Program-made: the position numbers and the translations under genes
Source: Kofleriaceae bacterium
Lineage (GTDB): Bacteria > Myxococcota_A > Polyangia > Haliangiales > Haliangiaceae
NCBI GenBank assembly: GCA_965215005.1
Contig: CBDCCZ010000054.1
Span: 256,001 to 320,000, forward strand
Reading direction: 5' to 3'
DNA length: 64,000 nt
The notes under the pieces: model-generated
Databases searched by the model: none
Seen by the model: the letters and a program-made list of their open reading frames with translations, nothing else
Told to the model about the DNA's origin: nothing
Shown: one piece after another, positions 1 through 64,000 of the stretch
How the letters are laid out: each line of letters opens with the position of its first letter
How positions within the stretch are numbered: the first letter of the stretch is position 1

Positions 1-258
1 TTCGGAATGTTTTGCTGCCCGCACACGGGCGTCGCGTTGGCGGCGCTCGAGAAGCTGGTCGCGCGCGGCGATATCCGCAAGACCGACCGAGTCGTCGTGG
101 TATCCACGGCCAATGGCTTGAAGTTCTCCGACTTCAAGACGAGGTATCACGAAGGCGCCCTCGAGCGTGTCGAGCCGCGATTCCGCAACGTTCCAGTCGA
201 GGTGCCTGAAGACTACGGCGCGGTGCGAGATGCGGTGGTGCGGGCGCTCGACAGCTGA
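1..258 (+). CDS. thrC: Threonine synthase, C-terminal part (5'-truncated by window)
   Basis: CPHTGVALAAL...VVVSTANGLKF matches the C-terminus of fold-type II threonine synthases (plant/myxobacterial type). Confidence 0.85.
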   Translation, partial: FGMFCCPHTGVALAALEKLVARGDIRKTDRVVVVSTANGLKFSDFKTRYHEGALERVEPRFRNVPVEVPEDYGAVRDAVVRALDS

Positions 259-275
259 TCAACGATATCGCTGAT

Positions 276-1079
276 TCAGCGCAAGTTGTCGAAGCGAGCC
301 GTGCCCGTGCGTCCGTTGCGACTGTCGGCCCCGAGCGAGAGCTGCAATGCGTCGCTGGCGAATGCGGCGGTGAGCGTATTCATGCGTGTCCAGGTCATGC
401 CATCCCGGGAGGTTTCCAGGAGGAACTCGCCGCTTCGCGTGCTTACACGCCACCAGCGATGGGCCGCAAGATCGTAGGGGGCTGCGCGCGTCTGCGACGC
501 ATTGGGCGCGATCAGCTCGAAACGCAGCGAGTTGCCGCCGGTGCTCACGGCAATGAGCTCCGTCGCTGATCGGTTGAGGTGCAAGTAGGCATTGGCGCCA
601 CCGGGCTCGACCTCCACCGTGATCGCGCCGCTGTTGAGGTCGTAGCGGCAGGTGGTCACCAGCGCGGCTTCCCCGCCAGCTCCTACACGGATTTCTGCTT
701 TGCCGTTGACCTCGGCGATATCGGCGTCGCCACTGGCGTAGCGCTCCGCCCAGATCGGGTCGAGCACGCCATCGTCGAAATCATCGCGCGGAAGCACGGC
801 TGGATCGCAGCCGGCAGCGGGCGGAGCGGCATCGGGGGCAGCATCGACGCGGTCATCGGCCGGGTCGGCACTGGGACTCGCGTCGGCCGTCCCGGGGGCT
901 AGGGGCCCAGAGCCGGGAAGCTCGCAGCGACCCGCGACGCAGGTGTACGAGACTGGGCAGCTCTGGCCGTCGGGGCACAGGAACGCGGTGTCATCATAGG
1001 AAAAATTCCGCCCACAGCCGACGCTGAGTGCAGTGAAAACGGCGCCGGCCGCGGCGGCATAGAGATGTGCTGCGCGCAA
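276..1079 (-). CDS. Hypothetical lipoprotein with Cys-rich N-terminal module and beta-rich C-terminal domain
   Basis: Lipobox-like LSVGC; CPDGQSCPVSYTCVAGRC; Ala/Pro/Asp linker; DDFDDG start of a beta-sandwich-like domain. Confidence 0.7.
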   Translation of the reverse strand: MRAAHLYAAAAGAVFTALSVGCGRNFSYDDTAFLCPDGQSCPVSYTCVAGRCELPGSGPLAPGTADASPSADPADDRVDAAPDAAPPAAGCDPAVLPRDDFDDGVLDPIWAERYASGDADIAEVNGKAEIRVGAGGEAALVTTCRYDLNSGAITVEVEPGGANAYLHLNRSATELIAVSTGGNSLRFELIAPNASQTRAAPYDLAAHRWWRVSTRSGEFLLETSRDGMTWTRMNTLTAAFASDALQLSLGADSRNGRTGTARFDNLR

Positions 1080-1208
1080 GATGGGTTACACCGAACGCAA
1101 GGCCTATGCCGCTCTGCGCAGGCCTCCTGGTCGGCCTGCTCCCGCTCGAGGCTTGCTCTTCGACCGTCGGCGCTTGCCGCTGTCATCCACTCGTGGATCG
1201 CGGCGGCG

Positions 1209-3581
1209 TTAGGGTTCGCGACGCGAGGGCAGCATGGCGGTGGGGCGATGACGCTCATCCTGTTCGCGCACGAAACGCCGACGACCGACCTCGCTCCACC
1301 ACTGCTCCCAGCGCCGCTTGGCCTGCTCGCGCTCCTTCTTCGACAGGTCGTGGTGGTAGCCGAAATATTCGCCCGTGAGCCTGCGAAGCTCTTCTCCGGC
1401 AGCCCGACGAATGTCTTCGTCTCTGTGGCCCAGACCATCAATGAGCCACTCGATTCGGTGTCTATCTTGATGCTTGGTCCACCAGCCGCGCCACTTGCGG
1501 GCGCTGGTTCCGAAGTCTTGCTTGGCAAGCACCACCAAGCTGCGGCGGGCGTGCTCGCTGCCTTTGTCGCTGCGTGAGAGCGCATCGATGAGCGCGGGTA
1601 TCGCAGCGGTGTCTGCCAAACACGCGATGGCTTCCGCTGCAGCGCCCGCACGACCCACATCGTCGCTGTGCAGCACTTGGCGGATGCGCGTCAAGTGCGG
1701 CTCCAAATCGGCGCTCGGATATCCGGCCAGACCCTCCAGCGCGGCCTGCCGAACGCCATAGTCGGTATCGAACACGCGCTCGACGAGAGACTCCAGAAGA
1801 CTGCTCGGCCGCATCTCGGCGGCACACATCGTTGCGTAGTAACGGGTCTCGCGCGCGGGGTCGCGCATCTTGTCGGCCAGGAGCTCAGCAGCGACCGAGC
1901 CCATGCGCATGATCAGATCGAGCAACGGCCCGTGATCGGCGGCGCGCAGCTCGTTCTGGCCGTAACGCTCGGGATGCAGCGGGCCCGGAAAGCGCTGCGT
2001 AAGGAGCGCGAGCGTCGCTTCCGGGCGGCGCAGGCAGTCGTTCATGGCGTCTTCTAGATCCGCGGGATCGCCGGCTTCGATGACTGCTAGGACCTGCTCG
2101 ACAGGACCTGGTTCCTCGGCTTCGAGTGATACTTCCTGCGTTGCGTCCGCGGGGGCCGCATCCTCGCTTCCGGTGGGCGCGCGGCGCGCGGCAGCAGCCT
2201 TGGCTTTCACGATCAAGCGGGACAGCGCATCGGCGGCCGAGCCGGCCAGCGGCAGGAGCTCGGAGACGTCGGCGATGCTGATAGCGTCGTTGCCGCGATG
2301 CCCGACCGCGAGTGCGACCACGCGTTGTTTGAGCGCGATGGGCAGCAGCAGGGCGCTTGGTGGCACTACGCCGCCCATGCGCTCGATCATTCGGTCAATT
2401 TCGGCCTCGCCGGTGGCGACCGCGCCGACGAATGGCGCCGCTCCTGTGACCACGCTTCGAAAGGCGCTGCCGACGTCGAGCGGGATGAGCACTTGTGCAA
2501 TGTGCTCGCGGTCGGTGGCATCGCCCACGAGCGCGATGCGGCCGATGGCTGCGCCTCCTTGGATGGTCAGAAGCCCCGCAAACCAGGCCTGGCGGCGAAT
2601 CGCGCGCAGGAGAATCATGAAGATGGCGTCGCGGTCGTCGGCGTCGGCGAGCAGGGCCCGTGCCTCCACTACCGACAGCGCCGAGGACTCGAGCACGCCA
2701 GGCTGTAAGATCGCCGGAGCGGGACCAGGATTGTTGGCCGCTGCACCCTCGGTGACCGACGGCGGACGCACGTTCGCTGGCTCTGCGGCGTCGGCGTCGG
2801 GCGCGCGATCAGCGACCGAGGGCGCAGCTGGCGAGTCCTCGCCACGCGAAGCGTCGGGAATCGTCGCGTCTTGGGTTGCGCCGTTGCCGCCCGCTCCTCG
2901 GCCGCCGGCGCTCACTGCTTCACGCTCGCGACGAGCTTGGGCGTCGTTCCCTGCGGCGGACCCAGGCGCGCCATCTTGACGGGCCGAGGCCGGCAGCACT
3001 GCAGACGGCGGTACCCCCACGTCGACGACCACGTGTTCGGCGCCAGGCTCCGCCGTTTGACTCTCGACGATGACGGAAGCGGCGCGGCCCACCGGCCGAG
3101 TGCTTGGTGCCTCTTCGGCTTTCGCGGCGAGCTTGGCGAACCGCGCGTCGGTCATGCCGCCAAACATTCGCGAGAACACCAAGTGAAAGCGATACTCGGG
3201 AACGACCAAGGGCTGGATCGGCAGGTCGAGCTCGTCGGCGAGGCGCTCCATCTGCCCTAGGTCGACCGGATCGTAGACCAGGACGCGAAGCGCTCCGCCT
3301 TCGAAGCACAGCGGCACCACGCGGTGAGCTCGTGCAACTTCCTGAGGACAGCGGCGCACCGCCTCCATGTCGAAGACGTCGGTCTCCGTGCGCGTGGCCG
3401 GCGGTAAACCGGTGGCTAAAGACAAGTACTGCATCAGCCGGTCTTCGGCCACGATGCTCATTTCGAGCAAGATCGTGTCCAGGCTACCGCCATAGATGAC
3501 CTGGCGCTGAAACGCCTTTTCCATGCGTTTTACGCCGACCAGTCCGTCGCGGACCAGCAGTGAGCTCAGGCGTGAAGGCAT
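1209..3581 (-). CDS. MshEN/GSPII_N + GAF-like + HEAT-repeat protein (FrgA-like)
   Basis: N-terminal RLSSLLVRDGLV...AFQRQ...SLDTILLEM, VARAHRVVPL and YDPVD are GSPII_N-like; central LLLPIALKQRVVALAVG is GAF-like; C-terminal HEAT repeats (VRQAALEGLA, AIPALIDAL). Confidence 0.7.
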   Translation of the reverse strand: MPSRLSSLLVRDGLVGVKRMEKAFQRQVIYGGSLDTILLEMSIVAEDRLMQYLSLATGLPPATRTETDVFDMEAVRRCPQEVARAHRVVPLCFEGGALRVLVYDPVDLGQMERLADELDLPIQPLVVPEYRFHLVFSRMFGGMTDARFAKLAAKAEEAPSTRPVGRAASVIVESQTAEPGAEHVVVDVGVPPSAVLPASARQDGAPGSAAGNDAQARREREAVSAGGRGAGGNGATQDATIPDASRGEDSPAAPSVADRAPDADAAEPANVRPPSVTEGAAANNPGPAPAILQPGVLESSALSVVEARALLADADDRDAIFMILLRAIRRQAWFAGLLTIQGGAAIGRIALVGDATDREHIAQVLIPLDVGSAFRSVVTGAAPFVGAVATGEAEIDRMIERMGGVVPPSALLLPIALKQRVVALAVGHRGNDAISIADVSELLPLAGSAADALSRLIVKAKAAAARRAPTGSEDAAPADATQEVSLEAEEPGPVEQVLAVIEAGDPADLEDAMNDCLRRPEATLALLTQRFPGPLHPERYGQNELRAADHGPLLDLIMRMGSVAAELLADKMRDPARETRYYATMCAAEMRPSSLLESLVERVFDTDYGVRQAALEGLAGYPSADLEPHLTRIRQVLHSDDVGRAGAAAEAIACLADTAAIPALIDALSRSDKGSEHARRSLVVLAKQDFGTSARKWRGWWTKHQDRHRIEWLIDGLGHRDEDIRRAAGEELRRLTGEYFGYHHDLSKKEREQAKRRWEQWWSEVGRRRFVREQDERHRPTAMLPSRREP

Positions 3582-3746
3582 CTAGCGGCCTGTATCAGGA
3601 GTACGCGGCCGAACCTCGCCCACGAGCTTGGTGTCGCGGGCGGATGAGATTCTCGCTTTGGCGTTCTCTATACAGTGAAGTTTCATGGATGTCGTTTTCC
3701 GTCCCATGGATCCTGCCCGGCCGACGCTGCGGAGAGTTGTCCGAAT

Positions 3747-4595
3747 CTATCGTGTCGGTTGACTAGCTCCGGCTTTCACCACGTAGGTGCCGGCGATCCA
3801 ATCGTGAAGTCCGCGCTTCTCTGCATCGAAGCCAATCCACAAGAATCCGAGGAACAACGTTGCTACCGAAGCCAAATAACCGCCAGCGCGAAGCGCGGCT
3901 CGGGCATGAGAGGGCGGCTCGCCATAGAGGTCGATGATACGAAGTTTCAACGCCCGCATGCCGGGAGTGCGCGCGGTAACGACGTGGAAAACGAAGGCGT
4001 AGACCAGCGCGATGATGATCGTGAGGACGATTGCCCCGAGCACCGCCGGATCGCTGGCGAGAAATAGATCGAGCCAAAAGTCGAGGCCGCGATGGCGGCT
4101 AGGTGGGAGATGGATGCCGGCTATCGCACCTACCAGCCACGCGAGGATGGCGGCCACGGGAAGGATTATCGCTAAATCGATGGCCGCCGCAGCGCTACGG
4201 CGCCAAAAGCCCGCAGCATAGAACGTTGGAACGTCGCTGCGCCGAGGTCGGTCTTCGCCGCCGTCGCGACCCGTTGGTCCGACGCCGCGGGATGGCTCAT
4301 GCGGAATTCCGTCGCCCCGCTGCGGGGCAAGGACGGCAGATTCTCGCGGCTCGCGATTGGTTTCAGCTGTCGGCCTCGCTGCGCGTGGCGTGGTGGCATG
4401 AGGCGCAGCATCTATCGAGTCGTGCGGGTCATGCGTCGGTGCAATCGTGCGGATGGTGTCCTGGTCGCTGGCGAGCTCGGTGACGTCGCCGTCGCCAGCC
4501 GAGCTCGATGCGACGGGCTCGCGGCCACGAGGAGTAGCGGTCAGCAAAGAGGGCTCGCGATCCGACACCCCAGCGTTATAAGTCCGCGGCCGCAC
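3747..4595 (-). CDS. RDD family membrane protein with disordered N-terminus
   Basis: AGFWRRSAAAAID, TPGMRALKLRI, RGLHDWIAGTYVV; start may be slightly downstream. Confidence 0.9.
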   Translation of the reverse strand: MRPRTYNAGVSDREPSLLTATPRGREPVASSSAGDGDVTELASDQDTIRTIAPTHDPHDSIDAAPHATTPRAARPTAETNREPRESAVLAPQRGDGIPHEPSRGVGPTGRDGGEDRPRRSDVPTFYAAGFWRRSAAAAIDLAIILPVAAILAWLVGAIAGIHLPPSRHRGLDFWLDLFLASDPAVLGAIVLTIIIALVYAFVFHVVTARTPGMRALKLRIIDLYGEPPSHARAALRAGGYLASVATLFLGFLWIGFDAEKRGLHDWIAGTYVVKAGASQPTR

Positions 4596-4660
4596 GGAAT
4601 CAATTTCGCCCGCGCGCAGTGGCTCGGGCGACGAACGCCTGCTGTGCGACGGGAGGGGCT

Positions 4661-5428
4661 TCAGACGCCGAGATCCCCGACAACTACGCCGGCAATGGTG
4701 GCGGAAACCACCGCGGCCGTTTCGGCGCGGAGCACCCGCGGTCCGAGCGACACCGGCAGGTACCCGGCCGCCACTGCGGCCTCCAACTCCCGGCTTGCAA
4801 AGCCTCCTTCGGGGCCGATCGCGATCGCGACCGAACGCGGCCTACTCGCCCGCAGCGACGCTTCCAGCGCCTGCTCGCCCTCCCGTGCCCACGCGATGAA
4901 GCGGGCTTCGGCGCTCGCGCCGGCCGCCAACGCCCTCTCGAGCTCCATCACCTCGGCAATGGTGGGAACGTCTGCACGCCGACACTGCCGTGCGGCGTCG
5001 CGCGCGACGCTTTCGAAGCGTTGTCGGCGGCTACCGGCGCGCTTTGCATCGAGTCGCACCACCGTTCGTTCGGTCTGCATGGGTATCACTCGCGTAACTC
5101 CCAGCTCGACCAGCTTTTGAATCGCCCATTCCGTGCGGTCGCCCTTAATGAGCGCCAGCAGCACCGTGAGCTCCAGGCGCGGCGTCGTCACCATCTCGGC
5201 AGCATCGGTCTCGAGGATCGCGACCTCGGCCGCAACATTTACTACACGCGCCGTTGCCTGGCGTCCCTGCCCGTCGAGCAGCAGGACGGCGTCGCCTACG
5301 CGCAGTCGCCGCACGCGAAATAAGTAATGATGGTCGTCGCCCTGAACGCGGACCTGTCCGGTCGCGAGTTGCTCGGGCTCTACGAACAACCGCACGCTCA
5401 CGGGCGCCGCATCACCACACAGGTCCAA
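4661..5428 (-). CDS. rsmE: 16S rRNA m3U1498 methyltransferase RsmE
   Basis: HHYLFRVRRL, IQKLVELGV, IGPEGGF, LGPRVLRAETA; true start probably near 5400. Confidence 0.95.
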   Translation of the reverse strand: MDLCGDAAPVSVRLFVEPEQLATGQVRVQGDDHHYLFRVRRLRVGDAVLLLDGQGRQATARVVNVAAEVAILETDAAEMVTTPRLELTVLLALIKGDRTEWAIQKLVELGVTRVIPMQTERTVVRLDAKRAGSRRQRFESVARDAARQCRRADVPTIAEVMELERALAAGASAEARFIAWAREGEQALEASLRASRPRSVAIAIGPEGGFASRELEAAVAAGYLPVSLGPRVLRAETAAVVSATIAGVVVGDLGV

Positions 5429-6294
5429 TCGGTTTCCTCGTCGGGACGGGTCCGCACGTGCTCAAGCCCGGTGGCCAGAAAACTGCCGATGACTGCTTCT
5501 GCTTGATGATGCAGGATTCCGCTGAGAATGAGGCGACCGCCGGCAGCCACCCGCGGGGCCAGCTGCTCGCAAAGTTGATGCAACACCGCGGCCTCGATGT
5601 TGGCAAGAACCAGCGGGTAGTCATCGGATACCTCGCCTACTAGCGTGGTTGCGCAGTCGAGGTGCTCGCCGACGCCGTTTCGCTCGGCGTTTTCGTGCGC
5701 GGCCGACACCGCGAGCTCATCGGTGTCGATGGCTAAACCGCGCGCTGTTGGCCATAAGTGAAGCGCCGCGATGGCCAGGATTCCAGACCCGGTGCCAACG
5801 TCGAGAAAACGGTCGATGACCAAGCCGTCGTCCCGAAGTGACTGCGTCGTCTCGAGCACCAGTCGCGTGGTCGCGTGAAGGCCCGTCCCAAACGCATGGC
5901 CGGGATCGAGATGAATGACGCGATCCTCGGCGGCAGGAGAGTACTGCTCCCAGCTCGGAACCACGACGATCTGGCGGGTGAGGCGGGTGACGTGAAAATG
6001 CCGCTTCCAGGCATCGCGCCATTCCGCCTCGGCCATCGCGGGGCGAATGACCACACGGACGGGATCGACGTTCCAGCCTGCGGCGGCCAACTCGCCGACC
6101 GCCTGCCGGGTTTGGGCGAGTACCTGCTCGCCGTCGGGCACCGGTACCCAAAAAACGATGTCCATGCCGCGCAGCTCGAACCCCGCCGCCGCGGCTGCGA
6201 CGCGATCCGCGAGGAGCGGAGCCAGGTCGTCGGCCTGCGTTGGCGGCGCGTGAATCGCTACCTCGAGCCATTCGGTATCACCCTGCACGCTCAT
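5398..6294 (-). CDS. prmA: Ribosomal protein L11 methyltransferase
   Basis: WRDAWK, LDPGHAFGTGLHATT, LDVGTGSGILAI, ANI, LILSGIL; adjacent to rsmE as usual. Confidence 0.95.
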   Translation of the reverse strand: MSVQGDTEWLEVAIHAPPTQADDLAPLLADRVAAAAAGFELRGMDIVFWVPVPDGEQVLAQTRQAVGELAAAGWNVDPVRVVIRPAMAEAEWRDAWKRHFHVTRLTRQIVVVPSWEQYSPAAEDRVIHLDPGHAFGTGLHATTRLVLETTQSLRDDGLVIDRFLDVGTGSGILAIAALHLWPTARGLAIDTDELAVSAAHENAERNGVGEHLDCATTLVGEVSDDYPLVLANIEAAVLHQLCEQLAPRVAAGGRLILSGILHHQAEAVIGSFLATGLEHVRTRPDEETDWTCVVMRRP

Positions 6295-6369
6295 CGGTTA
6301 CCACGTTTCGTGGAAGCTACACTGCGCCAAAAAGTTGCGCGGTCATAGGGTAGGTGTAGCGTCTTATGT

Positions 6370-7399
<1,030 letters not shown>

Positions 7400-7809
7400 A
7401 GACGCGCTTAGCTACCTGATCGCTGGCTAATGGTCAAGGAATCTCCGCGGTGCGCGCACTTGCCCATCTCCTTTAGTTAGTGCACCTACTGTGCGGCCGG
7501 CCCGGGGAGCGGAGGGACGCTGGAGCCTGCAAGCAGCTGCGGCTGTGCTGCGGCTGGGGGCATCGCAGCGCGCCAGCCGTACCTCGCGATGTACTTGGAG
7601 GCTGAAGCAATCTCGGCGCAGGACCGGTCGACGGAAGTTAGCGCCCACCGAGCGAGCCACCGAAGCGAAACCGTCGCATAGCAGCGATAGGCTTCCGGGT
7701 CCTTCGGACAGCACTTGCGGGCAAATCCTGGCAGCCGCAGCACGCACGCTTGCCATCAGCGTCGCGGCCGCGCCCTTGAGCCGTCACTGCCTGCGTGAGG
7801 AGAGATTTC

Positions 7810-7860
7810 ATATTTGACGGAAAATTCTTTCTTGACTGGAATTAAACGGGATGCGAATCT
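7810..7860 (+). promoter_or_regulatory. Possible promoter region for the small gene at 7914
   Basis: Locally AT-rich; tandem TTGACG (7814) and TTGACT (7832); TGGAAT lies 17 nt after the first box. Confidence 0.35.
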
Positions 7861-7913
7861 TGCGTCTGCTGGCGGACCAACTTGCGATCCAGAGTCGAAA
7901 CAATCGTAAGTAG

Positions 7914-8147
7914 TTGATCTTAAAAGGAGGGCGCGAGTTGCTGGATGTCACAGGGGTGAAGGTGTTCTCTGCTACCAAAGCAAAAGAACGAGAAGGGCTT
8001 GGTGAACAAGTCACCGAGTGGATTCGAGGAAACCCGGACTGCGAAATCGTCGACAAGATCGTCACGCAGTCCTCGGACTCTGAGTTTCATTGTTTGACGA
8101 TCACGTTGTTCTACAAGCGGATCATGAAAAGCGGCCGAGCCGCTTGA
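7914..8147 (+). CDS. Small conserved hypothetical protein (myxobacterial GVKVFSATK...SSDSEFHCLTITLFY type)
   Basis: Protein-like composition; AAGGAGG at 7924-7930 suggests a start near 7938; resembles small proteins recalled from Myxococcota. Confidence 0.75.
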   Translation: MILKGGRELLDVTGVKVFSATKAKEREGLGEQVTEWIRGNPDCEIVDKIVTQSSDSEFHCLTITLFYKRIMKSGRAA

Positions 8148-8152
8148 GAGAA

Positions 8153-8392
8153 TGCTGCAGCCGCCGCGACGGCTGCAGTGAACCCCGGCGGTCAACGGAC
8201 CTGTGCTGGCGGACGGGGGAGCCTGGCGGTTCACGGCGAGAGTCGTGAACCGCTAGCCGAGCAACCATGGGTTAACGAGGCGCGCTGGGTCTGAGCAGCG
8301 GCCTGGCGCGCCGTCGCCCCGGATGAGGCGGCAACCCGCGTCACCCCATCCCGCGACGGCGTAGGGACGGCTCACCGCGAGTGAGCGTCCGC
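8153..8392 (+). ncRNA. Candidate structured RNA or hairpin cluster
   Basis: At least five stems; G-U wobbles are compatible with the + strand; one GAGA tetraloop; no credible ORF. Confidence 0.4.
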
Positions 8393-8689
8393 GTCGCGTT
8401 CAGCAAATTAGCTTGGCGTGGGGTTGCTGTGCGTCACGGCTGTGTAACCCGCTCGGCCTGATGGCTTGGCCGCTGCGTAAGCGCGCCCATGGCGTGTTGC
8501 GCGGCGCAGCGAGTGGCCTGGCAGGTCGCCAGCCCGCCGCCCCGCCTCGCCTCGCCGGCTCGAGGAAAGCGCCTCGGTCATCATCGCGCGACTTTCTGCG
8601 GCAAGCAGGCCCGAGGGTTGGCTGCTTGCTCACGCGCACGCTAGGTTGACGGCCTCTTTACCTCGAGCCCTTGAGGACCCTCATACACC

Positions 8690-10057
8690 ATGATGCATAT
8701 CGGCCATCTGCCGCGCTTCGCGGCCCTGCTCGCCTCGGTAGCGAGCGCTCTCGTGCAACCGTCGCTCGCCGCCGCGGCGCCGTCAGCCGCCAGCCCTCTG
8801 GCGCTGCCAAACGTCGAGACCTGGACCCTCGAGAATGGGCTGCAGGTCGCGCTCATGCGAGTCGCCGCCGCCCCGGTCGCTTCGGTGCAGCTCTGGTATC
8901 ACGTTGGCAGCAAAGACGAGCCGCCGAACCGGCGCGGATCGGCGCACATGTTCGAGCACATGATGTTCCGCGGCTCGGAGCACGTTCCCCCCGAGGAGCA
9001 CGCGCGATTGCTCGCGCGCGTCGGCGGCTACGTCAACGCGTTCACCACCGAAGATGCCACCGCGTACATCAACGTGGTGCCGGTCAAATACGTCGACTTC
9101 GCGCTCCGTCTCGAGGCTGAACGCATGCGCAAGCTGCTATTTCGCCCCGACATGATCGCGACGGAGCGCGAAGTGGTGAAGGAAGAGATTCGCCAACAGG
9201 AGAACAACCCGGTCGCGAAGGGGCTATTGCGTTTCTTCGAGGTCGCCTATCAAAAACATCCTTACGCATGGACGGCGGCGGGGACAATCGCCGATCTCGA
9301 CGCGACGACAGTGGCTGACCTCCAGGCCTTCTATGACCGCTATTACGTGCCCAACAACGCGCTCCTCACCATCGTGGGCGACGTTTCTAAAGAGGACGTC
9401 GCCGCGGCCGTGCAGAACCACTTTGGCGCCATTGCCAAGCAGCCCGAGCCGCCGCGACCCGCAAACGAGCGGCCCGAGCCGCCGCAGCAAAGTAAGCGGC
9501 GTGAAGTCGCTCCGCCAGCGCAGATTGGCGTGGTCTTCAGTGGCTATCACGTTCCCGGTGCCGCACACGAAGACATCTACGCCTTGCAAGTCTTGTCACT
9601 TATTCTTGGCAACGGCGAATCGTCGCGTCTACATGAGCGATTGGTGCAGAAGGATCGGATCGCAGTGCAGTCAGCAAGTCCGCTGTTCGTGCGCGAGCAT
9701 CCAGGGCTGTTCGTCGTCTTCGGTGTCTACTTGCCGCCCGTCGAGGCGGAGGCGGTCGAGTCCGCGTTGCTCGCGGAAATTGCTCTCATGCAGCAAAAAG
9801 GGCCTGCGGAACGCGAGCTGCGCAAGGCGAAGAATCAGCTGCAGTCGAGCTTTGCGTTTGGTCTCGAGAGCGTTGATGGGCTCGCCCAGCAAATTGGCAG
9901 CTCGTGGATCCTCACCGGTGATCCCACCCAATGGGTGCGCGACCTCGAGCAGCTCGAGGCGGTTGGTGCCAAGGATGTGCAACGGGTTGCTCGGCAATAC
10001 TTGCAAGAGTCCAATAAGACCACTGTCGTGGTGCCGCCAGCCGGCGCGGAAGGCTGA
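8690..10057 (+). CDS. M16 (insulinase/pitrilysin) zinc peptidase, catalytic subunit, secreted
   Basis: GSAHMFEHMMFRGS (HxxEH), NAFTT, YYVPNNA; signal peptide. Confidence 0.95.
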   Translation: MMHIGHLPRFAALLASVASALVQPSLAAAAPSAASPLALPNVETWTLENGLQVALMRVAAAPVASVQLWYHVGSKDEPPNRRGSAHMFEHMMFRGSEHVPPEEHARLLARVGGYVNAFTTEDATAYINVVPVKYVDFALRLEAERMRKLLFRPDMIATEREVVKEEIRQQENNPVAKGLLRFFEVAYQKHPYAWTAAGTIADLDATTVADLQAFYDRYYVPNNALLTIVGDVSKEDVAAAVQNHFGAIAKQPEPPRPANERPEPPQQSKRREVAPPAQIGVVFSGYHVPGAAHEDIYALQVLSLILGNGESSRLHERLVQKDRIAVQSASPLFVREHPGLFVVFGVYLPPVEAEAVESALLAEIALMQQKGPAERELRKAKNQLQSSFAFGLESVDGLAQQIGSSWILTGDPTQWVRDLEQLEAVGAKDVQRVARQYLQESNKTTVVVPPAGAEG

Positions 10058-10060
10058 ACG

Positions 10061-12304
10061 ATGAGCTCATTTATGCCTACCAAGACTTCACGAATCATCC
10101 TGCTCCTCGCGGCGCTAGCGGCATGTGGGCCAAGCGGCAAGACCGAGACGATTCCTGCTCTGCCGAGCGATGGCGCGGCCACGGGTGACTCTGCCGCTGC
10201 AGCCGCGGCGAGCAATCCGTGGGCGGGCCGAGACGATCTAATCAAATCGCCGGCTCCGCAACCTCCTAGCGCGGTTGAGTTGCCTACTATCGCGCGGTTC
10301 AAACTCTCCAATGGGCTTCGAGTCATCGTGGTGGAAAGTGAGCGGCTACCGTTGGCGAGCGTGCAGCTGGCAATCGAAGCAGGTCGGCGCGACGTCGAGC
10401 TTGGAAAATCGGGGCTCGAAGACTTCGCCGCGCAGATGCTCACCAAAGGAACTCGCAAGCGAAAAGGCAGCGAGATCGCCGAAGCCATCGATTTCACCGG
10501 CGGGCGGCTCGGCGCCAGTGCGAGTCACGAAGCGACACTCGTGACGTGTGCGGCGATGAGCAAAGATCTAGATACGTGTCTCGAGCTGCTCACGGACGTG
10601 GTGATCAACCCGACCTTTCCGAAGGAAGAGCTCGAGCCGGTCCGAAAGCAGCTGCTTGCGGAGGTGCGGCAAAGCAAAGACGATGCGGGTCAACTCGCTA
10701 CCATCCATTTTCAGAATCTTCTTTGGGGCGATGAGCACATTCGCGGCTGGCCGGTCAGCGAGGCGTCGGTGGCGACTATCGCGCGAGAGGACCTCGTCAA
10801 GTGGCATTCTCGCTGGTTTAAGCCCAACAACGCGATCTTGGCCATCGCCGGCAACGTCGACGCAGCAAGCCTAAAGAAGCGCCTCGAGAGCTACTTTGGC
10901 CGCTGGAAGAAGGGCAGCATTCCGAAGCGCGGCGAGGGGCAGCCGCGTGCACTCGAGGCAGATCGAGTACGTGTGGTCGATAAGCCCGGTCAGACCCAAA
11001 GCCACATTCGCATTGGGCACTATGGAATTCCGCACAAGGACCCCACGTTTTACGACACGCTCGTGGTGAATCATGTCTTGGGCAATGGCGGGTTTTCTTC
11101 GCGGTTGATGCAGGTCATCCGCTCGCAAGCCGGCAAGACGTACGGCGCGAGCTCAACGTTTGACCGCAGTCTCGATCGCGGCGCCTTCATGGCGCAGACG
11201 TTCACGCGCACTGCCGAAACCGCCGTAACGATCGCCATGCTTCGCGCTGAGCTGGAAAAAATGGCTGCTGGAGGTCCGTCGGAGGCGGAGCTGCAGGATG
11301 CCATTACCAACATTACCGGCAGCTACGCCACGCGTTTCGAGTCTGCGGCCGATGTCGCAAGCGCGGTGCTAGCGGCGGAGCTGCACGGCTTTGATGAGTC
11401 GTACGTGCGCGACTTCGCACTGCGCATTGGCGAGGTGAGCCCCGCGTCTGCACAGAAGGCCGCGGCTGAGAATCTGGCCGCAGCGCCGGTGGCCATCGTC
11501 GTGGTTGGCGATGCCAGTCAGCTCGCTCCGCAGCTCGAGGCGGCGGGGCTCAACTTTGAGGTGGTGGGCCATCTCGAGCCGGTGGTCTCCGCCGAACGTG
11601 AGCCGGAGCTCACCGCTCTCGAGCCGAGCAAGGCAGCGCGAGTCGCCGGCGAGAAGCTACTGGCGCAGGCGATCGCAGCGAAAGGCGGGGCCAACAAACT
11701 GGCTAGCATCAAGTCTCTCGAGGTGAAGGCGCGCGGAACCATCTCAACGGGTAAGCAGGAGATCCCAGCGGAGCTGGTGCGGCGCTTTGCGGCGCCAGAC
11801 AAGCTGCGACTAGACGTGGTGATAGGCGGTGGCGCGGCTCGCATTACGACGGCCTACAATGGCTCGAGCGGCTGGATTCGGCATCCACAGCTGGGGCTGC
11901 AGGAGATTCCGGCCGATGAGCTCGTCGAGCTAGCCAACAATGTCTGGCGGGACCACGAGTTCATCTTGCTGCGGCCAAAGCGCGATAGAGCAATGGTCGC
12001 CAAGCTAGCCGATGAGATTATCAAAGGAGCGAGCTACGACGTGTTGGCAATCATCGAGAAGAACCGCTCCACCGCGGTGAAGCTCTATCTCGATAAACAG
12101 ACGCATCTCATCGCCCGCATGGACTACACCGCCCAAGGCCTGAAGGGTGGCGAGCTGTACACCGATTACCGCGAGGTCGAGGGGCTGCAAATTGCTCACG
12201 ATCGGCTGACCATCAATCCCGAGTCGGCGCTACGAGCCACGGTCACCGAGGTGAAGATCAACGGCTCGGTGGCGGCCGAAGTCTTCGAGAAGCCAAGGAG
12301 CTGA
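10061..12304 (+). CDS. M16 peptidase non-catalytic partner subunit, lipoprotein, with extra C-terminal beta-rich (LolA-like) domain
   Basis: LAAC lipobox; no HxxEH; LGNGGFSSRL...GKTYGA (R/Y pair); ~240 aa C-terminal extension (AKGGANKLASIKSL, LYLDKQTHLI, YTDYREVEGLQIAH). Confidence 0.88.
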   Translation: MSSFMPTKTSRIILLLAALAACGPSGKTETIPALPSDGAATGDSAAAAAASNPWAGRDDLIKSPAPQPPSAVELPTIARFKLSNGLRVIVVESERLPLASVQLAIEAGRRDVELGKSGLEDFAAQMLTKGTRKRKGSEIAEAIDFTGGRLGASASHEATLVTCAAMSKDLDTCLELLTDVVINPTFPKEELEPVRKQLLAEVRQSKDDAGQLATIHFQNLLWGDEHIRGWPVSEASVATIAREDLVKWHSRWFKPNNAILAIAGNVDAASLKKRLESYFGRWKKGSIPKRGEGQPRALEADRVRVVDKPGQTQSHIRIGHYGIPHKDPTFYDTLVVNHVLGNGGFSSRLMQVIRSQAGKTYGASSTFDRSLDRGAFMAQTFTRTAETAVTIAMLRAELEKMAAGGPSEAELQDAITNITGSYATRFESAADVASAVLAAELHGFDESYVRDFALRIGEVSPASAQKAAAENLAAAPVAIVVVGDASQLAPQLEAAGLNFEVVGHLEPVVSAEREPELTALEPSKAARVAGEKLLAQAIAAKGGANKLASIKSLEVKARGTISTGKQEIPAELVRRFAAPDKLRLDVVIGGGAARITTAYNGSSGWIRHPQLGLQEIPADELVELANNVWRDHEFILLRPKRDRAMVAKLADEIIKGASYDVLAIIEKNRSTAVKLYLDKQTHLIARMDYTAQGLKGGELYTDYREVEGLQIAHDRLTINPESALRATVTEVKINGSVAAEVFEKPRS

Positions 12305-12344
12305 GTGGCGAAACTCGCGCCGCGGATGCGCTATCATCCGCGCT

Positions 12345-13598
12345 GTGGCGAAGGCAGCGGAGCTCCTGGAGGTCGATGGCCGCGAGGTGCGGATCTCCAG
12401 CCCCACCAAGATCTACTTTCCTGAGCCGGGCTACACCAAGCTCGATGTCGTTCGGTACTATCTGGCGGTCCGCGAAGGCGCCTTGCGGGGGATCTTCGAC
12501 CGCCCTTTCGTCATGCGCCGCTACGTCGACGGTATCGCCGGCGAGGCGTTCTTTCAGAAGCGCGCGCCCAAGTCTCGCCCCGATTGGATCCGCACGGTTG
12601 AGCTGCGCTTTCCATCAGGCCGTACGGCTGACGAAATCGTGGTCACGGAAACCGCGCAGCTGATCTGGCTGGTCAACCTCGGCTGCCTCGACCTCAACCC
12701 GCATGCGGTGCGAACCGCCGACATGGAGCATCCCGACGAGCTTCGCGTCGATCTCGATCCCACGCCGGGAGTCGAGTGGCCGCAGCTCCGCGAGGTTGCG
12801 TTGGTGGTTCGCGAGGTGCTTTCGGAGCATGGCCTGGTGGGATGGCCCAAAACCTCAGGTTCGCGCGGTATTCACGTCTACGCGCGGATTGCGCCGCAGT
12901 GGGGGTTTGACGAGGTCCGGCGTGCTGCGTTGGCCTTGGCGCGCGAGGTCGAGCGACGCGTGCCGGCGCTGGCCACCAGCGCGTGGTGGAAGGAAGAGCG
13001 TCATGGCGTGTTCCTCGACTACAACCAGAACGCCAAGGACCGCACCGTCGCCTCGGCGTATTCGGTGCGTGCCGTGGCCGACGCACGGGTTTCGGCGCCG
13101 CTAACGTGGGACGAGGTGCCAGACTGCGAGCCGGGAGATTTCACCATTACGACCATGCCCGCGCGCTATGGCCGACTGGGCGAGGTCCACGCGGGCATCG
13201 ATGCGCCAGCGGCAGTGGGGTCGCTCGAGCCGCTCTTAGAGCGGTCTCGTCGCCATGAAGCGGAAGGCCTGGGCGATGCGCCGTGGCCTCCGCACTATAA
13301 GAAGCAACGCGGTGAGCCGCGTCGAGTGCAGCCGTCGAAAGCCAAGGGACGGCAGTCGAAGATGCCACTCATCACCGTGGCCAAAGCGGCGAAGAAGGAA
13401 GACGCGCTGGCTGGCCTGGAGCGATGGAAGTCGCGTCACCCCGCCGCTGCCGAACACGTCGCCGTGGAAGACGTGCTCGTGGATGCAATGCGTGGCAGGT
13501 CCTCCACGTGGACGCGCGTGCGGGTAAATTTGCGCCACGTACCCGAGACCGCTCGGCCTGCAGAAGAGCCGCCGGATCCTGACTACGAGCCGTCGTAG
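12345..13598 (+). CDS. Stand-alone LigD-type primase-polymerase (Prim-PolC/PolD1-like)
   Basis: FFQKRAP, PDELRVDLDP, KTSGSRGIH, DYNQNAKDRTVASAYSVR. Confidence 0.92.
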   Translation: MAKAAELLEVDGREVRISSPTKIYFPEPGYTKLDVVRYYLAVREGALRGIFDRPFVMRRYVDGIAGEAFFQKRAPKSRPDWIRTVELRFPSGRTADEIVVTETAQLIWLVNLGCLDLNPHAVRTADMEHPDELRVDLDPTPGVEWPQLREVALVVREVLSEHGLVGWPKTSGSRGIHVYARIAPQWGFDEVRRAALALAREVERRVPALATSAWWKEERHGVFLDYNQNAKDRTVASAYSVRAVADARVSAPLTWDEVPDCEPGDFTITTMPARYGRLGEVHAGIDAPAAVGSLEPLLERSRRHEAEGLGDAPWPPHYKKQRGEPRRVQPSKAKGRQSKMPLITVAKAAKKEDALAGLERWKSRHPAAAEHVAVEDVLVDAMRGRSSTWTRVRVNLRHVPETARPAEEPPDPDYEPS

Positions 13599-13743
13599 GC
13601 AGCCGAATATCTGGCTCGCGTCACGCGGCCGCTACCTATTGAAGAGCTTCGCTAAGGCCCTCGGTCGCGCGTTTCCCTCGCTCAAGGATGATACTCTCGG
13701 GTCATTACCAGGCACCGAGAGTGCCTCAATGAGAGAGGGGATC

Positions 13744-14218
13744 ATGAAGCAGATCGTTATCATCGGACTGTTCTTCGCGGCGGTCTCCGCCTTCAGCGCT
13801 AGCGAGGCGGCAGCTCAGACCGGCGTTGGCGTGGGCGTCGACGCGTTTTCTCACCGGACCGGTGGGCCCGAGCGTCACCTATGACGCGGATACGTTTCGG
13901 GTGGGCGGCATGTTCGCCTTCTCGGACGACCCAACGCAGTTCTTCCTCGGCGGTCGCGCGGCGTTCGTCGTGCACGAAGGCGACCGCTCCGACTTCGCCA
14001 TCGGCGCCGGCCTGGGAATTTTCAATCAGGACAATGACCCCGTCGACGATGAAACCAACTTCCATCTCGATGCTTTCGGGCAGCTGCGGGCGTTTCTAAC
14101 CAGCAACGTGGCGTTGAACGCGAGCCTGGGCTTAGCGGTGATCGCAGGCGACGCCGATACAGTCGACATAACCGGCGACCTCGTGGGTATCGCCGGCATT
14201 CACTACTACTTCTATTGA
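13744..14218 (+). CDS. Small outer-membrane beta-barrel protein (one frameshift at T-run 13846-13849)
   Basis: Signal peptide MKQIVIIGLFFAAVSAFSASEAAA joins LTGPVGPSVTY... if one T is removed; ends with the aromatic barrel signal GIHYYFY. Confidence 0.75.
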
Positions 14219-14234
14219 CCATCTCTTAGAGTGG

Positions 14235-14266
14235 GAGTGGCTCGCGGCTTACTCCGTGAGCCACTC
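14235..14266. terminator. 13-bp hairpin between convergent genes (REP-like or terminator)
   Basis: GAGTGGCTCGCGG-cttact-CCGTGAGCCACTC. Confidence 0.6.
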
Positions 14267-14323
14267 GCTTCTCGCGGCCGCTTCTCGGGTCTTCCCTCGA
14301 GCTTTACGAGTGTTCACGACCCG

Positions 14324-15406
14324 CTAGGCGCGGAAAATCTGCTGCAACTCGTAAGGCGGGGTGACCTCGAGCTGCGCATAGGTGCACTCGGCGGCGGGCT
14401 TGTCGGGCCGCCAACGCACGAAATGGGCGGTGTGACGAAAGCGATCGCCCTGCATATGGTCGTAGGAGACCTCCACGACGAGCTGTGGACGCAGCGGCAC
14501 CCAGCTCAAGTCTTTGCCGCGGTTCCAGCGGCTGCTGGCGCCTGGCATTCGTTGGCCGGTTTCGTCCGTTTGCGCCCATGAAGCCCACGGGTGATCGGCC
14601 ATGGGGTCTTGCCGGTACGGGGCCAGCTCAACCGTGAGCGCACGCCTCTTGGCTGCGGCGAAACTCGCTGCCACGCCCGCATGGTGCAGAGTTCCGTCTG
14701 CATCGTAAAGACCAAGGAGCAAGGAGCCCACGAGCTCGCCCTCGCCGTCTTTGTGCCAGCGGAATCCAGCGACCACGCAGGCGGCAGTGCGCTGGTGCTT
14801 GACCTTGAGCATCGTGCGCTTGCCAGGCTCGTAGCGCGCATCGTCGGCTTTAGCGATGACACCGTCGAGTCCTGCCCCTTCGAAGCGCTCGAACCAATCG
14901 GTCGCAACTCCGCGGTCGCGCGTTGCTGGGGTTAGGTGAATAGGTGGCCTGGCGGCGTGCAGCGCGTCTTCGAGGAGCCGTCGGCGATCGCGGAACGGCC
15001 GCTGCGACAGATCTTGCTCGCCAAGGCACAACAGATCGAAAGCGACGAACGAGGCAGGTGTTTCTTCGGCGAGTTTTGCCACTCGCGACGCAGCGGGATG
15101 GATGCGCAACAGCAGCGCATCGAAATCGAGGTTGCCCCCGGTCGCGATGACGATCTCACCATCGACCACACAACGAGGCGGAAGATTCCGCAGTAGCGGT
15201 GCCTCGAGCTCGGGGAAATAGCGATTCATCTGCTTGAGATCTCGACTCTGAATGTAAACTTCGTCACCGTCGCGAAACACGATTGCGCGGAAGCCGTCCC
15301 ATTTGGGCTCATAGATCCAGGTGTCGCCTTTGGGCAAGGCGCCAGCGCGCTTCGCGAGCATCGGTTTTACAGGCGGCACGACCGGCGACGACATGCGCAC
15401 CATCAT
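14324..15406 (-). CDS. ligC: ATP-dependent DNA ligase LigC type
   Basis: PMLAK, YEPKWDGFR (motif I), DGEIV, FDLL, LDGVIAK, LRPQLVVEVSYD, RWRPDK. Confidence 0.9.
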   Translation of the reverse strand: MMVRMSSPVVPPVKPMLAKRAGALPKGDTWIYEPKWDGFRAIVFRDGDEVYIQSRDLKQMNRYFPELEAPLLRNLPPRCVVDGEIVIATGGNLDFDALLLRIHPAASRVAKLAEETPASFVAFDLLCLGEQDLSQRPFRDRRRLLEDALHAARPPIHLTPATRDRGVATDWFERFEGAGLDGVIAKADDARYEPGKRTMLKVKHQRTAACVVAGFRWHKDGEGELVGSLLLGLYDADGTLHHAGVAASFAAAKRRALTVELAPYRQDPMADHPWASWAQTDETGQRMPGASSRWNRGKDLSWVPLRPQLVVEVSYDHMQGDRFRHTAHFVRWRPDKPAAECTYAQLEVTPPYELQQIFRA

Positions 15407-15481
15407 GGCGCATTCAGCGACTGTCGCCTACATCATAGACGGTAGGATCGGCGCCGGGGGGACTGGTAACATCACCCTTGG

Positions 15482-16993
15482 ATGGCAGCCCAGGACAGGT
15501 TCGACAACAGAGATGCTAGCGGCACCGACTGGAGTGATCGCGTTGGAATCGTGATCGACAAGCGCTATCGCATCACCGGCGTCTTGGGCCGTGGCGGCAT
15601 GGGCAGCGTGTATCGCGCCGAGCACGTTCACCTCAAGCGTTTGGTCGCACTCAAGCTGCTGCATGGCGCTCTTGGCAAGGTTCCCGAGATTCGCGCTCGC
15701 TTCGAACGAGAGGCGTTTGCGGCGGGTCGAATCGCTCACCCAAACTGCATCACTGCTTCGGATTTTGGTGAGCTCGACGATGGCTCGCTCTACATGGTGA
15801 TGGAGCTCGCTGACGGTGAGTCGCTGGGCAACCTCATCGACCGTGAGGGCCGCATGCCGCCGCTGCGCGCGCTACGCATCATTCGCCACGTGCTTTGCGG
15901 ACTCAGTCACGCCCACGGGTATGGCGTGGTTCATCGCGATATCAAACCCGACAACATCATCGTCGGACCGCGAGATGGCGATCCCGATTATGCACGGCTG
16001 CTCGACTTCGGTATCGCCAAGCTCCTCGGACAGGCGGAGGCCGAAGAAGGTGGCGAACGTTTGACGCAGGCTGGCGTTACGTTTGGAACGCCGGTGTACA
16101 TGTCGCCCGAGCAGGCGTTTGGTTCCGCGATAGATCCGCGCTCTGATCTCTATTCGCTCACGGTGGTGCTCTACGAGCTTCTCACCGGCAGGCCGCCGTT
16201 CGTCGCTGCGGATCATATCGCGGTGCTCAGCATGCATGCTTCGAAGCGGGTGCCGCCGCTGGCGTCGCGGGTGACGGAGGGGCGGTTTCCGCCAGCGCTC
16301 GAGGCGTTGATCCAACGGGGGCTGGCAAAGTCGCCAGAAAAGCGATTCGCTGACGCTGCAGCGTATATCGCGGCGATTGACGGCGCGGGCGAGGCGCTTG
16401 CGGTCGAAGAAGCGATGACCATGGGGCAGCTGTCTTTGCCCGCCTCCAGCGCTGTTCGACATGGTTGGTCGGCCACGCCAACGGGCATAGGAACGGCGGT
16501 GACCGGACCGTATGCGCCAGTCGGCCCGCGATGGACGGCGCGACGATGGGCGGCAGTCGCAAGCGGTGTTGGCTTGGTGCTGCTTATCGCGTTTGCCGCC
16601 ATCAGCGCGGAGCGCGACAGCACTGCTGCGGTGGCGAAAGCACCGGCGCGGCCGACGCCGAAGCAATCGCTTGCGGCCAAGGAGGTGCGCCCGTCGCAAG
16701 AGAGCGTGCCGTCGTTGCAGCCGTTGGCGCTAGAGGTGGCGCCGCCCGCTTCAGTGCGCGATGCCGAGCTGCGCGAGCTGATAGCCGCGCTGGAAGAAGG
16801 TCGGCGGTGCAAAGAGCGGCGTGCGGCGGTCGATAAGCTAGTGGCGCTGGGGGATGTGCGCGCGGTGCCAGCATTGAAGAAAGCGCGCTATCGCAAGGTG
16901 CGTGGCGGCTTTCTCGGGCTCGAGTCGCGCAACGCAAATGGCTGCTTGCGGCGCGCGGCAGACGCAGCCATCGCCGCACTCGAAGGTGGCTGA
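15482..16993 (+). CDS. Membrane-anchored Hanks-type Ser/Thr protein kinase
   Basis: LGRGGMGSVY, VALK, HRDIKPDN, DFG, GTPVYMSPEQ; TM segment, then C-terminal Cys-containing HEAT-like domain. Confidence 0.95.
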   Translation: MAAQDRFDNRDASGTDWSDRVGIVIDKRYRITGVLGRGGMGSVYRAEHVHLKRLVALKLLHGALGKVPEIRARFEREAFAAGRIAHPNCITASDFGELDDGSLYMVMELADGESLGNLIDREGRMPPLRALRIIRHVLCGLSHAHGYGVVHRDIKPDNIIVGPRDGDPDYARLLDFGIAKLLGQAEAEEGGERLTQAGVTFGTPVYMSPEQAFGSAIDPRSDLYSLTVVLYELLTGRPPFVAADHIAVLSMHASKRVPPLASRVTEGRFPPALEALIQRGLAKSPEKRFADAAAYIAAIDGAGEALAVEEAMTMGQLSLPASSAVRHGWSATPTGIGTAVTGPYAPVGPRWTARRWAAVASGVGLVLLIAFAAISAERDSTAAVAKAPARPTPKQSLAAKEVRPSQESVPSLQPLALEVAPPASVRDAELRELIAALEEGRRCKERRAAVDKLVALGDVRAVPALKKARYRKVRGGFLGLESRNANGCLRRAADAAIAALEGG

Positions 16994-17031
16994 GTAGAGC
17001 GGGGAGAAACTCGTATGCATCAAGCGGCGCA

Positions 17032-18357
17032 CTAGCGGCGCCAGGACGGCGCGCTGTGCAGATCCGGCGTTAGCTTCTGCGCGGCGAGCCACGGCTTGAT
17101 ACGGCGGAACGCCTCTTCGATGGCCTCCATGGAAGCGGCAAAGCTGATGCGAATGGCGTTGGGTGTGCTTTCGCCAAAGGCATCGCCCGGCACGACGCAC
17201 ACGCCGGTTTCCTGCAGCATGCGCATCGCGAGGTGTGAGCCATCGGTGTGCGGCGGCAGCGAGGGAAAGATGTAGAAGCCGCCCTGCGGCCAGTACCCAC
17301 TGAGCTGCGGGCACTCGCTCACGAGCTGCACCACGCGATCCCGGCGCCGCGCGTATTCCGTCGTCATGACGTCGACGCAGGAGCGATCGCCCTCGAGGGC
17401 CGCTACCCCAGCCCATTGGGCGGGCGTGTTAGCGACCGAGGTGGTGAACATGTGCAGTCGGCGAAGCCTGCGAATGGCGCCCATGCTGGAGATAACCCAG
17501 CCAATGCGCAGGCCTGGCATCGCGAAGGTCTTTGAAAAGCTGGATACGATGAAGACGTGATCGAGGTCTGCAGCGTACTGCAGCACGCTTGGGTATTCGA
17601 TTTCGTCGAGGATGAGATGGTCGTAGACCTCATCGCTAAAGACCTTCACGCCGCGATACGCCGCCTCTTGTACGATGGCGTTGATGGTCTCTTTGGGATA
17701 GACGGTGCCGGTCGGATTGCTCGGCGAGTTGAGGATGATTCCCGCGGTGCGCGCGCCAATCTTGTTGATGACCTCTTGTGGGTCGATCTGATGGCCGTGC
17801 TCGGCACGCGTGGATATTAACTTGACCTCACCGCCAAACATGCGAATGAGCGGCGCGTACAGCAAGAACGACGGGTCTGGGACCAAGAACTGCTTGCCCG
17901 GCGTGACCGTGGCGGCCAACGCCAGATACATGGCCTCGGTTGCTCCCGAGGTAATGAGAACGTTGTCCTCGCTGAGCGGTCGCTGATAGCGCTCGCCATA
18001 GTATTTCGCCACTGCAGCGAGGAGGTCGGGCAGCCCTTGGTCCATCGTGTAGGCGGTGCGGCCTTCTTGCAGCGCCTTGATATGCGCCTCGATGATGTGT
18101 GGCGGCGTCGGGAAATCTGGCTGGCCGATGGAGAGGTGGATGACATCTTTCATGCCAGCAGCAACGGTGATCATCCGGCGAATTCCAGACATTGGAATTG
18201 CCTGCAGCGCCGGGCTCCACGTCGATTCGGGTTGAGCGATTTCGCCGTCGCTATCATCAGGTTTGGATGCTTTTACCTGGAGATCTTCGCTATCCGCCGC
18301 GACCTCCGTGATCGAGTCATTCTTCGCTGCTTTGCTGCCGATACCGATCTCCGCCAT
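17032..18357 (-). CDS. Class I/II PLP aminotransferase (aspartate aminotransferase-like)
   Basis: IGQPDFPTP, NSPSNPTG, DEVY, SFSKTFAMPGLRIG, RISFA. Confidence 0.93.
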   Translation of the reverse strand: MAEIGIGSKAAKNDSITEVAADSEDLQVKASKPDDSDGEIAQPESTWSPALQAIPMSGIRRMITVAAGMKDVIHLSIGQPDFPTPPHIIEAHIKALQEGRTAYTMDQGLPDLLAAVAKYYGERYQRPLSEDNVLITSGATEAMYLALAATVTPGKQFLVPDPSFLLYAPLIRMFGGEVKLISTRAEHGHQIDPQEVINKIGARTAGIILNSPSNPTGTVYPKETINAIVQEAAYRGVKVFSDEVYDHLILDEIEYPSVLQYAADLDHVFIVSSFSKTFAMPGLRIGWVISSMGAIRRLRRLHMFTTSVANTPAQWAGVAALEGDRSCVDVMTTEYARRRDRVVQLVSECPQLSGYWPQGGFYIFPSLPPHTDGSHLAMRMLQETGVCVVPGDAFGESTPNAIRISFAASMEAIEEAFRRIKPWLAAQKLTPDLHSAPSWRR

Positions 18358-18455
18358 GCGATCAGACTACGCCGCAGGAGCACGCGGATCAACGTGCGAG
18401 GTTTGACGGCTGCAGCGCGGCCCGATAACGTCACCGTTCGAACGCGAGGTTCTAA

Positions 18456-19458
18456 GTGAGTGCACAAGCGATACATTTGCCGGTGGTGGCGGTACTCGAT
18501 GCCGAGCATGCTCCGCCATGGCCGGGTCTCGAGCCGCTCGCGGAACACGCTGAGGTGGTGCATTGCGCGGATGCCGGTGCGCTCGAGGAGGTCATGCAGC
18601 GCGCTGAGGTGCTGCTCGTTACCGACTTCCGCGCCACCATCAATTAAAACTGCCTGGCCCGATGCGAAGCGACTGTCGTGGGTGCACGCCACGAGCGCCG
18701 GCGTCGACATGTTGATGTTTCCCGAGCTGGTCGCGAGCGCCATTCCCGTGACCAACGCACGCGGCGTTTTCGACCGCACCATCGCGGAATACGTGCTTGG
18801 AATCGTGGCTGCGTTCGCGAAGGACTTTTGGCGAACACGCGCGCTGCAGCAACAGCAGCGTTGGCAGCATCGCGATACCGAACGCATCGCGGGGGCCCGC
18901 ATGCTGGTGGTCGGTGCCGGCTCGATCGGACGCGAGATAGCGCGACTAGCGCGCGCGGTAGGAATGCAGGTGAGCGGCCTGGCTAGACAGGCGCGAGATG
19001 ACGATCCCGTGTTCGGCGAGGTATACGCGGCCGAGGAGCTGGCGCGGGTGCTGCCGCTTGCTGACTACGTCGTGATTGCCGCGCCGCTCACCGAGGCTAC
19101 GCGCCACCTTTTCGATGCGGCTGCGCTTGCTCTCATGAAGCCAACGGCGCGTCTGATCAATATCGGTCGCGGCCCCATCGTCGACACCGATGCGTTGGTG
19201 GCGGCGCTACGCGCAAATCGCCTCGCCGGCGCTGCCCTCGATGTGTTCGAAGAAGAGCCATTGCCGGCAAGCCATCCGCTTTGGGCGATGGAGCAGGTGC
19301 TGATCTCACCGCACATGGCTGGCGACTTTGCCGGCTGGCGCGAGGCGCTCAGCGCGCAATTTATCGCTAATTTTCATCGGTGGCGTGCGGGCCAGCCGCT
19401 CGTCAACCTCGTTGACAAACGCCGCGGCTACGCCGGGCCAGCTAAGGAGAGTGCATGA
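18456..19458 (+). CDS. D-2-hydroxyacid dehydrogenase (one frameshift near 18642)
   Basis: The 18456 ORF joins the 18460 frame (TIIKTAWP) if one A is removed; SAGVD, GAGSIG, NIGRG, LDVFEEEPL, SPHMAG. Confidence 0.9.
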
Positions 19459-20886
19459 CTGCCTCGTCTGCCATTGCCGAGCTCACTGCTGCTGAGCTCC
19501 TCGAGCTCTATCAGACCAAGAAGCTATCGCCGGTGGAGGCAGCGAAGGCGTGCCTTGCGCGGGTCCGCGCGCACAACGACGCGGTGAACGCCTACCGCTT
19601 CGTGGACGAGGACACGACGCTGCGACTCGCTAGCGAATCCGAGGCTCGCTACCTTGCCGGCGAGCCGCGCGGCAGTCTCGACGGCGTGCCGGTGGCGGTT
19701 AAAGATGTTTTTCTCATCAAGGGGTGGCCAACGATCAAGGGCTCGCACGCGATCGCCCGCGATCAACCTTGGGATATCGACGCGCCGGCCATCGCCGCGC
19801 TTCGTCGCAACGGGTTTGTTCCCCTGGGCATGACCACCACGCCGGAGTTTGGTTGGAAGGGCGTTACCGACAATCCGGTGGACGGTGTCACTCGCAATCC
19901 GTGGGATCCCAGTAAGACTGCGGGTGGCTCGAGCGGCGGCAGCGCGGCGGCAGTGCCGCTCGGCATGGGGCCTTTGGCGCTCGGCACGGATGCTGGTGGA
20001 TCGATTCGTATACCCGCGGGATTTTGCGGCATCGTTGGCCATAAGCCCACGATGGGCCGAGCGCCGATGTGGCCGCCGAGCGCGTTCGCCCCGCTCGCTC
20101 ACGTGGGTCCGATGACGTGGACGGTGCAAGATGCGGCGCTGCTGCTCGATGTGTTGACCGAGCCTGATTCCCGCGATGCCACTCTGCCTGCCAATCATAG
20201 CCGATTCAAAGATTCACTCGAGGGTGGCATCAAGGGCCTGCGCATCGCGTTCAGCCCCGCGTCTGGGCTACGTGGACATCGTCGAGCCGGAGATCGCTGA
20301 GGCAGTGGCCAGCGCCGCAAGAGTGTTTGAAACGCTAGGGGCGCGTGTCGAGGAAGTCGACCCTGGCTTCTCCGATCCACTCGAGATGTTTGACCGCATG
20401 TTCTATGGCGGCGCCGCAAACGCTCTGCGGGATCTGTCAGACGAACAGAAGTCCAAGATGGATCCGAACTTGGTGTTGGTCGCACGCGAAGCTTCCAAGC
20501 TGACGATGCTCGAGTACCTCGAGGCCAGCAATCTGCGTCTACGGCTGATCGAGCGCATGAGCCTCTTCCATACCCATTACGACTTGTTGCTCACGCCTTC
20601 GCTGCCTATCGTGGCATTCGAGGCCGGGCGCGAGGTGCCTGCCGGCTGGCACAGCCCCCGCTGGCCCACGTGGACGCCATTTACCTATCCATTCAATCTG
20701 ACCGGGCAGCCGGCGTGTTCCGTGCCTTGCGGCTTTACCTCAAACAAACTGCCGATCGGCCTGCAGCTGGTGGGAGCCGCGCACGCCGACGACGTCGTGT
20801 TGCGCGCCGCGCACGCCTATCAGATCACTCGCCCCTTGACGGATCGTCGCCCAACGCTGCACGAAGCGGCGCAAGGAACAACATGA
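19455..20886 (+). CDS. Amidase (amidase-signature family; one frameshift at C-run 20255-20258)
   Basis: GVPVAVKD, GGSSGGS, GTDAGGSIRIPA; removing one C gives RIAFSPRLGYVD; C-terminal PFNLTGQPA, LPIGLQLVG; ATGA overlaps at both ends. Confidence 0.92.
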
Positions 20887-22301
20887 ACCAGACCCCGGTG
20901 AAGATAGGTGGCTCGCCAGTGACCAAGGCGCGCACCATCGAGATACGCAATCCGTACAACGACGATGTCGTGGGTATCGTGCCGCAGTGCGACGCTGCCG
21001 ATGTAGACCGCGCGTGTAAAGCGGCGAAAGCGGCACTCGATCGCGATGACTTTCCGCAACATCAACGCGCGGCGGTTCTGGAGCGCGCCGCGGTGCTACT
21101 TCGTAGCCGCATAGAGGAGCTAGCGCGCATCATCATGCGCGAGGGCGGCAAACCGATACGAACCGCGCGCAGCGAGGTCGAACGGTGCGTCGACACTCTC
21201 GTATTCTCGGCGGTCGAAGCGCGCAAGCTCACTGGTGAAATGATCCCAATGGCGGCCAGTGTCTCTGGGGCCGGAAAATTGGCCTTCGCGCTGCGGATTC
21301 CCATTGGGGTCATCGGCGCCATCACGCCATTCAACTTTCCGCTCAACCTCGTGGCCCACAAGCTCGCGCCGGCCATTGCCGCGGGGTGTCCTGTGGTGCT
21401 CAAGCCGGCACCGCAGACGCCCCTGACCGCGCTGGCGCTCGTCGACCTGTTGTTCGAGGCTGGCTTGCCGCAGGACTGGATTTCTACCGTCACCGATGGT
21501 GGCAAAGAGGCAGGCGAGCCGCTGGTCGAGCACGACATCCCCAAGATGATCACGTTTACCGGTAGCGCTCCGGTGGGCTGGATGATCGCCAGTAAAGCCG
21601 CTAAGAAGCGCGTCTCGCTCGAGCTTGGCTCCAACTCGCCGCTCATCGTCGAGCCAGACGGCGACGTCGACACCGTCATCAAGAAGCTCGGAGCTGCGGC
21701 GTTCGGCAACGCCGGCCAGAGCTGCATCTCGGTTCAGCGCCTGTTGGTGCACGAAAGCATTTGCGCGCCGTTCACCGATAAGCTCATCGCCGCGATGCGC
21801 GGCTTGGTCGTTGGCGACCCGGCTGACGAGAAGACCGATGTGGGCCCGATGATTCGTTCACAAGAGAACGAGCGAGTGGCCGCGTGGCTGCAGGAAGCGG
21901 TGCAGGCAGGGGCCAAGGTACTGCTCGGCGGCAAGCCCGAAGGACGCCTATTTCCGCCCACCGTCGTCGCCGATGCGCCCTCCTCATGCAAGCTCTATCG
22001 CAATGAGGTCTTCGGGCCGGTCCTCCTCGTGAACAGCTATCGATCATTCGATCAGGCCATCGAGATGGCCAATGATAGCGACTTTGGCTTACACGCCGGC
22101 GTCTTTACGCGCAACCTGGGCCGTGCGCTGGAGGCGGCTAAGCGGCTCGAGTTTGGCGGCGTGTTGATCAATGAGGTGCCGACCTTTCGCGCCGATCAGC
22201 AGCCGTACGGCGGCGTCGCAGATGCAGGCAACACCCGCGAGGGCCCCGCTTATACAGTTGCCGAAATGACGGAGCTGCGCTTCGTGAGCTTGCAGGCGTG
22301 A
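20883..22301 (+). CDS. NAD(P)-dependent aldehyde dehydrogenase
   Basis: ITPFNFP, FTGS, LELGSN, GQSCIS, EVFGP; ATG at 20883 overlaps the amidase stop. Confidence 0.95.
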   Translation: MNQTPVKIGGSPVTKARTIEIRNPYNDDVVGIVPQCDAADVDRACKAAKAALDRDDFPQHQRAAVLERAAVLLRSRIEELARIIMREGGKPIRTARSEVERCVDTLVFSAVEARKLTGEMIPMAASVSGAGKLAFALRIPIGVIGAITPFNFPLNLVAHKLAPAIAAGCPVVLKPAPQTPLTALALVDLLFEAGLPQDWISTVTDGGKEAGEPLVEHDIPKMITFTGSAPVGWMIASKAAKKRVSLELGSNSPLIVEPDGDVDTVIKKLGAAAFGNAGQSCISVQRLLVHESICAPFTDKLIAAMRGLVVGDPADEKTDVGPMIRSQENERVAAWLQEAVQAGAKVLLGGKPEGRLFPPTVVADAPSSCKLYRNEVFGPVLLVNSYRSFDQAIEMANDSDFGLHAGVFTRNLGRALEAAKRLEFGGVLINEVPTFRADQQPYGGVADAGNTREGPAYTVAEMTELRFVSLQA

Positions 22302-22308
22302 CCGTGCG

Positions 22309-22341
22309 CGAGCGGACGCCTCGTTTGCGGACGTCCGCTCG
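22309..22341. terminator. Hairpin between convergent genes
   Basis: CGAGCGGACG ... CGTCCGCTCG 10-bp stem. Confidence 0.55.
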
Positions 22342-22349
22342 GCCCGTGC

Positions 22350-22706
22350 TCAGTATGCTTCGCCCGGGGCGCCGCCATACAGGCCTTCGCCGCAGTACAC
22401 GCTGACCTCGCGAAACTCGACCAGCGGCACCACAAAGAAGGTGAGCGAGTTGATCACGCTGCCGACCACGCTGTTGAGAAAGCTCGTGCGGTCGACGAGC
22501 AACGCCGGCTCACCGTAGCTTGCGCACGCCAAATCGAGGTCGACTTCCTCTGCCTCGATGATTCCGTAGATGAGTGCAATGTGCCAGTGCTCGTCGTAAC
22601 GCTGCGAACGCGCCTGCGGTTGTGCGTTCAGGTGATACACTGTTTTGTAGCAAGCAGTTGACGACAGGATGAGCACTGTCAGAGCAAGAGTGATGCTGGT
22701 CCTCAT
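22350..22706 (-). CDS. Bor/Iss-like lipoprotein
   Basis: STAC lipobox, LIYGII, DLACA, SFLNSVV, REVSVYC. Confidence 0.7.
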   Translation of the reverse strand: MRTSITLALTVLILSSTACYKTVYHLNAQPQARSQRYDEHWHIALIYGIIEAEEVDLDLACASYGEPALLVDRTSFLNSVVGSVINSLTFFVVPLVEFREVSVYCGEGLYGGAPGEAY

Positions 22707-23047
22707 CGCCCTCGCTCCCCGAAGGTATCCACGGCGCAGGTTACCGTGGTGGTGCGCGGCGCATACAACCCAAGGGTGATGAGCGTCAGGACCGTGTCGA
22801 GCGGCGTCTCGCGCGAGAAGATCTTGGCGACGCCTGGGGCGCCGCAGTCACGGCCCGCCCACACGTGCTCCTCACCAATCAGCCCCCAGAGAAAAAAGTG
22901 CAAGTCGTATTCGATTTGCCGATACGACTGCACTTTGTGAGGTGCGCGATAGGTGAGGCGCGAGCAGCCGAGGAGCCCCCAAGCCATCGCCAGCACGATG
23001 ATGACGGAAGCGAGCTGGCGGCGAGACGAACGAACGGACGAACACAT
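22703..23047 (-). CDS. Bor/Iss family lipoprotein
   Basis: LLGC lipobox, HFFLWGLIG, C, ITLGLYAPRTTTVTC. Confidence 0.8.
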   Translation of the reverse strand: MCSSVRSSRRQLASVIIVLAMAWGLLGCSRLTYRAPHKVQSYRQIEYDLHFFLWGLIGEEHVWAGRDCGAPGVAKIFSRETPLDTVLTLITLGLYAPRTTTVTCAVDTFGERGR

Positions 23048-23185
23048 GGGTTAGCCTCCTCGGCCAGATGACCTTTCGCAGGAGATTCATCGAGCAGCAT
23101 AGACGGCATCACAGGATGCCGTCACCCCCCCTTCTGCTCGTTCGTGACGAACGACGCATGCCGCCCCAACCCGACACGATGTAGG

Positions 23186-24457
23186 TCACGCTGTTGCGTT
23201 TAGCGCCTCTTCGAAGATAGCAACGGCGGTATCGACTTGGTCTTTGGTGACCACCAGCGGCGGCAGCCAGCGCGCGACGTTGCCAAAGGCCCCGCAGCGC
23301 AACATGAGAAGTCCGCGCCGCTCGACCTCCTCTAGTAGCTTTGCGGTGCGGTCGCCATCGGGTTTACCGCTCGCATCGACCATCCAAGTGCCGAGCATCA
23401 AGCCCTTGCCGCGGATGTGGCCGATGGCGCCGTGCTGCTTCTGCAGCTCGATGAGCCGCGCACGCAGATGCGCCCCCATCCGCTCGGCGTTCTCCACCAG
23501 CTTCTCCTCGCGGATGACGCGAAGCGTGGCTACCGCCGCCGCGGAGGCCACTGCGTTGCCACCGTAGGTGCCGCCCTGCGAGCCCATCCAACCCTTAGCC
23601 ATCAGCTCTTCACGCGCGCCGAATGCCGACAATGGAAAGCCGCTCGCGAGTCCCTTGGCGGTGATGACAATGTCCGGTTGGGCATCGAAGTGCTCGTGTC
23701 CCCAGAACTTGCCGGTCCGGCCGTAGCCGGCTTGGACCTCATCGAGAACCAGCAGAATACCGTGCTCGTCGCAGCGCTCGCGCAGGCCAGCCAGGAAGGC
23801 GGCATTGGCGGGCGTGTAGCCGCCCTCGCCTTGAATGGGCTCGATGAAGAATGCCGCTGTCTCGTTGGGAGCGCAGTAGGTCATAAAGATGCGATCGAGC
23901 TCGCGCAGACAGAACTCGGTCGTGGTTGCTTCATCCCAACCGTAGTGAAATGGATCGGGGAACGGCGCCACGATCACGCCACCCATTAGCGGCTGCAAGC
24001 CGGCGCGCAGCTTTACGCTCGAGGTCGTCATCGACAATGCGCCGACGGTACGGCCGTGAAACGAGCCGTGGAACACGATGAGGTTCGGCCTTCCGGTCGC
24101 GTGTCGACAAAGTCGCATGGCGGCCTCTACAGCCTCGGTTCCGGCGCTGGCGAAGAAGAACCGGTCGATGGGGCTCGGCATCACCTCCGCGAGCCCCGCG
24201 CTCAGCTCCTTGAGCTTGGGATGCATGACAGTGGTGTATTGCCCATGGATCAAGTTGCCGGCTTGCTCGCGCGCGGCCGCGACGACCGCCGGATGGCAGT
24301 GGCCGGTGCTGGTCACGCCGATACCCGACGTAAAGTCCAGATAGCGCTTGTCCTCAGGGTCAAAAAGATAACAACCCTCGCCGCGCACCGCCGTGACTCG
24401 ACTCGATTGTTTGAGCAGCGGCGAAAGTTGTCCATCTCGTGTCGATGCAGTTCCCAT
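23186..24457 (-). CDS. Class III (omega-amino) PLP aminotransferase, GABA/diaminobutyrate transaminase-like
   Basis: YLDFTSGIGV...GHCHP, SFHGRT, EPIQGEGG, DEVQAGYGRTG, AKGLASG, GGTYGGN; start chosen at ATG 24457. Confidence 0.92.
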   Translation of the reverse strand: MGTASTRDGQLSPLLKQSSRVTAVRGEGCYLFDPEDKRYLDFTSGIGVTSTGHCHPAVVAAAREQAGNLIHGQYTTVMHPKLKELSAGLAEVMPSPIDRFFFASAGTEAVEAAMRLCRHATGRPNLIVFHGSFHGRTVGALSMTTSSVKLRAGLQPLMGGVIVAPFPDPFHYGWDEATTTEFCLRELDRIFMTYCAPNETAAFFIEPIQGEGGYTPANAAFLAGLRERCDEHGILLVLDEVQAGYGRTGKFWGHEHFDAQPDIVITAKGLASGFPLSAFGAREELMAKGWMGSQGGTYGGNAVASAAAVATLRVIREEKLVENAERMGAHLRARLIELQKQHGAIGHIRGKGLMLGTWMVDASGKPDGDRTAKLLEEVERRGLLMLRCGAFGNVARWLPPLVVTKDQVDTAVAIFEEALNATA

Positions 24458-24488
24458 GCAACGAGCATCCCTCGCTGCCGAGTCTCGA

Positions 24489-25658
24489 TCAACCCGAGCG
24501 GTGCAGCGCTCCGAGAATCGACTCAGCGATCGCTGCGGTGGTGCGCCGCGCCTGGCCATGCTGGCGCAGGTCCTCTGCGACGGCTGCATGGAGGCGGCGG
24601 GCGGCGCTGGCTGCCCGAGGATCTTCTTGCCCCATCCAATCGAGCATCATGGCAGTGGTTAGTAGCATCGCTCGGGGATCGGCGATGTCCTGACCGACGA
24701 TATCCGGCGCGCTGCCGTGAGTCGGCTCGAACATGGGTGGCCGCGAGCGGTCGGATGGATTGATGTTGCAGGATGGCGCAACGCCCATGCCTCCACACAA
24801 AACCGCCGCGAGGTCCGTGAGAATGTCACCTTGCAAGTTGCTTGCAACGACGACGTCGAACATCCATGGGCTGGCGACGAACTTCATGCACGCTGCATCG
24901 ACCAACTCATGATGAGTGGCGATATCTGGATAGTTCTTGGCAACCTCGGCAAAGACCTCAGTCCACATCTGGCCCCAGTAGGCAAGGGCGTTTCGCTTGG
25001 TCACAAGACACACTTGTGCTGCCGCATCGCTGCCAGCGGCGGTGCGGAACTGGCGTGGGCGTCGTGCTCCGGCCGCACGCTCTGCGGCACGCTGTCGGGC
25101 ACGCTCGAAGGCGTGAGTAAAAATTCGCTCGGCGCCGCGGCGCGTAAACACTTCCACCTGCGTGGCGAGCTCAGCAGGGCTGCCTACGCCCACGCGACCG
25201 CCCTGGCCGATGTATTCGCCTTCGCTGTTTTCGCGAATCACCAGTAAGTCGAGCTCGCCGGCGCGTGGATCGGCGAGATATTGCCGCGCGCCTTCGATGG
25301 TGATAGCCGGACGCTCGCATGCCCATAAGTCGAACCCCTGGCGAATCTCGAGCAGCGGCGCCAGCGAAACACCATCTGTCAACCGAAAGCGGTCGGTGGC
25401 GGTGAGCGGCCCGGGATCGCCGAGGGCGCCCAGCAGCAGCGCATCGTACTGCGCCAGCTGCGCTTTCCAGTCGCCGGGCATGCCCGCGCCGTTCTCGGCA
25501 TAGTATGCGGTGGACGGCCACGCGAGCTCAGTGAGCTGCAAGCGCAGCTCGCCGAGCGCCGCGAGCGCGTCCGCGGCAACGCGCATCACCTCGGGACCGA
25601 TGCCATCTCCCGGCGCGAGCGCGATCTTCCATTGGCTACGTGCGGCGCTCTCGACCAT
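24489..25658 (-). CDS. Decarboxylating dehydrogenase of the isocitrate/isopropylmalate family, tartrate/D-malate dehydrogenase-like
   Basis: GDGIGPEV, RENSEGEY, FDVVVASNLQGDILTDL, APSCNINP, FEPTHGSAPDI. Confidence 0.85.
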   Translation of the reverse strand: MVESAARSQWKIALAPGDGIGPEVMRVAADALAALGELRLQLTELAWPSTAYYAENGAGMPGDWKAQLAQYDALLLGALGDPGPLTATDRFRLTDGVSLAPLLEIRQGFDLWACERPAITIEGARQYLADPRAGELDLLVIRENSEGEYIGQGGRVGVGSPAELATQVEVFTRRGAERIFTHAFERARQRAAERAAGARRPRQFRTAAGSDAAAQVCLVTKRNALAYWGQMWTEVFAEVAKNYPDIATHHELVDAACMKFVASPWMFDVVVASNLQGDILTDLAAVLCGGMGVAPSCNINPSDRSRPPMFEPTHGSAPDIVGQDIADPRAMLLTTAMMLDWMGQEDPRAASAARRLHAAVAEDLRQHGQARRTTAAIAESILGALHRSG

Positions 25659-25661
25659 GAC

Positions 25662-26060
25662 TCAGTCTTTGATTTCTTCGGCGGCGAGCTCGTACGAGCC
25701 GTCTTTGTTGTGTACTTCGGTGCCGTGTAACGCTGGACTGAACACGCACGCGAGCTCGAGCTCGCTATGAGCGCGCAGCACGTGCTTGTCGTGCTTGTCG
25801 AGCGCATAGATCATACCCGGCGAAATCGGGTGCTTTTCCCCCGTTCGCAGGTCTTCGATCTCGCCCTCGCCCTGGATGCAGTACACCGACTCCAGGTGGT
25901 TTTGGTACCAGAGCTGGAGCTCGGCGCCGCGATAGATGGTGGTGATGTGAAACGAGAAGTTCATCTCGTCGTTCTTGAGAAGGAGTCGCACTGACTCGAA
26001 TCCCTCGGAGGAGATACGGCGTTTGCTTTTCCTGGCTTCTTGAAGACGTCTTACGATCAC
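25662..26060 (-). CDS. ectC: Ectoine synthase (solitary; no ectA/ectB in window)
   Basis: GTG start after [73 protein letters not shown]. Confidence 0.95.
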
Positions 26061-26198
26061 GTTGATGCTCCAAACTCTTGGTGAGAAGTACGGAAGGAGA
26101 GGGCAGCCTACCATCTCGTCCGAGGCTTTGCAGGGCAGCGCCATCGCTCGATCGGCTTGCGTTGTCGGTGGTGAGCTGCGAAATTGCCGCCGCTGCTC

Positions 26199-27290
26199 AT
26201 GTACCGATTTCTGCGTCCCTTGCTGTTTCGTCTCGATGCCGAGCGCGCGCATCACTTGGCCACCACAGCGGCGCAGCTCGCGCAGTCGCTGGGCTCGCCG
26301 CTGATTGCGCCGCTGTTTGCGCATCGCGATTCCAAGCTCGTGCAGTCGCTCTGGGAGCTGGAGTTTGCCAATCCGGTCGGTCTGGCGGCGGGATTCGATA
26401 AGAACGCCACGCTGATGCGATTTTGGCAGGAGTTGGGGTTTGGCTTCGTGGAAGTTGGCTCGGTGAGCTCGCGACCATCCCGCGGCAATCCACGGCCGCG
26501 CGCGTTCCGACTGCCTGCCGATCGAGCCCTCATCAATCGCATGGGACTCAACAACGATGGCGCGGATCGCATCGCGCCTCGGCTCGAGCGCGCGCGCCGA
26601 CAGCTTGGCGTGCCGGTAGGCATCAACATCGCCAAGACCCATGATCCTACCATTGTAGAAGATGCCGCCATCCGCGACTTCTGCGAGAGCTTTCGCGTCA
26701 TGTGCGGCCTAGGCGACTACATCGTTCTCAATATCTCGTGTCCCAACACGAGAGAAGGGAAGACGTTCGAGGAGCCGCGCGCTTTGGAGGCGCTCTTGGC
26801 CGCCATCATGGCCGAGCGGGAAGCGCTGCGCTCTGCGGTGCCGGTGCTGATCAAGCTCGGACCTCCCGCCGATGAGGTTGGCGCCCAGACCGCGGAGCTC
26901 GTGGATATCGCTACCGCGCATCGGGTGCATGGATTCGTGGCGACCAACACCGCCAGTGATCGCCATGGACTTGCCAGCGACACCACCACGATCGCGCGTG
27001 CCGGCGCTGGGGGGCTGAGCGGCGCACCACTGGCGGATCGCTCGACGCGCCTGATACGCTTCTTGTATCGCCAAACCGGCGGCACAGTGCCCATCATCGG
27101 AGTGGGCGGCGTGGCCTCCGCGGAGGCTGCCTACGAGAAATTGCGCGCCGGCGCGAGCCTCGTGCAGCTTTACACAGCTCTCGTCTATGAAGGACCCGGC
27201 GTGGTGGGGCGTATCAACCGCGGGCTCGTCGAGCTACTGGAGCGCGACGGCTTCAGCTCGATCGCCGAGGCTACGGGGGTAGACTGCTGA
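26199..27290 (+). CDS. pyrD: Quinone-dependent dihydroorotate dehydrogenase
   Basis: [44 protein letters not shown]. Confidence 0.96.
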
Positions 27291-27367
27291 CGCCGATGGC
27301 AGAGGTTTGCCGATAGAAACAGCGTAACGCAGTCGCGGTCGTGAGCGTGGCCAAGATATAAGCCCTC

Positions 27368-27718
27368 ATGATTCGAATCACGAGTCTTCTCAGTGCCATG
27401 GGGATCTTGATTGCGCTCGCCGCAGGCAGCGGCTGTGGGCGGACCAGATTCCGCGGTGACGCGAGGGTCCCCAACGGTCCATCAGGTTGCGAGGCAATCT
27501 GTGCGGCCTGGGGGATGGACATGGCGGGAATGGTCGCGGTGGGCGGATATTCCACGGCCTGCGTGTGCGAAGTCCCCGGCAAAGAGGTCGCGGTTACTAG
27601 CGTGGCGGCGGCCGTCGTTCCGGCGGTGGCCGGCGTGGTCATGCAGCAGCGTCGCCGAGAGGCGCTGCTGCTGGCGCTGCTGCAACAGCAGGCGATGCAA
27701 GGACAACAGGCGCGCTGA
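27368..27718 (+). CDS. Small Cys-containing hypothetical lipoprotein
   Basis: Signal peptide ending GSGC; GPSGCEAIC...SACVC-like motif; Gln-rich tail. Confidence 0.65.
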   Translation: MIRITSLLSAMGILIALAAGSGCGRTRFRGDARVPNGPSGCEAICAAWGMDMAGMVAVGGYSTACVCEVPGKEVAVTSVAAAVVPAVAGVVMQQRRREALLLALLQQQAMQGQQAR

Positions 27719-27758
27719 CGGTCGCAAACCGGCGGCCGCCGACATATCGTAGCGGCCA

Positions 27759-28703
27759 ATGCCACACTGGATGATCAAGGCCGCCCTGCAGGGGGCGCTC
27801 TCGCGCTTGCCCGAGCCGCAGCGCTGGAATCGCCTGTTTCAGCGTTACGTCACGAAGTCGCTCGACCTCACGGATGAATACTTTCTCGAGAAGTGGCAGC
27901 AGTGTGAGCGACATCTAGAGAATTTCCGCAAACATCACGCGAGCGCGGGTGGCTTCACTGCGCTCGAGCTCGGCACTGGTTGGATGCCCATCACGCCCGT
28001 AGGGCTCGCACTCGGCGGCGCGCGACGGGTGTACACCCTGGATATGCAGAGTCTGGTTCGCAAGCCCCAGGTGCTCGCGGTGCTGCGTGCTTACCAGACG
28101 CATCTGCGCCGGGGAACCATCTCCATGGCCGACCCACTGGCGATGGAGCGGCTGAGCGAGTTGGTCGCGCGGGCACGGCAGCTATCGGTTCGCGAGATGC
28201 TCGCGGCGCTGGGCATCGAGACGCTGGTGGCCGACGCGCGGCGCGCGCCGCTCGCAGACCAGTCCGTGGATTTGTTCCTCTCGAACAACACGCTCGAGCA
28301 TATTCCCGGCGAGGTCATCGGCGACATTTTTCGCGAGTTCCGCCGCATGGCTTCTAGCGGCGCGATCATGAGCCATTTCATCGATATGACTGACCACTAC
28401 ACCACGTTCGATAGCTCGATCAGTGTGTACAACTTCTTGCAGTTCTCCGAGCGCCGCTGGTCGCTGTTCAACAACGAGTTGCAGTATCAAAACCGCCTGC
28501 GGTTGCCGGATTTTCGCGAGCTCCACCAAAAGACGGGCTGGGTCGTCGAAGAAGAAGATAATTACGCTGAGCCGCCCGAGGCGCTGCACGGCCTCGAGCT
28601 GGCGGAGGAATTTGCGCATTACGACGAAGCGGAGCTGCGCGTGTATGCCAGCTGGATGGTGTCGCGCCGTCCAAATGAATCCAGCCCCGACCGCACCGCA
28701 TAA
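27759..28703 (+). CDS. Class I SAM-dependent methyltransferase
   Basis: LELGTGW, SVDLFLSNNTLEHIP, HFIDMTDH, YQNRLR. Confidence 0.85.
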   Translation: MPHWMIKAALQGALSRLPEPQRWNRLFQRYVTKSLDLTDEYFLEKWQQCERHLENFRKHHASAGGFTALELGTGWMPITPVGLALGGARRVYTLDMQSLVRKPQVLAVLRAYQTHLRRGTISMADPLAMERLSELVARARQLSVREMLAALGIETLVADARRAPLADQSVDLFLSNNTLEHIPGEVIGDIFREFRRMASSGAIMSHFIDMTDHYTTFDSSISVYNFLQFSERRWSLFNNELQYQNRLRLPDFRELHQKTGWVVEEEDNYAEPPEALHGLELAEEFAHYDEAELRVYASWMVSRRPNESSPDRTA

Positions 28704-28771
28704 AACCCCTGCGAGGTACCCGTCGCTGCGCTTGCGGCGGTCCGCGGGTCCTCGAATATCGAGACATCACC

Positions 28772-29665
28772 ATGATTTCTGAGCTATTTCGTTCCGAGCG
28801 TTGGCGCCAGGTTCCTGGCTTCTCCTTTGCCGATATCACCTATCACCGCGCTATCGATCAAGGAACGGTGCGCATCGCATTCCACCGCCCCGAAGTTCGC
28901 AATGCGTTCCGCCCCAAGACCGTTGATGAGCTCTACACGGCTCTAGAGCATGCGCGCACCACCAGCGACGTCGCTTGCGTACTGCTTACCGGCAATGGTC
29001 CGTCGCCCAAAGATGGCGGTTGGGCGTTCTGCTCGGGCGGCGATCAACGGATCCGCGGCGCCGATGGCTATAAGTACGAAGGTGCCGAAGGCGTGCCTGA
29101 TCCGGCCCGCCTCGGGCGCTTGCACATTCTCGAGGTGCAGCGACTGATCCGCTTCATGCCCAAAGTGGTCATTGCGGTCGTTCCTGGATGGGCGGTTGGT
29201 GGTGGCCACAGCTTGCACGTGGTTTGCGATTTGACGCTTGCCTCGAAAGAGCATGGCATCTTCAAGCAGACCGATGCTGACGTCGCCAGCTTTGACTCGG
29301 GCTACGGCTCAGCGCTGTTGGCGCGCCAGGTTGGGCAGAAGCGCGCTCGGGAGATCTTCTTCCTTGGTGCAGACTACAGCGCCGAAGAAGCCTTTGAGAT
29401 GGGAATGGTGAATCGCGCCGTGCCGCATGCGCAGCTCGAAGAGGTCGCTTTGGACTGGGCGCGGGAGATTGGCACCAAGAGCCCAACGGCCATTCGCATG
29501 CTCAAGTACGGCTTCAATCTTCCCGATGATGGAATGGTCGGCCAGCAGCTCTTTGCAGGCGAAGCCACCCGTCTCGCCTACGGCACGGAAGAAGCGCAAG
29601 AAGGTCGCGACGCCTTCGTGCAGAAACGCGCCCGCGACTTCACTCGCTTTCCTTGGCGCTATTGA
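28772..29665 (+). CDS. menB: 1,4-dihydroxy-2-naphthoyl-CoA synthase
   Basis: RPEVRNAFRP, AFCSGGDQ, GGGHSLHVVCD, SFDSGYGS, EAQEGRDAF. Confidence 0.95.
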   Translation: MISELFRSERWRQVPGFSFADITYHRAIDQGTVRIAFHRPEVRNAFRPKTVDELYTALEHARTTSDVACVLLTGNGPSPKDGGWAFCSGGDQRIRGADGYKYEGAEGVPDPARLGRLHILEVQRLIRFMPKVVIAVVPGWAVGGGHSLHVVCDLTLASKEHGIFKQTDADVASFDSGYGSALLARQVGQKRAREIFFLGADYSAEEAFEMGMVNRAVPHAQLEEVALDWAREIGTKSPTAIRMLKYGFNLPDDGMVGQQLFAGEATRLAYGTEEAQEGRDAFVQKRARDFTRFPWRY

Positions 29666-29750
29666 GGAAACCGCGCTCTAAGCCCGCCTCAGATTCCACC
29701 TCGCGAGAGCACCGGTGGAATCGCGCGGGTAAATGCCGCATCATGCGTGC

Positions 29751-31715
29751 ATGTCTCGGCTCGAAACGTATCCGATACCAGAGCGCGTGAGAGAAGGCTC
29801 GAATAGCACGATTCGCAGCATGGCGGATTGGCGGGAGGTGTGGCTGGCGGCTAACGCCGATCCGAATGGCTTCTGGCTCGAGGAGACGAAGCGGCGATTG
29901 CGCTGGCGCGAGCCGCCGACGCGTAGCCTCGAAGGTAGCTTCTCCACTGTTGCAAGCGAGCCGCTGAGCTGGTTCGGCGACGGCACGCTCAATGTCACCG
30001 AATCGTGTCTCGACCGGCACGTGGAGACGCATCCCGACAAAGTGGCAATCATCTGGGAAGGGGATGAGCCCGGCGTCACCCGCACGCTTACGTACCGGCA
30101 GCTGCATCGCCAGGTGTGCAAAGCAGCAAATGCGCTCCAAGCGCTCGGGCTCGCGAAGGGCGAACGCGCCATCATCTATATGGGGATGGTGCCCGAGGCG
30201 GCGATCGCGATGCTTGCGTGTGCTCGGCTCGGAGCGATTCATTCCGTGGTGTTCGGCGGCTTCTCGGCCGAGGCACTGCGCGACCGCATACGCGACTGCG
30301 GCGCAGAGCTCATCATCACCCAGAACGAAGGGCGTCGAGGCGGCAGGCCGCTGCCGCTCAAGACGGTGGTCGACGAGGCATGCGAGGGCGAGCGCGGCGT
30401 CAAGAAGGTACTCGTCTATCAGCGCACCGACACTCAAGTGCCGTGGAAAGACGGTCGCGACGTGTGGTGGCACGATGCTGTCGATTCGGCTGCCGAGGGG
30501 GCGCCGGCGGTGGCAACGGGTGCCGAGGATCCGCTGTTCATCCTCTATACCTCGGGCTCGACCGGCAAGCCCAAGGGCCTCGTGCACACCACCGCGGGAT
30601 ATCTGACGTATGTCTCCTATACCCACGAAATAGTATTCGATTTGCGCCCGAATGACGTCTACGCGTGCGTGGCCGACGTTGGCTGGATTACTGGCCACTC
30701 ATACATCGTGTACGGACCGCTCGCGAATGGCGCCACGACGCTCATGTTTGAGTCGACGCCGGCCTATCCAGACCCCTCCCGCTACTGGGACCTCGTCGAG
30801 CGCCATCGCATCAACATTTTCTACACGGCGCCTACTGCGATTCGCGCGCTGGCCGCCCACGGCGACGAACCGGTGAAGGCGCACGATCGCTCGTCGCTGC
30901 GGGTGCTCGGCACGGTCGGAGAGCCCATCAATCCCGAAGCGTGGCATTGGTACTACGACGTCGTTGGGCAGCGGCGCTGCACCATCGTGGACACCTGGTG
31001 GCAAACCGAGACCGGTGGCATCTGCATTACGCCCATTGCCTCGGCAACCCCACCGCGGCCGGCGTACGCGACGCTGCCGATGCCGGGTATCTTTCCGTCG
31101 CTCGTTGATGCCGAAGGCCACGAGCTGCGCGGCCCCGCGCAAGGCCTCTTGTGCATTGATCATCCGTGGCCGGGCCAGGCTCGCACGGTTTGGGGCGATC
31201 ACGACCGCTTCGTCGCCACGTACTTCTCGCAATACCCCGGGCGTTACTTCACCGGCGATGGTGCAATGCGTGAGTCGGATGGCTACTTCCGCATAACCGG
31301 CCGCGTCGACGATGTGCTCAACGTGAGTGGGCATCGCCTGGGAACGGCAGAGCTCGAGGCGGCTCTGATAAACGTGGAGGAAGTTGCGGAGGCCGGGGTG
31401 GTCGGCTTCCCGCATCCCGTAAAAGGGCAGGGCGTCTACGCGTACGTGGTGCTGCAGCCAGGGGCGGAGCCATCCGCAGCGCTCGAGACTTCGATGAATG
31501 ACAGCGTGCGAACGAGCATTGGCCCGATCGCCAAGGTCGACATCATTCAGTTCGTGCCGGGATTGCCAAAGACGCGCTCGGGCAAAGTCATGCGCCGCAT
31601 CCTGCGCAAGGTCGCGGAAGGGCAGCCTGAGGCGCTCGGAGATATCTCGACGCTGGCGGATCCCTCGGTAGTGCGGGCCATCATCGATGGCGCAAAGTCG
31701 TTATCCGGAACGTGA
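29751..31715 (+). CDS. acs: Acetyl-CoA synthetase
   Basis: LYTSGSTGKPKG, ADVGWITGHSY, DTWWQTETG, LPKTRSGKVMRR. Confidence 0.96.
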   Translation: MSRLETYPIPERVREGSNSTIRSMADWREVWLAANADPNGFWLEETKRRLRWREPPTRSLEGSFSTVASEPLSWFGDGTLNVTESCLDRHVETHPDKVAIIWEGDEPGVTRTLTYRQLHRQVCKAANALQALGLAKGERAIIYMGMVPEAAIAMLACARLGAIHSVVFGGFSAEALRDRIRDCGAELIITQNEGRRGGRPLPLKTVVDEACEGERGVKKVLVYQRTDTQVPWKDGRDVWWHDAVDSAAEGAPAVATGAEDPLFILYTSGSTGKPKGLVHTTAGYLTYVSYTHEIVFDLRPNDVYACVADVGWITGHSYIVYGPLANGATTLMFESTPAYPDPSRYWDLVERHRINIFYTAPTAIRALAAHGDEPVKAHDRSSLRVLGTVGEPINPEAWHWYYDVVGQRRCTIVDTWWQTETGGICITPIASATPPRPAYATLPMPGIFPSLVDAEGHELRGPAQGLLCIDHPWPGQARTVWGDHDRFVATYFSQYPGRYFTGDGAMRESDGYFRITGRVDDVLNVSGHRLGTAELEAALINVEEVAEAGVVGFPHPVKGQGVYAYVVLQPGAEPSAALETSMNDSVRTSIGPIAKVDIIQFVPGLPKTRSGKVMRRILRKVAEGQPEALGDISTLADPSVVRAIIDGAKSLSGT

Positions 31716-31721
31716 GCAGCG

Positions 31722-31760
31722 CCTCGTGGTTCACGGCGTGTGTCGTGAACCACGGGGTTT
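31722..31760 (+). terminator. 16-bp hairpin followed by TTT after acs; REP-like
   Basis: CCTCGTGGTTCACGGC-gtgt-GTCGTGAACCACGGGG-ttt. Confidence 0.7.
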
Positions 31761-31780
31761 CACGTTCGATGGTAGAGACC

Positions 31781-32263
31781 TCAGGCGATATGAAGCTCGA
31801 ACCCGCAGGCTTCATGGCCGAGGCCGCCGATGCAGGTGATTTCGCGCGCCTTGGTCTTCTTGCGAAGCACTCCTTCGACCGCGCCGGCAATCAGTCCGCC
31901 CTCGAAATGGCAAAGCACCCGCCCTACTGGCTCCATGCCGCTGCAGGTGATGCACTCGTAAACGTCGACTTGCATCTTCGACTCGGTCATCACAGGCACC
32001 TTGATGACACCAATCTTCAGCGTCTCGCAGAGAGCCAGAAAATCGTCTAGCGAGGTCAATCCGAGCGACGTGCCGAGCTTCTTTCCCGCGACGTAGGCGG
32101 TGCCGGCAGCGCCTCGACCGATGATGTCCTCGAGCGCGACGAGACGGAGAAGCCGGTAAAGGGCTACGCCAACGTTGTCTCCCAGCGTCGGCCGCAGGAT
32201 CTTGAGGGCGTTGGCAACGTCGACGTTTTGTTCCCTACTCGCGATGGGGGCCACTTCATTCAT
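31781..32263 (-). CDS. Stand-alone V4R (4-vinyl reductase) domain protein
   Basis: YVAGKKLG, YECITCSG, LCHFEGGLIAG, EITCIGGLGHEACGF. Confidence 0.88.
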   Translation of the reverse strand: MNEVAPIASREQNVDVANALKILRPTLGDNVGVALYRLLRLVALEDIIGRGAAGTAYVAGKKLGTSLGLTSLDDFLALCETLKIGVIKVPVMTESKMQVDVYECITCSGMEPVGRVLCHFEGGLIAGAVEGVLRKKTKAREITCIGGLGHEACGFELHIA

Positions 32264-32678
32264 GCATCACCTCCACGACACGGTTAGCACGCTCTTCGCC
32301 GACGTGTCACTGAACGCTTTCAACGCACACGTGGGCGGAGAGTGGTCTCATCTGGACAGACCGCGCGAGGTCCCGCGAATGCGTCACCCGTGATGGGTGA
32401 GTACGATGAGTGGGCGAACTTCCGTGGGGAAACGCCAAAACTGCCGTAGGCGACACTTGGCTGACGCAATTGGTGATGTTGATGACGTCGAACGCAGATG
32501 ATGAGCCGCGCGGAATACGAAAGCAGGGGTGAGAGCCGAAAAATTGGCCGTCTGGTCACGTAGTTTGGTGAAGGCTTGCGGTAGAGATAAGCCGACCGAG
32601 AACTGTTGGTGGCCGCTTTTACGAACATCGTTGTTGTTGATTCGCTAGCGGCAGAGCCCTAGCTTTGAGCCGAGCTTC

Positions 32679-34055
32679 ATGCGCGTTCGCACGGAAAAGG
32701 GCAACGCCCACAACTTCGCCCCCGGATATCGCTTCGGACGCTACACCGTTCAACGATTGCTGGCGCGCGGAGGCATGGGCGAGGTTTGGCTAGGGACAGT
32801 GAGCGGTCCGGGAGGCTTCGCAAAGCGGGTGGTGCTCAAGACCATCCTGCCGGAGCTCGCTGTCGATCAGAGCTATGTGCGCATGTTCATCAACGAGGCC
32901 TCGCTCGCCGCGCGCCTCGATCACCCCAACATCGTCCAGGTGTTCGACCTGGGTGAGCTCGATGGCGCGTACTACATCGCCATGGAGTACGTGGCGGGGG
33001 CGACGCTGTTGCAGCTCGCCGCGTCACACGCTCGGCAAGGTCGGTTGTTGCCGCGGTGGTTCGTCGCCGCGGTAATCGCCGAGGCGTGCGACGGCCTGCA
33101 GTACGCGCATGAGTTCGTGGACGAGGAGCTCGAATCGGCGGGCGTGCTGCACCGCGACATCAGCTTGAGCAACGTGATCGTCTCGAGCGCTGGACGAGTC
33201 GCGCTGCTCGACTTCGGTGTTGCTACGGCCGCCGATGGACCCGACAAGACCCAGTCTGGCTCGCTCAAAGGCAAGTTCCAGTACATGGCGCCCGAGCGGA
33301 TTCGCGGCAGCGATGCCGACCGCCGCTCCGATATCTACTCCGTCGGGGTGCTGCTCTATGAGCTGCTGGTGGGGCGCAAACCGTTTCGCGGACGCACCGA
33401 ATACGAGCTGTTCCGCTCAATCTTGGCGGCGGATGCGCCCGCTCCTAGCGAGCTCACCGCGGGGGTCCCGCCGGAGCTAGACGCGATCGTAGCGCGCGCG
33501 ATGGCCGCCGACGCCGAACATCGATACCAAAGCGCCGACGCGCTCGCCTTCGACTTGCGCGGCTTCGTGCGCATGACCGAAGCGCCTGGCGAGCGCGCCG
33601 ATATCGCTGCCTTCGTGCGCGCCGCGTCCGAAGACGATGAGCCGCTCATCGAGCAGTCCTACGACGACATCTCCTCTGTGCTCGCCGAGCTTCCTTCGGT
33701 CGATATCCAGCTAGAGGAAGAGGGCTCGCTGAGCGCTCATTTTGCTGCGGCTTCGGAGGCGTCGTGGAGCCCATCATTAGATGACGCCGCTGGGGGTGAG
33801 CCCGAGGACGTGCTGCGCCAGCGGTGGCCGCGCGCGTCCTCCTCGCTTCCCGAGGTGCCGGTTCAAACGGCCACCTCCGGAGACCTGTTTCCTGAGCTCA
33901 CCCCAACTCGGCGCACTGTCATTCGTGAGGTCGCCGACTTGTTCAGCGCCCCGGCAGACGCCGCGAATCGCACCTCAGATGTCTTCGAGACGACGCCGCG
34001 TGACGGCGTTCGCGCCGAGGGCCGTTGGCCCTGGCTAGACAAAGAACGCAAGTAA
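32679..34055 (+). CDS. Cytoplasmic Hanks-type Ser/Thr kinase
   Basis: ARGGMGEVW, VVLK, HRDIS..N, DFG, GKFQYMAPE; acidic disordered tail, no TM. Confidence 0.93.
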   Translation: MRVRTEKGNAHNFAPGYRFGRYTVQRLLARGGMGEVWLGTVSGPGGFAKRVVLKTILPELAVDQSYVRMFINEASLAARLDHPNIVQVFDLGELDGAYYIAMEYVAGATLLQLAASHARQGRLLPRWFVAAVIAEACDGLQYAHEFVDEELESAGVLHRDISLSNVIVSSAGRVALLDFGVATAADGPDKTQSGSLKGKFQYMAPERIRGSDADRRSDIYSVGVLLYELLVGRKPFRGRTEYELFRSILAADAPAPSELTAGVPPELDAIVARAMAADAEHRYQSADALAFDLRGFVRMTEAPGERADIAAFVRAASEDDEPLIEQSYDDISSVLAELPSVDIQLEEEGSLSAHFAAASEASWSPSLDDAAGGEPEDVLRQRWPRASSSLPEVPVQTATSGDLFPELTPTRRTVIREVADLFSAPADAANRTSDVFETTPRDGVRAEGRWPWLDKERK

Positions 34056-34068
34056 CCTGGAGGAATTT

Positions 34069-34437
34069 GTGGGAACCCTGGCTAAGAGCGTGAGTGATCA
34101 GTTGCGCGTACTGCGTACGAGCACACCGGAGATTCTCGGCGCCGTCGTCGTGACGATGGACGGTTTCGTGGTGTCGTCGGTGATCCCCTCGGAGGTCGAC
34201 GAAGAGCTCATCGGCGGCATGGCAGCGGCGCTCTTGGGTGTGGGCGAGCGTATTGCCCATGACTTGATGCGAGCGAGCATGGAGCAGGTCTACGTTCGCT
34301 CTCCCAAGGGATACGTAGTAATCAACGCAATCTCCAAAGATAGCGCCTTGGTTCTGTTGGTTACGCGGGAGGCAAAGCTCGGCCTCATCTTCCTGGAGCT
34401 GAAACGAGCTATTGCCGAACTGGCGAGGGTGATGTAA
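34069..34437 (+). CDS. Roadblock/LC7 (MglB-like) protein
   Basis: EILGAVVVTMDGFVVSS, GMAAALLGVGER, AKLGLIFLELKR; GGAGG RBS. Confidence 0.93.
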   Translation: MGTLAKSVSDQLRVLRTSTPEILGAVVVTMDGFVVSSVIPSEVDEELIGGMAAALLGVGERIAHDLMRASMEQVYVRSPKGYVVINAISKDSALVLLVTREAKLGLIFLELKRAIAELARVM

Positions 34438-34442
34438 GAAGG

Positions 34443-35231
34443 GTGCGGGAAGGGGGGAACTTGTCAGCAGGGGGACCAGCAAAGATCGGATGTGCGTTAG
34501 CCTTGTTGGTTGGGCTGGCGGACCTCATGGTGCTCAACTTGCAACTTGCGCCGGCAGCGATGCGTGCCGACGAGGCTCCGCCCGAGGTAATGATGGCGGC
34601 TGGCTCGACGCAGCCCGCAGCAGCCAAGGCAGTGGTTCGAGCAATGCCACATGCTGCTGCTCGAACAGCCGCGAGTGCAGTAATCAATCCGCAGGCAGAC
34701 CAACGCGCAGGTCATGACGAGACAATTTCCGACACAGCGGCGGATCCGGAGGCTGAGCTCGTTGCCACGCTAGATCCTCCGTCTGAAGCGCCTGCTGGTG
34801 AGGCGCCCGCCTACGAGGTGACTGAAGATGCGACTGAAATCGAGGACGAGGCTTCGCCGGAGTCGAGTGACCCGCTGCCACGCCTGGTCTCGTCGGTCGC
34901 AATCTACTTCACGACCGATCGAGCAACGCTAGGTCCAAGGGCGCAGGAGCGGCTAACGATGTTTAGCACCCGCATGCAACGAGCCTCGGGTCGCAGCGAC
35001 GTGCGCGTGCACATCCGCGGCTATGCCGACCGGCGCGGAGACGATTCGTATAACGAGATTCTAAGCAGAAAACGGGCGGAGCGAGTTGCCTCCTATCTAA
35101 GCGAACTCGGTTTGGCGCCTGGCGCGATCGAGGTCGCTTGGTTTGGTGAAGACCCACAAGACTCTGTGCCGCTTTGGAAGATGCGCCGGGTGGACGTCGA
35201 GCTTGCACCCTTCGAGGAGGATGTCCCATGA
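34443..35231 (+). CDS. Membrane-anchored OmpA-like peptidoglycan-binding protein
   Basis: N-terminal hydrophobic anchor, acidic linker, IYFTTD, GYADRRG..YNEILSRKRAERV, RRVDV. Confidence 0.88.
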   Translation: MREGGNLSAGGPAKIGCALALLVGLADLMVLNLQLAPAAMRADEAPPEVMMAAGSTQPAAAKAVVRAMPHAAARTAASAVINPQADQRAGHDETISDTAADPEAELVATLDPPSEAPAGEAPAYEVTEDATEIEDEASPESSDPLPRLVSSVAIYFTTDRATLGPRAQERLTMFSTRMQRASGRSDVRVHIRGYADRRGDDSYNEILSRKRAERVASYLSELGLAPGAIEVAWFGEDPQDSVPLWKMRRVDVELAPFEEDVP

Positions 35232-35929
35232 GTCCCATCGCGCTTGTATGGTTGGCTTCGCTCCTCGGAGCTGTGGCGTTCTTCACTGCGGGCGCGCTGT
35301 TTGCGCGGAGTCGTCGTGCGCCCGCGCAGCCGGCGATAAATGTCCTCGGGCCGAGAAGCCAAGAGGAAGACCCATGGGAGTCGGCGCCGGCGCTGGCGCA
35401 AATACAGAAGTTGCGCCAGGAAAACGCCGAGCTTCGGCTCCTGGCTGAGCAGAATGCCGCTTTGCAGCAGCGATTGGATGCTGCGCAAGTCGAGCTTTCG
35501 ACTCACGAAGAGCACTCTCGTCTCACCACGGTGCCGACGATCTCACTGCCAAGAGCTCCGACCGACGGACTCACCACGGCCGCTGCGTTGGAAACGCTAT
35601 TGGCACGTATCGCGGCAACCGAGGGCATTCGAGCGGTCGTGCTAGCAGATGATATCGGATTGCCGGTGGCGGGAATTGGCGAATATACCAATCAGCTGTC
35701 AGCCTTCGCCGGGTTCATTCGCGACGTTGGCAATAAGACGATGAATCACTTGGCGATGCGCGAGCTCATTCGCATCGAGTTGGAAGACGTTGCCGGTACC
35801 ACCCTCACCGCATGCCCCTTGCGGACGGGAGACGTTGAGCTGTCGTTGGTCACCTTGAGCGTTGGGGCGAAACCCAGTACGCAACACATGAGTCGGATCC
35901 TCGAATCCGCAGGGAGGATGTTCCAATGA
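35228..35929 (+). CDS. TM + coiled coil + C-terminal roadblock-like domain protein
   Basis: N-terminal TM, QKLRQENAELRLLAEQNAALQQRL coiled coil, EGIRAVVLADDIGLPVAG; ATGA overlaps at both ends. Confidence 0.75.
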   Translation: MSPIALVWLASLLGAVAFFTAGALFARSRRAPAQPAINVLGPRSQEEDPWESAPALAQIQKLRQENAELRLLAEQNAALQQRLDAAQVELSTHEEHSRLTTVPTISLPRAPTDGLTTAAALETLLARIAATEGIRAVVLADDIGLPVAGIGEYTNQLSAFAGFIRDVGNKTMNHLAMRELIRIELEDVAGTTLTACPLRTGDVELSLVTLSVGAKPSTQHMSRILESAGRMFQ

Positions 35930-36753
35930 ATCTGCTCCAACAGCGTCCACCACACTCCTACGAGCCCGCTCTGGCGGAGCCCACTGCATTCGACGCCCTC
36001 GAGCTCGATCTAGTGGGGTTGCGGCATGATCTGATGAGCCACGAGCTCTACCCGCTGGTGGATAGCATCCCGCGGCTGCGCGTGTTTATGCAGGTCCATG
36101 TGTTTGCGGTGTGGGACTTCATGTCCCTCGTAAAGCGTCTGCAAGCGGACCTTGCGGGCACGCAGCTGCCGTGGCGACCCCCGGTCAGCAAGTCTCTGTC
36201 GCGGTTCATCAACGAGGTCGTTTTGACCGAGGAATCCGATCAGGGGCCGGACGGGGAGCCGGAGAGCCACCTCGAAATTTATCTCGGGGCGATGGAGGAG
36301 ATCGGCGCGCCGACCCGCCAGTTCCGCACCTTTCTCGAGCACATCACCGCGGGCGCTTCGGTCCGCGCGGCGCTGCGCGCGGTAGACGCGCCGCGGTTCG
36401 TTCGTCGCTTTGTCAGCTCGACCATCGAATGCGCGATCGAAGGCAGCTCGGCCGAGGTTGCTTCGTCGTTCCTGTTTGGTCGTGAGGACCTGATTCCCGA
36501 CATGTTCCAGCGGATCCTTCGTCCGTGGCCAAAGAACGACCTGTCGATCCGACGCTTCCGATTCTATCTCGAGCGCCACATCGAGCTCGATGGCGATGAG
36601 CACGGCCCAATTGCCCGGCGTGCGCTCACCGAGATGGCGGGCACGGATGATCGGCAGTGGAAGATGGCTCGGAAATCGGCTCGGCGAGCGATTATCTCGC
36701 GCGTTCGCCTGTGGGACGGCGTTTGTCGGATCATCCGCGAGGGCAAGGTCTAA
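35926..36753 (+). CDS. DUF3050 family protein (heme-oxygenase-like fold)
   Basis: HELY, FMQVHVFAVWDFMSLVKRLQ, INEVVLTEESD, SHLEIYL, GREDLIPDMF, YLERHIELDGDEHGP, RLWDG. Confidence 0.88.
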   Translation: MNLLQQRPPHSYEPALAEPTAFDALELDLVGLRHDLMSHELYPLVDSIPRLRVFMQVHVFAVWDFMSLVKRLQADLAGTQLPWRPPVSKSLSRFINEVVLTEESDQGPDGEPESHLEIYLGAMEEIGAPTRQFRTFLEHITAGASVRAALRAVDAPRFVRRFVSSTIECAIEGSSAEVASSFLFGREDLIPDMFQRILRPWPKNDLSIRRFRFYLERHIELDGDEHGPIARRALTEMAGTDDRQWKMARKSARRAIISRVRLWDGVCRIIREGKV

Positions 36754-36908
36754 AAGCAGCTCGATGCAGGCTGGTCTCAGCGCAGCTCGTGCGCTGAGCC
36801 GAGCCGCATCCACGAGCTCAGCATGACGAGACTCGTGGGTTGCCCTAGCAAAGGCTGCTAGGTGAGACTCTGGCCGGTATCTGCGCTTGCAGCTGGGCGC
36901 TGCTAGCG

Positions 36909-37352
36909 CTACGCCCAGGGCATTGCGAGCGCTGCAGCGTCGGGTCCGCCATTGCCGATCATGACGGTGGCCACCGGCACGATCACCACGGCGTTCATCT
37001 TCATGCCGAGATCGTTGCATGAGGTCGCCGGATCCGTCACTCGCGCCGCCGGCTTGCCGTTGATCTTCACGGTGAACGAGCCAAGCTCGATGGTGGCGCT
37101 GTTTTGCGCCGGACGCTGAAACGTGGTTCCCGGCGGGGTTGGCAAGTGTACCGGCAGGTTGGTCGCCTGCGACCCCTGGGTGGCCGCTTTGCGATTGTCG
37201 ATGAAGACGTCGCTCGAGAGCCCGGTGTCGAGTTTGCCGTAAAAGACGTGGGGCAGTGGTGTTGGCACCGGTCCGCCAGGCGAGGGCACCATCACGATGT
37301 GCACGTCGAGGCCCTGAACGAAGTCATTTTCCTTGGCGGCGGGAAGACCCAT
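36909..37352 (-). CDS. PAAR domain spike-tip protein
   Basis: PAAK, KAAT, GSFTVKINGKPAARVTD, H/H/C potential Zn ligands, TVMIG. Confidence 0.88.
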   Translation of the reverse strand: MGLPAAKENDFVQGLDVHIVMVPSPGGPVPTPLPHVFYGKLDTGLSSDVFIDNRKAATQGSQATNLPVHLPTPPGTTFQRPAQNSATIELGSFTVKINGKPAARVTDPATSCNDLGMKMNAVVIVPVATVMIGNGGPDAAALAMPWA

Positions 37353-37391
37353 CGCTCAATTCTACGCCGAAGCGGACCGATGCCTTCCGCG

Positions 37392-38801
37392 CTAGCGCGG
37401 CGAATCGCAAACGTCGAATATCTTCCCAGGGTTGAGTAAATTCTGCGGGTCGAGCGCGCATTTGATCGCACGCTGGAGCGCCACTTCGGCGGGAGAGCGT
37501 GAGTACCCAAGGTAGTCTTTCTTGACGAGGCCGATGCCGTGTTCGGCTGAGATGCTTCCCCCGTAGCGCTGGACCAACGAAAAGATCACGTGGTCGGCGC
37601 GCTGGGTGCGACTGCGAAACGTCGCCTCGTCCATGTCGTCTGGCTTGATGGTGTTGATGTGTAGGTTGCCATCACCGACATGGCCAAAGAGGCAGATCTC
37701 CCAACCCGGATACTCCGCGGCGAACACCGCCTCGAGCTCGGAGATGAATGCAGCGAGGGCGGCCACCGGCAGAGCGACATCATTCTTGTGAGGCACACCG
37801 GTGGCGTTGATGCTTTCGCTGATGCCTTCGCGAAGCTCCCAAAGTGCGCGCGCTTGCGCTCGACCGTAGCTAACCGCTGCATCGAGCACTCCTGGCAGCG
37901 CGAGTGCTTCGGCGAGCCAGTCTAGGAGCGCCTCTTCCTCTGCGCCCTCGAGCTCGACCAGGACGTATGTCGATGCCGCTAGCGGCGGAGTAAGCTTGCG
38001 GTGTCGTGTCAGTCGCGCCATGCAGCGGTCGGTGAACATCTCATAAGCCGCAAGCGTAAAATTGCTGCGCCGCACGTTCGTCAATAGGCACATCGCTGCC
38101 GCGGGGTCGGATACTGCAAACAACAGCACGCGACCTTCTCTTGGCAATTGCGTTAGCTTGAGCGTAGCCGCGGTGATGAGCCCGAGGGTCCCTTCCGAGC
38201 CAATGAAGAGCTGGCGCAGGTCGATGCCGGTGTTGTCCTTCTCGAGCGCGCCCCCCAGCTCGAGCTGCTCTCCTGCCGCAGTGACCACCGCGAGCCCGAG
38301 CACCCAATTGCGAGCATGACCGTAGCGAATGACGCGAACGCCTCCGGCGTTGGTGGCCAAGTTTCCGCCGATATGGCTCGATCCCTTCGCGGCCAGCTCG
38401 ATCGGCCAGTACAGACCATGAGCAGCACATGCCTGGTGCACTGCTGCTGTGACGGCGCCCGCCTCCACACGAACGGTCTGTCCCGCCACATCAACAGCAC
38501 CGATTCGGTGCATGCGCTCGAGCGACACGATGACCTCGCCCCGCACCGCGACGGCGCCTCCGACCAAGCCGGTTCGGCCGCCCGAGGGAACCATGGCGAC
38601 TCGATGTTGCGCGCACAGCCGCACCAGCTCCGCGACCTCGTCGGCACTGCGCGGAAACGCCAGAGCCGAGGGCGCGGCATCGTAGCGGCGCAGCCAGTCG
38701 GTGCCGTACCGGGCCAGCTCGGGTGGCTCGAGTGACAGGAAGTCGGCAGGAAACTCGCGGCGAATCGCCATCAATAGTGGCGCGGGCAGCGCGTGGGCCA
38801 T
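37392..38801 (-). CDS. FAD-binding oxidoreductase (D-2-hydroxyglutarate/D-lactate dehydrogenase GlcD family)
   Basis: PSGGRTGLVGG, IGGNLATNAGG, KDNTG, GSEGTLG, GHVGDGNLH, SAEHGIG, LNPGKI. Confidence 0.92.
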   Translation of the reverse strand: MAHALPAPLLMAIRREFPADFLSLEPPELARYGTDWLRRYDAAPSALAFPRSADEVAELVRLCAQHRVAMVPSGGRTGLVGGAVAVRGEVIVSLERMHRIGAVDVAGQTVRVEAGAVTAAVHQACAAHGLYWPIELAAKGSSHIGGNLATNAGGVRVIRYGHARNWVLGLAVVTAAGEQLELGGALEKDNTGIDLRQLFIGSEGTLGLITAATLKLTQLPREGRVLLFAVSDPAAAMCLLTNVRRSNFTLAAYEMFTDRCMARLTRHRKLTPPLAASTYVLVELEGAEEEALLDWLAEALALPGVLDAAVSYGRAQARALWELREGISESINATGVPHKNDVALPVAALAAFISELEAVFAAEYPGWEICLFGHVGDGNLHINTIKPDDMDEATFRSRTQRADHVIFSLVQRYGGSISAEHGIGLVKKDYLGYSRSPAEVALQRAIKCALDPQNLLNPGKIFDVCDSPR

Positions 38802-38856
38802 CAAAATGCAAGCTAGCACTCGCCACGGCGGCTGACGCTATGTAGTTTGCGACTCC

Positions 38857-40041
38857 ATGGCTGCGCTGCCCAAGCGAACCTCAGCGGCCGATGCCGCGAT
38901 TCCGGCTTCTGGCGACGCAATCTACGTTTCGCGGCCCAGCGGACTGCGACCGGGCAATCGAGTCACGCCGCTATTTGGTGGTGGTGAAGCCTATCCGGCG
39001 ATGCTCAAGGCCATCCGTGATGCGCGTGCATCGGTGAATCTAGAGACCTACATCTTGGAGAGCGATGCTACCGGCTGGCGCTTTGCCGAGGCTTTACGCG
39101 AGCGTGCGCGCGCTGGAGTGATGACTCGCCTCCTTTACGATGCCGTTGGCGGCATGACAGTCACTGCAGAGTTTCTCGCTGCGCTGCGCAGCGACGGCGT
39201 TCAGGTCGTCGAATATCACCCGGTGGTTCCGTGGCGAAAGCGCTTCAACCTCAGCCGTCGCGACCACCGCAAGATCCTCGTGGTCGACGAGGTTGTCGCG
39301 TTCACCGGCGGTCTCAACATTGGCGATGACTACGCTGCGGTCGAGGACGGCGGTCGCGGCTGGTACGACGTCCACTGCGAAGTACGAGGACCGTGCGTTC
39401 AAGACTTTGCGCGCATGTTTCGCCGGGTGTGGATTAGCGAGGGCGGGCAGCCCTTCGAGCTCGCGAAACAATCACCCACGGAGCAGGCCGGCGAGATGTT
39501 GGCGCGGGTGGTCGAGAACAAGAAGATCAGCAAGCGGTGGGCAATTCGTCGCGCCTATCTGCACGCAATCCATCACGCGCGTCACAGCATTTGCGTGATG
39601 AATGCCTACTTCTTGCCGGACCGCCGCATCCGATGGGCGCTGCACCGCGCGGTTCGTCGCGGCGTTCGCGTATCGGTCATCGTTCCCGAAGATTCGGATG
39701 TTTCAGCCGTGGAATACGCCTCGAGCCACATGGCGGGCCGACTGCTGCGCAAGGGCGTCGAGTACTTCCAATGGCCGGAAACCATGATGCACGCCAAGAC
39801 GGCGGTCATCGATGGGATCTGGTCAACCATCGGTAGCTACAACATCGATCATCGCAGCCTGTTCTACAATCTGGAGGTCGTCATCGAGGTCATCGACCGC
39901 AGGCTTGGCGCACTGCTCGCCGAGCGTTTCCAGCGCGACTTGGCAGTTTGCAAGCCGATGACTCTTGAGGTGTGGAAGCGAAGATCATGGTGGCGCTGGC
40001 TAGGCGGCTGGTTCTTTTATCAGTTTCGCCGCTGGCTCTAG
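38857..40041 (+). CDS. Cardiolipin synthase (ClsB-like, PLD family)
   Basis: Two HKD motifs: HRKILVVD and HAKTAVID; no N-terminal TM. Confidence 0.9.
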   Translation: MAALPKRTSAADAAIPASGDAIYVSRPSGLRPGNRVTPLFGGGEAYPAMLKAIRDARASVNLETYILESDATGWRFAEALRERARAGVMTRLLYDAVGGMTVTAEFLAALRSDGVQVVEYHPVVPWRKRFNLSRRDHRKILVVDEVVAFTGGLNIGDDYAAVEDGGRGWYDVHCEVRGPCVQDFARMFRRVWISEGGQPFELAKQSPTEQAGEMLARVVENKKISKRWAIRRAYLHAIHHARHSICVMNAYFLPDRRIRWALHRAVRRGVRVSVIVPEDSDVSAVEYASSHMAGRLLRKGVEYFQWPETMMHAKTAVIDGIWSTIGSYNIDHRSLFYNLEVVIEVIDRRLGALLAERFQRDLAVCKPMTLEVWKRRSWWRWLGGWFFYQFRRWL

Positions 40042-40054
40042 ACGACCTGCAGGA

Positions 40055-40975
40055 TCAAGCGCGCGGGCTCGGGCGGCGAAATCCCCACTTCGCCAGCTGC
40101 TTCGCGAGCACCACGGCAGTCACGATCGTGCCACCGGCGAAGAACACCACTGCGACATCGAGCCAACCGAGAAGCGCGAGCGCGAAGAACAGCAAGCAGA
40201 AGAAATCGCGTTTGAAGCAAAACTCGATCTTGGCAAACGGTCCGCCGCCGACGTCCCACTGAAACGCCTGCAGATTTCCTGAGCGATACACGGTCGCAAT
40301 GGCGTAGTAGAGCACCGGTTGTGTCAACAAGAACAGGCCCGCGCCGATGAACCCTAACTTGCCAACCCAGTCATGCGACGCCACGTACGAGGCGCCGAGC
40401 AGGAAAGAGAGGTTGGAGAGGTCATCGCTCAGAGTATCGAGCCACTCGCCCAGTTTGCTGCCCTGAAAGCGCAAGCGCGACAGCTCGCCATCGGTGCCAT
40501 CGAGCACCGACTGCAGCTGAAGCAGACCGGCACCAGCGACTCCGGCCCAGTACCCACCCATGGCTACGACGAAACCGCTGGCGATTCCGAGCAGCATGGT
40601 GACCGCAGTGACGTGGTTCGGGCGGATTGAGGTGTACATCAGGCGTCGGGTGAGCGCGCCCGAGACCTTGCGATTGAGGTGACGAGAGACGGGGCCGTCG
40701 ATGGGCTTGGTGAGACCCGCGATTAAGCGGTCTTCGATGGCGCGCAGGCCATCGGTGCAGACATTCATCTCGTCATCCCCAACCAACACCACGCAGTCAT
40801 CGATCACTCGGTCGGCGGCGGCCGCATCGTCGATGACTTGCACGCCGCGTTTGCTTAGCTCTTTCACCAAACGCTCGCGACGTGGCACACCGCACACGCG
40901 ATCCGGTACCGGTCGAGCGCACTGACAGGATGTAATGGCCGCAGTACGGATTGCAGTTTGATCGGCTGTGCTCAC
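40055..40975 (-). CDS. CDP-alcohol phosphatidyltransferase family protein
   Basis: DGPVSRHLNRKVS, PNHVT, LDGTDGELSR...SKLGEWLDTLSD. Confidence 0.88.
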   Translation of the reverse strand: MSTADQTAIRTAAITSCQCARPVPDRVCGVPRRERLVKELSKRGVQVIDDAAAADRVIDDCVVLVGDDEMNVCTDGLRAIEDRLIAGLTKPIDGPVSRHLNRKVSGALTRRLMYTSIRPNHVTAVTMLLGIASGFVVAMGGYWAGVAGAGLLQLQSVLDGTDGELSRLRFQGSKLGEWLDTLSDDLSNLSFLLGASYVASHDWVGKLGFIGAGLFLLTQPVLYYAIATVYRSGNLQAFQWDVGGGPFAKIEFCFKRDFFCLLFFALALLGWLDVAVVFFAGGTIVTAVVLAKQLAKWGFRRPSPRA

Positions 40976-41113
40976 ACGGGCCTCCGCTCGCTGCTCGCAG
41001 CGTTAACACAAGGTCCCCAACGCCGGCAACCGCCGCTTCCGGCGGGAAATCGCGGCGCGCAGCAGCTCGAGCTGCCTTGCACCGTGAGCAGCGGACTGTA
41101 GAATCTGCCAGCT

Positions 41114-42274
41114 ATGCGCATCGCCTATGTCCTCGACCAGCTCTTGCCCAACACCGAGGCAGACACCGAGCAGGCCATCAACACCATCTCGGCGTTGGTG
41201 CGGCAAGGCGCTGAAGTGGTGCTGCACGTGCCGCGGTTGCTGGGCAGCGCAGGGGTGTCTTCAGCCGCACTACGCGCTCATTATAAGGTGGAGGAGGAGC
41301 TGGCAATCGAGCAGCTTTGGGCACCGCTCGCGAGCGTGCGCGCAATCATCAAGCTCTTGCATCCGCTGCGGGTGACGACCGGCGCCGATCTTGGGAACTT
41401 CGATATCGTCTACACGCGCAACCTTCCGGCCGTGGCGAGCGCGCTAGCGAGCGATCATCGCGTCGTCTACGAGACGTATCGGCCGTGGCCCGCTCAGTAT
41501 CCACGCGTGGCGCCGGCGTTTCGGCTGGTCATGGGCCACCGTGGCTTCGTAGGTGCTGTGCTTCATTCGCAGCTTGCCAAAGAGAGTTACGCCGCCATTG
41601 GAGTATCGGATGACGTACTCGAAGTGGTGCACAATGGCTTCTCTCCCGCGCTCTTCGAGCCGCAGTTGTCGCAGGCTTCGGCACGGGCAGCGCTCGATCT
41701 GCCGGCGGATCGCTTCATCGCTGTCTATAGTGGTCGCGTGAGTCGCAAAAAGGGGCTCGACCTGGTGCTGGACATGGCGCGCCAACTTCCAGAGGTCTTG
41801 TTCCTGCTCGTTGGGTCACAACGTGAAGGAGCCATTGAGCAGTCCGCGCGTGAGCTCGACAACGTGCAGGTGCACCCGTGGATGCCGTTCGATCGGGTCG
41901 CGCCGTTTCTGTACGCTGCCGATGTACTTCTCGTGCCTCCCAGCCTCGGGCCACTGCAAAGGTCGCGAAACACCGTACTGCCGCTCAAGTTGTTTTCCTA
42001 TCTCGCCGCGGGTCGGCCCATTTTGGCACCACGAGCGCCAGACACTGCCGAGCTGTTGCGCCATGAGGAAACCGCGGTGCTCGTGCCGGCCGATGAGCTC
42101 GCGGCCGCCGTTGCCGGTTTGCGACGTCTGCGCGAGCAGCCAGAGCTCGCCGAGCGCCTCGGCCGGAAGTGTCGCCAGCTTGCTGACGGACTCACGTGGG
42201 ACGCGCGCGGACGTCGCCTGCTCGACTTCATCGAGCGGCGGCTCGAGCGCATGACGCCGTCGCGAGCCGCATGA
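41114..42274 (+). CDS. Glycosyltransferase family 4
   Basis: HNG, YSGRVSRKKG, PLKLFSYLAAGRPI, TWDAR. Confidence 0.9.
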   Translation: MRIAYVLDQLLPNTEADTEQAINTISALVRQGAEVVLHVPRLLGSAGVSSAALRAHYKVEEELAIEQLWAPLASVRAIIKLLHPLRVTTGADLGNFDIVYTRNLPAVASALASDHRVVYETYRPWPAQYPRVAPAFRLVMGHRGFVGAVLHSQLAKESYAAIGVSDDVLEVVHNGFSPALFEPQLSQASARAALDLPADRFIAVYSGRVSRKKGLDLVLDMARQLPEVLFLLVGSQREGAIEQSARELDNVQVHPWMPFDRVAPFLYAADVLLVPPSLGPLQRSRNTVLPLKLFSYLAAGRPILAPRAPDTAELLRHEETAVLVPADELAAAVAGLRRLREQPELAERLGRKCRQLADGLTWDARGRRLLDFIERRLERMTPSRAA

Positions 42275-43983
42275 CGAGTGGCCTCTACGTGGTGGCTGGA
42301 GCGCCGCCTTCGACCCCCGCTCTGCCATGTTCGGGCGGCATCTGGGCCCAGGCTCGAGGTGTGCTGGCCTCGAGTGCCCAGCGGGGTTCGCTCGAGCTGC
42401 TCTTCGAGGGCATCCTCACCGGCGGGCGTGCCGCAGATGCCGACGATGCGCAGGTGGCGCTCGAGGCGTTCGAGCGTGGTGGTGTGGAGGCGTTGCGCTC
42501 GCTCGATGGCTTCTACCAGCTGGCGCTGATCGACACCGTGCGCGGCTCGGCCACCATCGTCTGCGATGCGATGGCAACGCGACCTCTTTACGTCTATGCC
42601 GGCGCGGGTGTGGCTGCGATCGCTCCCTCTCCGGCTTGGTTTGCGGGCCTCGGGCTGCCGATGCAGCTCGACCGGCTTGGCCTTTACCAGGTGTTTCGAC
42701 TCAACCACGGCATCGGCGGACGCACCCTGGCGCGCGAGGTGACGCGAAGCCGCCCACTCACGGTCTATGAGCTCAGCGGCGACGGCAGTGTCCGCCGCTG
42801 GGGCCTGGAGCCGGTGCGCAAGCGCAGTGATGCTTCCATGACCCTCGATGCCGCCACCGACCGGCTGCGCGATATTACCGCCGAGGTCATCGCTGGAATC
42901 GTGAGTCATCCGCGGCTCCGCGCGCGGCAGATTCACCTTCCACTCACGGCGGGCATGGACTCGCGGCACCTCCTCGCCGAGTTGCTACGCCAGGACCGAG
43001 CTCCGGCGCTGTTGCGCCACGTGCGGCTGAGCGACAACGAGTTGCTACCGGTGGCAGCGATTGCCGCCGATTACAAGCTACCGCTGCAGGCCACGGACGT
43101 AGCCAACCTGGATTACTCGAGTCTCTGCCGTCGATGGGTCGAGACCGCTGGCGCAGTGCACTTTCATCAGATGTATCTGATGGCGGTGGCCGATGCGCCT
43201 GTGGGCAGCGGCGTGCTCGGCTTCGATGGCTACCTAGCGGACATCTTTCTTGGCTTCTATCCGTTCACCACTGCAATCGGCAACCGCTATTACAGTCGTG
43301 TCATGTTGCGCCGCTGGTTTGATGATCATCGTAGCCTCGATGCCGCCACCAACGCGGAGATAGACGCCGAGCTCGCGCTGTTTGCGGGACCAGAGAGCTT
43401 TTGCATCGGCGGTGCCGAAAGCTTCAACCGCGGCCTTTGCTACACGGGCTCGGTGTTTCCGGTGCTTGGGGACGATGCGCTGTACTTTGCGCCCGGTGCT
43501 CATCGAAAAGCGCTGGATTTCTACTGCACGGTGCCAGAAGCCGTGGCCGGCGCCAAGCGGGCCCGGCTGCACTTATTTCGGCGCGACTTTCCCGCGCTTG
43601 GCGCGTATCCAAACGAATATGGCACGAGCTATCTCGAGCTCGACACACTTTACAATTCCAAGAGTGTGCCATGGAGCAAGGCTCTCGCCTTCGCTCGGGG
43701 AATGCTCACGCCGCGCCGTCATGATCCAGCGCCTGACACCGAGCACGCATGGCTGCGCCAGATTGCGCCACTCCACGCGCTATCGCGACGCGTGAGCCAC
43801 GACAGCGCACTCGCCGCTGATGGCCATCTGCCCGCATCGCGTCTAGCTCGGGCGTGGCGGCTTCATCAAGCGGGGGCGTTTCTGGCGTGGCCGCTCATGA
43901 GCTCGATCACGGCTGACGTGGGGTACCGTGTGCTGATATGCCGCCAACCGCCCGATGAAGTTGCCGGGTGGCTGCAGAGTTGA
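42271..43983 (+). CDS. Asparagine-synthetase-related protein (polysaccharide-locus type)
   Basis: LDGFY...DAMATRPLY (Ntn-like remnant), LPLTAGMDSR (PP-loop variant), GFDGY; ATGA overlap with GT4. Confidence 0.7.
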   Translation: MTSGLYVVAGAPPSTPALPCSGGIWAQARGVLASSAQRGSLELLFEGILTGGRAADADDAQVALEAFERGGVEALRSLDGFYQLALIDTVRGSATIVCDAMATRPLYVYAGAGVAAIAPSPAWFAGLGLPMQLDRLGLYQVFRLNHGIGGRTLAREVTRSRPLTVYELSGDGSVRRWGLEPVRKRSDASMTLDAATDRLRDITAEVIAGIVSHPRLRARQIHLPLTAGMDSRHLLAELLRQDRAPALLRHVRLSDNELLPVAAIAADYKLPLQATDVANLDYSSLCRRWVETAGAVHFHQMYLMAVADAPVGSGVLGFDGYLADIFLGFYPFTTAIGNRYYSRVMLRRWFDDHRSLDAATNAEIDAELALFAGPESFCIGGAESFNRGLCYTGSVFPVLGDDALYFAPGAHRKALDFYCTVPEAVAGAKRARLHLFRRDFPALGAYPNEYGTSYLELDTLYNSKSVPWSKALAFARGMLTPRRHDPAPDTEHAWLRQIAPLHALSRRVSHDSALAADGHLPASRLARAWRLHQAGAFLAWPLMSSITADVGYRVLICRQPPDEVAGWLQS

Positions 43984-43993
43984 TGCTCGTCCT

Positions 43994-45475
43994 ATGACCG
44001 ATGCTTCCAACGATGATGCGTTTCGCAAGCGTGTCGCCTTCTCGTTCTTGTACACAGGTGTTGGCAACGCCGTAAGTAAGATCGTCAACGTGGTGGCGCT
44101 GCTCATCGCCATCAAGCTGGTCACCAAGGAGCAATTTGGTGCGGCAAGCTTGGTGCTGGCGGCGATCGCCATTCTCCGCAGCGTCACCGAGATGAGCCTG
44201 GGTGTGGCGCTAGTGCAAGCAAAGGAGCTGCGCAGCCGAGACGTGCACTCGCTGTTTTGGTTGTCGCTGCTGGTCTCACTGCTGTTTTACGCGTTGCTCG
44301 CCTTGGTCGGGGCGCCGCTGTTTGCGTGGTTCTATGATGAGCCAGAGCTGGCGGCGCTGTTGCGAGTGCACAGTCTCACGATCATCGTGTTCTCGTTCTA
44401 CTTCGTGTCACGCACTCTCATGGAACGAGAGCTGCTCTTTGGCCGCATGGCCATCATCGACAACGTCGCACTCACTGCTGGCTCTGCTGTGATGATTTTG
44501 CTGGCGATGCGCGGATGGGGCGCTTGGTCGTTCGTCTGCGCCGACGTAGCGTATCGCCTGGTCCAGGCGTTGCTCTCGCAGCTGGCAAGGCCGTATTTGC
44601 CGCGCTGGAACTTTCGTGTGCGCCAAGTTTGGCACATGGTCACGTTTGGCGGTTACGCGGCGGGCTCGCGCCTTCTGTATAATTTTTATACCCAAGCCGA
44701 CTATCTCATCGTCGGCAAGATCTTCGGTCCAGAGGAGCTCGCTATCTACACCATTGCGTACCGGGTGATCAGCGATCCCGTGAAGGCACTCGCAACGGTA
44801 GTAAACCAGGTTGCCTATCCTGCGTTTGCGCGTCTGCAAGAAGAACGCGAGCGGCTCGAGCGGTACTTCTTCACGATCGCCCGCCTATCACTAGCTTTGA
44901 TTGGGCTGATCCTGGTCGCCGTGCTCGTCTTCATCGATCTGGTGCTCGAGGGCTTTGGCTATCAGAGGTACATGGCTGCGGTGCCACTCATGTACGTTTT
45001 CGGCTTCATGGGTCTGCTGCAAGCCGCTGCGCCGCTGGTCCCTCAGCTCCTCAATGCAGTGGGACGCCCGCGACAAAATTTCCTGTATTCTGCTTCGTGC
45101 GCGGTCACCTTGCCGATTGCGTTCTTCGTTGGCGCGCAGGTAGCTCTAGCTGGCGTCGCGGTAGCCTGGCTCGTCGGTTATCCGCTCGTGGTGCTGCTGC
45201 TGTTTTGGTTTGGCGCCCGTGCTCTGGAGATTTCGCTCGGGCGCATGCTGGTCGGGGCGTTCTCTGGGCTCGTCGTGTTGGTGCCCGTGGCCCTCGTTGC
45301 GGTCGCGCTGCGCTTGCTGCTCACGCGGGCCCTTGCGCTCGATCCGGCGTTGGCGGCGTTGCTCGGAATTGGCGGCACGTTGCTCATCGGCGGCGGCGTC
45401 GCGTTCCTTCGCGAGCGCGCGGATTTGCGCTCGGTCCGCCGCGGTCTAGCCGCGCCGAAACGCGATGCTCCGTGA
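43994..45475 (+). CDS. Wzx-type oligosaccharide flippase
   Basis: EQFG, SLGVALVQ, FYDEPEL, QADYLIVGK, VAYPAFARLQ; many TMs. Confidence 0.9.
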   Translation: MTDASNDDAFRKRVAFSFLYTGVGNAVSKIVNVVALLIAIKLVTKEQFGAASLVLAAIAILRSVTEMSLGVALVQAKELRSRDVHSLFWLSLLVSLLFYALLALVGAPLFAWFYDEPELAALLRVHSLTIIVFSFYFVSRTLMERELLFGRMAIIDNVALTAGSAVMILLAMRGWGAWSFVCADVAYRLVQALLSQLARPYLPRWNFRVRQVWHMVTFGGYAAGSRLLYNFYTQADYLIVGKIFGPEELAIYTIAYRVISDPVKALATVVNQVAYPAFARLQEERERLERYFFTIARLSLALIGLILVAVLVFIDLVLEGFGYQRYMAAVPLMYVFGFMGLLQAAAPLVPQLLNAVGRPRQNFLYSASCAVTLPIAFFVGAQVALAGVAVAWLVGYPLVVLLLFWFGARALEISLGRMLVGAFSGLVVLVPVALVAVALRLLLTRALALDPALAALLGIGGTLLIGGGVAFLRERADLRSVRRGLAAPKRDAP

Positions 45476-45577
45476 GCCGTGGAGGTTCCGCTACGCGATC
45501 GGGTGACACAGTAGTGAGAAGTGTGGAGCGCAGAAGATGCGCCTGGCATGTAGCATGCTTATCAACGCGCTCAGCTC

Positions 45578-46702
45578 GTGAAAAACGTTTGCGCACTTCT
45601 CTTACTTGAAATCATCTACGCGGCCTATCCGCTGCCTGTTGCCGCGCAGGAGTCGCGATCGGCAGCCGAAGTCGAGAACGGCGATGACGCGCAGCAGGCA
45701 GAGGTGCCACGCGGATGGCTGCTGCTGCCGGGCTTGAGTTTCTCGGACGACCGGGGCGTAACCGCGGCCCTGGCACTTTTCTACTACTTTGCCGCTGATG
45801 ATAACTCGCGCCCTTCGGAGGTGCGTGTAGGCACAGCGGTGAGCAGCCAGGGCGACTACAACATTGACCTCAGGCCACTCTTACGCCTCCACAAGGATGC
45901 GCTCGCTGTCATAGGAGTCGTTGATGCGTCACAGCAGAGCTGGCAGTTCTGGGGCATCGGCAACGATGCGCCGCGTGACGCCGAAGCGACGTATCAGCGC
46001 CGTCGAGTCGTGGGCCAGGTGGCGGTTCTATACCGAGTCTTGGCCGATTTGCGCGTGGGGCCCATGCTCGATCTGCAGAACGTGTCGAACCTGGAGATCG
46101 AGACTGCAGGCGCGTTCAGCGAGCCCCAGATGGTGCGCGGGACCGAAGGCGGATGGGTCGTGGGGCCGGCCGTACGGGCCCAGTGGGACAGCCGCAACCG
46201 GGTATTTGCGCCGCATGCAGGTTGGCTAATTGAGAGCCAGGCGCGGCATTATGACCGTCTCTTCGGCAGCGACTATACGTTTAGCGCCTTCAGTCTGGAC
46301 GTGCGCACCTACCGCGAGCTGGCCCGAGAACACGTCCTGGCGCTGCAGGCGTTTGGGGACTTTCGCACCGGCCAACCGCCCTTCGACCAGATGTCAGTCG
46401 CCGGAGGGTTCAATTTGCTACGTGGCATGCCGCGCGGTCGCCTTCGCGATCTCCACTACGTTGCGGGACAAGCGGAGTATCGCAGTCCCATTTTTCTCTG
46501 GCGCTTTGGCGTCGCCGCGTTTCTCGGTGCCGGTCGTGTCGCACCTCGAATTCCCGACTTCATTGCCCGGGGGTGGATCTATTCGGCGGGCGGCGGCTTG
46601 CGATTCGCCGTAAAAGAACGCGACGGGGTTCATGTGCGCCTCGATGTGGCGCGAACCAACGATTCAAGCGGCATCTACCTCGACATCCTTGAAGCCTTCT
46701 GA
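45578..46702 (+). CDS. Omp85/BamA-TamA family barrel protein, apparently POTRA-less
   Basis: Signal peptide; WDSRN, LDVRTY, LLRGMPRGRLRD, QAEYR, GGGLRF; C-terminal EAF. Confidence 0.82.
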   Translation: MKNVCALLLLEIIYAAYPLPVAAQESRSAAEVENGDDAQQAEVPRGWLLLPGLSFSDDRGVTAALALFYYFAADDNSRPSEVRVGTAVSSQGDYNIDLRPLLRLHKDALAVIGVVDASQQSWQFWGIGNDAPRDAEATYQRRRVVGQVAVLYRVLADLRVGPMLDLQNVSNLEIETAGAFSEPQMVRGTEGGWVVGPAVRAQWDSRNRVFAPHAGWLIESQARHYDRLFGSDYTFSAFSLDVRTYRELAREHVLALQAFGDFRTGQPPFDQMSVAGGFNLLRGMPRGRLRDLHYVAGQAEYRSPIFLWRFGVAAFLGAGRVAPRIPDFIARGWIYSAGGGLRFAVKERDGVHVRLDVARTNDSSGIYLDILEAF

Positions 46703-46756
46703 GCCGCCTGCGCCGTGCGGACGCGCACGGTGGGGCGCGGCCGCGGCCTCTTCCGC

Positions 46757-47059
46757 CTATAGAAACGGAAAGGCGTAGAAGATAACGATGCCGATAGCGA
46801 GAATCGCAAACAGGACCAGAATTGCCTTGCCGGCTCCGCCCGCCCCAGCCGTCTTGACGGCGTCGCGGTCGGTCTTCGGGTAGGGCCCGCCGGTGGTGCT
46901 CGGATCCTGCATCGAATCCGCAGGTGCGGAGAAGGATCCTTGATGACCGCCTGCATCCGCGGGTGCTGCAACCTCGGGAGGTCGCGGGTTGCCGCCGTAC
47001 CCACGGGCCTCGCCGGTGCTCGAGCGGCCGTAATCTTGGGGTTCGAATGTCTCAGCCAT
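46757..47059 (-). CDS. Hypothetical protein with C-terminal TM
   Basis: Disordered N-terminus, hydrophobic C-terminal helix. Confidence 0.6.
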   Translation of the reverse strand: MAETFEPQDYGRSSTGEARGYGGNPRPPEVAAPADAGGHQGSFSAPADSMQDPSTTGGPYPKTDRDAVKTAGAGGAGKAILVLFAILAIGIVIFYAFPFL

Positions 47060-47089
47060 GTCCCTAACGAGAGCAGGCCGCGTGCCAGC

Positions 47090-47509
47090 TCAGGAGGGGA
47101 CGCGACGCGCTCGCGCTGGCGGGATAGGCGGAGTGCGTCCGAGGAGGACCTGGCGAGCCGCTGCAAGTCCTCCGGCGAGGAGGAAGAGGCACACCGATGC
47201 ACCGGCAGTGACGGCCATTTGCTGGCCCACGAGATGACGTTCGGCGTCGCTGCGACGCAGCGCGGCAAGCCGTTCCACCAGCGCTGCTTCTACCTCTCGA
47301 TAGGAGCCCTTTCGCGATTCTGACCGCTGCTGGCGCTGGAGGTGCAGCTCGAGCAGGTCGCCTTCGATGCGATGCGAGGCGCGCTGGAGCGCAGCGACGC
47401 CGCTGGCCTGCCCGATGAGACTCATCGTCGCTAAGCCGCCGCCAGCAGCGGCGAGAAACGCGAGTGCAAGCAGCAGCGAGGCACGTTTGGCGGGCGTCTG
47501 CATGATCAC
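47090..47509 (-). CDS. Hypothetical two-TM protein
   Basis: Two hydrophobic helices flanking a helical segment. Confidence 0.5.
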   Translation of the reverse strand: MIMQTPAKRASLLLALAFLAAAGGGLATMSLIGQASGVAALQRASHRIEGDLLELHLQRQQRSESRKGSYREVEAALVERLAALRRSDAERHLVGQQMAVTAGASVCLFLLAGGLAAARQVLLGRTPPIPPARARRVPS

Positions 47510-47625
47510 GAGTCAGTGTTGCAGAATCGGCCGCAGTTGCCAACGCACTCGCTCGTCACGCACATGCTGCGGCCGGTGGCCTTCCAGTGTTAAAACGCCG
47601 GCAGCTGCACGCAGGAGGAGGATGC

Positions 47626-47802
47626 ATGGCTGAGCTCATCGATGTTCGGACTCGCAAGCTAGTAGATGGTCGAGTCGAAGCGATCGCTATCACCGACAAG
47701 GAGGATGCCGCGGGAGATCCGCTGGTGATTACCGCCTATGGCGCAACCCCCGAGGAGGCCACTGCCGCAGCGCGTGCGCAGGCAAGCGAGCTGCCTTCGT
47801 GA
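47626..47802 (+). CDS. Small hypothetical protein
   Basis: Strong AGGAGGAGG RBS; GTGA overlap with the M61 gene. Confidence 0.6.
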   Translation: MAELIDVRTRKLVDGRVEAIAITDKEDAAGDPLVITAYGATPEEATAAARAQASELPS

Positions 47803-49709
47803 GAGCCGTGATGCTCGCGCTGGTGATGCTCGTTGCCTGCCGCGGCGAGCAATCGAAGCAGCAGCGCGCTGACGACGAGCCCAGCAAGCGACTCAAACCG
47901 CCGACACCGCCGCCGGCCCCGCCGCCCGCCGCCCCCGTCAAACCCCGCGCATCCGCCGGTGAAGCCATCGAATACACGCTGCGCTTCGACGATGCACCCA
48001 CTCACTACGCGGACGTGACTGCCGTGGTGCCCTCGCCCGGCGACACCGTCGAGCTGATGATGCCGGTTTGGACGCCGGGTTCTTACAAGGTTCGCGACTA
48101 CAGCCGCAACGTGAGCAGCTTGACTGCAGCAACCGCCGCGGGGGAGCCGCTAAAGGTCGATAAAACCCGCAAGAACCGCTGGAAGGTGCAGACCGGCGGC
48201 GCCGACCACGTCGTGCTTCGCTACCGCACCTATGGCAACGAGATCAGCGTCCGCACCAACTTCATCGCTGCAGAGATGGCGGTGCTAAACGGTGCGGCCA
48301 CGTTTTTGACCCTGGCCGAAGGGCACGAGCGTCCGCACGACGTACTGATCGAGCCTCGCGCCGGGTGGGAAGCGGTGGTGACGTCACTGCCGCCGCATCC
48401 CGCGGGTGGCGAGCATCGCTTCTTGGCACCGGACTACGACACGCTCGTCGATTCACCCATCGTCGCCGGCTCCCCCACGATAACGGAATTCGTCGTCGCC
48501 AAGATTCCCCACGTGTTAGCGACCTTTGGTCCTCTTCAGCTTTGGGACCAACAGCAAGCAGCTAGCGATCTCGCCAAGGTCACCGCAGAGCACATCGACT
48601 TTTGGAGAGTAACGCCGCATGAGCGTTACTGGTTTCTAAATACTCTAATTGGCAAGTTCAACGGCCTCGAGCATAAGCGCTCGACTCTGCTCAATGCGCC
48701 GCCACTGGTGATGGGCACGCGTAAGGAGTATCTAGATTGGTTGGCGCTTGCGAGCCATGAATACTTCCACACATGGAACATCAAGCGGCTGCGACCCGCT
48801 GGACTCGGTCCATTCGACTATGAGAATGAGGTGTATGTCCGCAGTTTGTGGATCGTGGAGGGCATCACGGCTTACTACGATGAGCTACTGCTGGCACGAG
48901 CCGGCCTGCTTTCCGAAGCCGAATATCTCGAGCGGTTGGGGAAACACGTGAAAGAGCTGCAAAAGGCGCCCGGCCGCCTTACCCAGTCGCTCAGCGAAGC
49001 GTCCTACGATGCGTGGATCAAGTACTACCAGAAGGACGAAAACTTCGTGAACACCGGCATCAGCTACTACACCAAAGGCTCATTGGTGGCGCTGTTGCTC
49101 GATGTAGAGATTCGCCGTGCAAGCAGCGGTGCGCGGAGCCTCGATGATGTGATGCGGGCGGCGTACGAGCGATTCTCCGGTGAGAGTGGCTATACGCCTG
49201 CGGAGTTTCGCGCGCTCGCCAGCGAAGTGGCTGGCACCGAGCTCGAGGGCTTTTTTGCTCAGGCTGTCGATGGAACCAGCGAGCTCGACTACGCCCCCGC
49301 GCTGGAATGGCTGGGGCTGCGTTTTGCGCCGGCGAGCGAGGAGGATCCGGAGGCCGAGCCAGCTGGCTGGCTAGGCGCCAAGGTCAAGAGCAGTGCCCTG
49401 CAGTGGATCGTTGAGGAGGTGCCGCAGGGGACACCAGCCTACGCTGCAGGCGTAAGTGCAGGAGATGAGATCATCGCCATTGATGGCCTTCGGGTCCCCG
49501 CGGAAAGCAGGGACTCGGAGGGAACCGCGCTGGACGAGCGTCTCGAGCGATATCGGCCGGGCGCTGAGATCGAGCTACTCGTGGCCCGCCGCGGCGTGAT
49601 CACCCGGCTGGCGGTGACCTTGGGCTCGACGCCAGAGGAGGAGTTCGTTCTCGAGGCCGACCCCAAAGCCTCGGCTGCAGCCGTGAAGCGCCGGCGCGAC
49701 TGGCTGTGA
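47799..49709 (+). CDS. M61 glycyl aminopeptidase with PDZ domain, lipoprotein
   Basis: LVAC lipobox, PVWTPGSY, GLEH, HEYFHTWNIKR, EGITAYY, SYYTKG, C-terminal PDZ. Confidence 0.93.
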   Translation: MRAVMLALVMLVACRGEQSKQQRADDEPSKRLKPPTPPPAPPPAAPVKPRASAGEAIEYTLRFDDAPTHYADVTAVVPSPGDTVELMMPVWTPGSYKVRDYSRNVSSLTAATAAGEPLKVDKTRKNRWKVQTGGADHVVLRYRTYGNEISVRTNFIAAEMAVLNGAATFLTLAEGHERPHDVLIEPRAGWEAVVTSLPPHPAGGEHRFLAPDYDTLVDSPIVAGSPTITEFVVAKIPHVLATFGPLQLWDQQQAASDLAKVTAEHIDFWRVTPHERYWFLNTLIGKFNGLEHKRSTLLNAPPLVMGTRKEYLDWLALASHEYFHTWNIKRLRPAGLGPFDYENEVYVRSLWIVEGITAYYDELLLARAGLLSEAEYLERLGKHVKELQKAPGRLTQSLSEASYDAWIKYYQKDENFVNTGISYYTKGSLVALLLDVEIRRASSGARSLDDVMRAAYERFSGESGYTPAEFRALASEVAGTELEGFFAQAVDGTSELDYAPALEWLGLRFAPASEEDPEAEPAGWLGAKVKSSALQWIVEEVPQGTPAYAAGVSAGDEIIAIDGLRVPAESRDSEGTALDERLERYRPGAEIELLVARRGVITRLAVTLGSTPEEEFVLEADPKASAAAVKRRRDWL

Positions 49710-49721
49710 AGCCAACGCCAG

Positions 49722-51188
49722 CTACCGCAGCGCCTCCCGTACGGTGGCCTCGGCTTCGACCGCGGTGAGCACGCGCTCGATGTCTTCGGCTGCGACGCCG
49801 CGGGTGATGAAGACGATGCGGCTGCGGTGGTCGTCCGAGGGCCAGCGTTCCAGCCAACGAACGGGATGAAAGATATGCTGAACGCCATGGATCACGGCGG
49901 GGGTCGCGGGCCGCTCGGCCACGCATATGATGCCTTTGACGCGAAGCAGCCGATCGCCATATTGCGCCACCAGTGCATCGAAGAGCTCAGTGAGCGCCGC
50001 GCCGCGTAGCGGGCCACGAGTTACGCAGTAGGCGTGAATGGCCGGATCGTGCGCACTCTCGCGAGAGTGATCGTGGGCGTGCTCGGATTCGGCAACGATG
50101 CGGTGGCGAGCGCGGTGATACGGGTCGGATGAGCCCTGCTCCGGTGGCGCGGCGAGCCACGCTTCGAGCTCTTCTGGTCGCGCGCGACGATCGAACCCGC
50201 CAGCGCCAAACAAGCTCGTGGCACTGACGTCGCCGGCGGAGCCTAGCAGCGTGGCGCCAGGGTTGATCGCGCGGAGCTGCTCAACGAGCGGGGCCAGGTC
50301 GTCCGGCGCGACTAGGTCGGTCTTGCTCAGAAGGAGCCGGTCGGCCACCGCGACCTGCTTGCGCGCCTCGGGATGGGCGGCCAGCGTGGCCGTGCCGCAG
50401 ACGCTATCGACCACCGTCACCACGCCGTCGAGACGACAGCGCTGCAGCGCCGCGGGTGAGGCCATCAACGCGTGCAGAATTGGCGCTGGATCTGCCATGC
50501 CGGTGGTTTCCACCAACACGCGCTCGATGGGCGGGATGCGACCCGTCGCCGCGCGCATCATCAGCACCTGCAGAGTCTCGAGGAGATCACCGCGAACGGT
50601 ACAGCACACACAGCCACTCGAGAGCGCCATCATTCGCTCGTCTACTCGTTCTACGAGTAAGTGATCAATAGAGATCTCGCCAAGCTCGTTGATGATGACC
50701 GCGGTTTTTGCCATGGCAGGATCGGCGAGAAGTCGGTTGAGCAGTGTCGTTTTGCCGCTGCCCAAAAATCCTGTGATCACCGCAACGGGAATGCTCTTCG
50801 TGGCTGCTCGCGCGCGCGCGGATGCCACGGCGCTCACGCCATGCAAGCTAGCTATCGCTAGCCCCGCTAGCATGGCTAGGAGGCCGAGCATCCAGCCGCT
50901 GGTTCGCGTTGCGACCGCCAACGCTGCTGCGCTCGCAATCGTGAGCGCGAGCACTAGCAGCGTGCTGCGGTGGCGCATCCAGCCAATGACTGCGCTCGCC
51001 AGCGCAAAGCCGGCAGTCGCGCTTGCGAGCATGAGCGGCCCTCGCGCTGCTATCGAAAGCGCCGCCAAGACTGCGGTGCCGGCACCGTAGCCGAGCGCGA
51101 CCCAGGCACCGGCGCGGTCGATCCAGACGTTGCCGTCGCGCCACGAGCGCAACCGTTGGAAAATCGCATTGCTGCTGCGCGCCACCAT
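49722..51188 (-). CDS. COG0523/CobW-family metallochaperone GTPase with fused N-terminal membrane domain
   Basis: ITGFLGSGKTT, NELG, GCVCC, ETTGMADP, SKTD, His-rich stretch, RVKG; ~120 aa hydrophobic N-terminus; TGATG coupling to the sulfatase. Confidence 0.88.
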   Translation of the reverse strand: MVARSSNAIFQRLRSWRDGNVWIDRAGAWVALGYGAGTAVLAALSIAARGPLMLASATAGFALASAVIGWMRHRSTLLVLALTIASAAALAVATRTSGWMLGLLAMLAGLAIASLHGVSAVASARARAATKSIPVAVITGFLGSGKTTLLNRLLADPAMAKTAVIINELGEISIDHLLVERVDERMMALSSGCVCCTVRGDLLETLQVLMMRAATGRIPPIERVLVETTGMADPAPILHALMASPAALQRCRLDGVVTVVDSVCGTATLAAHPEARKQVAVADRLLLSKTDLVAPDDLAPLVEQLRAINPGATLLGSAGDVSATSLFGAGGFDRRARPEELEAWLAAPPEQGSSDPYHRARHRIVAESEHAHDHSRESAHDPAIHAYCVTRGPLRGAALTELFDALVAQYGDRLLRVKGIICVAERPATPAVIHGVQHIFHPVRWLERWPSDDHRSRIVFITRGVAAEDIERVLTAVEAEATVREALR

Positions 51189-52680
51189 CAGCACTCTGCC
51201 GGATGCCGAGCGGCCAGCTCTTCGGCCGCCTCGTGTCGCTCTGTGGCCCGCAGCCGCTCGAGGTAGGCTGCGAGCTTGCCGCGTACGTGGGTGGGGCCGC
51301 CTTCTTCGATGACCCGCCACATCGGGTCAGTTGGGTGATGCGCAGAACGCATCATCTCTGCAGTCCACTGCTCCAACTGCCCCATGGCCTTGGCTACCAG
51401 CTCAGGCCTTGCAGTGGCGACATCTTGCTCCTCGTGTGGGTCACGAGCGAGGTCAAACAGCATGTAATCGTTCCAGAGATGATATCCGTCGTGATACGTG
51501 CGCAGGCACAGCCAATCACCTTCGTCGTCGCGGAACCGCACTCCGCGCTGGCAGCTCCACGCTCCCTGTGACAGCACCAAAAACTCCCTGCCAGCACCGG
51601 TCTTGCCGGCACGAAAGTCCGCTTCGAATCCCGCGCCATCCCAGTTGGAAAATGGTCCGGTGCCGACCAGCTCGGCGACGAGCGCGGCGAGGTCTACCTG
51701 ATACCGCAGCGCAGTGTCGACTCGCCCCGCCTGCGACTCTGTGATCCCTGGCCAACGAACGATGAAAGGCACCCGACACGTGTACTCATCGGCACTTTGA
51801 TGATCGCCGTAGACGCCGAGCTCGCCGAGGTTCTCGCCGTGGTCGGCGCTTAGGAGGATGGCGCAGTCGTCGGCCACGCCTGCACCGGCGAGCTCGCTAA
51901 GCAGCCTTCCCCACCCAATCATCGGCGTAGCGAATCCCGGTGTCGTAGCCATCGAACAGCGCGCGGGCGGCGGCCATTGAATCGATTTGCAGCGGCTGCC
52001 GCGGATAGGCTGGCCGATACAGCGTGGGATCGACCTCAAAGCCGCAGACCTCACGCGCCGAGTGCGGGGCCCGCCGAGCACCAGTGACGTTCGCGCACCG
52101 CTTCGGTGTACCAAGCTGGCAGTGGATCGCTGGCGAAGGGCTCGCCGTACTCCCGTGGAGTTCGATAGGGCGTGTGAGGATCCCACAAGTTGACGTGAAG
52201 AAACCAATCGTCGCGCTGTGCGTTGCGCTGGAGCCAATCAAGCGCAATCGCTCCGATCTCATCACCGAGCTCGAGACCGCGCCGGCCGGGATTGTGAAGC
52301 TCTGCAAAGTTCGCGGCGAAGTGATGCGCGCCGTGGCGATCGGCAAACGGGCTGATCGATGCTGTATGCAGTCCAGCGTCGCGAAGGCAACGCATCCAGC
52401 TGGTGCGCCCCAGGATGCTGTTGAATCCGCGACTGGCGCCTTCGGGAAAGAGCTCAGCGGCGGCGCCACCATGGCCAATCACGCCGGTGTGAATTCCAAA
52501 GCGACCGCTGAACAACGCGGTTCGGCTCGGCAGGCAAGGCGCGTCGGATGCGTAAACGCCGGTAAAGCGCACGCCTTGCGCGGCGATCGCATCGATGTGG
52601 GGGCTGGTAGCGCGATGATAGCCGTAGCAACCGAGATGATCAGGGCGGAGGCAGTCGATGTCGATGTAGAGGATGCGCAT
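51188..52680 (-). CDS. Sulfatase (two frameshifts, near 52066-52069 and 51909-51912)
   Basis: [19 protein letters not shown] (formylglycine motif), [22 protein letters not shown]; three ORF pieces join if one base is removed at each site. Confidence 0.88.
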
Positions 52681-52913
52681 CGCTGCTGCTACCCTACTTC
52701 ATCACCTCACTGCCGGCGTGACTCATCGCTCGGAGTTCCAACTCGCTTTCGTGCGACGCGAGTGTCACTATGGATGTCTTCGCCGCTCCATCGATACAAC
52801 ACTGCGCGATCGCGACGTGGATCTCCCAAGCCACATTCTCCTGCCCCGGTGTCTCAGCGCGCTGCCGCGGGTCTGGATGCTGCTGAGTTGCAGCGCGGTG
52901 GGGCGTGGCTCGC

Positions 52914-53960
52914 ATGAATGAGGAGTGCGATGAGCGCGTGTATTTGCCGGTCCTCGACCAGCGCTGGGAGCCGCTGGCGTACTTGCCCGCGGCGGCGGCG
53001 CGCGCTGATCCCGGAAGCCCGAGGAGGTCGCGTGGTCGCGAGAAGCGCTGGCCGATTGCGAGCGCTGCGTGATGCTTCCCGATCACAGCGGCGCCGAGCC
53101 GGATGCGCCGTGGTCGTTTCGCGAGGAAACCCGCTGCTGCACGTTCGAGCCCATCGTGCCAACTTCTTGGTGGGGCGTGCGCTTCGCCCGCGGCGGGGTT
53201 AGCGCCGAGAAGGTTCGCGCGCGGCTGCAGGGCGAGGGCGTGACGGCGCTGGGTATTTCGCCCTCGCCCGCCTTTCGCGCTCGCTACGAAGCCCGCCGCG
53301 CGCTCGGCTTTGGTCGCGACGTGAGCTTGCGCTGTCCGTACTTCGTTGGCGGTGAGCACGCGTGCGGCATCTGGAACGACCGCAGCTCCACGTGTCGCAC
53401 TTGGTTTTGTAAGCACGAGGAGGGCGTGGCCGGGGCCATGCGGTGGTGGCATCTCGATGAGGCCACGACGATGCTCGAGCGAGAGCTCGCGTTGTTCTGC
53501 CTGCGCAAAGCGCGCGCGCCGCGAGCCGGCGCCAGCACCGATGAGCTCATCACGTGGTTCATCGCTTGCGCCGCCCGCATCGATGCCTTCGACGCCGCCG
53601 CCGACGTCGCATCGATCAATCTGCGCCCGCTCTTGCAACCGCGCGCAGCGCTCGCGCGGCAAGCGCTGCAGCCCTCGCCTTCGACCCTGCCGCTGCCCAA
53701 CGCCATTGAGCCGAGCGTGAGCGAGGTGTTCGAGGAAGGCGACGAAGTTCGTGTGGTCGGCTACTCGACTTACGACTCGGTGGTAGCCCCTCGCGCGATT
53801 TTTTGCGTTTCTCGGCCGTCTCGATGGCGTTCGCGACTGGCGTCAGACACTACGCGAGGTGGCCGCGCAACACGGCGAAGATCTCAGTGAAATCCTCGTG
53901 CGTGAGCTTGTACGTATCGGCGCCATCTCGGTTGCGGCCAGCGATGCTGAGCCAGATTCG
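52914..53960 (+). CDS. Cys-rich hypothetical protein (YkgJ/CxxCxxCC-like metal-binding), multiple frameshifts; ends uncertain
   Basis: ADCERCVM, TRCCTFEP, LRCPYF, ACGIWNDRSSTCRTWFC spread across shifted frames. Confidence 0.55.
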
Positions 53961-54037
53961 GGAACTGATCACCCTGCACCGGGGGACTCCAATCGGGGAG
54001 GAACGTAGTAAGGTCCGCCCGCCACGGAGGCACCTAC

Positions 54038-54589
54038 ATGTACGAACGCCGTCGCTTCTTCGCTGTACTCGTGGACTGTGTCGTCACTGCTGATCGCGTC
54101 TACCGCATGGGCCCACGCGGGTGAGAGCCACACCGGGCCGAGTTTTTGGCAGGCGCTGGGCGCATCCGTTCACCGGCCCCGACCATCTGTTTGCAATGCT
54201 CGTGGTCGGGCTCATGGCATCGCGCTTTCGCGGTGCGCCACGCTTCGAGATCATCGTGAGTTTCTTCGCGCTGTTCGCTGGCGGCGGGTTGCTAGGCAGC
54301 CTCGCCGAAGCTCCATCTTCGCTCGTAGAGGTCGTAGTCCTGGCCTCGGTAGCGGCGCTCTCGCTGCTGCTCGCCACCGCGCGTCGGTTTGGTCCCCACG
54401 CTCGTGTCCTTCTTCGCGGGAATCTTCGCCCTCGCTCACGGTTTCGTGCACGGCGTCGAGATGGTGCCCGCCACCGCCCCAGCCGTCATGCTCGGAATGA
54501 CGGTTGGAACGGCCTTTTTGATCGCCGCCGGGCTCATCTGCGGCGTGCTCATCGGCCGCACCTCGCGCCGCTGGGTCACCGTCATCTGA
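54038..54589 (+). CDS. HupE/UreJ family Ni/Co transporter (three frameshifts)
   Basis: GGAGG RBS; signal peptide AWAH; HPFTGPDHLFAM; FALAHGFVHGVEM. Confidence 0.8.
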
Positions 54590-54603
54590 CACTGGATGGA
54601 ACG

Positions 54604-56123
54604 TTAGACCGCAGGCCGAAGGACTCGCGACGTGCTGCCATTCTTGAGTCGTTCGGTCTCGAGGCTGACGTCGCCGGGGTGGCGCTGATGCCACTCCTCG
54701 ATCAGCTCGATGCACGCGTGATCGATGTACGACACGTTATCGAGGTGAAAAATGCACTTCCGAGTCATCAGGAATCGCTTCTAGCACCTCAGCCAGCTTC
54801 GGCAGGCTGATAAACGTGGCGGCGCCGTGCAGCGTTAAATCGTAGCGCTTGCCGTCGTTCTCGACGTTGACCTTGAGCTTTGCAAGTGCGAAGAGCAAGC
54901 GCGCGACCGCCAGGGCCAAACCAGTAGCCACGCCAATGAGTAGGTCTGTCGCTACGATCATTGCGACAGTGACCGCCCAAATTGCCAGCTCGACGCGCCC
55001 CTTGCTGGCCAGACGTCGCACCGCCGGAAAACCCAGTAGCTTCCAGCCGGTGTAGACCAAGATGGCCGCCAAGCTCGACGTGGGGATGAGCGAAAGCACC
55101 TGCGGCAGGACGGCGACCAACAGCAGGATCCACGCGCCGTGAAAAATCGCCCGACCACTTGGTCTTGGCGCCTGCCTCGATATTGGCCGAGCTGCGCACG
55201 ATTACGCCGGTCATGGGCAACGCGCCAACGACGCCGCAGAGCATGTTGCCGATGCCTTGCGCGCGCAGCTCCTTGTTGTATTTGGTGCGCTCGCCGTCGT
55301 GCATGCGGTCGGTCGCGGTGGCGCAGAGAAGAGTTTCTGCACTGGCGATCAGCGCGAGCCCAACAGCGCTGGCCCAAAACGCCGGAACGCTCAGGAGCGA
55401 AAGGTTCTCTGCGGAGGTCCAGTTCAGCACCGATAAGAGGTCACTTGGCACCTCGACGCGGGCGATCGGCAGGGCCAGCAGCCCGGCACCCGCGGTTGCA
55501 GCCACCACTCCAATCAGCGGGCCCGGCAGCATTCGCAATTGCCGGGGGCGGAAGCGATTCCACAATACGATGATGAGAATCGTCGAGACTCCCACCGCGG
55601 CGGCGAGATGATGCACGGTATCGGGCCCGGCGAATAGACCCAGATACACCGACTCAGGAATCGAGAGCAGGTTGTCCACCGCAGAGCTTCGCGGCGCGTC
55701 ATCAACCATCATGTGGAACTGACTGGCGATGATCAGCACGCCGATACCGCTGAGCATGCCTTGAATGACCGCGGGCGAGACGGCGCGGAACCAGCGGCCG
55801 AGACCGGCGGCGCCTGCTGCGAGCTGGACGACGCCGCAGATCAGCACGGCAAGCCCGAGCGCTGCCAGGCCGAAGTCTTGAATGAGCTCCCACACCATGA
55901 CCGCCAGACCGGCCGCTGGACCACTCACTTGCAGCGGTTGACCGGCGATGAACCCGACGACGAGCCCGCCGATGATTCCAGTTACCAGGCCGAGTGCCGG
56001 TGGTGCTCCAGAAGCGAGCGCGATCCCCATGCAGAGCGGCAGGGCCACCAGGAACACCACGAACGAGGCCATGAGGTCCTGCCCCCAGAAGGACCTCTTC
56101 GAAGGCGACTGCTCAATGCTCAC
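54604..56123 (-). CDS. SulP/SLC26 anion (bicarbonate) transporter with STAS-like tail (two frameshifts, near 55142-55152 and 54748-54752)
   Basis: FLVALPLCMGIALASG, VSGPAAGL, ASAETLL, LPMTGVIVRSSAN; reconstructed tail HLDNVSYIDHAC ending at TAA 54604. Confidence 0.9.
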
Positions 56124-56806
56124 GATGCTCGCTTCCCGTCTGCTGACGCAGCACGCAAGCGCAGATCCTGGCCAACCGGATGCATGGTTTCGGCGAGCTC
56201 GACGAAGGCCTTTTGCGACGGGTCGTAGCTGGTGATAGCGCCGCTGCCAATGTCGTAGACCCAGCCGTGGAGGGTGATCGCGTTCCTCGCTAGCGCCGCG
56301 GCGACCGCCGGATGGCCACGGAGGCTGTCGAGTTGCCGGAGCACGTTGACCTCGACGGTTCGCGCGAGTCGATCAGCGCTGCCGAGCCCCTCGCTGTCCA
56401 TGCTGTCTACCACTGCCCGAGCCGGGCGAGCGAGGTCGAGCCAGCGCGCCACAGAGGGCATGGAGGCCGCGGAGCTCGGGTCCAGGAGTGCCTTCATCGC
56501 GCCACAGCCCGAGTGACCACAAACGATGACGTTGGTGACCCCCAACCCGGAGATCGCGTACTCAATCGTCGCTTGTTCTCCGCCCGGAGCCATCGCGTAA
56601 GGGGGCACCAGATTGCCCGCGTTGCGGATGACGAAGAGCTGTCCTGGCTCGGAATCGGTGATCAGGTGCGGGACGACTCGCGAATCTGAGCACGTAATGA
56701 ACAGGATGCGTGGCTCTTGCCCGCCTTCCAGTTTCTTGAACAGGTCTTTGCGCTGGGGGAATCCGTCTCTCTGGAAACGAGCGACGCCGCGAACGATCTC
56801 ATCCAT
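56120..56806 (-). CDS. Beta-class carbonic anhydrase
   Basis: ITCSDSR, RNAGN, CGHSGCGAM, GWVYDI; 4-nt overlap with SulP. Confidence 0.95.
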   Translation of the reverse strand: MDEIVRGVARFQRDGFPQRKDLFKKLEGGQEPRILFITCSDSRVVPHLITDSEPGQLFVIRNAGNLVPPYAMAPGGEQATIEYAISGLGVTNVIVCGHSGCGAMKALLDPSSAASMPSVARWLDLARPARAVVDSMDSEGLGSADRLARTVEVNVLRQLDSLRGHPAVAAALARNAITLHGWVYDIGSGAITSYDPSQKAFVELAETMHPVGQDLRLRAASADGKRAS

Positions 56807-56929
56807 CGTGGAGCTCCATCAACAAGTTAGCGGCGAGTCTAGAAGCCTCCGGTGTCGCCGGCAAGCCTGCACGCACAGACTGCTACTTTTCCACGTTCGC
56901 AGAGCCCGGGCCTCAGTAGAACGCTCGTT

Positions 56930-56977
56930 GAGCTGCTGCTGCTGCTGCTGCTGCGCAGGTAGCAGCAGCAGCAGCTC
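56930..56977. repeat. (GCT)7 / (AGC)5 inverted trinucleotide repeat
   Basis: GAGCTGCTGCTGCTGCT (56930-56946) is the exact reverse complement of AGCAGCAGCAGCAGCTC (56961-56977). Confidence 0.85.
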
Positions 56978-57375
56978 CGAAATTTAGCTAGCGACAGCGG
57001 ATGACGGAGTGACGGCTGGGTGAACGAGGTTGTCTGTTGAATGCCGTAGGACGGCGCTCTGCGAGAGAGTCGATTGGCGAGGTCGCAAGTGAGTCTTCTA
57101 ATTTCCATTGTCGATTGGGGCAGCTCGGTGCGTGTCCGGCTTCTGCAGAAGGGCAGGGAGTCACGACGGCTTCGAGACCTGTGATCGCTGGGGGATTCCG
57201 CAGCCTCCAGGCCGGCTGCTCGATAGCGGATACGCTGCGCAGGCGCGGGTGTGCGGCTCGTGATCCCGGTGCGGCTTGCCGTACGCTGCACCGCACTGCC
57301 CCGCCTCGCGAAGCAGCCTCAGCAAGGTCTCGGAATCGCGATTGATTCGGTTGCCTGCACGCGATAGAACGCTGC

Positions 57376-59466
57376 ATGGCCAAGGCGAGGGATCCGCTGG
57401 CAGTGTCGTTTCCGGCAGTCGATATCGCCGCGTGGCGAGCGCGGGTTGAAGCGGAGCTGGGGGCGTCTGCAGACACCCTCACCCGAACCACGCCGGAAGA
57501 GCTGGTGCTCGAGCCGCTCTACACCGCGGCTGATTGGCCCTCGGGTGAAAATCGCGGCGGCTATCCAGGCGCGGCGTCATTCGTTCGCGGTGCCAAGTTT
57601 CTCGGCACCGGTGCGGGTTGGTTGCGCAGCCAGCGCTATACGCATCCGCTGGCCGAGGCGTGCGCCGAGCAGCTCAAAACCGACCTCAGTCGCGGCATGA
57701 ACGCAGCGTTGTTAGTGTTCGATGAAGCGGGTCGTGCTGGCCGCGATGCGGAAGCCGATGGCGCTGGTGTCGCCGGCGTATCGATATGTTCGGTGGAGGA
57801 TCTGGATCGCGCCCTCGCCCTCGACCTCGCGTCTACGCCGGTGATCCTCGAGGCCGGCGCTGGTGCCGCGGCGGCGGCAGCATTTCTGCTGGCGCTGGCG
57901 GCGCGGCGCGGCGTCGCCCGCGATGCGCTCGAGGTGCGCTTTGGCGCCGATCCGCTGGGAACGTTGGCGAGTGCGGGGACGCTTCCGGGCAGCCTCGAGG
58001 GCGCGCTTGCCGACGCTGCGGGGTTGGCGGTGTATTGCGCGCGCGGCTTGCCGCGGGCACGGGCGCTCTGTGCTTCGGCGGTGCCGTACCACGACGCCGG
58101 CGCTCATGGGGTGCAGGAGCTGGCGTTCGTGTTGGCGACGATGGCCGAATATCTGCGCGCCATGGTGACCGCTGGGCTCGACGTGGCGACGGCCGGTGCA
58201 CAGCTCGCGATGACGTTTCCGGTGGGGCGCGACCTGTTCGTCGAAATCGCCAAGCTGCGGGCAGCGCGGCTGCTATGGAGCAAGCTGTTTGCCGCCTGCG
58301 ACGTTGCGGAGCCTCCGGCGCCGTGGCTGGCGGCGCAGTGCTCCACGCGCACGCTCACTCGCCGTGATCCATGGGTCAACATGCTGCGCGGCACCACCCA
58401 AACCTTTGCCGCGATTGCCGGTGGCGCCGACTGCATCACGACGACCGCATTTGATGAGGCGCTAGGCGAGCCCGATGCGCTGGGGCGGCGAGTGGCGCGC
58501 AACACGCAGCTCATCCTTGGCCAAGAAAGCCGTTTGGGCGAGGTCATCGATCCCGGCGGCGGGTCGTGGTTCATCGAGTCGCTCACCGACTCGCTTGCGC
58601 GGAGTGCATGGCAAGCATTTCAGCGCATCGAAGCAGCTGGCGGTATGACGTCTTTTTTGCGCAGCGGCGCTGCCGCTCGCGAGGTCGAGGCTAGCTGGCA
58701 GGAGCGCGCGCGGCGGCTCTCACGTCGCAAAGACGCCATCACCGGCGTGAGCGAGTTCGCTAATCTGGCGGAAACGCTGCCGCAGCGCGACACGCTCACG
58801 GCGGCGCAGCAAGAGACGCTGGCGGCGAATCTGCGAACGCATCGTGAGAGCCACGGCAGCTTTGATTTGGCGCGAATTACCCACGCCACCGGCGCCAGTC
58901 GCATCGACGCGGCCGTCGAAGCCGCGGCGAGCCGCGCCACGCTCGGCGAGATTACCCGGGCCATGGCCGAAGGCGCCGCGGAGCGCATCGAGCCTCTCGT
59001 GCGGCACCGCGACAGCGAGCTGTTCGAGGTGCTGCGCGATGCGGCGGATGCGGCTGCGGAGCGCCCGCGCGTCTACCTCGCCAACCTCGGGCCGATCCCG
59101 GCGCACAAGGCGCGCGCAGCGTTTGCGAGCAACTTCTTTGCGGCCGGCGGGATCGAAGCGCAGGCCGAGGATGGCACCGGTGATGCCGATGCCGCTACTG
59201 CGGCTGCCGCGCTCGCCACGGGGTTTCGCGCCTCAGGCGCGCCGGTTGCGTGCGTTTGCGGCACCGATGCGGACTACCAACGACTCGCTCCCGCGGTGGC
59301 CTCGGCCCTCATCGATGCTGGCGCCGAGGTCGTGTATCTGGCGGGACGCCCGGGCGCGCTCGAGGAGCCGCTGCGCGCCAGCGGCATCTCGCGCTTTCTC
59401 TATCTCGGTTGCGATGTCCGCGCGGAGCTCGCGTGGCTGTTGCAGACGCTGAAAGTGCTGTCATGA
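57376..59466 (+). CDS. mutA: Methylmalonyl-CoA mutase small (beta) subunit
   Basis: [48 protein letters not shown]; no DxHxxG. Confidence 0.92.
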
Positions 59467-61637
59467 AGAAGCTGCCGGATTTCGCTGCGATTGGCTTCGA
59501 TGACCTCGACGTCGGCGGTGGCGACCGCTTGGCGTGGCAGACCGCCACCGCCAATGGTCGTCCGGCTGCACCGCTGCCCGAGGGTATCGAGCAGCGGCTG
59601 CTCTACGACCCTGCCGACGTGCAAGGTCTCGGGCATCGAGACACCATGCCTGGATTTCCGCCGTACGTGCGCGGTCCGTACTCCACGATGTACGTGCGGC
59701 GACCGTGGACGATTCGCCAGTATGCCGGCTTCTCTACCGCCGAGGAGTCCAATGCATTCTATCGGCGCAACCTTGCTGCGGGCCAAAAGGGTCTCTCTAT
59801 CGCCTTCGATCTCGCGACCCATCGCGGGTATGACTCGGATCATCCACGCGTCACTGGCGATGTTGGAATGGCCGGAGTCGCGATCGACTCCATCTACGAC
59901 ATGCGCATCTTGTTCGACGGCATCCCGCTCGATCAGATGAGCGTGTCGATGACCATGAACGGCGCCGTGCTGCCGGTGATGGCGCTCTACATCGTCGCCG
60001 CCGAAGAGCAGGGGGTGGCGCCGGAGAAGCTCAGTGGGACCATCCAGAACGACATCCTCAAGGAGTTCATGGTCCGCAACACGTACATCTATCCGCCCGC
60101 CCCCTCGATGCGGATCATTGCAGATATCTTCCGCTACACCGCCGAGCGGATGCCGCGCTTCAACAGCATCTCGATTTCTGGCTATCACATGCAAGAAGCC
60201 GGAGCCACCGCCGACATCGAGCTCGGCTATACGCTCGCCGATGGGCTCGAGTACGTGCGCACCGGTATCGCAGCCGGGCTCGACGTCGATGCGTTCGCAC
60301 CGCGGCTGTCATTCTTCTGGGCCGTGGGAATGAACTTCTTCATGGAGGTTGCCAAGCTGCGGGCGGCGCGCCTGCTTTGGGCGGGGTTGCTCGAGCAGTT
60401 TGCGCCCAAGAACCCCAAGTCGATGGCGCTGCGCACGCACTGCCAGACCTCGGGTTGGTCGCTCACGGCGCAAGATGTTTACAACAACGTCATTCGCACC
60501 TGCATCGAGGCCATGGCAGCAACGCAAGGGCATACGCAAAGCTTGCACACCAATTCGCTCGACGAGGCGCTGGCGCTGCCCACCGATTTCTCCGCCCGCA
60601 TCGCGCGCAACACGCAGCTGCAGCTGCAACAAGAGAGCGGCACCTGCGCGGTCGTCGACCCATGGGGCGGTAGCTACTACGTAGAGCGGCTCACGCATGA
60701 GCTGGCGCGCAAAGCAGCGGCGCACATCGAAGAGGTCGAAGCGGCGGGTGGCATGGTCAAAGCGATCGAGGAGGGGCTGCCCAAGATGCGTATCGAGGAA
60801 GCGGCGGCGCGAACGCAGGCGCGCATCGACGCGGGGCGGCAGACCATCGTTGGCGTCAATACTCATCGCCTTACTGCAGAGGATCCGCTCGAGGTGCTCA
60901 AGGTCGACAACGCCGCGGTGCGCCAGGCGCAAATCGCGCGCCTGGAGCGACTGCGTGCCGAGCGGGATGCCGGCGAGGTCGAGCGCGCTCTGCGCGCGTT
61001 GACCCGCTGCGCCGAGCTCGAAGAAGGCAATCTGCTGGCGCTAGCGGTGGATGCCGCGCGCGCCAAAGCCACCGTTGGCGAGATGAGCGAGGCTCTCGAG
61101 AAAGTCTGGGGACGTCATCAAGCAGTGATTCGCAGCATCGCCGGTGTCTATAGTGGCGAGGTGGGCGAAAATGCCGCTTCCATCGCCACGGCGCGTGCTC
61201 GGGTGGCTGGATTTCTGGCCGATGAAGGACGCCGGCCACGCATCCTAATCGCCAAGATGGGCCAGGATGGCCACGATCGCGGCCAAAAGGTCATTGCCAC
61301 CGCATTCGCCGACCTCGGGTTCGACGTCGACATCGGCTCGCTGTTCCAAACGCCCGCTGAAACCGCGCGTCAGGCGGTGGAGAACGACGTGCACGTGGTT
61401 GGCGTGAGCTCGCTCGCGGCTGGCCACCTCACGTTGGTCCCTGAGCTGCGCGCCGAGCTCGACGCGCTGAGCAGGAGCGACATCTTGGTGGTGGTTGGCG
61501 GCGTCATTCCGCCCGGCGACTATGAGGCGCTGCGCGCCGCCGGCGCCGCGGCAATCTTCGGTCCCGGCACCGTCATCGCCGACGCCGCGGGCGAGCTGCT
61601 CGATCGGCTCACCGGCGCGGAATCCGCCTCGCGCTGA
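59463..61637 (+). CDS. mutB: Methylmalonyl-CoA mutase large (alpha) subunit
   Basis: [41 protein letters not shown] (B12-binding). Confidence 0.97.
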
Positions 61638-62641
61638 TGCCTCGACAACGGCTCACCGTCGATGCCTATGTCGAGGGCGTGCGCCGCGGTGATCGCGCAA
61701 TTTTGGCCCGCGCGATCACGCTGGTTGAGAGCCGTCTCGAGAGCGACTATCGGCTCGCGCAAGAGGTGCTGGCGGCGGTTGCACCTGATGCTGGCGGTGC
61801 ACACCGGGTCGGCATCACCGGCGTTCCTGGCGTTGGCAAGAGCACCTTCATCGAAGCGCTCGGAATGCGACTTTGTGAGCGCGGCCTGCGTCTCGCGGTG
61901 CTTGCGGTGGACCCTTCCAGCTCGATTTCAGGCGGCAGCTTGCTCGGCGACAAGACGCGCATGGCGCGGCTGGCGCAGGATCCGCGAGCGTTCATTCGGC
62001 CGTCTCCGAGCGCGCTCAGCTTGGGCGGAGTCACCCGCCGAACCCGCGAGACCATGGTGCTATGTGAGGCCGCGGGATTTGACGCCATCTTCGTCGAGAC
62101 CGTGGGAGTCGGCCAGTCCGAGGTCATGGTCGCCGACATGGTCGACTTTTTCTTGGTCCTCATGCTGCCGGGCGCAGGCGATGAGCTGCAGGGAATCAAG
62201 AAGGGGATTCTTGAATTGGCTGACGTCATCGCGGTGAACAAAGCGGATGGCAACAACGTGATGCGCGCGCGGCGCAGCCAACGCGAGCACGCCGCGGCAC
62301 TCGGATATCTGCGGCCCAAGACTCCGTCGTGGAAGCCGCGAGCAGTCACCGTGAGCGCGCAAACCGGGGTGGGAATCGATGAGCTATGGGGGCTCGTGCT
62401 CGAGCACCACCGGCTCCTGAGCGAGAGCGGCGAGCTCACCGCCTTGCGAGCCGAGCAGCGTCGCCGGTGGATGTGGGCGCTAATCGAAGACCGTTTGCTC
62501 GAGGCCTTTCGCCGTGACGCCGGCGTTGCCGCGGAGTTGCCTGGCATCGAGGCTCGAGTGTGCGCCAATGCGACCACTGCGACGTCCGCCGCGGACGCGC
62601 TCCTCGAGATGTTCTTGCCCCACGCGCGCCGCGACGGCTGA
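61637..62641 (+). CDS. meaB: Methylmalonyl-CoA mutase-associated GTPase
   Basis: GITGVPGVGKST, AVDPSS, GDKTRM, ETVGVGQSE, NKAD. Confidence 0.96.
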   Translation: MPRQRLTVDAYVEGVRRGDRAILARAITLVESRLESDYRLAQEVLAAVAPDAGGAHRVGITGVPGVGKSTFIEALGMRLCERGLRLAVLAVDPSSSISGGSLLGDKTRMARLAQDPRAFIRPSPSALSLGGVTRRTRETMVLCEAAGFDAIFVETVGVGQSEVMVADMVDFFLVLMLPGAGDELQGIKKGILELADVIAVNKADGNNVMRARRSQREHAAALGYLRPKTPSWKPRAVTVSAQTGVGIDELWGLVLEHHRLLSESGELTALRAEQRRRWMWALIEDRLLEAFRRDAGVAAELPGIEARVCANATTATSAADALLEMFLPHARRDG

Positions 62642-62645
62642 GAGC

Positions 62646-63314
62646 TCAGCCTCCGGTGTTGCCGAGGAGTTCTTCGATCTCCGGCGGCGTCGCCTTCTCG
62701 TCTGGTGAGCCGCGAACCTCATAGGTGGTGTAGGTTCCGTCGCAATCGAGATCGCCGATAGCGCGCGCGGTGAAGCTGCGCAGATCCTCGGCAGCTACAT
62801 ACTCGTAAGAGAAGTGTTGCGGCGCGCTGATGCGAAACTGCAGCGCCAGCCACACCGGCTCTTGCCAATAGGCTTGGTCGGGCTCACACGTGCCGCCCGA
62901 CCGGCAGCAGGTGCCGAGCTTGGGAGTCGGACCGGCGCTGGAGGCTGGATACTGGCGCGCCCCGCCGGTGCCATCGAAGTTGTCGTCGTCTTGCCAATAG
63001 GACTGGGCCGCGGTCCATAACGCGGTCAGCCGCTGTTTGGCCGCTTGCGTTGGAATCTCATGCGACGCGGCGGCGTCCGACTCGGCGGTCCCAGTCTCGG
63101 CAAACTCCACCGGCGTGCTCACCGCCACCTCGTATCCGGCGCAGTCACAAGCGGCCCATGCGCGGGTCGTGGAACAGGTTTGCGAGCCTCTGCGGCCATC
63201 GGCGCAGGTGCACTCGAGCGTCGCGCCGGCGAGGCATCTTGGCTCGATAGATGAGCCCGCACAGCCCGCCATCAGCATGCAAGCGAACCCCAAGACCACC
63301 GCGCGGAGTGTCAT
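62646..63314 (-). CDS. Lipoprotein with Cys-rich module and pilin-like C-terminal domain
   Basis: MAGC lipobox; CLAGATLECTC...QTC...CDC; AKQRLTALWTAAQSYW...WLALQF...FSYEY...FTARAIGDLDCDG. Confidence 0.7.
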   Translation of the reverse strand: MTLRAVVLGFACMLMAGCAGSSIEPRCLAGATLECTCADGRRGSQTCSTTRAWAACDCAGYEVAVSTPVEFAETGTAESDAAASHEIPTQAAKQRLTALWTAAQSYWQDDDNFDGTGGARQYPASSAGPTPKLGTCCRSGGTCEPDQAYWQEPVWLALQFRISAPQHFSYEYVAAEDLRSFTARAIGDLDCDGTYTTYEVRGSPDEKATPPEIEELLGNTGG

Positions 63315-63370
63315 GCGCGCGAATCTATCCCGCTGCCGGGGGCGCTGCAAATGCGGTAACGTCTCGCTTC

Positions 63371-64000
63371 ATGGACGTCGTGCGTCGCGATTCGGCGGCT
63401 AGAGCCCTGCTGGTCTGGGCACGAACCACGACCAATGGCGCACAGGTCGAGGTAGCCGAAGACGAAGACGCCTTTCTCTGCCCGGGTTGGGTCTTGGGCC
63501 GTCATCTCGGGGCGGGTACCCATCTCGTAGTGGCGGATGCGTCCCAGCCGGTGGTGATCTACTTCGTTCGCCGTGGGCCGCTGGCGGTCCAGGTCAAGGG
63601 CCAGATATCTGGCTTATTCAAAGGCGCCGAAGCCGAGCTGCAGTACACTATGACCGCTGCGGTGCGTGCTGCCGAGCCAGCGACGTTGTGTCACGAAGTG
63701 CTGCCGTTGCCGCACGAGAACATCGGCACCGGCGTGCAACGCAGTGTCACCGCCAGCCTCGGTCGCTGCCTTCAGCACGCGATTGCGTGCGCCGGTGCTA
63801 TGGCGGCAGAGCCGCTGCTTACGCTATTTCGCGGACAGGATCCCATGGCAGGCGCGGTTCGCGGCATCGAGCTAGTCCGCATCGAGACGCTCACCGTGGC
63901 GACCGCGGAGCGGCCGCTGCTCGAGTGGTCTGCCGCCGACGGGGCGGCTTCAACTAGCCGTCATGCGCTAGGAGAACGCAGCGCCGGCGGAGCAGACGCG
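63371..64000 (+). CDS. Hypothetical protein, possible degenerate SPFH/band-7-like N-terminus (runs off window end)
   Basis: Open frame from ATG 63371 to the end (MDVVRRDSAARALLVWARTTTNGAQVEVAEDEDAFL...LGAGTHLV...IYFV); absent from the ORF track because it has no stop. Confidence 0.55.
   Translation, partial: MDVVRRDSAARALLVWARTTTNGAQVEVAEDEDAFLCPGWVLGRHLGAGTHLVVADASQPVVIYFVRRGPLAVQVKGQISGLFKGAEAELQYTMTAAVRAAEPATLCHEVLPLPHENIGTGVQRSVTASLGRCLQHAIACAGAMAAEPLLTLFRGQDPMAGAVRGIELVRIETLTVATAERPLLEWSAADGAASTSRHALGERSAGGADA

What the first reader, a model, noticed from the sequence alone, without database searches (positions are those of the whole stretch)
17032..26060. Solitary ectC within a seven-enzyme cluster: candidate new (hydroxy)ectoine degradation pathway via hydroxyaspartate and tartrate
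Seen in sequence: ectC has an intact cupin metal motif (E in NHLESVY; Y and H in YALDKHDKH). It ends 3 nt before a tartrate/isopropylmalate-type decarboxylating dehydrogenase, which is followed by a class III aminotransferase. A converging ATGA-coupled operon encodes a D-2-hydroxyacid dehydrogenase, an amidase and an ALDH, and a class I aminotransferase is transcribed divergently from it. The window has no EctA acetyltransferase, no canonical EctB and no EutD/DoeA (M24) or EutE/DoeB. Established: known ectoine catabolism uses EutD/EutE, a DABA transaminase and a semialdehyde dehydrogenase; EctC ring chemistry is reversible, at least for some analogues. Inference: the set maps step by step onto hydroxyectoine -> (EctC, ring opening) N-gamma-acetyl-hydroxy-DABA -> (amidase) hydroxy-DABA -> (class III AT) hydroxyaspartate semialdehyde -> (ALDH) 3-hydroxyaspartate -> (class I AT) oxaloglycolate -> (2-hydroxyacid DH) tartrate -> (tartrate DH/decarboxylase) glycerate + CO2. 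Plain ectoine would yield aspartate. This would give a role to orphan ectC genes and suit a predator harvesting prey osmolytes.
Basis: partly seen in the sequence, partly recalled or inferred. Interest (0 to 1): 0.88.

Follow-up and report, generated by a model that had tools for sequence, protein, structure and literature searches.

The report
Candidate EutD-free ectoine breakdown pathway
Six enzyme genes beside an ectoine synthase gene recur as a set in other bacteria that make ectoine, and they likely form an undescribed route that breaks ring-opened ectoine down to D-malate and pyruvate; two of the six are frameshifted in this assembly.

Summary
The seven genes exist as described, with corrections. 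The 2-hydroxyacid dehydrogenase and the amidase each carry a +1 frameshift (probably assembly errors). Two lipoprotein genes separate the halves. ectC is not solitary: the genome has ask-ectAB (fused), a second ectB and a second ectC, and this EctC is of the canonical operon type. The six non-ectC genes are a conserved set (56-74% identity) in Gammaproteobacteria, never seen next to ectC. All 17 sampled genomes with the class I aminotransferase orthologue carry ectC (background 12% and 41%); of 9 tested, 0 have eutD or eutE and only 2 have ectD. So the ectoine link is supported, the hydroxyectoine/hydroxyaspartate route is not. Best reading (0.5): N-gamma-acetyl-DABA is transaminated at C2, reduced, deacetylated, omega-transaminated and oxidised to D-malate, then decarboxylated to pyruvate. 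Enzyme subfamilies fit this order. No step is shown biochemically. Whether EctC opens the ring is open; published equilibrium data argue against it. No description found in open-access searches.

The parts
17032..18357 (-). Class I PLP aminotransferase; predicted first committed step (alpha-transamination of N-gamma-acetyl-DABA)
   Evidence: PF00155, below all NCBIfam cut-offs; orthologues 58-78%; G-A-T-E-A where aspartate aminotransferases 1o4s/1j32 have G-x-K-Q
18456..19458 (+). D-2-hydroxyacid dehydrogenase, DDH-like; one extra base near 18642-18643 gives a stop at 18645-18647
   Evidence: PF02826; best NCBIfam NF041369 below cut-off; frames; DNA alignment with 4 orthologues; orthologue's PDB hits 3hg7 and 5mh5
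19455..20886 (+). Amidase-signature amidase of family PRK06169/NF004815; one extra base near 20255-20261 splits it into two frames
   Evidence: halves match model positions 3-272 and 269-467; intact orthologues over cut-off; DNA alignment
20883..22301 (+). Aldehyde dehydrogenase; predicted malate 4-semialdehyde to D-malate. Most other clusters use an SSADH-type enzyme instead
   Evidence: PF00171; 68% to the enzyme at the same place in G225, 31-37% to the ALDH of other clusters; two of those pass TIGR01780
22350..23047 (-). Two small predicted lipoprotein genes between the halves; probably unrelated
   Evidence: 22703-23047 matches Bor PF06291; no match in any related locus
23186..24457 (-). 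Class III (omega) aminotransferase, GABA-transaminase-like, not EctB
   Evidence: PRK08117 474 bits, GABAtrnsam 353, EctB model 197, all below cut-off; top PDB hits PuuE/GabT; orthologues 58-71%
24489..25658 (-). Beta-decarboxylating dehydrogenase of a distinct clade within the tartrate/D-malate dehydrogenase group; predicted D-malate to pyruvate + CO2
   Evidence: TIGR02089 306 against cut-off 470; best PDB sequence hit 3flk; own clade, support 100, stem 0.92; ERP and TKRN motifs in 120 of 120
25662..26060 (-). Ectoine synthase EctC, canonical clade, heading the dehydrogenase and class III aminotransferase genes; Phe at Trp21
   Evidence: PF06339 and NF009806 over cut-off; tree and residues; Phe21 also in 3 of 119 relatives

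Best explanation
The six enzymes next to ectC are a conserved gene set of ectoine-producing bacteria that likely degrades N-gamma-acetyl-L-2,4-diaminobutyrate (ring-opened plain ectoine) to D-malate and pyruvate without EutD/EutE. Predicted order: class I aminotransferase (alpha-amine) gives 2-oxo-4-acetamidobutyrate; the D-2-hydroxyacid dehydrogenase gives the (R)-2-hydroxy acid; the amidase releases acetate and (R)-4-amino-2-hydroxybutyrate; the class III omega-aminotransferase gives malate 4-semialdehyde; the aldehyde dehydrogenase gives D-malate; the beta-decarboxylating dehydrogenase gives pyruvate and CO2. This avoids free DABA and aspartate semialdehyde, which EctA/EctB would recapture. 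Shown: gene identities, conservation, co-occurrence. Inferred: every substrate and the order (the amidase could act one step earlier). The feed is either excess biosynthetic intermediate or EctC pulled backwards. In this genome, which gained the set laterally, ectC has come to head one of its operons and probably also completes biosynthesis with the distant ask-ectAB. Hydroxyectoine run through the same order would end in L-tartrate (inference from stereo-descriptors).
For: Conservation: of 19 metagenome loci with close dehydrogenase orthologues, 8 hold all six genes, 14 the class I aminotransferase, 15 the reductase; 0 of 61 more distant dehydrogenase loci hold either of those two. Co-occurrence: class sample, 9 of 9 carriers have ectC against 26 of 290 others, all in ectABC operons; order sample, 8 of 8 against 61 of 160. 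Carriers: eutD 0 of 9, eutE 0 of 9, ectD 2 of 9, ehuB 1 of 9. Position: 3 nt behind ectC here; high-ranking plasmid matches of reductase (2nd) and amidase (6th) fall in one ask-ectC-ectB-doeA-ehu island. Aminotransferase orthologues named from Blastopirellula marina, Bremerella and Halorhodospira halochloris; Blastopirellula/Bremerella hold 5 of the 7 ect-bearing Pirellulaceae in PMC13342039. Chemistry: only a C4 diamino skeleton gives a beta-carboxylate for the last enzyme (inference); DDH-type reductases prefer unbranched C4-C5 2-oxo monoacids (PMC6303947); GABA-transaminase and SSADH likeness; T-E instead of K-Q in 117 of 120 orthologues (role of that Lys recalled, one search found no paper); semialdehyde to D-malate to pyruvate is shown for carnitine (PMC11353897).
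Against: No biochemical or expression data. Two genes are frameshifted here. ectC is adjacent in this genome only. Partial sets are common: G225 lacks the dehydrogenase orthologue, G312 lacks reductase and amidase, 5 of 8 order-sample loci have four genes or fewer. Purified EctC shows no reverse reaction on ectoine and the equilibrium lies almost wholly on the ectoine side (PMC3187862, PMC6344544). Absence of eutD is not significant on its own (0 of 9 against 5 of 26, p=0.30). Carriers are kin or share saline habitats, so the p-values (1.5e-9, 6e-4) overstate. The dehydrogenase fails the tartrate dehydrogenase cut-off and has clade-specific residues, so D-malate is a guess. The carnitine semialdehyde is a different isomer (3-hydroxy-4-oxo).
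Confidence: 0.5

Rival explanations
1. One reading: hydroxyectoine is opened, deacetylated, omega-transaminated and oxidised to 3-hydroxyaspartate, then taken through oxaloglycolate and tartrate to glycerate.
For: Uses all six families; the dehydrogenase lies in the tartrate/D-malate group; class I aminotransferase, reductase and dehydrogenase would be consecutive steps and are the trio kept in several reduced clusters.
Against: ectD in 2 of 9 carriers and none in G000; ehuB in 1 of 9; aminotransferase lacks the K-Q motif of aspartate-type enzymes; reductase is DDH-like; tartrate dehydrogenase itself handles oxaloglycolate, so a separate reductase would be redundant (recalled); with plain ectoine half the genes would be idle. 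TRAP importers were not tested.
Confidence: 0.12
2. The set is tied to ectoine metabolism but by other chemistry or direction, for example acting on free DABA, on N-alpha-acetyl-DABA, or making another solute from ectoine intermediates.
For: Same co-occurrence data; modular retention, e.g. aminotransferase plus amidase alone in L192; all steps but the amidase and decarboxylation are reversible in principle.
Against: A hydrolase plus a decarboxylating dehydrogenase point to breakdown; the D-malate route uses each family's ordinary reaction.
Confidence: 0.15
3. The set degrades an unrelated amino compound common in saline habitats; co-occurrence with ectC reflects habitat and kinship, and ectC here is simply the displaced biosynthetic gene.
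For: ectC never adjacent elsewhere; related aminotransferase/ALDH/dehydrogenase modules occur in actinobacterial loci with other neighbours (L124, L151, L152); G000 has ectAB without a linked ectC.
Against: 17 of 17 sampled carriers have ectC, including 8 of 8 inside one order where 59% of genomes lack it; no importer is a regular part of the clusters read (an MFS-like gene in 2 loci), which suits an internal substrate; ectoine island on the Mesorhizobium plasmid.
Confidence: 0.2
4. Status of this copy only (independent of the readings above): the locus is a recent pseudogene, with real frameshifts in the reductase and amidase.
For: 2 frameshifts in 7 genes against 2 in 95 other gene places of G000.
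Against: Both are single extra bases, identity to orthologues equals that of intact neighbours; run X1 has depth about 2 there and its contigs begin at 18643 and 20261, right at the two sites, as expected if reads disagree (X1 may be the source sample and bridges neither site).
Confidence: 0.3

Closest known systems
Eut/Doe ectoine catabolism (EutD/DoeA, EutE/DoeB, Atf/DoeD, Ssd/DoeC)
   Same: Predicted substrate class; uses a deacetylating step, a class III aminotransferase and a semialdehyde dehydrogenase (PMC13188858 part 2).
   Different: No EutD or EutE in G000 or 9 carriers; amidase-signature enzyme instead of EutE; predicted gamma- not alpha-acetyl isomer; predicted end D-malate/pyruvate, not aspartate; found in producers, without EnuR or a standing importer in the loci read.
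[quoted passage not shown]
   Same: SSADH-like enzyme then beta-decarboxylating dehydrogenase, D-malate to pyruvate (PMC11353897).
   Different: Different semialdehyde isomer and upstream chemistry; the window's dehydrogenase is its own clade; no direct sequence comparison with the Acinetobacter enzymes was made.
Tartrate dehydrogenase/decarboxylase TtuC and DmlA (TIGR02089)
   Same: Fold and catalytic Arg/Tyr/Lys/Asp set.
   Different: 303-351 bits against cut-off 470; ERP and TKRN motifs; lacks the His and Trp of the D-H-x-S-L-W stretch; insertion near residues 190-215.
Orphan (solitary) EctC proteins
   Same: ectC without adjacent ectAB; question of function open (PMC5924519).
   Different: This EctC nests with operon-encoded enzymes; the C3 copy is the one that groups with orphan Rhizobium-type proteins; ectAB are in the genome.
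GABA shunt GabT/GabD
   Same: Class III enzyme closest to PuuE/GabT in PDB; cluster ALDH often passes the SSADH cut-off.
   Different: Below GabT cut-offs; predicted substrate is the 2-hydroxy analogue.

Membership tests
EctC ectoine synthase | PF06339/NF009806 over cut-off; metal ligands Glu, Tyr, His | tested here: met
EctC ectoine synthase | Substrate residues Trp21, Ser23, Arg25, Thr40, Tyr52, Phe106 | tested here: inconclusive
   All kept except Trp21, which is Phe; W21A leaves 9.7% activity (PMC6344544), but Phe occurs in 3 of 119 relatives
Orphan EctC | No ectAB in the genome, or placement in the basal orphan clades | tested here: not met
   ectA, ectB over cut-off; canonical clade
Eut/Doe pathway | EutD/DoeA hydrolase | tested here: not met
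   G000 best 32 bits against 613; 0 of 9 carriers
Eut/Doe pathway | EutE/DoeB deacetylase | tested here: not met
   0 of 10 genomes over cut-off
Eut/Doe pathway | Linked ectoine importer (Ehu or Ueh/Tea) | tested here: inconclusive
   ehuB absent from G000, in 1 of 9 carriers; TRAP type not tested
Tartrate dehydrogenase TtuC/DmlA (TIGR02089) | Score over 470.4 bits | tested here: not met
   306 for the window protein, 303-351 for six orthologues
Beta-decarboxylating dehydrogenases | Fold and catalytic residues (R106, R116, R142, Y149, K221, D254, D278, D282) | tested here: met
   invariant in alignment A1; alignment to 3flk and Foldseek
Amidase PRK06169 (NF004815) | Score over 506 bits | tested here: inconclusive
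   window halves 402 and 255 scored separately; intact orthologues 642-676
EctB / DABA transaminase | TIGR02407 over 552 bits | tested here: not met
   197 bits for the window class III enzyme
Proposed N-gamma-acetyl-DABA to D-malate pathway | Enzyme activities on the predicted intermediates | not testable with these tools
   needs assays

The most novel reading that the evidence does not exclude
Ectoine producers without EutD/EutE run EctC backwards, pulled by a six-enzyme sink through N-gamma-acetyl-DABA, 4-amino-2-hydroxybutyrate and D-malate to pyruvate (L-tartrate from hydroxyectoine). This is the missing second ectoine degradation pathway, spread over several gammaproteobacterial lineages, some planctomycetes and this genome, where ectC has been recruited to the head of the catabolic operon.
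Probability: 0.3. Interest if true: 0.85.

Novelty: new variant of a known kind. Interest (0 to 1): 0.7.

Why it matters
PMC3187862 (section 12) noted that most ectoine producers it compared lack a full Doe set and supposed that alternative degradation routes, perhaps a reversed synthesis, must exist. This gene set is a concrete, directly testable candidate in such producers. It would assign functions to several unnamed enzyme clades (PRK06169 amidase subset, PRK08117-like aminotransferase, a new tartrate/D-malate dehydrogenase clade), give N-gamma-acetyl-DABA a sink, and name a loss route that matters for ectoine production strains and for marine osmolyte turnover.

Tried and rejected
ectC as bait for the cluster: 49 loci, 47 canonical ectABC, none with the set; L026 has the start of an amidase (53% over 64 aa) at its edge, not followed. 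Relatives and phylum: no orthologue in 60 and 250 genomes. Plasmid hits in Rhodococcus and Arthrobacter gave partial, differently flanked modules; the Tistrella amidase has no ectoine genes beside it. TIGR01096 was the wrong model for ehuB, replaced by TIGR02995. Of 14 genomes with NF004815 over cut-off, 6 have amidases outside the cluster (42-56% identity), so the class I aminotransferase was used as marker instead. G281 was not scored. A recalled actinobacterial amidase/reductase cluster beside ehuABCD could not be tested (searches gave nothing). The AlphaFold model (pLDDT 79.5) only confirmed the fold. Promoter and terminator scan at chance level. No composition anomaly. No RNA holder listed. 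Trp21Phe as a unique hydrolase signature: rejected, it recurs in 3 of 119. Earlier findings: none. Both trees are quick IQ-TREE runs without bootstrap. No paper supplements were read.
Full report
What is there. The ATGA overlaps are real. Two small lipoprotein genes, one Bor-like, lie between the halves and match no related locus.

Two genes are broken in this assembly. The reductase and the amidase each have one extra base against four orthologues. Only 2 of 95 other gene places tested in G000 are frameshifted (700 of 1326 candidate queries). But identity to orthologues is as high as for intact neighbours, and the one run that holds the stretch has depth about 2 there, with contigs starting at 18643 and 20261, at the two sites. 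That run may be the source sample and bridges neither site. I put assembly error at about 0.7.

ectC is not solitary. G000 has EctA and EctB over their cut-offs as one 610-aa ORF behind an aspartate kinase, about 175 kb away on the same contig and without ectC; a second ask-ectB with a divergent MarR-type gene on C24; and a second ectC on C3. Of 49 loci with EctC relatives, 47 have ectB just upstream. In a quick tree the window EctC nests among operon-encoded enzymes, while the C3 copy groups with orphan Rhizobium-type proteins. It keeps the metal and substrate residues except Trp21, which is Phe; that residue matters in PMC6344544 (passages), but Phe recurs in 3 of 119 relatives. G000 (92.8% complete) shows no eutD, eutE, ectD, ehuB or BCCT.

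The six other genes are a conserved unit. The dehydrogenase has a tight family (62-71%) named mainly from Ectothiorhodospiraceae-like halophiles. Of 19 metagenome loci with close orthologues, 8 hold all six genes, 15 the reductase, 14 the class I aminotransferase, 12 the class III enzyme, 9 the amidase, and none ectC; of 61 more distant dehydrogenase loci none holds the reductase or class I enzyme. The aldehyde dehydrogenase is usually SSADH-type; the window's type recurs in G225 in the same gene order. The set was not found in 60 relatives or 250 phylum genomes, so it was probably gained laterally.

The unit follows ectoine synthesis. Among 300 Gammaproteobacteria scored (centre G061 left out of the tests), 9 carry the class I aminotransferase orthologue; all 9 have ectC, against 26 of 290 others, always in an ectABC operon away from the set. 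Of these 9, none has eutD or eutE, 2 have ectD (6 of 26 other ectC genomes do) and 1 has ehuB. In one order, 8 of 8 carriers have ectC against 61 of 160. Kin are not independent and saline habitat is a confounder, so the p-values (1.5e-9, 6e-4) overstate; the lack of eutD is not significant alone (p=0.30). Further hints: the 2nd-ranked plasmid match of the reductase and 6th-ranked of the amidase lie in one Mesorhizobium island with ask, ectC, ectB, doeA and ehu genes; orthologues are named from Blastopirellula marina and Bremerella, the genera holding 5 of 7 ect-bearing Pirellulaceae (PMC13342039, passages), and from Halorhodospira halochloris, whose crude extracts showed a reversible synthase reaction according to PMC3187862 (passages). 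Against a strict six-step chain: five of the 9 have all six genes in one stretch and G149 has them in two, but G225 lacks the dehydrogenase, G312 lacks reductase and amidase, no ALDH was seen on G308's short contigs, and 5 of 8 order-sample loci have four genes or fewer.

How it most likely works. Plain ectoine fits better than hydroxyectoine. Starting from N-gamma-acetyl-DABA, each family does its ordinary reaction: alpha-transamination to 2-oxo-4-acetamidobutyrate, reduction to the (R)-hydroxy acid, deacetylation, omega-transamination, oxidation to D-malate, oxidative decarboxylation to pyruvate. The subfamilies agree. The class I enzyme has T-E in 117 of 120 orthologues where aspartate aminotransferases 1o4s and 1j32 have K-Q; that this Lys binds the distal carboxylate is recalled, and one search found no paper. 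The reductase is nearest to the DDH type among characterised structures, which prefers unbranched C4-C5 2-oxo acids (PMC6303947, passages). The class III enzyme is closest to GABA transaminases. The dehydrogenase forms its own clade inside the tartrate/D-malate group, outside LeuB, with all catalytic residues but below the TIGR02089 cut-off. It needs a malate skeleton, which only a C4 diamino acid supplies (inference). Semialdehyde to D-malate to pyruvate is proven for carnitine, with another isomer (PMC11353897, abstract and passages). The route also avoids DABA and aspartate semialdehyde, which EctA/EctB would recapture. All of this is inference.

The weak link is ring opening. No carrier tested has EutD, so EctC is the only known source of the substrate. 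Purified EctC showed no reverse reaction and the equilibrium lies almost wholly with ectoine. A downstream sink could still pull it; otherwise the set only drains surplus or scavenged intermediate. The window is the one place seen where ectC heads part of the set, which suggests a link but is a single case; the same EctC probably serves biosynthesis with the distant ectAB.

Comparison and novelty. It fails membership of the Eut/Doe pathway (PMC13188858, part 2 of 7), of orphan EctC (PMC5924519, passages), of EctB and of TtuC by cut-off. PMC3187862 (section 12) supposed alternative routes in producers lacking Doe genes. Searches of the open-access library listed no description of this gene set; subscription papers and supplements were not seen.

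Noticed in passing
L179:9929-11761 (G000:C54:104928-106760, minus): EctA and EctB are one in-frame 610-aa ORF with a short linker, behind an aspartate kinase and without ectC. Could be a true fusion.
   Followed up: partly
L180:7901-11295 (G000:C24): Second ask-ectB pair with a divergent MarR-type (EctR-like, label recalled) gene, no ectA or ectC found beside it.
   Followed up: partly
L002 / L052:10623-11003 (G000:C3): Second ectC, 46% to the window copy, orphan type.
   Followed up: partly
window 22350-23047 and 27368-27718: Small predicted lipoprotein genes, one Bor-like (PF06291); a perfect 9-bp hairpin at 23102-23123 lies between the class III aminotransferase and them.
   Followed up: no
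window 12345-15406: A LigD-polymerase-like gene and an ATP-dependent ligase (LigC-like) gene, labels from reading the translations.
   Followed up: no
L182 (NZ_CP080530.1:922000-966000): Mesorhizobium plasmid island joining ask-ectC-ectB, doeA, ehuBACD, M24/M20 peptidases, an Asp/Glu racemase, a PRK06169 amidase and a D-2-hydroxyacid dehydrogenase.
   Followed up: partly
L161:6612-7823 and L168:11172-12602: An MFS-like membrane protein lies within the cluster in the two carriers that also have ectD.
   Followed up: no
L151, L152, L124: Actinobacterial-type loci with related class III aminotransferase (52-61%), aldehyde dehydrogenase and tartrate dehydrogenase, in L151 also the reductase (53%), beside FAD oxidoreductases; may feed another 2-hydroxy-GABA-type substrate to D-malate.
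   Followed up: no
L069:12537-13544: An isocitrate dehydrogenase gene follows the class III aminotransferase in this cluster.
   Followed up: no
L026:20198-20389: Start of an amidase (53% over 64 aa) 10 kb downstream of an ectABC operon.
   Followed up: no

Follow-up and report, generated by a model that had tools for sequence, protein, structure and literature searches.

A GTPase-less roadblock cassette with exchangeable metalloprotein neighbors that may serve modular gas or redox sensing

A five-gene core encoding a Ser/Thr kinase, a soluble roadblock protein (RB1), an OmpA-like protein with a single transmembrane (TM) segment (TM-OmpA), a TM-coiled-coil-roadblock protein (RB2) and a V4R protein recurs, in several gene orders, in Myxococcota, Desulfobacterota and Fibrobacterota; recurrence in three phyla is beyond chance. 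The scaffold lacks a GTPase switch and has varied gas- and redox-related metalloproteins as neighbors, and could therefore provide modular sensing of oxygen, hydrogen and carbon monoxide. The cassette may represent an undescribed form of modular gas/redox sensing, and our literature search found no paper joining the five-gene core with its hydrogenase version. We favor, at about an even chance, the reading that the cassette encodes a scaffold anchored in the membrane for redox/gas sensing, in which an exchangeable metalloprotein is the input, the Cys-rich V4R protein the relay and the kinase the output; its interactions, signal direction and output are what we infer.

Results

Organization of the cassette

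The cassette lies in a 64,000-nt window (the whole stretch of DNA analyzed) from a Kofleriaceae bacterium. ORF coordinates and Pfam matches confirmed the six genes and domains of the preliminary description, as well as its spacing for the co-directional genes, with gaps of 13 and 5 nt followed by two ATGA overlaps (Table 1). Shine-Dalgarno-like GGAGG/AGAAGG motifs are located 5' of five of the six genes, the kinase gene being the one without. No sigma-70 consensus site was found by scanning the V4R/kinase intergenic region, and a promoter/terminator scan against shuffled sequences returned 0 promoters and 5 terminators (4.1 expected). The cassette is flanked by an acetyl-CoA synthetase gene and a PAAR gene (Pfam), and mglBA of the same genome is approximately 220 kb away. 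No small GTPase was found within the cassette.

Table 1. Features of the cassette, with positions in the window
Feature	Position	Strand	Evidence
V4R (stand-alone, 160 aa)	31781..32263	-	Pfam V4R 3e-12; Bet3/PoxR fold
Divergent intergenic region, 415 nt	32264..32678	.	Sequence
Hanks-type Ser/Thr kinase, cytoplasmic	32679..34055	+	Pfam Pkinase 1e-35, motifs, hydropathy
RB1, soluble roadblock, 122 aa	34069..34437	+	Pfam Robl_LC7 1e-11
TM-OmpA: single TM, Pro/Glu-rich linker, OmpA-like peptidoglycan-binding domain	34443..35231	+	Pfam OmpA 9e-14
RB2: TM, coiled coil, divergent roadblock	35228..35929	+	Profiles, AlphaFold model
DUF3050/HamA-family heme-oxygenase-like iron enzyme	35926..36753	+	Pfam DUF3050 2e-82

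Roadblock domains

RB1 is the most conserved part of the cassette, with 38–88% identity across phyla. Its nearest solved structures are Asgard roadblocks (7f8m, E = 2e-24, compared with E = 0.005 for MglB), and it also matches the CvnB5 structure 3leq (E = 2e-8). RB2 alone matched the Pfam roadblock model weakly (E = 0.019), and its comparison with the RB1 profile, taken alone, gave 38% probability. Among the orthologous C-termini, Robl_LC7 was matched in 26/44 and LAMTOR5 in 19/44 at E ≤ 0.05, and the RB2 profile matched the Asgard roadblock 7f8m (E = 1.7e-4). The AlphaFold model of RB2 (pLDDT 91) aligned with 7f8m at a TM-score of 0.76 and with Myxococcus xanthus MglB at approximately 0.72; in an ESM Atlas search, unnamed clusters scored 0.91 and a roadblock cluster no more than 0.80. 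The model and the ortholog profiles thus agree on a roadblock fold for the RB2 C-terminus and, together with Pfam, uphold the earlier proposal of two roadblocks, one soluble and one membrane-tethered through a coiled coil. The TM segment of RB2 carries the motif S-x-x-G-A-x-x-F-F-x-x-G, the last glycine of which is present in 74 of 76 N-termini.

Kinase, TM-OmpA and V4R proteins

The kinase has intact active-site motifs (K54, HRD158-160, N165 and DFG178-180), and neither a TM segment nor a sensor domain was detected by Pfam and hydropathy. The VAIK Lys, HRD Asp, Asn and DFG Asp are complete here and in 28 of the 30 complete cassette kinases, the other 8 of 38 having been left out as incomplete or unaligned. 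In CODH-type copies of the cassette the kinase appears degenerate. The kinase ends in an acidic, low-complexity tail with a terminal WPW; such WPW tails occur in 14/38 cassette kinases and TPR-like tails in 11/38. Of 41 loci, 9 have a receiver-DUF4388 (PATAN) protein in place of the kinase; a C-terminal TPR-like motif is common to these proteins and the cassette kinases.

The OmpA domain of TM-OmpA supports its proposed place as a peptidoglycan-binding envelope anchor. Its TM motif is G-x-x-D-L-x-x-L-[ND]-x4-P, with G in 77, D in 62, N/D in 69 and P in 68 of 79 N-termini; an ESM Atlas search with the N-terminus gave no usable match. A MotB-type stator was considered because of the conserved TM Asp, and was ruled out: MotB models match the OmpA domain only, no multi-TM partner (MotA) is present and the Asp sits mid-helix.

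A V4R domain, a Bet3-like fold and a Cys cluster are all present in the V4R protein, with E103, C104, C107, C118, C144 and C153 invariant in 32/32 sequences. Fold searches matched YslB, MJ1460, PoxR, MopR and Bet3, and the match to the MsvR model (4e-10) fell below the cut-off. We propose V4R as a candidate redox/ligand relay.

Exchangeable metalloprotein neighbors

Six alternative neighbors accompany the core: [NiFe]-hydrogenase, CO dehydrogenase (CODH), a multiheme module, protoglobin/hemerythrin, ODP and DUF3050. Among 41 well-flanked loci (dereplicated, at least 4 kb on both sides), one such module was within 6 kb of the core in 35 and absent in 6; 32 of the 35 modules were no more than 500 nt from a core gene. 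The heme module was found 14 times, the hydrogenase type 13 times (12 with subunits and 1 with only a ferredoxin-V4R gene), DUF3050 3 times, CODH and globin/hemerythrin twice each and ODP once; the module classes were picked after the neighbors had been viewed, and the loci are best hits that are related to one another. Modules occurred in 158/5000 random windows with a strict set and 709/5000 with a loose one (3–14%), and in 2/128 kinase-centered windows, this background being drawn from the present genome alone, which is aerobe-like and has no hydrogenase or CODH. Nine Fibrobacterota loci, two of them repeats of loci already sampled (L270 is L123, and L269 resembles L134/L131), were retrieved after the idea had been formed, and 8/9 carried CooS or hydrogenase; in the ninth, RB1 was broken and CooS missing.

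Hydrogenase copies encode a ferredoxin fused to a V4R-like domain, which matches V4R weakly (HHalign 6.7%, E = 0.005), and a second V4R protein (HHalign 94.7%). The cassette hydrogenases are Mvh/Vhu-like (best match VhuA/VhuG, below the cut-off) and retain the L1/L2 motifs and a protease; CODH copies retain CooF, CooC and often an NADH oxidoreductase, and both could therefore be plain metabolic enzymes.

The closest solved relative of the DUF3050 protein is HamA (9vwb, E = 3.5e-63). The six active-site residues named for HamA in PMC12522199 (H40, E84, H96, R167, H199 and R240) correspond to H58, E102, H115, R186, H218 and R259 here. CADD-type di-iron ligands are also present (E102, H115, E187, H218, D222 and H226), as they are in HamA. 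According to the structural account in PMC12522199, HamA is a mono-iron, 2-oxoglutarate enzyme, solved with one iron and with 1.5 Fe per protein by ICP. Because this closest relative is reported as mono-iron, the "di-iron" label is uncertain, and the "di-iron oxidase" first suggested was not borne out as stated. No NRPS, HamC-like or AurF-like partner gene was found at the locus; AurF matches lie elsewhere.

If the metalloprotein were instead an output, as in the conservon-like model of the preliminary description, the scaffold would control, localize or be co-regulated with a redox enzyme, and the HamA-like enzyme would make or modify a small signal bound by V4R. We know of no described job of HamA other than a biosynthetic one, which counts against the sensory reading. 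The DUF3050 proteins HamA and MgoB work in small-molecule pathways (PMC12522199, PMC3298696), in six genomes of this genome's family (Haliangiaceae) DUF3050 comes after V4R in the same orientation, V4R folds bind small hydrophobic ligands and the hydrogenase and CODH partners appear catalytically complete. However, no product is common to six unrelated enzymes, all of which can report gas or redox state, and neither ODP nor protoglobin/hemerythrin is a biosynthetic enzyme, both being binders. The partner pattern favors an input role for the metal protein, and we consider the output explanation unlikely.

Conservation of the core without a GTPase

The GTPase-less character noted at first sight is conserved, with a GTPase in 0/81 dereplicated core loci and no MglA within four genes of a cassette roadblock, whereas the same search found GTPases in 10/49 sister roadblock loci. 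The OmpA gene is present in 34/41 loci and missing from some copies. Of five Desulfobacterota-centered loci with weaker RB1 matches, the one examined (L276) has a receiver-DUF4388 protein and a roadblock, and no cassette.

The cassette could also be an accessory polarity module in which RB1, with or without RB2, acts in trans on MglA as an extra GAP/GEF-like regulator at the envelope and the neighbors are secondary. The second helix region of RB1 is nearly invariant, the GTPases at sister loci are MglA-type and MglA is encoded elsewhere in 10/10 cassette genomes checked. This co-occurrence is uninformative because MglA is present in 170/201 genomes of one sampled phylum; moreover, RB1 barely resembles MglB of its own genome (a 29-residue match), MglA and one SofG-like match are all that this genome offers, neither being of the sister-roadblock type, and V4R and the metal partners are left unexplained. 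As a full account it is about as improbable as the output explanation, but action on MglA can be combined with the redox/gas scaffold as its output step.

DUF3050 as an optional partner

Synteny across genomes upheld the core of the proposed gene set, which is kept in three phyla, but not the place of DUF3050 within it. Its linkage to the cassette and V4R is real, as seen in seven Haliangiaceae genomes of four genera and in one further locus (L067). With 3 of the 41 well-flanked loci, DUF3050 is an optional, exchangeable partner and not the fixed enzymatic output once envisaged. Where DUF3050 is encoded away from the cassette, in four family genomes, the cassette has the heme module instead, and DUF3050 and heme labels are interleaved in the RB1 tree. 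That the core is real and DUF3050 merely a passenger in this window would fit its presence in only 4/81 loci of the first sample and the 17/24 family DUF3050 genes not seen beside a cassette, but is very improbable given the linkage above, with DUF3050 placed in three ways with respect to the core, the 7/10 cassette-linked members of one supported DUF3050 clade (the L067 copy lies outside it) and the ATGA overlap of the RB2 and DUF3050 genes.

Discussion

In the favored redox/gas-sensing scaffold, RB1 and RB2 would together make up a roadblock platform. The RB2 helix would tether this platform to the inner membrane and may pair with the TM-OmpA helix, TM-OmpA itself being fixed to peptidoglycan. 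The Cys-rich V4R protein would receive from the metalloprotein a signal on substrate or redox state (H2, CO, O2 or electron flow), and the kinase, or the receiver-PATAN protein in other copies, would dock on the platform through its C-terminal tail and relay the signal. Here, the HamA-like iron enzyme would serve as input and report on O2, Fe(II) or 2-oxoglutarate. By ancestry, the likeliest final output is motility or polarity.

A more specific and more doubtful version is a plug-in gas sensor. The roadblock heterodimer would be fixed to the wall by the helix pair with its conserved intramembrane Asp, and V4R would replace the GTPase on the roadblocks in a bacterial TRAPP/Ragulator-like contact, reading electrons or oxidation from the plugged-in metalloenzyme. 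If true, CODH and the Mvh-like hydrogenase would have a sensory role, and the Fe/2-oxoglutarate enzyme here would sense oxygen on behalf of a Ser/Thr kinase.

PMC4316618 reported 328 MglB homologs that lack a GTPase, none of them characterized as of 2014, and one clade of these gains a testable job. If the metalloenzymes are interchangeable sensors, some of the hydrogenase and CODH genes that metagenome studies take as metabolic markers would be sensory, DUF3050 would have a role beyond natural-product clusters, and the cassette would offer a small bacterial model for GTPase-free cooperation of two folds, roadblock and Bet3/V4R, that occur together in membrane complexes of eukaryotes.

Among known systems, MglA-MglB modules with PATAN (DUF4388) receivers share MglB-fold roadblocks, sometimes two per locus (PMC4316618), and the kinase-slot replacement and TPR-like motif link the cassette to sister MglA loci. 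Unlike these modules, the cassette lacks a GTPase and adds V4R, a TM-tethered roadblock, TM-OmpA and metal partners. The conservon CvnABCD (PMC4316618) likewise combines a kinase and a roadblock in one operon, but the membrane His kinase CvnA, CvnC and the GTPase CvnD are absent from the six genes (Pfam), with a soluble Hanks kinase instead. The conservon analogy of the preliminary description is thus loose: the CvnB-like roadblock stands, whereas the kinase has neither a membrane segment nor a sensor domain, and MglA-PATAN-roadblock cassettes carry receiver-PATAN proteins in the same slot. Group 1 Rup systems also have TM-OmpA and coiled-coil proteins in a signaling operon, but they have a GTPase and no MglB (PMC4316618), the reverse of the cassette. 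HamA (PMC12522199) and MgoB are DUF3050 proteins, and the six named HamA residues are kept. Unlike them, the cassette enzyme has a signaling rather than a biosynthetic gene context.

MsvR has a redox role, and Ragulator is laid out as a membrane-tethered roadblock pair. Judged from genes and folds, the cassette would resemble Ragulator and TRAPP in joining such a pair to a Bet3-fold subunit. A Cys-rich V4R protein beside CODH is also like CorR, cited in PMC6557876 as a CO sensor. Unlike CorR and MsvR, the cassette has no DNA-binding partner and, unlike Ragulator and TRAPP, no Rag/Rab GTPase. In the sensory [NiFe]-hydrogenases of groups 2b and 2c, too, a gas-converting enzyme is wired to signaling genes, whereas the cassette partner is Mvh/Vhu-like, is accompanied by a protease and can be exchanged for any of five other metalloproteins.

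The cassette core and its distribution

All six open reading frames of the preliminary description were recovered (Table), the five co-directional genes separated by gaps of 13 and 5 nt and then two ATGA overlaps, and the V4R, protein kinase, roadblock, OmpA and DUF3050 domains were confirmed with Pfam. The proposal that the C terminus of RB2, the membrane-tethered coiled-coil protein, adopts a roadblock fold also held. Alone, it gave a weak Pfam match (E 0.019); among 44 orthologous C termini, 26 matched Robl_LC7 and 19 LAMTOR5, the RB2 profile retrieved a Thorarchaeota roadblock, and the structural model (pLDDT 91) overlaid on the Asgard roadblock 7f8m and Myxococcus xanthus MglB with TM scores of 0.72–0.76. 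Together, the ortholog matches, profile match and overlay show that the modeled domain is a roadblock.

Loci with the soluble roadblock (RB1) were collected from relatives, the best 80 of 340 matches on GTDB contigs, the best 80 of 435 in metagenomes and a phylum sample. Short first-round loci (20) and duplicates (8) were left out, and 192 loci were dereplicated to 130 at 95% RB1 identity: among the matches listed, 81 in the cassette clade and 49 sister loci outside it. In the 41 cassette loci flanked by at least 4 kb on each side, RB2 was found in 38, a V4R-type gene in 35, TM-OmpA in 34, the kinase in 31 and DUF4388 (PATAN) in 9, again among the matches listed. With the same scope, no small GTPase gene was found in these 41 or in all 81 cassette loci, and 10/49 sisters had one. 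V4R is divergent in the window; elsewhere it is on the same strand, after RB2 or before the kinase. The cassette is patchy, occurring in 24/138 genomes of the family, 7/401 of the phylum sample (E < 1e-40) and 13/201 of a Fibrobacterota-centered sample; the nearest RB1 proteins (85–87% identity; best 80 of 340 GTDB contigs) are annotated as Kofleriaceae or delta proteobacteria.

In one sister clade (L031–L039, L113, L207, L218 and L219), the roadblock is accompanied by a PAS histidine kinase, a receiver-DUF4388 protein and ODP (PF19583), and in many cases also by a ParA-like gene; ODP occurs in 14/49 sister loci among the matches listed. Orphan roadblocks of Anaerolineae (L085–L110) recurrently lie directly upstream of a putative CTP synthase gene, as judged from the encoded N terminus.

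Table. Positions of cassette genes and additional features
Feature	Position	Strand	Remark
V4R	window 31781–32263	−	
Kinase	window 32679–34055	+	
RB1	window 34069–34437	+	
TM-OmpA	window 34443–35231	+	
RB2	window 35228–35929	+	
DUF3050	window 35926–36753	+	
PAAR gene	window 36909–37352	−	stand-alone, convergent with DUF3050; none seen in related loci
AT skew	window 42001–46000		strongly negative (−0.14 to −0.24) versus remainder of window
Canonical mglB-mglA pair, this genome	L040:7612–8697 (G000:C54:67.6–68.7 kb)		one SofG-like match on C18
Third, fused roadblock-like domain	L153:2036–2977		E 3e-4; upstream of degenerate kinase and RB1
Broken RB1	L275:8700–8975		two stops; transposase-like ORF adjoining; CooS gone; counterpart L269 intact
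Redox module	L041:10083–14043		NirB N-terminal flavoprotein/BFD part without siroheme domains, then multiheme cytochrome and Tll0287-like protein
HDO + cupin	L254:11548–12771		second heme-oxygenase-like family, flanking cassette
HDO + cupin	L255:3204–4424		as above
HDO + cupin	L143:271–1500		as above

Metalloprotein modules adjoin the core

A pattern beyond what the window by itself can show emerged from annotation of 64 plus 32 chosen neighbors of cassette loci. Desulfobacterota-type copies share an operon with a [NiFe]-hydrogenase resembling Mvh/Vhu and with a maturation protease; the operon also encodes a second V4R (HHalign 94.7%) and a ferredoxin whose fused domain resembles V4R weakly (HHalign 6.7%). 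Fibrobacterota copies surround CooF, CooS (over the cut-off), V4R and CooC. The neighbor of Myxococcota copies is DUF3050, a protoglobin/hemerythrin, or a multiheme cytochrome accompanied by a Tll0287-like heme protein and by either a membrane or a NirB-like partner; ODP is present at two basal loci.

One of these six kinds of metal or heme redox module adjoins the core in 35/41 well-flanked loci, within 500 nt in 32 (among the matches listed); inspection of the neighbors of the other six found none. In this genome, modules occur in 3.2% of random windows (14% under a loose definition) and 2/128 kinase-centered windows, a contrast that is indicative and not a p-value because the classes were fixed after inspection, the loci are related and the background genome has neither hydrogenase nor CODH. 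In a partial forward test, CooS or hydrogenase was present at 8/9 further Fibrobacterota loci, two of the nine being repeats of earlier loci; the ninth (L275) lacks CooS and has stops in RB1. In its counterpart L269, CooS is short, at 519 aa, and under the cut-off, and there are two kinase genes. Profile searches of this genome found neither a heme module nor any hydrogenase, CODH, ODP or globin. The HDO + cupin gene adjoins RB1 in 2 of the 22 family genomes that carry it.

DUF3050 is linked to the cassette as a minority partner

The V4R/roadblock/DUF3050 synteny of the preliminary description proved a real linkage, but DUF3050 is a minority partner, at 4/81 cassette loci among the matches listed. 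The 138 family genomes contain 24 strong DUF3050 genes, of which 7 (G000, G023, G014, G030, G547, G549 and G508; four genera) adjoin a cassette V4R or RB2, the contigs of G014 and G030 stopping before RB1. A FastTree phylogeny (23 rows; partial and weak matches and G478 left out) placed these linked genes as 7/10 members of one supported clade, with an eighth linked copy, at L067, where it precedes the kinase by 1 kb, outside it. Four genomes have a cassette and an unlinked DUF3050, and in all four a heme module adjoins the cassette. In three supported clades of the RB1 tree, which was built from 86 rows and 120 columns and leaves many forks open, loci labeled DUF3050 and heme are intermixed, a pattern that fits either exchange or differential loss.

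Among solved structures, HamA is closest to the window DUF3050 (E 3.5e-63); it is reported in PMC12522199 as a mono-iron, 2-oxoglutarate-binding oxygenase acting on NRPS-bound valine. All six residues named there are kept, as are the CADD-type di-iron ligands (PMC4520260); no NRPS or HamC-like gene adjoins the window DUF3050.

Conserved features of the kinase, membrane helices and V4R

The window kinase is soluble with intact motifs. Among 38 cassette kinase tails, 11 have a TPR-like motif and 14, including the window kinase, a WPW end; the same TPR-like motif ends receiver-DUF4388 proteins both in the cassette kinase slot and at sister MglA loci. CODH-type kinases (L082, L083, L121 and L123) have HGN, HGA or HGC for HRD and lack DFG, so they are likely pseudokinases.

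The membrane helices of TM-OmpA (G-x-x-D-L-x-x-L-[ND]-x4-P; D in 62/79) and RB2 (S-x-x-G-A-x-x-F-F-x-x-G) are conserved beyond mere hydrophobicity, which suggests that they may form a helix pair. Cassette V4R has five invariant cysteines and one glutamate, one cysteine more than the zinc site described for PoxR and Thor-TRAPPC3 (four cysteines; PMC10933270), which would leave room for a redox thiol. PMC6557876 cites a Thermococcus V4R protein next to CODH as a sensor of CO.

A possible sensing scaffold

Domains, gene linkage, GTPase absence in cis and the partner pattern are directly established. From these, we give about even weight to a sensing scaffold: an exchangeable metalloprotein, here the HamA-like enzyme, would signal to the scaffold, V4R would relay the signal to the kinase, and the kinase would provide the output, the contacts, the direction and the output all being inferred. 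The reverse direction, with the metalloprotein enzyme as output of the scaffold, seems unlikely. Regulation of MglA in trans is to our mind equally unlikely, and is compatible with the sensing scaffold. That DUF3050 is a passenger is very improbable.

Relation to known systems

Our literature searches, mostly outside subscription papers, turned up neither the core nor roadblock loci associated with gas-handling enzymes; such loci could be listed in the orphan-MglB tables of PMC4316618 or in the supplement of bioRxiv 10.64898/2026.10.19.760177. That the cassette is a plug-in gas sensor of a new type is less likely than not. We class the cassette as a variant of the roadblock-PATAN signaling cassettes.
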